Part shown: positions 1-64,000 of the stretch, piece after piece | Position numbering within the stretch: the stretch's first letter is position 1 | Layout of the letters: each line of letters begins with the position of its first letter | NCBI RefSeq assembly: GCF_006345805.1 | Contig: NC_043012.1 | Span: forward strand, 33,542,001-33,606,000 | Length of the DNA: 64,000 bases | From: Octopus sinensis | Taxonomy: Eukaryota | Reading direction: 5' to 3' | Translations under genes and position numbers: made by a program | Notes under the pieces: model-generated | Seen by the model: only the letters and a program-made list of their open reading frames with translations | The model's database searches: none | Told to the model about the DNA's origin: nothing

Positions 1-13829: not shown

Positions 13830-13990
13830 AATTTTTGTACAAAGCCAGCAATTTAGTGGGGAGGGGTTAGTCGATTAGATCGACGTCCTTAGTCAACTAG
13901 TACTTTATTTTATCGATCCTAAAACAATGAAAGGCGGGATTTGAACTCAGAACGTAAAGCAGGAAAAAATAAAGCTAAGCATTTTACCCG
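13830..13990 (-). mobile_element. SINE family B, diverged
   Basis: tactttattttatcgatcc..atgaaaggcgggatttgaactcagaacgtaaa. Confidence 0.7.
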
Positions 13991-15195
13991 GAGTGTAAAA
14001 CAAAACAAACAGTTCAGCTCCAACCCCAAAAGATTCTACCAAGAACTTGGCAAAAATAAGATAGAAATCAATGCAACTGCAATAGCAGAAGAAATGGAAG
14101 AATTTTGGAAAGAAATATGGTCAGCGAAGGACCAACCTCAGCAAAGATCTATCAAACAACGAACACAGCACCTGGAAAACGCTGGGCCCCTATAACAACT
14201 GAAGAAGTCATCCAGGAACTGCAAAAACTAAGCACCTGGAAGGCACCTGGGCACGACAAGATCCCAAACTTCAGATTAAAATATTTAACAGAAACACATA
14301 AAAGGCTGACTGAGAAATTTAATGAAATAGTAGCAGTCCCAGAGACAATGCCTGAATGGCTCACGGAAGAGAAACTATCCTAATTCCTAAAGCCACTGAA
14401 ACGGTAAACCCACAAAATTACAGACCAATAACTTGTATCCCTACACTTTACAAAGCTTTTACTGCAATAATATTGCAGAGAATGAGCAAACATCTGGAAG
14501 AAAACGACCTGATTCCAGAAGCGCAGAAGAAATGCTGCAAGCGCTCATACGGCTGTAAAGATCAGCTACTGAGCAATAAAGCCATGACTGAAGAGAGCCG
14601 CAGAAAGAAGAAAGGTCTAAGTATGGCCTGGATCGATTATCGAAAGGATTTTGATGGTTTTTCCTCACACATGGATCCTAGAAACACTAACCACGAAGAA
14701 GGTACCACCAATAATCATAAAATATATAAAACTTTCCATGAATGAATGGCAGACAGTGCTACAGCTCCAGACAAAAGAGGGACTCATAAAAACCAAAGCC
14801 ATCCCAATTAGAAGAGGAATATTCCAGAGAGACACGCTCTCTCCACTCCTTTTCTGCTTTGCACTGACACCGTTATCTGACATGCTAAACAGAACTGGAT
14901 GTGGATTCAACTGCTACGGCAAAACAATCAGCCATCTCTTATATATGAATGATTTAAACCTGTACGCTATAAATGATAAACAGGGGGAAACATTACTACA
15001 CAGACACGACAGAGTTGGGACCTACATACACTGGAAACTATGCCAACACTATGCAATGACAATAAAAAAAATATGGTATAGGCACACGCCAGAAAAGGTC
15101 ACAGAAAATTACAAAGTAACCATACTCTGGGATATGCCAATCACACAGAGCTGCGCTCGGTAGTGCAGTGGAAGCACGTGATAAAAATAAGACTA

Positions 15196-15200
<5 letters not shown>
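13991..15200 (+). mobile_element. R4/Dong-like subfamily 1 copy with RT core and two large internal deletions
   Basis: WKAPGHDKI, NYRPITCIPTLYK, YGCKDQLL, AWIDYRK, RGIFQRDTLSPLLF, HLLYMND; ends in the subfamily 1 3' UTR plus (AAT)n. Confidence 0.9.
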
Positions 15201-15285
<85 letters not shown>

Positions 15286-15377
15286 TCGGTGGCTGAAAGC
15301 CATAGAAACACTAATATGGGCCAGTTTAGCAACGGGGAAAAATAACTCTCAAAGACTGGAACATCTTCAAAGTGGGT

Positions 15378-16282
15378 TAAGAAATTTACAAATTTACATA
15401 TCTGCAGCTTTCAAACATACATCCGATCGGCCTTAAAAACTTTAATACCCACAACTGCCTCTGTAAGCACCCTTTTTTTTCTTCTTCTCTAAAAATATCA
15501 CGCTTTTCTTTTTGTGGACTTGCAAAACCCTAAAACTTTCTATGAAAATCTGACTTTTCTTTGCTTCCTCCCAGAATATTCAAATATAAATGTAAACATA
15601 TACTCTTTATTGCAAAAACACACCTGTTCTTCTAACTGGACATACAACATCTCTAGAGGGGTCAACTTCAACCTCCACAATATACCTTGCACGAAATATA
15701 CAAACACTTTTTATTGCAATAACACAAACGCACATGGAAAAAATAATGATGCTAAGATTCTCTCTGGTCGAACACAGCTTCTCTATTCACAAATAATACA
15801 GAACAGCCCTTCAAAATAAGTAAGAAAATTTACAATTTACATATCTACAGTTTTAATCATACATTCGACCAGCTTTAAAATCTTTGATACCCACAATTGC
15901 CTCTGTAAACATCCTTTTTTTTTTCTTCTCTCTAAAAACATCACGCTTTTTTTTTTTTTTCTTTTTGTGGACTTACAAAACCCTAAAACTTTCTATGAAA
16001 ATCTGACTTCTTTGCTTCCTCCTCCTCCCTGAATATTCAAATATAAATGTAAACATATACTTTTATTGTAAAAACACACCTGTTCTTCTAACTGGACAGA
16101 CACACATCTCTAGAAAAGTCAACTTCAACCTCCACAATATTACCTTACAGGAAATATACAAACACTTTTTATTGCAATAACACAAACGCACGTGGAAAAA
16201 AAAAAAAAAAATGATGATGCTACGATTCTCTCTGGTCGAACACAACTTCTCTATTCACAAACAATACAGAACCGCGCCTTCC
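15378..16282. repeat. Tandem duplication of a ~440 bp AT-rich unit
   Basis: Units at 15378-15812 and 15821-16282 align end to end. Confidence 0.9.
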
Positions 16283-16664
16283 TTAATTTTTCTAAGCCTA
16301 ATAGTAGTAAACATCTGAACTTTTTTTGACCGATAGGACCGCACCTAAGGAAAAAAAAAAAAAAAAAAAAGACAGTCAGCCAGCCAACCACCAAGCCAGC
16401 CAACGAGACAGACAGACACTACTGTGATGGTGATAATGATAAAAAAAACAAAAATAACAATAATAAGATACTGCTGTGACTACACATAAAACAATATCAT
16501 TGATGATGATGGTGGTGATGGTGATGGTGATGATGATAATGATGATGGTAATGGTGGTGATAATGATGATAGTGATGGTAGTGGTGATGATAATACAATA
16601 ATAAGCCGACTACGGCTGCTATAATGGTACGATTATAATTGTAACGGCAATGATGCCGTCTCCC

Positions 16665-19600
16665 ACGAGCCAATCAAGCTAAAAAATGATAACATTATCG
16701 TAGCACAAAATGTTTTTGGAAACTAAAAGGAAAACTAAATCAGTATAACAAATCGCTTGTCCTATGGTTAATCTGGAAGCGCGTCCCCCAGGGAAGAGCC
16801 AGCCTGGGATCGAAAAGTCATCAACTGGCACAAACTCTTCTCCGAATACGGACATGGATGGTCACTTGAACGGGAAATCCCCCAACTCGAGCCCTCCAAG
16901 TTCACCACCACAACCACCACAGAAAGAAAATAAGCGGAACAAATGGACCCGAGAAGAGTATAAAGAAGTATATACGCTTATTACTATGCATTAGGTAGGC
17001 CATCTCAAGAGAGACACACCGCAAACTCTTACAGTATATGGAGAACACGGAATGAAGACAGTAGGCCCTATTTGGACGAGAACAAATTAGCAAATGTGAG
17101 GAGGGATATCTTTAGAAATAACAGACTCACAGACAGTGAAATAAGCGCGATCAAGCACGCAACGGAAATTACATAATATAAGACACAAAGGAAATGAAGA
17201 ATCAGATGAACAGAATAGCCCGCCACGAGGCTTAATTGAAAGACTGCCATCTGACCAAAGTACGCAAAGGCCTGAAGATACAAGAAATTCTATTGTACCT
17301 GTTAAAGATAGCCAGGAAAACGAAAAAACAACAGTAACTGAAGATCTCGCATTTGCTGAAGAACACAGAGAGTCTATAGCAGAAATGAGGCAGAAAATCC
17401 TGAATACGCTTGAAGTTGTAAGACATACAAGTATGAATGATAGAGAACCGCTTCATAAACTCTCAAATACAAACCAAAATAAAAAACAAATCCAAATTGG
17501 CAATTATTAACAAATGAAATAATACGAGAATTAAAACCTGATTTTACTGAGTTAAATGAAATTATTTACGCTTCTGCTAGGGCAATTGAAACCAGCTGTA
17601 TGCCCCCGAAAAAACAAAGAAAACAAAACCTGGGAAGAAATCAACCTGGAGAAGTAAAATTGAAAAAGAGATTGAATTTATGAGAGGGGAATATCAATAT
17701 TAAATGAACTAATATGTGGAAATGATGTAAGATCCAGAACAGGAAGAAAGAAGAGAAAATTTGGATCCTCACCAAGAGAAGAACTGATATCAATAAAGAA
17801 ACGCTGAAACAAAAAGTCCAAGCAAAAGCCCAAGAATACGAAGATTTGAGAAGAGAAACAAGTTTTACAAGCAAAATAAGCTGTTCACATCCAATGCCAA
17901 AAAATTCTACAGAGAAATAGGGAAGGAGAAAGTAACCGTTAAAGACCCCCCTCCCATGGAAGAAGTTCAAAACTTTTGGAAACGGATTTGGAGTGACAAG
18001 AAGACGTACAACATAAATGCAGACTGGATTATACAAACTGAAGGATCCTACCAAAATTTACAACAACAAGCATGGGAAGACATCACAATAGCAGACCTAA
18101 GAAGGCACTCACGAAGGCCCATAATTGGAAATCCCCCGGTAAAGATAGGGTGCCGAATTTCTGGCTCGCATCGCTCCCGTGCGCACACGGTAAGCTAGTT
18201 CAGCTGCTCAATGGAATTATGAGAGACCAAAGAAAACACCTGAATGGTTAGCAAGTGGCATTACTTACCTACTCCCAAAGAATAACGAAACCAACCTTCC
18301 AAAAAACTATCGGCCTATAACCTGTCTATCCACCACGTATAAAATCCTAACATCTATCCTGGCGGAGAAAACATATGCATTCATGGAGAAGAACGATATT
18401 TTCCCCATTGAACAAAAGGGTGCCGCCGAGGCTCTTACGGATGCAAAGATCAACTGCTAATCAATCGTATGATCCTTGAGAACTGTCACAACAAGCGCAG
18501 AAATCTCAGCACCGCATGGATTGACATAAAAAGCCTTCGACAGTATACCGCATCCATGGATCTTGAGATCGCTGGACATCTTCAAAATTTCCCCTGTGAT
18601 TTCAAACTTCCTGAAGCACAATATGTCGTTGTGGAATACGAATCTCCAATTATACCACTCTAATGGAGTACTTGCCTCAGAAAATATAAACATCAACTGT
18701 GGAATTTTTCAAGGTGACTCACTTTCACCTTTAATATTCTGCATAGCCCTAATACCCCTTACAAGTGAATTAAACAGAACAGGGTATGGGTATAAAATTG
18801 CCAATAAAAAATAAGCCATCTATTTTATATGGATGACTTAAAACTTTATGGTAAAGACAATAATGAACTTGAAGGCCTATTGCGCACCGTGAAATCATTC
18901 AGCGATGACATCGGGATGGAGTTTGGACTTGAGAAGTGTGCCAAGGCCACTTCCCAGAAAGGGAAAGTGAAGACCACAATTCAGTCGTGTTAGATGTTGA
19001 CACAGTCATAAGAGAGCTTGAGCAAGAACAAACATACAAATATTTAGGGATAAATGAAGGCTCTGGTATTCAGCATGCAAGCATGAAAGAGAAATCAGGA
19101 AGGAATGTTATAGGAGAGTTCGTGCAGTCCTGAAATCTGAACTAAATGCACGTAACAAGGTGTTAGCTATAAATTCCCTAGCAGTTCCAGTTGTTACTTA
19201 TAGATACAATGTGTTGAACTGGAATATGAGTGAAGTAAAGAATATAGATAGAAAAATACGCAAGCTGCTGAGTTGTAATAGGATGCACCACCCAAAGGCA
19301 GACGTAGATCGCCTTTACCTTCCCAGAGCTCAAGGAGGTCGAGGCCTGATCCAATTTGAACTAGCTTACAAAACGACCACAATTGGACTGGCCAAATATC
19401 TCGAAATATCGAATGACTGGATGCTAAAGCTCGTGGAAAATCACGAGAGACGAAAGAAGCTTCATTCTATCATCAAGGAAAGCAAAAAATTGCTATTGAT
19501 CTCGTGCAGGATACCCAAACTGAACAACCCGAGGGAAGTACGGCAACTATTGTTGCAAAGAAGGTGAAAATGATGGCAATGAAAAAAGCGCACGAGCAAT

Positions 19601-20552
19601 TGGCTGATAGGTGGGAGGAGAAACCTCTGCACGGCAAATATGTGACCCGCAGCAAACAAGCTGATGTTGACCAGAAGCAAACCCATCAGTGGCTGCGGAG
19701 CTCAGGGCTAAAAGCAGGGAGCGAAGGTTTCATCCTGGCTGCTCAAGACCAAAGCCTATCAACCCGGAACTACCAGGCCAATGTGATGAAAAATGGAGCA
19801 GACCCAAAATGCCGATTCTGCAACGACATGATTGAAACAGTGGACCACCTAATCTCTGGATGTAAAGTCTTAGCACCAGTGGAGTATAAATTAAGACATG
19901 ACAGAGTTGGCCAATATCTCACTGGCTAATAAGTCGGCATTACAATATCAAAACTGCCGACAAGTGGTATAATCACCACCCTGAGGCTGTAACTGAAGGA
20001 GAAAATGTAACCATTCTGTGGGACTTTCCAGTACATACAGACCGAACCATCAAGGCCAATAAACCAGATATTGTTGTGAAAGACCAAAACAATAAAGTTT
20101 GCTTATTGATCGACATGAGCATCCCCTGTGATCATAATATCTCAGCGAAAGAGTTTGACAAGCTCAGAAAATAAAGACCTACTCATTGAAATTGAGAAAA
20201 TGTGGCATCTCAAGGCGGTTACAATACCAGTGATCGTAGGAGCACTAGGAATGATCAAGAAGGGAACCGAAAATTATATGAGAATGATCCCTGGCTCACC
20301 ATCCCTGCAAGAAGTGCAAAAGATTGTCTTAACCGGTACATCACACGTATTGAGAAGAGCATTGTCGATGTGAGAACTGTTGCTGCTCATGCATTTTAAT
20401 TTAACTTTAAAAAAAAAAAAAAAAAAAATTAACGAACTACTGAGTTTGGTTTAATGGCCTACCAATATACACTATGAGTTTCTTTGCCCTAGGAGTCGGG
20501 AAGACACTCGGCAAGAAATGGAAGAAAATTTGAAAGAAGAAGAAAAAAAGTA
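16665..20552 (+). mobile_element. Near-full-length R4/Dong-clade non-LTR retrotransposon (RT, CCHC, RLE), frameshifted
   Basis: ORF from ~16764 to stop at 20373: NYRPITCL, GIFQGDSLSPLIF, FYMDDLKLYG (~18825), GGRGL, CRFC..H..SGC, RHD, NKPDIVV..LIDMSIP. 3' UTR ends in (TAA)n; 5' boundary approximate. Confidence 0.93.
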
Positions 20553-20581
20553 ATAATAATATAATAATAATAATAATGATG

Positions 20582-20651
<70 letters not shown>

Positions 20652-20691
20652 TGATGATGATGATGATGATAACAGCAGTACATGTGATAAC

Positions 20692-21223
20692 AGCAGTACC
20701 AGGCAGTGGCTCTCATGGCTTCTGATCATAACTGATTGGAAGTGTTATCATGTACATTGTTTTGTCTTGGTATAAAAGATGGGATACAGCAAATATTCTG
20801 CTCAATACCACAGATTTGCTTGTCAGTTGTTTGACCTTAACCAGTTGAGCGTGTCCCTTAGTGGCTGACGATATGTGCATCTCTGATCACAAGCAGAAGT
20901 AATGGGGGAGCATCATAGCCATGTGTTGAGAGAAATTCTTTGGGTTTGGATAATTCACCTCTGGAAACATGGGTGTTTCCCTCAACATCCTTAAACAACC
21001 CTTATTCAGGGACCGTTTGAGCGGGATGGGATACTCGACCAGGAGAAAATTCTAGCTGGGCCCCCACCAGCAAGGTCATGCGCTGTTTATCTTGATATGA
21101 GATCACTATGACGCGCACATATGGTTATGATGCATGTGTCTGGTGTACCGTTATCAGACGGGTATACTGGGCTTCGTATATTTTACCCGTGTCACTTTGA
21201 TGGCATGCACTGCTCTCTCACTC

Positions 21224-21225
<2 letters not shown>
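20692..21225 (+). mobile_element. Non-coding (AAT)n-flanked interspersed element, ~530 bp
   Basis: Second copy at 8695-9085; no ORF; ends ctctctcactc(AAT)n. Confidence 0.8.
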
Positions 21226-21279
<54 letters not shown>

Positions 21280-21291
21280 CAACAACAGCAA

Positions 21292-21336
<45 letters not shown>

Positions 21337-21337
21337 A

Positions 21338-21370
<33 letters not shown>

Positions 21371-21384
21371 TAATAATAATAATG

Positions 21385-22156
21385 ACAACAAAATGAAACC
21401 ATTGACCATGTTGTCTCCAAATGCAGTCTTCTAGCGCCTACAGAGTACCTCAGTAGGCATGATAGAGCTGCACAATATATTCACTGGGTAATTTGCAAAA
21501 ACCTGGATTTGCCCCATGAAAAAAACTGGTGGGAACACAATCCACCTCCTGTGCTTGAAAATGACCACATCTCACTCCTCTGGAACTTCACCATTCAAAC
21601 TGACAGGAAGATAGATGCAAATAGGCCAGACATTATATTGAAAGACTTCAGACAAAGAACATGCCTCCTCATTGATATGACTGTCCCAATCGATATAAAC
21701 GTATCTGTCAAGACCTACCAAAAACTGAGCAAGTATAAAGATCTTGAAATAGAAATCAGCAAAATGTGGAAGCTGAAGATTAAAACAATACCTGTTGTCA
21801 TAGGTGCCCTGGGAATGATAGCGAAAGGGACTGATTGCTACCTAACTCAGATACCAGGAAACCCCAAAATGGCAGAAATTCAAAAGATAGTGCTCATGGG
21901 AACTGCTCATATCCTACGCAAAATACTCTCTATGTAATCCCAAGGTTTAAAACAAACTTTTTTGTTTATTTATTTAATTTTTTTTTTAAATTTATTTATT
22001 TATTTTTTATTTTTATGTATTAGACATTCACTAGTACAACACCATAAAAAAAAAAACCCAAATATATGGCACAGAACTTCCAACCTGTTGTCTCTTGAGG
22101 TCTCTGGGTGAGACTTGGAGCCAACTTGTACAGACATAAAGCAAAAGTCAAACATA

Positions 22157-22160
<4 letters not shown>
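21385..22160 (+). mobile_element. 5'-truncated R4/Dong-like element, third subfamily (CCHC end, RLE, 3' UTR)
   Basis: ETIDHVVSKC..RHD..NRPDIIL..LIDMTVP..KYKDL..ILRKILSM*, followed by (AAT)n. Confidence 0.92.
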
Positions 22161-22219
<59 letters not shown>

Positions 22220-22244
22220 TTTTTCTACTTAATGTGATTCTTTG

Positions 22245-22417
22245 CCTTTTGTTTCAGTCTTTGAACTGTGGTCATGCTGGGGCACCGCTTTCAAGTGTTT
22301 AAATAATATTGACCCCCTGGTACTTACTTTATCGATCACTATTTGGCGAACAGCTAGGTACCGTTGTTTCGGAGAAACCGATAATTGACACTCCAATTAA
22401 TACTGGCAAACTAAGTA

Positions 22418-22472
<55 letters not shown>

Positions 22473-22535
22473 ACACAATATGGTGGCTTCTGCACAGCTT
22501 TTGTCTGCCAAACTTTACTCGCAAGACACCAGCTA
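22245..22535 (-). mobile_element. SINE family A, degenerate
   Basis: tgtttcagtc..catgctggggcaccgc tail and internal (CA)n. Confidence 0.65.
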
Positions 22536-23117
22536 ATTAGAAGCTGAAGTAGAAAAAATTGAAAAGAAAAAACACACGCCCAAAACGACACAGCAGTGGT
22601 GCGAACCAGGAATGACACGTGTGCCAAGTAAACGTTTTAGTCGGTTTACTATGCCTGCGCCAAGAAAATTGTGTCTTGTGCCAGAATATGTAGAAGACTT
22701 TGCGGATGTGAGGTACCAACTGCTTCAAGAAACTACGAGAAATCAATAACTCATGGCAATGTCGAAATATAAAAAATATAAAAATCCAATTTTTGAAAAG
22801 AAAAGAAAAAGAAAATATTAAAAGTTTTTCTGCCATTAAAATATTTTTTTATAGAAAAACTTCAAAAGTAAAGGAGAAAAAATATTAAAAAGAAAACCAA
22901 AAAAAGAAAGAAAACACGAAAAGAAATATAGTTATTTTTATCGCATTAAGATCATGAAATGGATTTAACCTTTAAAATGGTACCCTTTGATCTAAATATT
23001 CTAAATGGCAAAAACAGTGGTGCTGTTTTTCTTGTGCCCAGGAAGAAATATAGACACTGTACAAGACTTAATTACATCTACTAGGCATAGAAAAACATCG
23101 GTAGTAATGGAGAGAAC

Positions 23118-23163
<46 letters not shown>

Positions 23164-23945
23164 GAGAGTGAGAGAGGTGGAGGAGGAGGAAAGAAATTTC
23201 ATGAAATTGGTTCTTTCGAAGCACGATTAAGGCCAAGACTGTTTACAGAAAGAGAAAGTTCTTTAGGTAATGATTTCTTTGGAGATTCTAAGATATCCAT
23301 TTGTGAGGTTTCAAATTTGAGCCTGCAGCTACGTGATGCATGAATTCTTTCATAATAACTGTTTGAAATCATTAAATGAGTTCCAACGACTATTCGCAAA
23401 GAAATGAGTAAATTATTTAAAAAATAATATAGAAATAAAACTGAAAAAAAAAATTGAGAAAATATCAATAAATAGAAAAATAAAAATTCACACAAAAATA
23501 AATATATAAATGCAACAAACAAAAACTAAATAAACAAGCCAGATGTTTCAAGTTTGGCTAAAGAAATTATTGAAGCAAACTGAAGTAGGAAACCCGCAGG
23601 CGATTCCATAAATATATTTAGACTGTAGTTTTATTGTCATACAATTTTGATTTAACCCAGTCTGTCTTTGGACAAATTTAGGTCGTTATTTAACTCTGGT
23701 GCAGTTCGGATCGAGCTAGCAGGGTTATGATTAAACGTATTCCATCTGTGATCACTCGGTTGTTTTTCAGGAGTCTTACAAGTAATACTACATTATCCTA
23801 AGTAATCTCACTTATATGTTCTGAAAGATGGCAGGGTATGATATAAAAAGGAATGTTTCGCTGCTAATTCTAGCAGATCGATAAACCACGTAAAGATTCC
23901 TCTGCTGGATAACTTAGGGTTGTATTTTTAAGTTAAAGTATTGAT

Positions 23946-24085
23946 ATGGCTGCGCGGTTAAGAAGCACTCTTAGGACTACATAGCCACGTGAGTGAATTT
24001 GGTAGGCAGAAAATGTATGGAAGCTCGTTGGTGCTCTAGCTCCAGCTTGGTCGCAGTCAAATGACCGAAACAAGCAAAAGAGTAT
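23946..24085 (+). mobile_element. SINE family A, internally deleted
   Basis: ggctgcgcggttaagaagc head, gtgagtgaatttggtag, cgcagtcaaatgaccgaaacaag tail. Confidence 0.6.
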
Positions 24086-24184
24086 AATAATGTATATTAT
24101 ATATATATATAAGATGTGATCTCACAACTTCTGGATATAACCTTGGACTTTACTTTTTTACTTTTTTTACTTCTTGTCATTATG

Positions 24185-24302
24185 GACTCTCTGATAAAAC
24201 TTTGGGGTTCAATTTTTATATAACTTTTTTTTTTATATAAGTTCTGTATGATGTGACAACTTTGGCACACTGGACCCCCAAAGTAGAAACAACTGTAAAA
24301 GT
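24185..24302 (+). ncRNA. Degenerate type-I hammerhead ribozyme with long stem II, in a (TA)n-flanked element (~24111-24397)
   Basis: gactct-CTGATAA-a-actttggggttca...tggacccccaaagt-a-GAAA-caactg-TA-aaagt. Confidence 0.5.
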
Positions 24303-24400
24303 AGAGTTGTATTTATTTATTTATTCCTATGGTTGTAATAAATAAATCTTGCTGATGTTTATCAATTGAATCTCTTCTCCATTTTCGTTCTTGCCTGATA

Positions 24401-24445
<45 letters not shown>

Positions 24446-24453
24446 AATATATA

Positions 24454-24489
<36 letters not shown>

Positions 24490-24494
24490 TGTAT

Positions 24495-24710
24495 GTATGT
24501 ATGTATGTATGAATGTGTGAGCTTGTTACTGCCCCCGCCCCGCTTGGAAGCGGTGTTGATTTGCTTACGTCCCCGTAACTCACTTGTTCGGGAAAGGCAC
24601 CAATAAGTACTTAACTTTAAAACTTAGAAGTGAGGTCGATTTGTTGAACTGAAGACTTCAAAAGAGTGCCCTAACATGACCAAACACTGAAACAATTAAA
24701 ATGCAAAACA
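24495..24710 (+). mobile_element. SINE family A, 3' half, degenerate
   Basis: cgtccccgtaact..gtcgatttgttgaact..actgaaacaa. Confidence 0.55.
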
Positions 24711-25557
24711 AAAAAGTAGCAAACAAAACATTATTGGCAGATGGAGATGGAGATGGAGAGAGTGAAAGAGAGAAAGAGAGACGACAATGATGGCGACAGA
24801 AAAGAAATGAGTTCTTGAGTAAATTGTACAGCAACCATTCACGAAGTCACTGTGGAGAGATAGCTACGGTTAAACCGACCCATGGAAATTTATGTCAGAT
24901 CTGTGACATGAACTAGTTAAATGGTGTCTATAATTATCTTGTGTTGACTGTTGTTACTTTGCTGATCAAGCGGAACTCTCATCAAAAACAGATCGGCCAT
25001 GACCATCCGTTCCCTTACACAAGCCATGATATATCTAGTATTATATGAAATCTTGTCTTCTCGTTTAAGACAGCCGAGTGTAAATTGAGGTAGATTAGAT
25101 GGCTATTTTTAACAGAGGCTCTATGATAATGAAAAATAATTTAACAAAGAGGCTTACAGACTCTTTAGAACTTAAAAACATTTGGTTTCCAATTTAAAAA
25201 CAGATGAGTGCTTGATAGAGATTAGAACGGTTCGATGAGAAGATTTAACATAAATAACAAGAGAATAGTTACAGATCTAAAAAATCATTAGAAGGACCCT
25301 GGTTCTCAAAGATCGACAAATTTACTACCTATAACATTACTATAAGTTTGGTTGCTCTATCAAAATGATGTTTTATTTAATGAAGCATTTGAAAAGGTTT
25401 GATCACGTTGATGTCAAGATATCAGAGTTTAGCTCCCCGATAGTCAGACATTCCACTGCATGCAATCGGGACAAGTTTAATCACTCGAATACTGAAATAA
25501 TTTCCTCGCATAAGAGGATGGCTCCTTGATAGTGAAATACAGTACTATATATATTCT

Positions 25558-25860
25558 TAGACCCCCTTCGGTCATGAATGACCATGGGATTGCACCTAGA
25601 AAGTTACCCTCCTAGACACAAGTCCGGGCAAAGTTGTTTATGGAAGTCCAGCAGTCGCCCATGCATACCAGCCTCCCCTCAAGGGAAAGACAAAGGTCGA
25701 TACAGCTTGGCACCTGTGACGTCGCAATCATTTCTGCAGCTGAGTGAACTGGTGCACGTGAAATAAAGTGCCTTGCTCAAGAACACAACATGCAGCCCGG
25801 TCCGGGATTCGAGCTCACAACCTCACGATCGTAAGCTCGACGCTCTAACCACTGAGCCAT
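25558..25860 (-). mobile_element. tRNA-derived CORE-like SINE (family D head)
   Basis: Reverse complement reads tggctcagtggttagagcg..gctcgaatcccgg..gttcttgagcaaggcactttatttcac. Confidence 0.8.
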
Positions 25861-25918
25861 ATATATAATATATCTATATTATATATATATTATATATATA
25901 TATATATATTATATATAT

Positions 25919-25961
<43 letters not shown>

Positions 25962-26158
25962 TATATATATATATATTAATAATATATATATATATATATA
26001 TATATATCTATCTTATATATATATATATATATTATATATATATATATAATATATATATATATCTAATATAATATATATATTATTATAGATATATATATAT
26101 TATATATATATATATATATATATTTATATAACTATATATATATATTATATATATATAT

Positions 26159-26202
<44 letters not shown>

Positions 26203-26222
26203 ATATATATAATATATATATA
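25859..26222. repeat. Imperfect (TA)n array
   Basis: Directly visible. Confidence 0.95.
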
Positions 26223-26279
26223 AAACATTATGGTGAATTGAGGAAATGAGCTGAACGCAGATTGAACAGAAATGTTTTA

Positions 26280-26364
26280 TTCATTCTACACGTGTTTCGA
26301 AAGGCACAAATTACCAAAATCCGATTGAATAATGGGACCATATTGGTCTTTCTCTCAGGAAGAA
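26280..26364 (-). ncRNA. Type-I hammerhead-like motif (N7 missing) in a (TA)n-flanked element (~26225-26562)
   Basis: Minus strand: ttcttc-CTGAGA-gaaag...ctttc-GAAA-cacgtg-TA-gaatgaa. Confidence 0.55.
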
Positions 26365-28324
26365 AAAAGGAAACCGTTAGAGAAACAAAACAGAACAGAG
26401 GCGGAGCAAAAACCAAATCGAACTATGCTCCTAAGAGTGTAACGCACGGTTGCAACGCCAGATGGTTGTACTCCAACCGTGCTTTACTGCTGTGATTTTT
26501 GCTACTAAGGTATCGGTTAACTTTGATTAATCTACAACAAGTTTAGCATCTTTCTATTCACATATATATATATATATATATCATTTATACACGCAAATAC
26601 AATTATTATATATATCACATCATCATATGGACCGACCAGGCTATCATGTTGTGTTACGCATCGCTGGTCACAATGCACTTTGCATTGTTTTGGCCTTCAA
26701 ATGACGCCACCCCGCTGGCTAAGCGAGCAGGCCACATATACACTAACGCAGAAACGGATCCTTACTGAATATGGTACTTCGTCAGTGCGTCTTGGGCGAT
26801 GCCAAGCAGCTATAGTCATACTTTGTGTCGTATACAGCTCTGCAACTCTTTCTTTTGACCGAGCTGAAGTACTAACTCAAGTGCAAGGCGAGAATGGGCT
26901 TTTAGCATCTGAAGTGTTATGTAACATGCAGTGCAGCCTATAAACTAGATCACGTGGTCACCTATGCTGACATATTATAGAAGAAGGATTTATGGAGAAT
27001 ATGTGGAGATACTAGGTAGTCTCATCTCGAAGGCATTCTTAATGTATATTATGGACATTTTCAAAATCGTTTGGCTTGGCAATGCCATAGAGGGTATTAT
27101 CTGTTCGGGATGAGCCCTACAGTTATGGCCGTGTTTTAGTTGCCCGCAAACAAACTTTGTGAGATGAATGCAATGTTGATTTGTTGGTTTATATCGAAAA
27201 GCTGCTAACACATGCTTGATGCCTACCGCTATCAGCCAAATCTGGCATGGAGTTCGAACCAGAATCTTCCTTCGGTAATGAAAGCTAAACAAGTCTCTTC
27301 TATCCGAAGATATGATATAGGAAATTATATGGTGCTCGGGGCTGAATGTCTTGAGGACGAAGCATTCCTCTCAGAAAAATCCCCTATGAGCTTCTTCAAG
27401 TATCACAGGAGATGGTGAGGGCAGAAAAGGAGGTGCTTTTCTCCAGTAAAATATATAAAAAGTGGGTGAAAGAAGAATAATAGACATGACTAAATGAGCA
27501 CATACTAACCTCACGTTTATAGATTTGCCACAAGGATAAGAATTGGATGATACAGAAGTTTTTTTCAAGAATTCTTACAAGTAATCTTGGTAGTATCTAT
27601 ATGGGTTGTGGCCATATAGAACAAAGTGTTCAATATTGTCCAGAGAGTCAGCAAAATGATTATAGAAAATTTAAATATTGACTTCAGAGTAAGTATTTTG
27701 AAATCTTATCCACTTTGCATTAATACTTCATGTACTTTTATAAGTCTTTGAAAAGTCGTTACCATAATATTTAACAAGAGGAATATATAGCCATTAATCA
27801 TTTTGCTATATATTTGCTTAACACTTTCTTTAATTCTATATCTGCAAGACGTCTCATTTTAAAATGTTCACATTCAAATTCTAACCAACAATTATAATTT
27901 TGAATAAGAACATTTAATAAGAACTTTTTTAATAATTGAAACACCATACAACGAAAGAAATATATATTTTACTAAATCCTTCCAAATCATGAAATATTTT
28001 CAAAATTAATTGAAATTAAATCTGTAATTTATTGGAAATATAGTCATATAAAGGTTATCCAGTAACTCTTCCATAATTATAAATTGCCTATGTGCATCGA
28101 TTAATTTTGGAATTAATCAAGAATTTTTCCAGTGGAGGAGACTTAATAGAGCATAATAACTTAATATTCATTATCAAGCTGGATGTTTGGAATATAATTA
28201 AACAAATGGTTCTTATAAAAATGATGGAGCGGTTTTTAAATTTAAATTTCAACTTATTATAAAAGAAACCTATTACACATACTATTGGAGGCGTTATCAA
28301 GTGTTGTTGGTAGCCAATGAGTTA

Positions 28325-28359
28325 AATAATAATGATGTTAATAATAATAATAATAAATA

Positions 28360-28401
<42 letters not shown>

Positions 28402-28590
28402 TAATAATAATAATCGTAATTAATACTATAATAATAATAATAATAAAATAATAATAAAATAATAATAATAATATAATAATAATTAATATAATAATAATAA
28501 TAATAAGAAGAAGAAGAGAAGAAGAAGAAGAAGAAGATGAGGATGATGATGATCATGATGATCATGATCATGACGTTGATGAAGATGATG
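28325..28590. repeat. (AAT)n/(AAG)n/(GAT)n compound microsatellite
   Basis: Directly visible. Confidence 0.9.
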
Positions 28591-29214
28591 AACTCCGTTA
28601 AATAATATATTTACCCAAACCATTTTCCTTTAGTTGCTTTTTTTTTAATATTTATATTTTGTTTTATTTTATTTTTCAAAATCTGTTTTCATATTGGCAG
28701 CAGCGTGCTACCTTCACTTCAAAGTAAGACATCACGAGAAGAGCTGAGTTATTGGAAATCATGGCGTTCTTTTTCTTCGTTTTTTTTCTTTCTTTTTTTT
28801 TTTTTTTTTTTTTCACTTTCTTGTTCAAGACACAAACATGTCGCAGAGCGGAATTTAGTAGAATATGGACAAGAAAGTATTACTCTTCGCAACATTAAGA
28901 AGCATCATCATTATCAGGCAGTCCATTTATGCAAAGTTACTTAAAAGTAAAAGAAATAACATAAATATGGATATAAATAGAATAAAAAGAAAAATTCTAA
29001 AAATTGCTAATAAGTATGAAAAAAATACTAAAATATGTAGTAAACGTATGAAGATTTTTTAAAAGCTTTAGCGGTAGTTTTATTTAAAATTAATTATTCC
29101 AACTTCAGATATAGTCAAGAATTGAAAAAAAAAATCATTTAATTTGTTCCTTAAAGTTTCATAGAAAAGAGAAAAACCTTTTAACTATAAAGACGTATAA
29201 ATATATATGGAGCA

Positions 29215-29745
29215 TCTCGTACACACACGCACGCATGCGTACACATGTGCTCGCATGCACACACACATACACGCGTGCACGCACACACACATGCACATAT
29301 ACATGCATTCACACACACACATGTATATATTTATATAAATAGAATAACAAAAACACGCAAAAATTGAAATATATAGATGTATGTGTATGTATGCTTGTAT
29401 GTGTGTGTGTGTGAGTATGTATGTATGTATATATATATACATACATATTTATATATATATACATATATACATATACATATATATATCCATATACATACAT
29501 ATATACACTCACAGACGCGCACACACACGCACACGCACACATACAAATACACGCGCGTGCACACACACCACATACACACACATATATACATATATATATA
29601 TATACACATATATATATACATATATATATACATATATATACATATATATATACATATATATATATACATATATATATATATATTATATGCGCCACACCAC
29701 ACACACACATATATATACATATATATATACATATATATAATACAT

Positions 29746-29800
<55 letters not shown>

Positions 29801-29885
29801 GCGCACACACACACACACACACACACATATACATGCCACACACATACACAGTGGGAGGAGAGACACACACATACATACACACTCC
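29215..29885. repeat. (CA)/(TA) compound microsatellite
   Basis: Directly visible; source of spurious ORFs. Confidence 0.9.
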
Positions 29886-30439
29886 TATGGTGCAATTCTT
29901 TTTCACTGCTCACAAGCTCATTATACGAACAGGAATATGGCGTAAACTTTGGTCATACATAAGCGTTTGAGTCTGAGTAGAAGGAAGAGGAAATCTTTAT
30001 TTATGGTTTTAATATTTAAGTAAACAACGTATTCATAAAACATAAAAAAAAAAGAAACTCATAAATTCTATTTGATGTGCGGTTGATAGAGAGAGAGAGA
30101 GAGGGAGGAGTAGTTCCGTACGATCACCTCCGATATCTTCTCTTCATACGAAATAAGTAATGTGAACAAACCTTCCAGAAAATACACACTCACGTACATA
30201 TATATACGAGCAAATCTTCCAGCACGCACATAAAATATCATATATTTTTAGTTTCTTTTGCCGGGCCATTGGCATGTGCAATCTTAAGTATTTAGCTAAA
30301 GTCTACTAACTTTGACGGAAACAGTTTTTCATGTTGCTTTAGTGTAAAGGTTAACACATCCATACTGCAGGAGATACTACACCTTCTTTCCACCTTGTTT
30401 ATATGTATGTATATATGTATATACATACATACATACATA

Positions 30440-30745
30440 CAACCCTATTATCAACCCTATTATCAACCCTATTATCTCCCCTTATTTCGCTCTCGCGTCT
30501 CATGTTTGATCTTTGACCTCTGGCCGAAATCAGATCGCCATGTTGATTCGTTAGCTACTGCACGCATTTTTTTCTCTCCTTCTTTCTGTGTTTTTTTTTC
30601 TCTCTGTGTATCTTTCTGTTGAAGAGCGTAGGCTCGAAACGTTAAAGACTTGTTTTATTTATATTTCCTGAGCGCCATACTAATACAATTGTTCGTTTGT
30701 TTTCCACCTGCCTTCGTCTTTTGTCTATTTTCATAAAGCTTCCCG

Positions 30746-30748
<3 letters not shown>
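30440..30748 (+). mobile_element. Short hammerhead-bearing (Penelope-like terminal repeat) element, family H1
   Basis: Copies at 34285-34640 (-), 55543-55900 (-), 48040-48210 (+); hammerhead-like core at 30611-30648. Confidence 0.75.
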
Positions 30749-30776
<28 letters not shown>

Positions 30777-30840
30777 CATACATACATGCATACATGCATA
30801 TATGTGTATATATATATATATATGTACATATGTATACATG

Positions 30841-30880
<40 letters not shown>

Positions 30881-30888
30881 GTGTGTGT

Positions 30889-31198
30889 GTGGAGGCGCAA
30901 TGGCCCAGTGGTTAGGGCAGCGGACTCGCAGTCGTAGGATCGTGGTTTCAATTCCCAGACCGGGCGGGGTTGGTGGTGATCCCTGCTGTACTCTTTCACC
31001 ACAACTTTCTCTCACTCTTACTTCCTGTTTCTGTTGTAGGGGCCGGCCTTGTCGCTCTCTGTGTCACGCTGAATATCCCCGAGAACTACGTTAAGGGTAC
31101 ACATGTCTGTGGAGTGCTCAGCCACTTACACGTTAATTTCACGAGCAGGCTGTTCATTGATTCGGGTCAACCGGAACCCTCATCGGAGTGCTTCCACC
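30889..31198 (+). mobile_element. SINE family C head with tail X
   Basis: tRNA-Arg-like head; the tail from ~31043 is shared with 34120-34278. Confidence 0.88.
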
Positions 31199-31199
31199 A

Positions 31200-31251
<52 letters not shown>

Positions 31252-31307
31252 TATAGTATATAAAATAGGCGATGGGATGTGCATTCGAATTTTTTTAAGT
31301 GGCAACA

Positions 31308-31350
31308 TGCAACACGTTTCGACCCGTCGTTCTGGGCTTCTTCGGGTACA
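31308..31350 (-). ncRNA. Degenerate hammerhead-like motif, probably inactive
   Basis: Minus strand: tgtac-CCGAAGA-agccc..gggtc-GAAA-cg-TG; G at the cleavage site; in a (TA)n-flanked segment. Confidence 0.35.
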
Positions 31351-31967
31351 ACACCAGGAAACCTAACCTGTGCCGGCGCTATACACATCATCTATTTATA
31401 CATCTTGCACAATTTTTCCATGATATATATATAAATATACACACACACATATGTGTGAGTGTGTATGTGTGTGTGAGTGTGTATGTGTGTATGTGCGCAT
31501 GTGCGTGTGAATGTCTGTGTTTGTGTTTCTCCCCACTCAACCGCTTGATAATGCATTACGTACATATGTATGTAATGTACACAGACAGACAGACACACAC
31601 ACACACACACACACACACACCACACACACATATGAAAAAACTGTAAGTTCATTAATTTAATGGATGTTTATAAAGGAGAACAAAGACAAGATGGGTTTCC
31701 AATCTGAATGCATCCATATTTTACAGGCGACTGCGTCGTAGGAAATACTATGGCAGCACAGGGTTAATATAATTCGCCATCTAGGAGAAATGAAAGGGAG
31801 AAAAAATAATATAATCAACGAAATGAATCTGTGTAAAAAGAAGGAAAATATAATTTAAATATTTAAAATCATGAAAAAGTATGGATACGTTCACACATAC
31901 GTATTTATATATCATTATATTTTTGTATATATAAACAAGCCTATAAGCATATATATATGTATGTACA

Positions 31968-32013
<46 letters not shown>

Positions 32014-32071
32014 CATTGATATACATACGTACATACATTCATATATATGTATGTGCATGTATGTATATATA

Positions 32072-32115
<44 letters not shown>

Positions 32116-32689
32116 CCTATATGTATACATATATATATTGTAATATCATTTATTTTTGTATATATAAACATTTCTATAGCATATATATATATATAGATAT
32201 ATAATATATCTATATATATATATATTATATATATATAATATACATTGATATACATACATACGTACATACATTCATATATATGTATGTGCATGTGCATATA
32301 TATATAAATATATAAATGCCTATATGTATACATCTATATTTGTGTATGTATATATGTATGTATGTATATGCATATATAAGTAGATATGTATATATATATA
32401 TATGGGTGGGGAGGCGTTCCTGTGAGTTGGCGTGTGTAAGAAAGTTCACATTAGTAGTAATTGATGGCAAGAATATTCAGGTGAATTATGCTCTTTAACT
32501 GCCACCATCGCCCCTCCCCAATCGCCCCCCCCCCCAACGCACTCCACGCTTCTGTAATAGGTACCAACCCTTCATCACATCAGTTTGTACTTGCTTCAAC
32601 TTTCACAACACAATGGACACATCAAATGGAGGAGAAGGCAAGAGAAGAAGAAAAAATTGTCTTTTATATATACGCCATAAAGATAATTG

Positions 32690-33697
32690 AAACGATGACG
32701 ACGACGACGACGACGACCACAACGGCAATGGCGACTGCAGTAACAACAACAACAATAACAACAACAACAACAATATCAGCACCAGAAGCAGCAAAAGCAG
32801 CAGCAGCAGCAACGGCAGGAGCAGCAGTAGCATCATATTCAACGGCAGCTTCGATATCGGTACCACAACCACCATCGATATTATCATTGTCGTCGTCTTC
32901 GTCACCACCATCATCATCATCGTAATCATCATCATCACCATTATTAACAACAACATCGATATCACCGCCCTCATCACCGTCGTCATCACCGTCGTCATCA
33001 TCGTCATCATCATCGTCATCATCATCATTTTCATCGTCGTTGTTGTTGTTGTCATCAACATCGTCGTGAGCACAAATAGTACCAATAACATCACTATCTT
33101 CATCATCATCATCGTAGTTATTACCATCTTCCTCTTCTTCTTCCGCCTCCTCCTCCTCCTCGCCTCCCTCCTCCTTATCATCATTACTACCATGGACACA
33201 ACAACAACTACACGATGAGCGCAACATCATGACGAATACTGTCAACAGTATCATCTTTATCATCACCATCATCATCAGCAGCAGCAGCATCATTATCATC
33301 ATCACCATCGTCATCATCATGAACAATCAGAACCACCACCACCACCATCAGCAGTAGTAACAACAACATCAACAACAGCAGTGGCAACAGTTGTATCATC
33401 ATCTACATCAACATCATCATTATCATCATAATCATCCATCTTCTCATCACCTCCTCCTTCTCCTCTTCCTTCTCCTCTTCCTTCTCCTTCTCCTCCTCAT
33501 CATCATCACCAGCATCGTCAACATCATCATCATCATCATCTACAACAACAAATATAGGAATGTGGCGAAACCAATTGCAGTTGCCAGCAAGAACTCCAAC
33601 GGAATTAACGGAGGCCCCCACAAAACAGTAAGCAACAATGATTGCAAGAACATCGGGAACATCAACAATGAATACGACAAATACAACATCAACAGCA
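32690..33697. repeat. Mixed trinucleotide low-complexity region (CAT/CAA/CAG/CTC)
   Basis: Directly visible; explains the poly-M/poly-D/poly-H ORFs. Confidence 0.85.
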
Positions 33698-33933
33698 GTG
33701 GAGGCGCAATGGCCCAATGGTTAGGGCAGCGGACTCGCGGTCGGAGGATCGCAGTTTCGTTGTGTGTGTTTATTGAGCGGGTGATGTGCTTGTTTATGAG
33801 AGAAACACCTAAGCGCCACAACCTTCTCTCACTCTCCCCTCTTGCAGCTCACCTGCGACGGACCTTCCAGGTGAGGAACCTATACGGCAAGGAAACCGTC
33901 TCTTATGAGTCAGGCGTGGCTCGAGAAGGAACA
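33698..33933 (+). mobile_element. SINE family C head with tail Y, internally deleted
   Basis: gtggaggcgcaatggcccaatggttagggcagcggactcgcgg head. Confidence 0.8.
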
Positions 33934-33956
33934 AATATATCTATATATATAACAGG

Positions 33957-34278
33957 GTGAGGGCGCGTGGCTTAGTGGTTAGGGCATTCGGCTCATGATC
34001 GTAAGGTTGTGAGTTCGATTCCCGGCGACGCGTTGTGTCCTTGAGCAAGACACTTTATTTCACGTTGCTCCAGTCCACTCAGCTGGCAAAAATGAGTTGT
34101 ACTTATATTTCAAAGGGTCAGCCTTGTCACTCTCTGTGTCACGCTGATTATCCCCAAGAACTACGTTAAGGGTACACGTGTCTGTGGAATGCTCAGTCAT
34201 TTGCACGTTAATTTCACGAGCAAGCTGTTCCGTTGATCGTATCAGCTGGGACCCTCGTCGTCGTAACCGGCGGAGTCT
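33957..34278 (+). mobile_element. CORE-like SINE family D head with tail X
   Basis: A box tggcttagtgg, B box gttcgattccc, CORE-like tgtccttgagcaagacacttt. Confidence 0.88.
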
Positions 34279-34284
34279 TTTAAT

Positions 34285-34640
34285 ATATAACAGGAAGCTT
34301 TACGAAAATAAACAAAAGACGAAGGCAGGTGGAGTACAAACAAACAATTGTATTAGTATGGTGCTCAGGAATAGAAATAAAACAAGTCTTTTACGTTTCG
34401 AGCCTACGCTCTTCAACAGAAAGATACACAGAAAAGAAACACGGAGAGAAACAAGGAGAGAAAAAAATGCGTGCAGGAGCTAACGAATCAACATGGTAGT
34501 CTGATTTCGGCCAGAAGTCAGAGATCAGATGTTAGACGCAAGAGGGATAGTAGGGGAGATAACAGGCTTAAATGACCTCGCCCCAACATAAGGATGCGTG
34601 TGTGTATGAGAGAGCATGTATGTGCGTATGAAAGGTCTGG
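34285..34640 (-). mobile_element. Hammerhead-bearing element family H1
   Basis: Reverse complement of 30440-30748; core at 34387-34424 with GUA cleavage triplet. Confidence 0.75.
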
Positions 34641-34699
34641 ACGTGTGTATGTATGTATGATGTGATGTTTAATGTCGTATGTGTTGTAGTGTAGTGTGT

Positions 34700-35270
34700 A
34701 GTGTGGTGGGAGGTGGGGAAAGCCCATGGGGTGGGGGTGGGTTTGGTGGGGGTTTGGGCGAGTGGAGGAGAGTGGAGGGGATGGAGAGTGGGGAGGAGAG
34801 AGAAGGAGTGAGAGAGAGAGAGAGAGGAAGTGGAGTGGAGGAGAGAGAGGGGAGGAGGAGGAGGGAGGAGAGAGAGGGGGAGAGAGATGAAGGGAGGAGA
34901 TGAGAGGGAGAGGGAGGGCGGAGGAGGAGAGAGAGAAGATGTGAGGTGAGAGGAGAAGAAAGAGAGATAGGAGGAGAGGAGAGGGAGAGAGGGAGGAGAG
35001 GTAGGGAGTGGGAAGAGAGGAGAGGAGAGAGGGAATGGGGAAGGGAGGGAGAGTGAGGGGAAGGAAGGAGAGGAGAGGGAAGGGAGAGAGAGGGAAGGAG
35101 AGGAGAAGAGGAGGGGATGGGAAAGGAGGAGAAGAAGGGAAGAGAAGGGAGTGAGGAGCAGAGAAAGAGAGAAGGGGAAGAGGGAAGAAGAAAGAGGAAA
35201 GAAGAGGAGGGAAAGAGAGTGGGCTGAAAAGATGAAGGACTGAAGAGAAGTAGGAGTCGGGGGGAGGTTA
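34700..35270. repeat. G/A-rich polypurine tract
   Basis: Directly visible. Confidence 0.85.
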
Positions 35271-35486
35271 GAATATATATATATATTATATTCTCTTATA
35301 CATATTGTACTTATTGTATCATATTACTCCCTTATGGATACTGTTTTGTCCTATATTATTATTATTATTATGTTTGACCTTAAAGTTTCTTATGTGGTGG
35401 TTTAATAAAGTATCTGATTGGGTATTATCTGGTAGTTGATATTTGATTTGGATGTATTTCTCCATTTTCTTATTTTGTATATATAT

Positions 35487-35536
<50 letters not shown>

Positions 35537-35870
35537 AATTAATAAATAAATAAAACGTATGCATATACATACATATATGTACGTACCTACCTTACATGTA
35601 TATATACATGCATAATGGGTACAGGACACCAAAAAAAAACGTCGAACACAATGAGAAACGAAAACATAAACACAAACCAAGGAAAAGGAAATGGCATTTT
35701 TCTTAACAACGAAAAAATAGAGTACAGGACATACAAAACAAGGGAAATTCCCCTTCTTCAGTCGCCTTTGTTTCATCTACTCCACGTTTCGAAGATCAAT
35801 GTATATCATATGTTATAATTATAAACAGGGTAAATTTTAGCCATTTCTCGGCAGACTGAAAAAAAATGAT

Positions 35871-35922
35871 GAACAACCTTAATCGATTTTCTAACCTTAT
35901 TGAGTTCTCATCAGAGGCGTCC
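35871..35922 (-). ncRNA. Minimal type-I hammerhead ribozyme, copy 1 of tandem pair
   Basis: ggacgcct-CTGATGA-gaact caataa ggtta-GAAA-atcgat-TA-aggttgttc; the first stem II pair is a G-A mismatch. Confidence 0.7.
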
Positions 35923-36176
35923 ACACCATTCTGACAGTCTGCAGAGAAAAATGCAGAGAAAAACTGTTTATATACTCAACAAATGCAGCAGTTTCTCTAT
36001 GAAGGAGTCCCTAATTTGCATACCAAAAGTATTAAACACTCTATAAATAGCAGCGGCCTATCAACGGAGATCTTAGCCCACACAATATCAAGCTATGATA
36101 TTATATGTTACATATTGTATGATTTCAAGGAGGGTAAATTTTAGCCATTTTTCTCCGCAGACTGAAAAAAAATGAT

Positions 36177-36228
36177 GAACAACCTTAATCGATTTTCAAA
36201 CCTTAATGGATTCTCATCAGAGGCGTCT
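36177..36228 (-). ncRNA. Minimal type-I hammerhead ribozyme, copy 2 of tandem pair
   Basis: agacgcct-CTGATGA-gaatc cattaa ggttt-GAAA-atcgat-TA-aggttgttc; canonical core, palindromic stem III. Confidence 0.78.
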
Positions 36229-36421
36229 ACATATATATATAAAGAGAAACTTATTAAGTAGTGCAATATTCAGTAAAACAAAAGCATCACCAGGTTAAAG
36301 TATAAATAAGAGCATGGTACAGCAATGCTCCAATATTTACTGCAAATAGCAGTCGATAATATACGACGCTATAGTAAAGCTTCACTGTATATAATATATA
36401 TATATATATATAATATATATA

Positions 36422-36456
<35 letters not shown>

Positions 36457-36578
36457 GTGTGTGTGTGTGTTTGTGTGTGTGTGTTGTGTGAGTGTGTGTG
36501 TGTGTGGTGTGTGTGGTGTGTATGTGTATTGTGTGAGTGGTGTGTTGTGTGCGTGTGTGTGTGTAGTGTATATATATG

Positions 36579-36616
<38 letters not shown>

Positions 36617-36710
36617 AATATTATGGAATAAATCCAAACTTACAGGGAAAAATCAGATTTAGGATTGAATCCAATTTTATAGTAAAATATTATATTTTGT
36701 CTCTAATTTA

Positions 36711-36764
<54 letters not shown>

Positions 36765-37415
36765 ATATATATGTATCTATCTATCTATCTATCTATATAA
36801 CTACAATAGAAATGTTTCCTAGAGAGTTCTAGTTGACTTTTACCTAAATGCTGCTCTTTTACCAATTTTCTTCTGTGCTAAACGATAAAAAAAAAAGAGA
36901 GAGAATGAGAAAGAGAGAAAGAGAGAGACAAAGACAGAGACAGAAACAGCCAGATAGGAGGCAGAATAAGGAAGAACGATTGGTAAACAGATAAAGAGAA
37001 AAGAGACAAACGGACAGGGAGAGACAATGAGATAAGGCGTGACAGAGAGACAAAGACAGAAAGAATGCGAAGCCTTTTGTGAAATCCAATAATAAAATAT
37101 TCCATTGAATGACGTCATCTTCGGCAGTTTCGGCTGGCTGATTGGTTGACTGTCCGTCCGTCTTTCTGGCTGTTTGACTGTCTGTCTGACTTGGTTGGTT
37201 GGTTGGCTGGCTGGTTGGCTGGCTGAGGAGGCTCATTAGGGAACACAGATCTGTGATATGTCCAGAACAGTTGATATGTTGATTCTACTACATTGGGGAC
37301 ACATTGATAAACAGTCTTCAATCACATCTCGTTAGCAGACTGAATCTATTGTGAGATGTTAAAATGTATTTAGGAAGTACTTTTACCTGACCGCACACAC
37401 ACACACACACGCACA

Positions 37416-37476
<61 letters not shown>

Positions 37477-38953
37477 ACGCACACGCTCACGCACATAATT
37501 ACGCGCGTGCAAGCGCTAACTTAAGTTTTCGTTAACGCTAGCTTGATTCCGCTTGCAGGCAGACTCCTGCTGATGGCAATAATAGTAACAATAACCACAA
37601 CAGCAACAGCAACAATTACAACATTAACAACAACAACAACAAGAACAACAACAACGTCAGCAACAACAATAATCCTAATAATCATTTTATTCTTTAATTC
37701 TGGCAAAAGTTCGAAGTTCGAAGAGAAACAAAAATTTGAAACTTTCCCTAATGGTTGCAGAAAAAGTGAAATGTGAATGACAAACAGGCTTAGAAACAGG
37801 AAAAGGAGTGGTGAAAGACATTATACAACGCATCAATGTTCGTATTAAGGTCTTAAAGTACATATATTCTGACTGAAATAAATAAAATGTATGATAAAAC
37901 GTACAACTTTAAAAGAAATAAAACACGAACGATTACTTGCTGAGTTGAGTTTAGCTACTTACTCATTTACCATTTCTCGAACTGCGTGCAAATGTAACCA
38001 AATGCACCAGTAAGCATTTTTTTAAACATTTAGTGTTGAAAAAGCTCCGTCATTGTAATAACTAGTTTCTTTTTACGAGTAATCTATCATTTGTATGTTT
38101 CTTATAAATTTCAACTTATTGGTTATGTGTCACTCTAACTCTTGGGAAGTCTGTGGCACCACAGATGCGTATTTTGTCTCTTAATTATTTGTTCCATTAT
38201 CAAAGGTTGGTTAATCATTGTTCTTCTATGTCCTCTTAATTTTCTTGGTTATCTTCCCAAGGAGGAATATTATTGTTTTGAAGAAACGGTTCCTTCTCAC
38301 CCATTTTTGTTGCTTTATGTTAAATCTTCTGGGTTTTTTTCTCCCGAGATTTTTCTCATTTTTTTTCTGTTCGTTTCTTCACGAAATAATACGTGGATTT
38401 TCATCCTCAAACATCATTTCTTCCTCATCGCACAACGATGGAGTTGTACAATAAGTTTGTATTATCATGGGACGATAATTGCTCATCTATTTTTAATGAA
38501 ATATACAAATATATTTTGCTTGTCATCCCTGACCTTTTGGCTGACGTTGATATGGAAACTAGGGTTTATTTTTATTTTTGTTGTTACTGTTGTCTCCATT
38601 ATTTCCGCTCCTTTTTTTATTTAGATTTTCCAATTCTTAGGGGCTATAAGCTTTATAACAAATGTAGTGACTAAGCTTTGGCTTCTGCCATCATTAATCT
38701 CATGCCCTTTGTCTCAGTACCTTCAACAAGGGGGGAAACTCTGGATTGGATTCGGATGTGAATAGGACTGTGAAGTTCGTTTTGGCGGCCTAGGCTACAT
38801 GTTGCCTACTTTATCCCAACTGTAACCACTTGCCCATATTGCTGTACAAAAGTGACAGCAAGGAACGTATCTATGACATTTCCGATGTCTCTTGTTGTCA
38901 CACTTGTATTTCTTTGACCAAAGTACTGAAGCACAGATGCATAGTCATAAATA

Positions 38954-39144
38954 GGCGTAGGAGTGGCTGTGTGGTAAGTAGCTTGCTTACCAACCACATG
39001 GTTTCGGGTTCAGTCCCACTGCGTGACACCTTGGCCAAGTGTCTTCCACTATGGCCTCGGGCCGACCAAAGTCTTGTGAGTGGATTTGGTAGACGGAAAC
39101 TGAAAGAAGCCCGTCGTATATAGTATATATATATGTATGTGTAT

Positions 39145-39178
<34 letters not shown>

Positions 39179-39191
39179 AATGTGTGGTGTG

Positions 39192-39226
<35 letters not shown>

Positions 39227-39407
39227 TATGTCTGTGTTTGTCTCCCAACGTCGCTTGACAACCGATGCTGGTGTGTTTATGTCCCCGTAACTTAGCGGTT
39301 CGGCAAAAGAGACCGATAGAATAAGTCCTGGTGTCGATTTGATCGACTAAAGGTGGTGCTCCAGCATGACCGCAGTCAAATGACTGAAACAAGTAAAAGA
39401 GTAAAAG
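38954..39407 (+). mobile_element. SINE family A, full-length reference copy with internal (TA)/(TG) microsatellite
   Basis: tRNA-like head (ggctgtgtggtaag..gggttcagtccc) and gtaaaagagtaaaag tail; about 9 related copies in the window. Confidence 0.92.
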
Positions 39408-39684
39408 CTTGAAAGAGTTATGTTTTGGCTCAGTCTCCAGTTCTAGAAGTACAACAGATAGTGCAACAGCATTTGTCCTTTTCAGTCGAAAGGACTTCTC
39501 CTGAGTTATTCTGAAATGTTTGTTGTACTTATTGTCATGAGGGTATATTTAGTACACTACCACGGAAGCAGAGTTATATACATTTTCTCTTTGCCGTCTC
39601 TTGGTTTAGGTCCTGTTGGATTTTACAAAATTCTCACATCTTTGTTTATTTTCTCTGGTTACTGTGATAGCCTAAGAATTCTAT

Positions 39685-39870
39685 TTCTTCGTTTTCTTTC
39701 ACGCACGGATATATTTTTCACTATAGATCTTAATGGTCGTAAGGACACTGTATCAGTGGATAGACTAAAAAAGGCCTTCATAGAGAAAACTGTCCCTGTT
39801 CCCACAGCATACGACACACACACAACATTACAAACACTGCCCACACGCCCACCTTCACATTCCATGGCTA
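39685..39870 (+). pseudogene. Ty3/Gypsy integrase C-terminal fragment
   Basis: LSRTDIFFTIDLNGRKDTVSVDRLKKAF matches the typical Gypsy post-integrase motif (TVSIDRLKPA). Confidence 0.7.
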
Positions 39871-40156
39871 CCATTGGGATCGATCAGGTACCGGACAAGG
39901 ATTCTGGATTATTTTCCCGTTTTTTTTTTTACTTAATTTTTGAGAGCGGTCGGGTTCATTTTTAGTATTCTCGTTTGTGAGAGCAGTCGAGTTTATTTCA
40001 GATATTCTCATTTTAAAAATCATCGGCTAATCATTGAGAGGACGTTGGTGTTGCCTTCGCGGAGGTTTGCGCTCTGACTGCTTTTGTTTTGATTAATTAC
40101 TATCATCATCGTCGTCGTGGTCGTCGTCAACACCACGACCATCAACACCATCGTCA

Positions 40157-40517
40157 GTGGAGGCGCAATGGCCCAGTGGTTAGGGCAGCGGACTCGCGGT
40201 CGGAGGATCACGGTTTCGATTCCCAGGCCGGGCGTTGTGTGTGTTTATTGAGCGAAAACACCTAAAGCTCCACGAGGCTCCGGCAGGGGGTGGTGGTGAC
40301 CCCTGTTCTACTCTTTCGCCCCAACTTTTTCTCACTCTTTCTTCCTGTTTCTTGTCCCTGACTTCCTACGCAACCGCTGAGCCTGGATGCGCATTCATCC
40401 ATCCATCGATGCTCTCGGTGTCGGGGGTTGACCTGCTTTCTCTTCTGCGGGTCTTACGAATAGCAAAGGACCACGTTTCGGACTTCTCCCATCTTGCGAG
40501 CTCTGGGACGTTCGCTC
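40157..40517 (+). mobile_element. SINE family C head with tail Z
   Basis: Intact head; tail also found reversed at 42432-42593. Confidence 0.88.
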
Positions 40518-41619
40518 AACAGCAACAGCAACACCATCGTCACCATCGTCACCATCGTCACCATCATCACCATCATCACAATCACCATTGAAGCAGATTC
40601 GACGTTTATTTCGCGAGTTGACATCAGTTGGACAGGTATATAATAGAGAATCATGGTTTCACCTAGTCGGGCTCTCTGAAATGCAAACAGTTCTTCACAC
40701 CACCGTCCCTGACTACGCTATTACAGGTCTACGTCTAGTTAACTAATTCTCTAATACTACTTCATCCAGTACTCCATCTACATTACTAAATATCCATATT
40801 AATATAAAACAGTTTTATTGAATACGTTCGTAAACAAATTATTTCAACATCCCTCGTATATGATGGTTGATATATTGGATGTATGGAGGAACAAACTAGG
40901 AAATATAGGGGTGGGGAAGGAACAATATTAGTCATTGACTAACCTTATTTTGAGTCTTTCAGTAAAGATGGAAAATATAACTCCCAACATGTTCCGGTAT
41001 TACAAGACCTTATTAGTAAAACGTAGATATTACTGTCGTTGCCAAAGCAAGGATGAAACAACCACTTAGTAGTTAGTAAGAGAGAGATATTTCAAAGAAT
41101 AAACTATTAGGTGTCATCCGTTTGATAAAGATAATAGATAAGTAGTTATTTACATAGAGCCTGTTCTCTCAGGTTGTGTGCCAAGTAGATATTCATTAAC
41201 TCATTCCTGTCTTATTTCAGTCATTACATATTCTCGAGCTATCTAACCAATATTACTTTGCCATACAAAATTATATTTATAGGACTATGTTATTCTTTTA
41301 CCGTTCGATTCAATGACGCCAGTAAATAGACGATTCAGCCAGAATATTTACTTAAGTGGTTTGTTTACTTGTCATCCAGTAAGCTATGGGGACGCTATAC
41401 TGCACAAATAAAGCAAGAGGAAAGGCGCCTTCCATACTTGCCAGGAAAAATATTTTTCATATTTCTTTTTTTCACTACAAGCACTAAACAAACAATTGAA
41501 AATATTCAGGAATCACGGGAGGAAAGTGATAGCAGTTGTGTGAGGGCAGTCTAGCAGAAGATATTGCCTCAATGCACTAATGATTTTAGTAGCTGCAAAA
41601 ATCTAGCCAACAAAATAAT

Positions 41620-41912
41620 CTTTGATGAAATTACAACCATTGGAAGAGACCTTGACTTCGACGATGTTGATTAGGGAGCTGTTCCCGAATTATTTGGCGT
41701 CTCATTGAAATGACTGAAGCGACGATAGCTTCATTGAAATCTGAACGTAGACAGGAATATGAAGAGGAGAAGAACGTGAAGAAATAGAAATAGTCTCTAA
41801 GGAAATAACAGCGAAATGACTCGATGAATAATTCCAGGATATAGAGTTGACCAACCAATGTTTAATGGAGATGGATGCGAACATCGACAGAAGTACGTTC
41901 GTCCACCGAGGT
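41620..41912 (+). pseudogene. Decayed Tigger/pogo transposase C-terminal remnant
   Basis: DLDFDDVD..V.EL and KEITAK*LDE*FQDIE..LMEMDANIDRS..VHRG resemble the TIGD1-type C-terminus. Confidence 0.5.
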
Positions 41913-42431
41913 TTGCTTTAATCAAACTGTTATCATTAAAATTATGCACAGAAAATAGCTCTTGGTGAATTTTATCTAAAAAAGAATAAATAAATGATTT
42001 ACAGTAATTCCACTGTGTTTGTTTTATCATATTTTTTTAAAGGATAAATTATAATTATTCTCATTGATTATTCAATCTGATAAGCGTAGTTTTCATCGAT
42101 GGAGGAAGAGGGCGGAGGTTAATTAATAATGTTCAACGAAGGATAGCTTTATTTAGTTTAGATCTTTAATGTTAATCTTACAATATGTTAATTTAATATT
42201 CCAATATGTTAAGACCAAATGGCTTGTTCATAAACTAGATCCTTGCTGTGGCAAGAATGTTTCCCAAAACTCTGAGACAACCAAATATTGATTGATTTAT
42301 CTTTCTCGCTATCAATAATCTCAAGAGTGATAGAAACAGCTATAAACAACCTCCTTTATCTCTTTCAATGTTTTGTTTTTTAGTTGTTGCTGTTGTTGTT
42401 GCTGCTGCTTTGTTTGTTTATTTGTTTGTTG

Positions 42432-42593
42432 AGCGAAGCGGTCTTCGTCCCAGAGCTCGCAAGATCGCGCCTCTGTAGTGGGAGAAGTCCGAAACGTGGT
42501 CCTTTGCTATTCGGAAGACACGCAGAAGAGAAAGCAGGTCAACCCCCGACACCGAGAGCATCGACGGATGGATGAATGTGCACCCAGGCTCAG
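42432..42593 (-). mobile_element. SINE tail Z fragment with (AAC)n tail
   Basis: Reverse complement of ~40377-40517. Confidence 0.8.
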
Positions 42594-43191
42594 TTAATGT
42601 GTAAAAAGGAAAATAGAAACTTTGAAAAGGAAAATAAGAAATTTTGAAAGAGATATCTATAAAACTAGTTGTTAAACATTGAATGGCTATGAGGGCCCAC
42701 TAGAATGGAATAATAATCAAAGGGCTCCAAAGATAAAAAATGGTTGAGAACTTCTGGTCTAAAGAATTTGGCCTTAATGCAAATGGGTCAAAAACAAATT
42801 TACTTTTTCATAAACGATATTCGTTTTCAATTTTATGAAATTGTCTGAAAAAATTTAAGGAAACATTTCATTTCATACTTCATTATTATTTTAAAATAAC
42901 AATATTAATGTAACTTTCTTTATTTTTTAAAGAATATACCTTTAGATGAAGTTGGTATCGACCAGTATGTTTTGATCCTTTTTTCTCTTTCGATTTGTTT
43001 TTGTTTAAAAATATCTTTCGACTAATCTTTTTCTTTGACAAATGTTTTCAATGAATCTGCCCAATCTCCTTCTGTCACATGACCTCCGAGTGATTCAAGG
43101 TCTCGTCAGTGAAATGTGTCAGAAGGGAAACTGTACAGAAACCTGCTGTATCCTCATGCAAACTCATGTGAGTGTATTTTTGTGTTGGCGT

Positions 43192-43585
43192 TTTTATCTT
43201 TTATCTTTTACTTATTTCAGTTATTATATTGTGGCCATGCTGGAGCACCGCCTTGAAGAATTTTTAGTTGAATGAATAGACTCTCGTACTTAATCTGTCG
43301 GCCTCTTTTGTCGAACCAGTAAGTTACGGGGACATAAACATACAAACACCTGTTGTCAAGCGGCGGCTGTGGTAGTGGGGATGGTGGTGGCGGACGGATA
43401 CAGACAAGCATACACACACACACACATATGATTGGCTTCTTTCAGTTTCCGTCGACCAAATCCATTCACATGGCTTTGGTCGGCCCGTGTGGTAGATACT
43501 TGCCCAAGGTGCCACGCGGTGGGACTTAACCCGGAACCATGTGGTTGGGAAGCAAGCTTCTTACCACACAGCCAGGCCTGCACCT
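43192..43585 (-). mobile_element. SINE family A
   Basis: Reverse-complement match to 38954-39407. Confidence 0.88.
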
Positions 43586-44026
43586 GTATATATCATTGGA
43601 AATATCTTCGGGTATTTACGTTATTAAAAGTAGGTAGTTCTTTAAAAGCTCATAAATCAGAAGGTAAAATTCAAATTTTTAATAAATAGATATTGATAAT
43701 CTGACAAATCTTGGATTCGATATAACTGACTAAGCCTTTGATGGTGGCTTCCTTGAATGGTCGTGGTCCAACGAAGCTAACCAGTAAAAGAATAAAACTT
43801 TAATAGTTTGGGAGTTGAGAATCTTGCAAAACTCTCTCCAAGACCCCTAGATTCGTCAACCACAATCTTGTGCCACACGATCGGTTTTAGGGTCTAACTA
43901 TACTTTGCTCGGGAATTTAGGTTCTAAGCACTGGACTCCTACTCGCTCATTCGACTTGCTCATTTCCCATAAATCATATATACTGTCATAATAATGAGCG
44001 CAAACATTTTAACATTATATACAGTA

Positions 44027-44424
44027 CTAGCAGTATCGCCCGGCGTTGCTCGGGTTTGTAAGGGAAATAATTATATAAGCATTTTTAGAGATGTAAAGTA
44101 TAATAGCTATCTCAATATGGCTAACCACAAAGGGGGAGGGGTGTTACTGTAGCTTTTTACGTTCTGAGATTTAATAATTCATTTTTAGAGAGTTACTTCC
44201 CTTATATATGACAAAAATGGATTAAAATGGGAAAAATTGATGGTAAATGTTTTTTTAAATCGTAGACTCATCGTAGACGCGCGCTAATACCCAGACGTCT
44301 CGATATGAATCACGACTATAAGATACCCGGTTTTGGTTAACTGCAATGCACGCGCAAAATGTGGGAGTAGTTAGGAATCTAAATCGTAGGAGACAGACAC
44401 ACAACCTCACTTTTATATTAAAGA
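44027..44424 (-). mobile_element. Non-autonomous Helitron
   Basis: Minus strand A|TC...cccgagcaacgccggg..CTAG|T with no TSD; 3' end shared with 6226-7126. Confidence 0.8.
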
Positions 44425-44518
44425 TTTCCTCTATTTACATAATATTGAGGTCTCTTTCCTTTCTTTTGTTATCTTACTGTTTTTTACCAATATACATATA
44501 TATATATATATATATATA

Positions 44519-44846
44519 GTTACAGAGATGTACTTGCATAGCAAGTGACTTGATCTGAGATCGTGTGCTGGAACGAAAACAGTTGCAGCGCGTTGAAGGT
44601 GTTTATAAGCCATTTAAGAAACACACAAAAACCGTTAGATTCACTTCAACATTTAAATTTAATTTGTCAAAATATTTTCGTCGTCGCTTTGAGACCGCGA
44701 CCTGTTAGCACGATATTTTTGTCAGTGAAACGGTCGCGGTCTGAAAGCGACGAAAATATTTTGGCAAATTAAATTTAAATGTTGAATTGAATGTAACGGT
44801 TTTTGTGTGTTCTTAAATGGCTTACAAACACCTTCCACGCTGCAAT
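44519..44846. mobile_element. Element family H2 in inverted (palindromic) arrangement with hammerhead-like motif
   Basis: Arms ~44583-44706 and ~44727-44846 are reverse complements; single copy at 54145-54340. Confidence 0.75.
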
Positions 44847-44864
44847 ATATATATACACACATAT

Positions 44865-44964
44865 NNNNNNNNNNNNNNNNNNNNNNNNNNNNNNNNNNNN
44901 NNNNNNNNNNNNNNNNNNNNNNNNNNNNNNNNNNNNNNNNNNNNNNNNNNNNNNNNNNNNNNNN
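44865..44964. other. Assembly gap (100 N)
   Basis: N run. Confidence 1.
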
Positions 44965-47330
44965 AGCACTCCGAATGACCGTCGAATCAAAAACAGAATT
45001 CCGCGCGCTTGTTGGCAGCATGGACGCACTGGGCCGAAGGCGAAAAGGAGGAATCCACCAAGATACCCAGGTCCTTTACCTGATCGGTCCTCTCCAGCAG
45101 CAGACGACCCGGCTCGAAATCAAGTTGAGTTGCAGGAGTAGAGCCGACAGGCAGATGACAGCACTTTGACACGTTCAGACACAGGTCTCAATCGTTAGAC
45201 CACTTCCAAATTTGGTGGAGGCATCGACGAAGATCCTCTATACTACCGCGAGGAGCGACCAGTTTGATATCGTCGGCAAATAGAAGGGTGTGTTGCGTGA
45301 GGTCGTCGGGCAAGTCATTTATGAAGACTAAGAACAACAAGGGCCCAAGCACTGAACCTTGAGGCACGCCATTGCTCGCACTGGAGACGTCGGACCGCGA
45401 ACCATTAACTTGAACTTGGAAGGAGCGATCTGAGAGGAAGGCACCAACCCATCGTACAATATCCGGATGGAAAATATATGCTTGAAGCTTGACAAGTAGT
45501 AGGCGGTGGTTACCGAGTCAAAAGCTTGGCAAAGTCCAATAAAACGATGTCAACAGCATCACTATCATCGAGGATGCGCGTCATCAATTCTTCCATTACT
45601 AGTAAGTTGGTCAAGCATGATCTCTTCGGCACGAAGCCGTGTTGGGAATCAGTGATCGAGGCTGTGCTTAGGAGGTGGAGCATCATACTTTTCTTAAGGA
45701 TGGTTTCGAACATCTTGCTGATTATTGATGTAAGGGAAACCGGTCGGTAGTTAAGCGGGTCTTCGCGGCCCCTTTCTTGAAAATTGGGCAGATTATCGCT
45801 GTTCTCCAGTCTGCAGGTATAACACCCGTCGCCAATGACATATTGAATAGTCGTGTTAAGGGCTCGCAGATGACCGGAGTCAACGCTTTGATAACCCGTG
45901 GGTGTGTGCGTCAGGGCCGTGGGCCGTGACCCTTGTTGACATCGAGGCCTGAATAAACACGTTTGACTTGGTCCCGCGTGATGATCAATCGAAGCATTGG
46001 AGGTACCGATCTATCAAATGGAGGGGTTCACGACCATCATCTTGTTTGAAAATAGTTGAAAAAGCCTCGGCAAATAATTGACTCTGTTGATAAGGGTCCT
46101 CAATCGATACGCCTGTTGAGTCTACCAATGTTACAATCTGGTTGTTCAAGCGGGAATTCCGTTTTTGGATTGCTACTGGCATTTACCGCGATTTTGTATT
46201 CATAACTGAAGCGTTCTTTCCTTTCAATTTTCACGGCTCGGTCTCGTTCAGTTTTGTACACCTCAAAAGCTGCAGTCGAATCCAGATTTTTGAATTCAGC
46301 CCAAGCAATATCTCTGAGTCGACGTTCTCGTTAACCTTCTTCGTCACCCAGGGCTTGTGTTTCTTCCTCTTGGGAAGTCCAACGGGAACTGCCTGGTCAG
46401 TCAAACAGATTACATATGCTTTGAGGGATGACCATAGTTCGTCAACTGAGGACAACGTCATCAGGGAACGCCAGTCCAGAAGCGCGGAAGCCTCGGTTAG
46501 AATTTCAAGATTAATTGCAGAGAAGACTCTGCGTGGCAGCGAAGTAATCGTGGGCGTGGAAAAGTTTGTGTGCATGACGAACTTCAGGACCGCATGATCA
46601 CTCTTGGCAAGAGGGGCGCACACAGATACGTCTGACACTGATCTGGATAGCGGGAGAATAGAGGAGAATACCAGATCTAGCATAGATGGCTGTGCCCAGA
46701 CCGATGCCTTGTCGGATATTCAACATGTTGCGATAGAAAACAATCTTCAGCCACGTCAAGAAGGGCCTGGCCGAACCGGGAAGATGTTGTACAATTGATG
46801 CGGGCCAATCGATCATGGGAGCGTTGAAGTCGCCTAGTACCAAGCAGTCATGCGAAGCTGAAACGAATCTTATCGCCTCGAGTAGATGAGCATCGTCCTG
46901 GGGGTCGGCTAGAGGCGGCCTGTAGACAGCCAACACGGGCAGGCAAAACTCAGATGCTCAGCTTGCAATAGACGGCATCGAATTTGGTTGTAGGTTGAGC
47001 ATTTGTGGGTAGAATACCGCAGGACGGTTTGTGCTCAGACTTAACATACACAGCAAACACCTCCACTCGCCTTTTTCCTCTGTCACATCTGAAAAGGACG
47101 TAGCCCTGCAGGTGGATCTCTGAGTCCTTTTGCTGGAGTCAGCCAAGTCTCGGCGGTTTAGCTATCACATCAGGGGAGTCGCGTAGGGCCAGTGTAAATA
47201 GTTCACTGAACTTGGGAATAAGGAGCACGAGTTGGTGTAGACGATGCTGAGCTGTGAAGTCTGAGGGGCGGGAGTTGGGGAACAAGCAGAATAAAGGGCA
47301 TCAGAGATAGCATCGTTGACGGGGGTATCA
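44965..47330 (-). mobile_element. APE-RT LINE ORF2 (CR1/Jockey group), frameshifted, cut by the gap
   Basis: APE motifs VYRPP, GDFN, LDLVFS, SDH; RT motifs NYRPVSLTS, QHGF, LDFAKAF, GVPQGSVLGPLLF, LFADD (~45271), KDLGI. Confidence 0.92.
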
Positions 47331-47494
47331 ACTTGTATAACTCATGTGTGTATGTGTGTGTTATATATTTAATATATGATCAGATAAAGAAGTCACAGGG
47401 GGATGGAGGTTGTCCTAGGGAAGGATTTTCTCTGGATCCCATAAATTAATTGTAACTTTTTTCCTGTGACTTTATTACCGGTCACATATATATG

Positions 47495-47572
<78 letters not shown>

Positions 47573-47617
47573 ATATGTAAAAAATACAAACTGGGACAAG
47601 AACGCATGTATATATAT

Positions 47618-47732
<115 letters not shown>

Positions 47733-48039
47733 AGAAAATACAAACTGGGACAAGAACGTAAAACATTTAGAAGACGATACAAAAAGCACAGACGGGACAT
47801 TCGAAGCCTTCAATCTTCAGTCAAGAACCGGATCATCCTCGCAATTTCGGCTGATTAATCTTGAGATTGCTCCGATCTGGCCAGCCCCAAAGGAAAATCT
47901 AAGCCAAGCGCATTAGATTCCTTGGAAGAAAGCCTCGAATATATACAAAACAAGGACAGAAAAACGGACGATGTTACACGAATAAGAATACAAAAATACG
48001 TAAAAACAATAATGATAATAATAACAAAAACAGGACATA

Positions 48040-48210
48040 TCGCTAGCTACTACACGTTCTTTATTTTTCCTCCTTGTTTCTTTCTGTGTTCCTTTCTGTG
48101 GAAGAGCGTAGGCTCGAAACGTTAAAGACTTTTTCACTTCCCGAGCGTTATACTAATATATGTTTGTTGTCTACACCACCCGACTTCGTCTTTTGTTTTT
48201 TGTGAATCTT
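48040..48210 (+). mobile_element. Hammerhead-bearing element family H1, diverged
   Basis: ccttt-CTGTGGA-a-gagc gtag gctc-GAAA-cg-TT-aaaga at 48091-48128. Confidence 0.7.
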
Positions 48211-49227
48211 ATACATATATATATATAATAGTTATTTATTCATACAAGTACTAGTATCAATGGAAATAACAGGAGTTGAAAATGCCCTGAGGGTGAAGCA
48301 TAAAATGATTCATTTATATTAAATAGTAATACAAAAACCAACAGGATTGGAAATGCATGCAGTAAAATCATTCTCAAGCAAACTGAAAGAGGTTGCTTCT
48401 AATTTGTCAAACCTGACCAATTTCAGAACTAAGTAGGGTGATAGGAGTGAACACAATGGAGACTGCGGAATCGAGAGCTAAACTCAAATCCAAAGCAAGA
48501 AAACAAGACTGATCCGAAACCTGGATTGTCAATTCAAGATCCTAAAGATAACTATTTCGAAAGTTAAAAGGCACTAAATAAATTTGAAAGATACAAAAAT
48601 TGCAGCCAAGCAAAAAGACACTTAAACAGGTAAATTTCAAAAGATTTATAGTAAAAATTTCAGTTCTAAAGAAATTAGAATGAGACTAACTTAATTACTG
48701 ATATTTTTAGCCCATGATATTTTTCGATGATTTTGATATCTCGGATCAATTTCTTTTGATCTAGAAGTTGCAGTTTCACGTGATTTACAAGCATCCATGT
48801 TATTCAGTTTTCGTTAACAGTTCGCTAGGTGGTTTATAATCATAGCAACATTTACCACTTCGTTTAAGTTTATACTCAAAATTTCTTTCAGTGTTTTTAT
48901 ACTTAGACGGTAATTCTCATTTGATTTCATAAAACTCATGTAGCTAAATTCTCTCTCTCTCTACATCAGCATATGCATGTGGTAAAATGAGAAATGTTGA
49001 AGCTAACTTGGACAATTGATCAAATGGATTTTTTCCCAAAACAATCCCCATACAACAATAGTTCAGTCCAGACAGGAACTGTGTATGAAACGCGTGTCCA
49101 TCGTACATGTTTTAAAATTTTTCCATTAAAAATTCATTTTTGTTAAAATCCCTAAACTTTCATAACAACATTTTACAAGATCTATAAATTCCCGTGTCTA
49201 TATATTTGAAATATTATGCTATATTAC

Positions 49228-49561
49228 TAGTTCTCAGTCGGGATCCATATGGTCTCTGGGGACCCTTATAAGATTTTGGGGATCCACACTAGCAAAATAG
49301 TGAATAGGGATCCGTTGTAGTATATTAAGAGGCCTTGAAAAGTTTTGATTTAAATGTATGACAAGAAACAGCTGGGTTTCTGTCTCTTACATTTTACACA
49401 GTTCAGCCTTCCGCAAATGAACGAGTGAATAAGAAAATAGGAATTTCGAAAGAAGTGTCTATAAAATTAGTTTTTAGATATCGAATGGTTATAGGAATCC
49501 ACCAGAATGAAATCAAAGGGTTCCATAGATAAAAAAAAAATTGGCTGAGAACCAACCACTG
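49228..49561. mobile_element. hAT-type MITE
   Basis: Degenerate TIRs tagttctcagtc / ggctgagaacc..actg; related to 6166-7397 and ~42660-42758. Confidence 0.55.
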
Positions 49562-50079
49562 CTGCACCAAAGCAACTCATTGATTGTAAAAGACGAAAAT
49601 AATTCTGGAAGATGCTGTTTAATCTCCAAAACTTCCACAACATATTTTGTACATCAGCCTCTTATCTCATTTTCGTCATGCTCAGTAAAATTGCATTCTG
49701 AGATCTCCTCAAACTGATAATCAAGATATGGCTACGGATCTAAATAATCTTGCATTGAATCATCTGCATGTAACCTTTTCCTTGGCATTATAATTATTGA
49801 ACATTTAGATTTGAATCAAAGAAATGCTTCAGAAGAGCCTTCAATAATTTAGTAGGGTCTTGGGTTTACTCACAAACATTCGTAATTCGTCGGGGGATGG
49901 GAACGCTCTTGCGTTCACTCTTTAAAATTCGTTTCTAAACTCTTAATTTCATGGGTCTGAGGCCTAAGTAGCTCTTCACAGGTGAAGGCCCTAAAATCTG
50001 AGAAGCTTTTCGTGTGTTTCCAGTCTTCTGATTTTGTCTAAAATTCCCGTAGAAATATGGAAATTTGTATCATAATGTG

Positions 50080-50420
50080 CAGGCGGGGCTGTGTGGTAAG
50101 AAGCTTGATTCCCATTCACATGGTTCCGGGTTCAGTCCCACCTTTGGGTAAGTGTTTTCTACTATAGCCTCGAGCCGACCAAAGCCTTGTGAGTGAATTT
50201 GTTAGACGGAAACTGCAAGAAGCCCGTCATATGTGTGTGTGTTTGTCTGTCTGTCTGTCTCTATGTTTATCCGCACTACCATTTGACAACTAGCGTTGGT
50301 GTGCTTACACCCCCGTAACTTTTGTGGTTTGGCAAAAAACACCGATAGAATAAGTAAAAGTCTTACAAAAATAATTTCCAGCATGGCTGCAGTTCAAAGA
50401 CTGAAACAAGTAAAAGATAA
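50080..50420 (+). mobile_element. SINE family A
   Basis: ggctgtgtggtaagaagcttg head through gactgaaacaagtaaaag tail. Confidence 0.88.
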
Positions 50421-50453
50421 GCGATTAAAGAAAAAATATTTCTCCAAAGTCAG

Positions 50454-50538
50454 CTTTTGCCGAACTGCTAAGTTACGGGGACGTAAACACACCAGCATCA
50501 GTTGTCAAGCGATGTTGGGGTGGGGGGACAAACACAGA

Positions 50539-50633
<95 letters not shown>

Positions 50634-50793
50634 GACAGGCTTCATTCAGTTACTCTCTACCAAATCCACTCACAATGCTTTGGTCGGCCCGAGGCTATAG
50701 TAAGAAGACACCCAAGGTGTCACGCAGTGGGAATGAACCCGAAACCATGTGGTTGGTAAGCAAGCTACTTACCACACAGCCACTCCTGCGCCA
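50454..50793 (-). mobile_element. SINE family A, 3'-truncated, inverted relative to its neighbour
   Basis: Reverse-complement match. Confidence 0.88.
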
Positions 50794-50857
50794 ACAGGAA
50801 TTTTCAATTTTATATGAATTACAACTTTCTACACTTAACAATAATAATTTCAAACAA

Positions 50858-51066
50858 GGTGGCAAATCAACAGAATCATTAGCACACCGGACAAAATTCT
50901 TAGCGTCATTTCGTCCGTTTTTACGTTCTCAGTTCAAATTCCGTCGAGGTCAACTTTGCCTTTCATCCTTTCGAGGTCGATAAAATAAATACCAGTTGAG
51001 CCCTGGAGTCAATGTAATCAACTTACCCTTCTCCGAAATTGCTGGCCTTGTGCCAAAATTTGAAAA
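50858..51066 (+). mobile_element. SINE family B
   Basis: Central domain gaggtcaactttgcctttcatcctttcgaggtcgataaa. Confidence 0.85.
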
Positions 51067-52030
51067 CAATATTAACTGCAAACAAAAACAAACTGAGAAC
51101 CTAACAGCAGTGTTTACTTCAGAGATTTCCCGTAATTGGCGAAATACCTTTTGCTTCATATTGAAGAAATTATAGTTCAGTACTGTAATGGAATGTCTGC
51201 GAACGACTCCCAGCTGTTTCATTTTGAGAAGGAAAGCATGGAAGGAAAACTCTACAATGAAGACGGGGTAGACGTTGCCGTGTAGTAGCAGTTGCAGTGA
51301 AGTGGGTTTTATGAATGTACCTGTTTGTTGAAGGCTGCCAACAGCATGAACAACAATAACCTAGTTGATAAGAGAGTTTGCTAAGGGAGGAGAAGAATCT
51401 AATATGGCGGATATCTTTAACCTTGATCAGGACATGAGAGAGAGGCAAAGTGATGTACATGCCCACCACAAAAACAACACTATTTTATCTCTGTCAATCT
51501 CAAACGAAGGACAAAGGTCCAAGATGTTAGATTCTCCTCCATAATCTTTTCAAATGGCTAATAATGTGTGCGCGCGCCGCTTCTATACACATTGGAAAGC
51601 ATTGTACAACCAAGCACTAAAGAAGATCTTTCCTCCATGAAACAAAGCTGTTCCCGCTGGACGTCAACCCAGTATTTCTAAGCTACGGACCGAGTGATTT
51701 ATTGTAAGGTTATCTCCCTAGACAGATTGCCTTCACTACGGCTAAGGAGCCCTTTCTACCCCACTGACACAGGTTGTACTGGTTTACAGTTTACCAGTAG
51801 TAGGATCCGATGCTGCATACATCGGACCTGACCTGACAAGGGCAGCCTTAATAGCTATCACATCACAGTTATTCAACTCATCAAATTCTTGTAGCAACAC
51901 TCCAAAAGACAATTGTTGTTAGCGTAGAAGCACGATTCCCATTTTCCTCAGTTTTTTCGATTCAACCATAACTTAAGTCTCGTTCAACTTGAGAACAGTC
52001 ACTACCAAAAATATTGTATGTATATATATA

Positions 52031-52260
52031 TTTCTTTATTGCCCACAAGGGGCTAAACACAGAGGGGACAAACAAAGACAGACAAACGGATTAAGTCGAT
52101 TACATCGACCCCAGTGCGTAACTGGTACTTTATTTATCGACCCCGAAGGGATGAAAGGCATAGTCGACCTCGGCGGAATTTGAACTCAGAACGTAACGGC
52201 GGACGAAATACAGCTACGCATTTCGCCCGGCGTGCTAACGATTCTGCCAGCTCGCCGCCT
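52031..52260 (-). mobile_element. SINE family B with probable 19 bp TSD
   Basis: Full-length; aaaatattgtatgtatata at 52008-52026 and 52268-52286. Confidence 0.92.
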
Positions 52261-52899
52261 TACATACAAAATATTGTATGTATATAGTTACCGTTTTTAT
52301 CCCCTTTTATTCACTTCTTCCTATATCAGAGACGACGACTTATGTATGATACTAAGGAAGGCTATTTTAATTTGATACTGCCTCAGTTGTGTATACCGGA
52401 CTTTTATTCAAGCAGGTGGCTATTTGTGACATTATCATATGTTTTATTCACTTTTTTCTGTATCAGAGGCGACGAATTCTCACCCCAGAATGTTACGGGC
52501 TGTGCGTATACATTGGTGTTCTTGCCGGCCACTGCTAGACTTATTTTCATGCCTTTCTTATATTTATTGTGTTTTTAACACGAACAAAAGAGGTTATCTC
52601 AGGACATATGTTGCAGTAACTGGATTATCGTCAATGTGTATACATCAAGAACGATATATAGATATTAAATATTATTTAAAATATTTACCGTCGTTCAATA
52701 CAAAAAATCTTTTGTAACTCAGCAGTAAACGTATAATTCGATGTCCATCTCTACTGATCCCGTTTTCAGAGGCTGCTTTCAATATAGTGTCCTAATGCAT
52801 GAATCCGGTGGTCGTATTATACGGCCACTCATCGGACCTATTTCGAATCGAGTACACGTTCCACCAAAGACGCTCCCTCTTTTGTGTTTTAAAGCCAGA

Positions 52900-53460
52900 T
52901 CTATTACTGTAGATTTTAAAGAGATTGTGGAGCATCCTGTTCGAACTCGGATACAGGAAAGCTACGTTTGGTCTCACAGACCACATCCTCATTGCGTCGG
53001 AAATTGAAGTAGTTGACACCATTCTGGAGGAAGAGCAGAATTCCACAATAACACAGATTAATCTGAGTAATTCCACTGATTTCAACTGGTCATATGTGAC
53101 ACAAAGGCTTTTGTCGGCGGGTTCAATTAAGGTGTTTGAGTCTGGTTGATATTAGATTTCCATGTGGTTAAGGAAAAAATAGGAAGCGGTCATGACAAGG
53201 AGACCCATTCTCACCAAGAAACGTCCGAAAGGAAACTGTTCCTGGAAAGTAAAGAAACAGCTGCTATTTCTAACGATTTCTCAAAGGGAGTCTAAGACAT
53301 CGTGGCTGGTGATGCTCAGGCACGTACTGAGACTGACATGTCGGCAGATTTCTAAACGCCGACAGTGTTGACCAGCTGTCGTCACCATTTCTGTGACACA
53401 TCTGTGTGCCACTCATTTTTTTGACTGAGCTTCAATCTTGGGTCAAGGACAAACCAAACT
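52900..53460 (+). pseudogene. Possible decayed Ty1/copia gag-protease remnant
   Basis: FNWSYVTQRLL, a degenerate FPCG..GH knuckle, TSCRHHFC and LSFNL occur in copia order; weak. Confidence 0.3.
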
Positions 53461-54095
53461 GGTTGTTTGGAATCTGAAATTTCGTCAATGGCTTGAAATG
53501 GAGAATATAGGTGATGATGGGTATAAGGACAATCTGCATAGCACCTAGTGGAGGACGGTTAAGTCAGGTTCAGAAACATATAGCCCATGTAATAGTGAAA
53601 ATTCTATCGCATTTGCAAGTTCATTTCGTAAGTTGTTTGTGACTCAAATTTTGTCTGAAGAAGTGAGTGCACTATAAATTTATTTCATAAAATTGCATAA
53701 CATTTGAATGTGATATGAAATAAATGGCGTTCGTTCACCGAAACGTAAGTAACATAGATTTGACTTAGCTCTGTGAGGATAATAAGATATCTATTTGATA
53801 TTATGCTTGGGATGAAGAATGCTCCTTAAATAGTAAACCGAAACCTAAATATATTATATGGTGCGTCTGGTGTGTGTGGTGTGTGTGTGTGTGTGTGGTG
53901 TTGTGGTGTGGGTGTGTGTTGTGTCGTCGCTGTGTGTGTGGTTTGTTGTGTGTGTAGTCATAATACTGATTTTTAAATTCCGTTTTTCCTTATAATAATC
54001 GAAAAGTGATTTGAAGTTGTTTCCCAATTATGTTGTTATTTTTATTTTAACCATTATTTATATATATATATATATATAGCTATATATATATATAT

Positions 54096-54141
<46 letters not shown>

Positions 54142-54144
54142 CAC

Positions 54145-54339
54145 AGCACGGACTTTGTCAGTGAACAGGTCGCGGATTTTAGCGACGAAATATTTTGACA
54201 AATTAAACTAAATGTTGGAGTGAATCGAACGACTTTGTGTGTTTTTTAAATGGCTTATAACACCTTCCCACGCTGCAATTGTTTCGTTTCAGCACACGAT
54301 CTCAGATCAAATTACTTGCTATGCGAGTACATCTCCGTA

Positions 54340-54340
<1 letters not shown>
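54145..54340 (+). mobile_element. Element family H2 with G3:C8 hammerhead-like motif (54154-54202)
   Basis: tttgtca-GTGAACA-g-gtcgc..gcgac-GAAA-tat-TT-tgacaaa; (TA)n on both sides. Confidence 0.7.
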
Positions 54341-54374
<34 letters not shown>

Positions 54375-54413
54375 GTATACTAATATAATATATATATATA
54401 TATAGATATATTA

Positions 54414-54450
<37 letters not shown>

Positions 54451-54451
<1 letters not shown>

Positions 54452-55088
54452 CACTACAAATTAGAGAATGGAGAAATATACTTAAATCAGTAAAACATCA
54501 ACTATCCGATGAACTCAAATCCATACTTAATACACCATTACATATGAGTAAAGGCAATACATAAAATGAAATGAGATATACAGTAATAGTAAAAAGATCA
54601 CTATTATAACAAATTTAATTTAATTCTCTGAAGAGGCCGTGGGGCATCCTGTTATGCCTCATTTATACCTGCCTTTATGCTTATAGGTTAAATGAGGTAT
54701 GACTGTCTCACTGCCGAAACAGCTGTCAGTTTTGATTTATTTGCATATATATTGAAAATTTTTACTTATATACTTTATCTTTTTACTATTACTGTATATC
54801 TCATTTCATTTATGTATTGCCTTTACTCATATGTAATGGTGTATTAAAGTATGGATTGAGTATCATCGGATAGTTGATGTTTTACTGATTAAGTATATTT
54901 CTCCATTCTCTAATTTTGTAGTATTAATTTACGGTAATATTATTACCTTTACCCATATAATGCAATAGATGAACTGATTGTTTGACAATTTTAACATCTA
55001 TGTATTAATTTTGTTGGGTACCTATCTAGCCAGTATATTGGATATATATTATCCATGGTGGGTTGAATTTTCAACCCCTATCTCATTA
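54451..55088 (+). mobile_element. Penelope-like terminal-repeat element: ~146 bp inverted repeat around a long-stem-II hammerhead (54626-54729)
   Basis: IR arms 54453-54598 and 54777-54922; CTGAAGA-ggc...gcc-GAAA-cagctg-TC-ag. Confidence 0.75.
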
Positions 55089-55542
55089 TATATATATATA
55101 TTGTATATATATATATTATATATATATCTATATATATATAGATATAATATTATATAATATATATATTATATATATATATATTATATATATATAAAATCAA
55201 AACGCAAAATCATTGGCATCACTTGAAAAGCATTGATTTAGACAGAGAATATATATTCATAATGCGGTTTGTGCACAGTGGTGATAAAAGCCGGAGTTTC
55301 TCGTGGTTTTAGAATACCAAGCATGTGGATCATGATGTTGACTAAAGATTTCATAAGCTAAGTATTCCGCAATCGGATATGTGTGTGTATGTGTGTGTGC
55401 GTGTATGTAACACTATCTGGTTTTCTCGGAAGACATATAGGCCATTTGATAGTGAAACGATGAAGTAAAAATATCCACTTTACGATGATTAATACGTTCA
55501 CTTGATCGGTTATTATATATATTATATATATATATATATATA

Positions 55543-55900
55543 TAACGGGAAGCTTTATGAAAATAAACAAAAGACGAAGGCAGGTGGAAAACAAACGAAC
55601 AATTGTATTAGTATGGCGCTCAGGAAATATAAATAAAACAAGTCTTTAACGTTCGAGCCTACGCTCTTCACAGAAAGATACAAGTAGGAGAAGAAAACAC
55701 ACAGAAAGAAGGAGAGAAAAAAAAAAATGCGTGCAGTAGCTAACGAATCAACATGGCGATCTGATTTCGGCCAGAGGTCAAAGATCAAACATGAGACGCG
55801 AGAGCGAAATAAGGGGAGATAATAGGGTTGATAAACGGGTTGAGGGACCAGCTAATAGTGCGTGGGAGGGGTCTGGATGTGTGTATGTATAGGGTTGGTG
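55543..55900 (-). mobile_element. Hammerhead-bearing element family H1
   Basis: Near-identical reverse complement of 30460-30748; the core at 55643-55678 has two 1-nt deletions. Confidence 0.78.
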
Positions 55901-55920
55901 TATGTATATATATATATATG

Positions 55921-55951
<31 letters not shown>

Positions 55952-56974
55952 AAACACATATATACATACATATGCACATGCAAACACACACACAAACATG
56001 TTTATATCGAATGGTTTATGTTTCTTCAAGAAAAACCAGCTCTGTGTTACATATGGAGTGTTTTGTGTGTGTGTGTGTGCGTGTGCGTGTGTGTGTCTGT
56101 GTGCGCGTGTGTATGTATATACGTGCGTGTGTGTCGGTGGTGTCTGCGTGTGATGTCTGTGGGTATATGCATACGTGGTGTTTGTGTGTGTGGTGTCTAT
56201 GCGTGTATGTGTGTGGTTTGTGCCTTTGGTGTTGTGTGTGTGTGTGTGTGTGTGTGTGAAAAGAGTCAGAATGCAAATTAAAAAGAAGCTGGGGTGGAAG
56301 GCACCAAAATAAAAAAAGGAGAGGGTGGACGAAGACAGAAATAAAGAAAGAGAGGGGGAAAGAATTAAAGAAAAACAAAGAGAAGGAGCGAATGAAGAGA
56401 AGAATTACTAGAGGAATGTAAATGAGGATATATATGATGAAAGAGGAAAAAGAGTGAAGAGAAGGAAAATTCTCAAGAAATACAGGGTGGAGATAATAAC
56501 GAAGCAACAGCGAGAATGAAGATAGAAGGTAGGAGTTTAAGTGTGAGGTGCAGGAAGAGGAAGGATTGGACTCGGAAGTAGGAAGGAATAAAATAAGAAT
56601 GGAAGTGAGGAAGAGAAGATGAACTGATTGGGGAGAGAGCGATGGAGAAGCGGGTGGGGAAGGATATTTTTTCGAGGATGAGAAGATGAAGATGGGAGTG
56701 GATAAGGGAAGAGAATGAGAGAAGTATGAGATATACGTAAGAAAAAACAATGTGGATTTTATAAGGTGTGGAAAGGTGACAATGTTAGGTGTGTTATGCA
56801 GAAGGTTATTCGTTAACTACACACCTTTTAATTAACTACACACGAATTAATGAACAAAAGTTTCTGTTGTAGGTTTGTGAGTCTAGCTTAGCATATATCT
56901 TCTATGCAGGTTGACGCAGTTGAAACTAGTTGAAATATTTTAAATAAATTAATAGTTTAAAGGTATAAAAATAA

Positions 56975-57214
56975 ATGCGCCCTTTTAAAGCCTAGCCAGG
57001 CTCATGGGCCCGGTTTCAATGGCGTATGTGTTCCCCAGCTGGACGGGACGCCAGTCCATCGCAGCGTTACTCATGTTTGCCAGCTGAGTGGACTGGAGCA
57101 ACTCGAAATGAAGTGTTTTGCTCAAGAACACAACGCGTCGCCCGGTCCAGGAATCGAAACTACAATCTTACGATCATGGAGCTGACACCCTAACCACTAG
57201 CCACGCGCCTCCAC
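56975..57214 (-). mobile_element. CORE-like SINE family D head with V-domain-like tail
   Basis: Reverse complement: head, gttcttgagcaaaacactt, then gcgatggactggcgtcccgtccag. Confidence 0.85.
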
Positions 57215-57842
57215 CTTGTTTAAAGGTAATTATCTAAAATTAGAAAGGTTACATTTAAAATGCTACGGTGCATTTTACAATATATAACAGTTACCTTCAT
57301 TATAAATTGTTGAAACACTCGTTCAGAAAGCGATAAAAGGTCAACAATCTCAGAAAACTAAGAAAGAGTGTAGAGAAATAAAGATCGTAATAGAACATAC
57401 ACTTACACTGATAGAGAAATAGTTTGAGGCTGCAAAAGACCATGGGGAAGATGAGGACAACAGAGGGAAGCGAAGTGGTTGGTAATAGATAAGCGAAAGA
57501 ACGTAAATAAGGAAGATGTAGAAATTGTAATAACAGAAAGTAAGTGCGAGGCTGGTAATAGAATGTAATACACAATTACAAAGTGATCAGGAAGTATAAT
57601 GTTATCCGCAAATATTTAATGAAGAAATACTAAGATAACAAAAGACTTAGGGCAGGAAGATAAGTTAAAGTTTACAGTTGGTCGCATAAAAACCGATGTT
57701 AACAGTAAGAAAGTAAGCTTGTAGTTGATCACTTTCAGATTAAATGAACGGCATGAATAGATCATGGTCTGATGAACAGGTATCTACAAGAATACTATGA
57801 AAGACAGAAAGAGATGTATGTGTGTATACGTATATGTATGTA

Positions 57843-58980
57843 TGTCATTATTCAGTTTTATTTCAAGATTTCTTGCCAATAGAGAAAGAGCCGGTTTCTA
57901 ACCTAGATTCAAAACTCTTTCATTGGAATTTCAACACCAACAACAAGGTATTTTTGCTTGTATGTATGTATGTATGTATGTATGTATGTATGTATGTATG
58001 TATGTATGTATGTATGTATGTATGTTTGTATGTACGTACGTACATACATATGTATGTATATGTGCGTATGTATGTACATATCTATGTATGTATGTATGTA
58101 TGTATGTATGTATGTATGTATGTATGTATGTATGTATGTATGTATGTATGTGTACAGATTTGTATGTTTTGTTGTATGTATGTGTTCTCATGCATATAGT
58201 TGCGTATCTAGACATGCTCATATATATTTAAAAAATAAACTTCTGGAAAGTTTTACAGATTTTTATAGTTCCAATGATGGATTGGATCTGTAGTCTTCGA
58301 ATTAGCTTTCTCCTTTCTGGTTTTGAGAAGCCTAATTTCTCAAGATTGGTATTTAGGCAGTGAGTTACATACCCCAGTGCCCCAATAATTACAGGTATAA
58401 ACCTGAATTTGTAATCTGGATAGTGTAACTTCAGATTTTTCAATAGTTCAGCGTAGGTATTCTCTTTTCCACTGGTCTTCAGCTTTACGTTAACATCCGC
58501 TGGGCAGCTAATTTCCACAACTGTCAGGTCTGTTATACTTACATTTTATTGAAGTCTTCGCTGGAACGAATTTCATTATAGAGTGACCTAGCTACAACAT
58601 CATGTCTCATCAGTAGATAATACCGTGATGACATTTTCGGGCAACTGTTTATAGTGTGGGTGATATCTTCGGAATTAACAAAGTCTGCATCGGTTGTCAC
58701 ATTTTACTTTTTTTCCTGCATCTCTATCCCTTTTGTGCATCAGGTACTTGGTTGATATTTCTTGTTCTTGGATTGCAAACACATACCCATTTAAAGTGGG
58801 AGGTAGTAATCCGGCTATTGGTCCATGATAAACTGCTTTGATGATCAATGTTACTATCATCTCTGAGCTTTCTACTAACATGTCTATGCATAGTCTTCTG
58901 CTCATAGAGGCTCGTCCTTTCATCTGATGATACGTTTTGGTACGTTCGTTACTCAGTAAACTAGACTGTTATTATACTGC
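57843..58980 (-). mobile_element. Truncated R4-like RLE element of a distinct subfamily ending in (TACA)n
   Basis: FAIQEQEISTKY..CRLC..RHD..KYNRPD..VEISCP..IPVIIGALG, stop at 58228; putative 3' UTR to 57843. Confidence 0.8.
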
Positions 58981-58984
58981 TCCA

Positions 58985-59892
58985 GCCAAAACAAGCGAAA
59001 TTTGGGGTAGAAGGCAGCGACCAGCTGGCACTCTAGGTCTTCTAGAAGTCCAAACCTTTTCGTGATGCCTGCCAGTATCGTATCTGCCAGAGGACTGCAG
59101 TAATGCGATGTTTGAACGCTTCGTTAAACTTCATGACAGTAGCCGCTACAATTGGCAGAAGGTTCCCGAGATAGGCCTGGTCCTCCTCCTGGATTTTATC
59201 CAAGGCCTTGACAACATTAACCATCACCTGGGTGTACTCCGTTATGAAGCTGATATCGGAATCAGCGAAGGTCTGCAGCTTCAGCTCTGTCATCACCCCG
59301 TGGACAGCTCCCCATATTCTTCTCCAGCAGCTTCTTGAGGACAACGACAGAGTCATAGGTAGAGTTCCATCTGGTACTGCTGGGGACCACCAGCCTCCTC
59401 TTCAACATGTCCAGAATGCTGTATGTTGCCACCGTGCTGCGGCTCTGCAGGTTCCGCAGCCGTTGTGCCTTGGACATGGCCTTCCTGTCTTGAAAGCAGC
59501 GCTGTCAAGAGCCTTGTCGACATCCACGCTTGCTACCAAGTTGAAGGCATGGGCTGCGAACTTCATGTGCACTGGCAGGTGTAGGTCCAGGCCGCCGGAC
59601 TCGTCAAGGATGGCATCAAGAGATGTACTCACATTCGTTCACATCTCAAGCCTCCGGATCCACGTGCAGGTCCACATCCTCGACGCCCTCCACTTCTGAA
59701 TCGGCAGCAGCCTCAGGAATATCTGGCAAGAGTTCAATTTCTGTACCAAACTGCATAAATGCCTTAACAAAGTTTTTGCCGTTGTCCGTCATGGTCCTGG
59801 TCACCTCTTACAGACGGAACTTGTAATGGGTGTCCACCTTGGCCTGGGAGAGAACATCAAATGTCTTCTGAGCTGAGTGCAGGCCAGGACGG
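58985..59892 (-). pseudogene. hAT (Ac/ZBED-like) transposase fragment
   Basis: TDNGKNFVKAF, HMKFAAHAFNL (CxxH region), PSSTRWNSTYD, ALDKIQEE..YLG; frameshifted. Confidence 0.85.
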
Positions 59893-59918
59893 CGTATGTA
59901 TATATATATATATATTAT

Positions 59919-60052
<134 letters not shown>

Positions 60053-60254
60053 GTAATACTTTACATCACGTTCCATGTGTTAATATTGTATTATATGTTC
60101 TGTGGGGAAACGTACAATTATCTTAGCTGCACATCAAAGCAACAAAACTTTCTGTCTGTAACAAGAAAAAGATATTTATATTTAAATGTCAGGCACATGA
60201 CTTAATTGTATTTTGAAAACTGAATACGTCATGTGATGCGAGGGGAGGGGAAAC

Positions 60255-60465
60255 TCTAACGATTCAGCCGGAGAGCAGAAGAAAGTAATTTTATTTATTC
60301 CAGTTTTCGTCTATCATTACGTTCTGAGTTCAAATCCCGCCGAGGTCGACTTTACCTTTCATCCTTTCGGGGTCGATAAATTAAGTACCAGTTACGCACT
60401 GGGTCGATCTAATTGACTGGCCCCCAACTTCCCAAAGATTTCGGGCCTTGTGCCTAGAGTAGAAA
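60255..60465 (+). mobile_element. SINE family B, 5'-damaged
   Basis: Central domain conserved. Confidence 0.8.
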
Positions 60466-60690
60466 AGTGTATTTTTTCTGTTTACTCTTATCAGAAAACT
60501 TCACTGAATTTTTCAAATTTACTAATTTTGCTGACACCTTCCATGATAAATTCTCTGGAACTCTTATTTGTCTTGGAAATATAATGGTCCATACCCGCGG
60601 GTGTTTAGCCTGTAATGTGGTCACCGACAGAAAGAACATCTAAATCATGTCAAAAGAAAGAAGGAACGAAAGACATGCAGAATACTCCTA

Positions 60691-60904
60691 CGAGGGTGAA
60701 CGGAAAAGTTCCTGGCTTTGAGTAAGAGAAAATATAGGAGGATCGGTAAATTATGACTTTATTTTACATTTTCCCCTATCAGATTCACACTTATTGCAGT
60801 GGTCCCTCTGTTTTTCTAAGCCCTGTAGAAGAACTCAGAAGGTTGGACCTCCAACCAGGTCTTTCTCTATACCCTTAAAGCCAGGAACTTTTCACCACCC
60901 CTTG
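60691..60904. mobile_element. Tc1/mariner MITE
   Basis: TIRs cgagggtg..gaaaagttcctggcttt / aaagccaggaacttttca.caccccttg; TA at the left end. Confidence 0.8.
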
Positions 60905-61275
60905 ATAAGCCCTATTACATCTAACTCATTTAGAAAGGGGAGTAACGATGAATAAAGAGTGATACTGATTAAGGAGGAGCTTTTTAATCCTGCTGCTTCA
61001 GTGTCGGTCACGTGATTAAAATACAGCCAACACACAATGTAAAGTGAACGAAACTCTTCAAGACTTTCCAGAACTATTTTGTATTGGGAAAGAGAACGAA
61101 AAAAACATTATGACAACGGTGATGGTGATTGTAACTCCTCAATACACTCGGTATTACTCCCTGAACAATTTTTATAACAGAGCTATAAAACCTAACCCTA
61201 ACCCTAACCCTACTTATTACAGCAGAGCTATAAAACACAGAAAAGAGATTAAAAGAAACTTGAAAACCACTATGC

Positions 61276-61501
61276 GGCGAGCTGGCAGAAACGTTAACAC
61301 GCCGGACGAAATGCCTAGCTGTACTTCGTCTGCAGCTACGTTCTGAGTTCAAATTCCGCCGAGGTCGACTTTGTCTTTCATCCTTTCAGGGTCGATAAAT
61401 AAAGTACCAGTTACGCACTGGTATCAATATAATCGACTTAATCCGTTTGTCTGTCCCTGTTTATCCTCTCTGTGTTTAGCCCCTTGTGGGTAGTAAAGAA
61501 A
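61276..61501 (+). mobile_element. SINE family B with probable 18 bp TSD
   Basis: aagaaactt(g/a)aaaaccac at 61253-61270 and 61503-61520. Confidence 0.92.
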
Positions 61502-61608
61502 GAAGAAACTTAAAAACCACACACATGGAAATAATTATATTAATAGATCCATCTTACACAGAGTACAAACAATAGAAAATATAAAAAAAGGTGGAAGAAA
61601 TGTGCTAT

Positions 61609-61735
61609 AAATCCAACAGCTGTTTCTGGGGTGTCGGAGATCATTAATAATGTTGGTAGATGTAGTTCATCATAGTATGCGGCCGTAATGGATGCAATCA
61701 ACATTGGATAAGATGTGCTTCCATCATCAGAGTAG
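61609..61735 (-). ncRNA. Long-stem-II hammerhead-like motif
   Basis: Minus strand: CTGATGA-tgg...cca-GAAA-cagctg-TT-gg; stem I weak. Confidence 0.5.
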
Positions 61736-61952
61736 AGAAGATCTTACATTTCAGATCTTAATACAGTGAAGTTCAAAGATGGAATCCATCTTTGAACTTC
61801 TCTGCATTAAGATCTGTGTAAGATGATTCTATTAATATAAATATCTATGCATTTAAACTTAAATATTCCGTCTGAAAGTCTCCACCTTTTACTTTCTCTC
61901 GTTTTGCATGTATACAAACTATTATATTTAATATATCTAATTTGTTTATCTG

Positions 61953-62004
<52 letters not shown>

Positions 62005-62009
62005 TGTGT

Positions 62010-62222
62010 AAGGGGCTAAACATAGAGGTGACAAACAAGGACAGACAAACGGATTAAGTCGATTACATCGACCCCAGTGCGTAACTGGTACTTAATTTAT
62101 CGACCTCGAAAGGATGAAAGGTAAAGTCGACCTCAGCGGAATTTGAATTCAGAACGTAGCGGCAGACGAAATACCGCTAAGCATTTCGCCCGGTGTGCTA
62201 ACGTTTCTGCCAGCTCGCCGCC
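62010..62222 (-). mobile_element. SINE family B
   Basis: Reverse complement of 61276-61485. Confidence 0.92.
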
Positions 62223-62829
62223 TCATTCACATGAAATATAAACGAGCCTTACCAACAGTGGCCAACACACAGGCAGTGTAACTCTGACATGCACTTTGTC
62301 TCACTGTTTAATGTGAATTAGTGGAGAGCATTATCGGATATTTATTGATAGTAATTTTAATGTATTATAAAGCTGAACCTACATAGTATAACCTTAATGG
62401 TTCTATGAGAGTACATACCTACACTGAACATCAAAACTACGTAAAGACGTACCTGCCTAACATCAAACAGTAGACAACGACTGATTTCTACGCAGAAATC
62501 CACGTATTAAAGATAATTAAATGTACCACTTTTGTAATGAAATGCAATCGTTTACTCTTCATACTTTATAATAAATAATAAATATTTATAGTTTTGACCT
62601 AGATAGGCACTGCTTGATACACCATACATTCATATATATCTTACAGAATCAGATATATCTGTGTGTGTGTGTGTGTATGAGTGTGTGTGTAAAATATGGG
62701 GCTTGTACATATAAATGTATGCTTATACTTATTATATTAATATGTATGTGTATATATAATATATGTGTGTCTATGGATATGCATGTATGTATATGTGTGT
62801 CCATGGGTGTATGTGTGTGTATGTATCTT

Positions 62830-62873
<44 letters not shown>

Positions 62874-63803
62874 CAAAGTACAATGACACAAATACAGATA
62901 TGTCAATATAAATTACGTTACACGTGAGTGACCGCGGTTTCTTATACACACATGCACGCACACACATATTCACACACACACATACATACACATTCACACA
63001 CATACATACACATACACACACAGTCATGCTACAAACACACTACATACAAACATACGCGTATATTATTACACAGTTATAGACTGAATAAATTATTTAAGAT
63101 TAATGATAATGAGAAGGCCAAAAATAATTTCTGTGAAGTCCTCTTCCTTAAAAAAAACCAAAAAACAGAAAAGAAAATGAAACAAAAAAATTAACAACAA
63201 ACAAGTAAAAAAGCCTTCACCTCCCCAAATCTATTCCACGTGACAAAAAATATTTGAATGTTTAAATTATTTTTGACGATTGAGGTATAAATGGTCAAAG
63301 GTTACATCAACTCATTGATACAGTTTCTAAAATTTGAATATGCAAATGTAAACAAATGTGACTGAATATACACGCAGGAGCGCGCCCATACACACACACA
63401 CACGCGCACACACGCGCTAAAACACACACACACATAGCACACACACACACATACACACACATAAATGCATATGTAACACGCACACGCAAGCTTGCTTTAG
63501 CGCCAGTATATACAGGATCGGTCATCCAAGAAAATTGGCGGGAAACTATCAGCAGAAGTTCCCAAGTATTTATGTGTGTTCGCGTGCGCGCGTCTGTGGT
63601 GTGTGTGTGTGTGTGTGTGTGTGTGTGCCAGAGAGAAAGAAAATGAAAGAGAAAGAGGGAGAGAACTAGCGTTTCACATTTAAAGAGATCAGTGTTATAG
63701 ACTAACGTAGATAAGTGAAGAATGAACCATTATTGACCTAGGTTATATTTAACTTAATATCATCTGGTGTATGTGTGTGTCTGTGTAGATATATATATAT
63801 ATG

Positions 63804-63851
<48 letters not shown>

Positions 63852-64000
63852 AGTACATATATATGTATATCTTTGGACGATAATTGACGAGGGAAGAGAA
63901 ACATCCATGTCTTGTGTGTGAATTTTCCATTTGTTCCGTTGTTGTGTTTCTGTTTAAATTTTGGAACTATATATATATGTGTGTGTGTGTGTGTGTATAT

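What the first reader, a model, noticed from the sequence alone, without database searches (positions are those of the whole stretch)
35803..36230. Tandem hammerhead ribozymes 306 nt apart: candidate cephalopod retrozyme / circRNA unit
Seen: a direct repeat (~35826-35922 and ~36131-36228) whose minus strand carries two canonical hammerhead cores (CUGAUGA, GAAA, palindromic stem III AUCGAU, UUA site, stem I gacgcct/aggttgttc). Equivalent positions are 306 nt apart. In copy 1 stem I extends (aatggt/atcatt) and is closed by a ~16 bp inverted repeat (35842-35857 vs 35935-35950). The two stem II sequences differ but both keep pairing, apart from one G-A mismatch in copy 1. Established: minimal type-I hammerheads with palindromic stem III occur in Penelope-like elements and non-LTR retrozymes, act as dimers and release monomers that circularise. 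Inference: double cleavage would release a ~306 nt non-coding monomer.
Basis: partly seen in the sequence, partly recalled or inferred. Interest (0 to 1): 0.85.

Follow-up and report, generated by a model that had tools for sequence, protein, structure and literature searches.

The report
Fossil retrozyme with U6-type promoter
This is a decayed copy of an old, genome-wide jumping repeat built around a self-cutting RNA motif, and each 306-base unit carries promoter motifs spaced like those of the host's U6 gene, which likely drove its transcription and would explain why copying round an RNA circle was needed to make new working copies.

Summary
The two hammerhead cores are real, 306 nt apart. 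They form a 1.4-unit, 5'-truncated insertion of a dispersed non-coding family (414 exact core matches, control 0), about 9% diverged, with 3' ends fixed about 75 nt past the cut and mostly joined to TA/CA repeats, as in Penelope-like elements. The class is known (animal non-LTR retrozymes) and this scan reported other octopus retrozymes before. New here: the unit holds ATGCAAAT at -77 and TATA at -30 from a G where copy 5' ends pile up, the same layout as this genome's U6 genes (U2 genes lack it), and a T-run just after the ribozyme. Short copies running from that start to that T-run are fused to the same repeats as U6 retrocopies. So the unit was likely a Pol III gene. Copies reaching above the first start site, with no trimer found, fit copying round a circle, which would rebuild the upstream promoter. 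This locus is probably dead: both stems II are weakened and it lacks the upstream promoter, so it would make only a one-ribozyme RNA of about 80 nt. Cleavage, circles and polymerase are untested.

The parts
35801..36232 (-). Whole insertion, about 432 nt = 1.4 units: 5'-truncated at position -353 relative to the second cut, 3' end at about +75 to +79
36177..36227 (-). Upstream type I hammerhead: core 36220-36214, stem II 36213-36198 (G10.1-U11.1, two G-U pairs, -0.2 kcal/mol), GAAA, palindrome ATCGAT, predicted cut after 36186
35871..35921 (-). Downstream type I hammerhead: core 35914-35908, stem II 35907-35892 (G10.1/A11.1 mismatch, -0.4 kcal/mol), GAAA, palindrome, predicted cut after 35880
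35880..36185 (-). Cut-to-cut monomer, 306 nt; folds as a circle at -84.1 kcal/mol, z -5.1 (38 monomers: mean z -1.26, 11 below -2)
36014..36021 (-). Octamer ATGCAAAT, 79 nt above the inferred start (77 in most copies; 76-78 in U6 genes)
35967..35974 (-). TATA box TATATAAA, 32 nt above the inferred start (30 in most copies; 30-31 in U6 genes)
35935..35942 (-). Inferred transcription start (G at 35942, 63 nt above the cut) and 5' arm of the long stem
   Evidence: pile-up of copy 5' ends
35859..35866 (-). T8 run, candidate Pol III terminator (second unit)
36165..36172 (-). T8 run, candidate Pol III terminator (first unit)
35801..35858 (-). 3' arm of the long stem and tail up to the family's fixed 3' end (inferred reverse-transcription start)
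35940..35963 (-). Copy-specific 12-nt duplication that makes the 5' arm a closer complement of the 3' arm
36233..36242 (.). (TA)n at the 5' junction, likely the target microsatellite; no clear target-site duplication seen

Best explanation
The window holds a decayed, 5'-truncated 1.4-unit copy of a dispersed 306-nt hammerhead repeat whose units carry octamer and TATA motifs at U6-gene spacing, which likely made each unit a Pol III gene that was likely spread by a borrowed Penelope-type reverse transcriptase copying an RNA circle. Shown: the family, its fixed 3' ends at microsatellites, its staggered 5' ends, the promoter-like layout shared with U6 genes, the 5'-end pile-up at -66 to -56, the short start-to-T-run copies fused to the partners of U6 retrocopies, and compensatory stem changes between subfamilies. 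Inferred life cycle: a master of at least 1.7 units (promoter, ribozyme, promoter, ribozyme) starts at the first G; most RNAs stop at the first T-run (about 80 nt, one ribozyme, uncut because stem III needs a partner); read-through RNAs contain two ribozymes, fold as a double hammerhead, release the 306-nt monomer, which a host ligase closes; a Penelope-type protein nicks TA/CA repeats, starts about 75 nt past the cut site and copies round the circle for up to about two turns. Only products longer than about 520 nt regain an upstream promoter plus two ribozymes (4 of 78 copies measured). The window copy (432 nt) did not, and is a dead end.
For: Family size and dispersal: 2826 candidates, 414 exact cores vs 0 control; seen in runs of seven coded organisms (mostly small shares; family-level cover confirmed by laying four runs). 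3' ends: 66 of 78 copies end at +66 or beyond, and 50 of those 66 run into a microsatellite vs 226 of 1500 random flank windows. Genome's own GIY-YIG PLEs end in (TA)n 62-72 nt (5 of 7 examined) or about 155 nt (2 of 7) past their own minimal hammerheads; in the Anolis PLE, RT starts 85-92 nt past the cut (PMC11167929). Promoter: octamer at -77 in 30 and TATA at -30 in 39 of 77 copies; 8 of 15 U6 loci have octamer at -76 to -78 and TATA at -30/-31, 0 of 12 U2 loci have the octamer; alignment score against U6 locus L229 z = 6.1, U2 loci z -0.7 to 0.5. Start: 12 of 65 5' ends between -230 and -43 fall in -66..-56 (p 3.5e-4, window chosen after looking); 3 of 3 new loci found by the 3' junction alone begin at -55 to -57. 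Short copies: seven share their downstream repeat with U6 retrocopy L236 (85-91% identity), two with L232, with no tail or upstream unit within 1.4 kb in those checked. Circle: 13 of 78 copies reach above -372, 0 matches for dimer-plus-further-unit vs 9 for dimer-plus-tail; the two halves of a locus are about as diverged as unrelated copies (13.1% vs 14.4%) yet share more derived changes (27 vs 15.5 expected, p 0.0008, 29 loci). Structure under selection: core and palindrome letters are the same in three subfamilies while stem II pair -25/-16 is C-G in A and U-A in B, and stem pair -58/+23 is C-G in A and U-A in B.
Against: No cleavage, circle, start site or polymerase was measured. T-runs of 4-8 should stop Pol III strongly, yet most copies derive from RNA that extends past them. 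The 8 promoter-bearing U6 loci are only two independent promoters (seven are one tandem cluster, z 2.5-2.8). The octamer-TATA spacing also occurs in an unrelated palindromic repeat (2 hits in 435 kb). No autonomous PLE with this hammerhead was found; the PLE families sampled (20 of 147 GIY-YIG matches, plus 12 longer stretches) carry other hammerheads. Three dimers begin at -368 to -371, i.e. at the first start site, which points to uncut linear templates for some insertions. Each compensatory change is one inherited event, and 'pairs with a change on both sides' does not exceed shuffles (374/500). The one-turn pile-up (-253 to -229) is marginal (12 of 82, p 0.05). The trimer test has low power. 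Only 1 of 9 Xenopus retrozyme dimers cleaved in vitro (10.64898/2026.07.22.740005).
Confidence: 0.62

Rival explanations
1. Same element and promoter, but no circle: uncut linear read-through RNAs from tandem masters are the templates, and the ribozyme is incidental to spread.
For: 5' ends at the first start site in three dimers and at the single start site in copies that run to +65..+75; hammerhead mutants did not affect Anolis PLE insertion in vitro (PMC11167929); many retrocopies span an uncut site.
Against: 13 of 78 copies extend above the first start site, which needs trimer masters; none found. Core letters and stems are kept across three subfamilies.
Confidence: 0.22
2. The octamer-TATA module is a Pol II promoter, and the short copies come from master loci where a SINE had inserted into the T-run.
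For: Octamer plus TATA also describes some Pol II promoters (recalled); Pol II would pass the T-runs without difficulty; seven short copies share one SINE partner with similar junctions; two searches for more copies with other partners found none.
Against: Spacing and flanking bases match the U6 gene, not U2; start is a G as in U6; at least three different partners and one bare (TA)n join at the T-run; U6 retrocopies use the same partners.
Confidence: 0.15
3. The repeats are passive 5'-truncated pseudo-LTR remnants of an autonomous Penelope-like element, not a self-standing element.
For: PLEs leave partial tandems with a hammerhead near the 3' end (PMC8557442, PMC4209133); vertebrate retrozymes derive from pLTRs (10.64898/2026.07.22.740005).
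Against: In the copies examined the unit runs upstream into another unit or unrelated DNA, never into a PLE reading frame; the few PLE pieces nearby are separated from or opposite to the unit; three subfamilies keep the same closed unit of about 300 nt.
Confidence: 0.07
4. This locus itself still makes a 306-nt circle.
For: Both cores and both palindromes are intact, true for only 4 of 30 dimers checked on core letters; the monomer folds well as a circle.
Against: Both stems II near 0 kcal/mol; no promoter above the first ribozyme; copy differs about 9-11% from the commonest letters.
Confidence: 0.05

Closest known systems
Metazoan non-LTR retrozymes (Cervera and de la Pena 2020, PMC7229834; review PMC7761336; Li, Clavereau, Pollet 2026, 10.64898/2026.07.22.740005)
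   Same: Non-coding AT-rich unit of 150-450 nt, type I hammerhead with weak palindromic stem III, tandem organisation, self-paired predicted circle, co-occurrence with PLEs.
   Different: No arrays beyond 1.95 units seen; old and decayed; carries a U6-type promoter layout and T-run, whereas the review says metazoan retrozymes do not seem to harbour promoters; expression and circles not shown here.
Newt satellite 2 and Schistosoma SM-alpha hammerhead repeats (as cited in PMC2220036: Coats et al. 1994; Ferbeyre et al. 1998)
   Same: Hammerhead repeats of similar size with their own promoter inside the unit.
   Different: Newt satellite 2 is cited as an snRNA-type promoter used by Pol II, and the schistosome repeat as a Pol III promoter (tRNA-type boxes, recalled); here the layout is octamer + TATA as in the host U6 gene, with a T-run right after the ribozyme. 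I could not read Coats et al..
Penelope-like elements, pseudo-LTRs (PMC4209133, PMC8557442, PMC11167929)
   Same: Hammerhead a short way above a fixed 3' end, partial tandems, variable 5' truncation, (TA)n targets, internal RT start.
   Different: No RT or GIY-YIG frame; different hammerhead from the PLEs sampled in this genome; no head-to-head inverted arms (3 of 194 locus entries have an opposite-strand piece, none head-to-head at the 5' end).
U6 snRNA chimeric retrocopies (PMC4476161; PMC6789731)
   Same: A short RNA fused at its oligo-U end to the 5' side of a SINE or LINE piece; the same partners in this genome.
   Different: The short RNA is a ribozyme-bearing piece of a mobile element.

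Membership tests
Non-LTR retrozyme | Type I hammerhead with intact core in each unit | tested here: met
   Cores intact in both window units; stems supported across 44 copies, 86.5% of cells paired. Stem II weakened in this copy.
Non-LTR retrozyme | Head-to-tail repeats of 150-450 nt with at least two ribozymes | tested here: met
   44 locus entries (38 distinct) with two sites 264-307 nt apart; none with three.
Non-LTR retrozyme | No protein-coding frame, LTR, PBS or PPT; dispersed copies | tested here: met
   No PLE protein match inside units; no ORF of 110 aa spanning the unit; dispersed on many chromosomes. PBS/PPT judged by eye only.
Non-LTR retrozyme | Self-cleavage and accumulation as linear and circular monomer RNA | not testable with these tools
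   Only assembled contigs of guessed RNA runs were available.
Penelope-like element (autonomous) | RT plus GIY-YIG reading frame | tested here: not met
PLE-mobilised element | Fixed 3' end below the hammerhead, microsatellite targets, 5' truncation, partial tandems | tested here: met
PLE-mobilised element | An autonomous partner sharing its 3' sequence | tested here: inconclusive
   Not found among 20 of 147 GIY-YIG loci and 12 longer stretches; only end geometry is shared.
Type 3 (U6-like) Pol III unit | Upstream octamer and TATA at host U6 spacing, G start, oligo-T end | tested here: met
Type 3 (U6-like) Pol III unit | Proximal sequence element shared with snRNA genes | tested here: inconclusive
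   No shared element evident between octamer and TATA, nor between this genome's U6 and U2 upstream regions, by eye.
Type 3 (U6-like) Pol III unit | Transcription by Pol III | not testable with these tools
   Needs inhibitor, ChIP or 5'-end chemistry data.
Rfam hammerhead families | Score at gathering threshold | tested here: not met

The most novel reading that the evidence does not exclude
A retrozyme that is a captured U6-type Pol III gene: its promoter lies upstream of its own transcript, so it can only be inherited by being carried inside the ribozyme-cut circle and rebuilt by more than 1.7 turns of reverse transcription. That gives self-cleavage and circularisation a concrete job. The abundant 80-nt one-ribozyme RNA could also act in trans as the missing half of the double hammerhead for the rare read-through RNAs.
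Probability: 0.4. Interest if true: 0.78.

Novelty: new variant of a known kind. Interest (0 to 1): 0.6.

Why it matters
How animal retrozymes are transcribed, and why they need a ribozyme at all, is open: a 2020 review says they seem to have no promoter, and PLE insertion in vitro does not need cleavage. A family whose unit carries the host's U6 promoter layout, with fossil records of its start and stop sites, offers a testable answer and a motif to look for in young retrozyme families. It also maps a cephalopod-type U6 promoter (octamer -77, TATA -30), useful for small-RNA expression tools. The locus itself is an inactive fossil, which lowers its value as an experimental entry point.

Tried and rejected
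Rfam scans found no hammerhead. RNAalifold on many decayed copies gave no structure, so helices were counted pair by pair. Core-versus-flank conservation among copies: 24/588 vs 211/3390 to 268/2614, biased by how loci were found, treated as inconclusive. Sequencing runs: no RNA holder listed; contigs of guessed RNA runs cover the family as many diverged pieces and cannot show ends, strand, level or circles; at 95% identity the three guessed RNA runs leave 36032-36166 uncovered while a probable DNA run covers it; none of this is used as evidence on expression. Search for the autonomous partner failed. Two-armed insertions, a lead from earlier scan notes, are not a feature of this family. Longer arrays not found. 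Searches for more short copies with two other partners gave 0. A tRNA-type B box in stem II was considered by eye and rejected (GTTCGAAAA lacks the last C). Paper searches for octopus or cephalopod with hammerhead or retrozyme and for retrozyme or hammerhead repeats with U6/Pol III promoter terms listed no description of this family or of a U6-type promoter in a retrozyme; subscription journals, Repbase/Dfam and supplements were not seen and may hold one.

Full report
Observation. The minus strand carries two type I hammerhead cores at 36220 and 35914, each followed by a five-pair stem II, GAAA, the palindrome ATCGAT and a UUA site. They are 306 nt apart and 93% identical over 82 nt. Rfam has no match. 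Positions below are counted from the last predicted cut (0 = first base after it).

The family. A DNA search gave 2826 candidates, 40 scored, 79-87% identical to the window. An exact core pattern has 414 matches, control 0; since 16 of 47 sites in the best-scoring loci and 1 of 36 in older loci match that pattern, there are probably well over a thousand ribozyme-bearing copies. Clustering 102 of 154 aligned sites gave three subfamilies with mean pairwise distances 0.17 (A, includes the window), 0.25 (B) and 0.28 (C). A copies differ 8.9-9.5% from each column's commonest letter, 26% at CpG; only 16 places keep a 41-nt intact ribozyme stretch exactly, and 8 of 47 sites keep core, G-C pair and palindrome. 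With the calibration quoted in PMC13282606 (distance 0.09 about 25 million years; passages read) the last wave would be roughly 20-25 million years old, if the host is an octopus.

Shape of insertions. Of 78 copies at 82% identity or more (of 108 measured), 66 end at +66 or beyond, and 50 of these run into TA/CA-type repeats, against 226 of 1500 random flank windows. 5' ends range from -11 to -521, never two full units. No locus has three ribozymes; a pattern for dimer-plus-more finds 0, dimer-plus-tail 9, one of which is a single unit. The genome has many PLEs with open frames; those examined have their own minimal hammerheads 62-72 nt (5 of 7) or about 155 nt (2 of 7) above a microsatellite end. 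In the Anolis PLE, RT starts internally 85-92 nt past the cut and does not need cleavage (PMC11167929, parts 1-2 read). This geometry points to a PLE enzyme; the partner was not found. In 29 dimers (L133 and six duplicate fetches dropped) the two halves differ by 13.1%, unrelated halves by 14.4%, yet halves share 27 derived changes against 15.5 expected (p 0.0008): the tandem was made at insertion from one template lineage, not by later duplication.

Ribozyme. Stem III cannot form alone (+5.1 kcal/mol) but forms an 8-pair duplex between two units (-6.1), the double-hammerhead arrangement described in PMC4209133 (part 1 read). Across subfamilies the commonest letters of the core, palindrome and cut site do not change, while stem II pair -25/-16 is C-G in A and U-A in B, pair -26/-15 is C-G in some C copies, and the outer stem pair -58/+23 is C-G in A and U-A in B. 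On 44 copies 86.5% of cells pair and the covariation score exceeds 499 of 500 shuffles, but the number of pairs with double changes does not, and relatedness inflates these tests. Both window ribozymes have lost C11.1 and a further stem II pair, leaving -0.2 and -0.4 kcal/mol against -4.4.

Promoter. Among 90 pattern-found loci (93 less three carried by one long element), 12 of the 65 5' ends between -230 and -43 fall within -66..-56 (p 3.5e-4; window chosen after looking; one end set by eye). Three dimers begin one unit higher, at -368 to -371. Thirty nt above the G at -63 lies TATAWA and 77 nt above it ATGCAAAT (39 and 30 of 77 copies at exactly these offsets; octamer exact or one mismatch in 46 of 49 A, 20 of 28 B, 6 of 8 C). 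Of 15 U6 loci fetched (of 48 scored), eight have the octamer at -76 to -78 and TATA at -30/-31; none of 12 U2 loci has the octamer within 400 nt. Aligned to 77 unit promoters, U6 locus L229 scores z 6.1, the clustered U6 copies 2.5-2.8, one further U6 locus without the octamer (L234) 3.8, U2 loci -0.7 to 0.5; L229's upstream region is not a retrozyme remnant. A T-run of 4-8 (3 in one) lies at about +13 to +20 in 25 monomers. Several copies consist only of start-to-T-run and are then joined to another repeat, with no tail or upstream unit within 1.4 kb. A search by that 3' junction alone gave five loci, three new, which begin at -55 to -57. Six U6 loci lack a promoter and are joined at their oligo-T to repeats; the partner of L236 matches seven short ribozyme copies and that of L232 two. 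U6 chimeras of this kind are known from vertebrates (PMC4476161, abstract read; PMC6789731, listing only). So an RNA of about 80 nt with a defined start and an oligo-U end probably existed and stayed uncut, as a dimer-dependent ribozyme should. A master locus with a SINE in its T-run could explain the seven with one partner; it would still mark the same start.

Mechanism. A promoter upstream of the start is lost in an ordinary retrocopy. Here 13 of 78 copies reach above the first start site and four reach the upstream octamer. With no trimers seen, the simplest source is RT running more than once round a 306-nt circle that contains the promoter and the +75 start. One read-through of the first T-run is enough to make the circle; linear templates would need trimers and up to three read-throughs. 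Circularisation by RtcB and PLE mobilisation are the published model for retrozymes (PMC7229834, parts 2-4 read); the review PMC7761336 (passages read) says they seem to lack promoters; newt and schistosome repeats are cited with other promoter types (PMC2220036, passages read). The weak points are the strength of the terminator, the evidence for some uncut linear templates, and the lack of any RNA data.

This locus. It starts at -353, so its only promoter module (36021-35967) lies between the ribozymes and would give a one-ribozyme RNA from 35942 to about 35860. With both stems II weakened it is unlikely to release a monomer.

Novelty. Known class, described many times in octopus genomes by earlier notes of this scan, though no look-alike of this sequence and no note with U6/Pol III words. 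The promoter, start-site and chimera evidence make it a new variant. Supplements of PMC7229834 and the bioRxiv survey (main text parts 1-3 read), and repeat libraries, were not seen and might list this family. PMC8557442 and PMC10886601: passages read.

Noticed in passing
L032, L034, L039, L041, L042, L059, L060, L195; longer views L221-L223: A ribozyme-plus-tail fragment (from -41) sits inside a different repeat of at least 1.6 kb, about 90% identical between copies, with a GC-rich start and an antisense protein remnant, resembling a DNA transposon that carried the fragment around; 5 of the 16 exact ribozyme matches are of this kind.
   Followed up: partly
L097, L084, L093, L096, L091, L102, L080 (3' ends of GIY-YIG PLEs): Young PLE families with 775-781-aa frames carry minimal hammerhead-like motifs with U3-A8 cores (TTGATAA, TTGAAAA) or CTGAAGA and palindromic stem III.
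   Followed up: partly
G000:C1:141.83-141.95 Mb (L237-L243): A tandem cluster of about 20 variant U6 genes, each examined one with octamer and TATA.
   Followed up: no
window 35600-35800: A very high-copy repeat abuts the element's 3' end (summed contig depth above 400,000 in one run); on the minus strand it has GAAAC before CTGAAGA, the order of a permuted hammerhead; not tested.
   Followed up: no
L051, L200: Two copies are interrupted at the TTAA of the cut site by the same sequence beginning CCCTTT, the signature of a piggyBac-type insertion (recalled).
   Followed up: no
run X6 laid on L002:1470-1930: In coded organism C, contig depth is concentrated on the ribozyme and on +85 to +130, with joints suggesting shorter units in runs X1 and X2; may be a related, younger family.
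   Followed up: no
window 36615-36710; L097:1090-1400; L145: An AT-rich palindromic MITE-like repeat, a piece of which lies near the finding, also contains an octamer with TATA at similar spacing.
   Followed up: partly
window 3293-5825; 14356-21937; 45510-46957: A 2.5-kb (ATG)n array and fragments of LINE reverse transcriptases.
   Followed up: no
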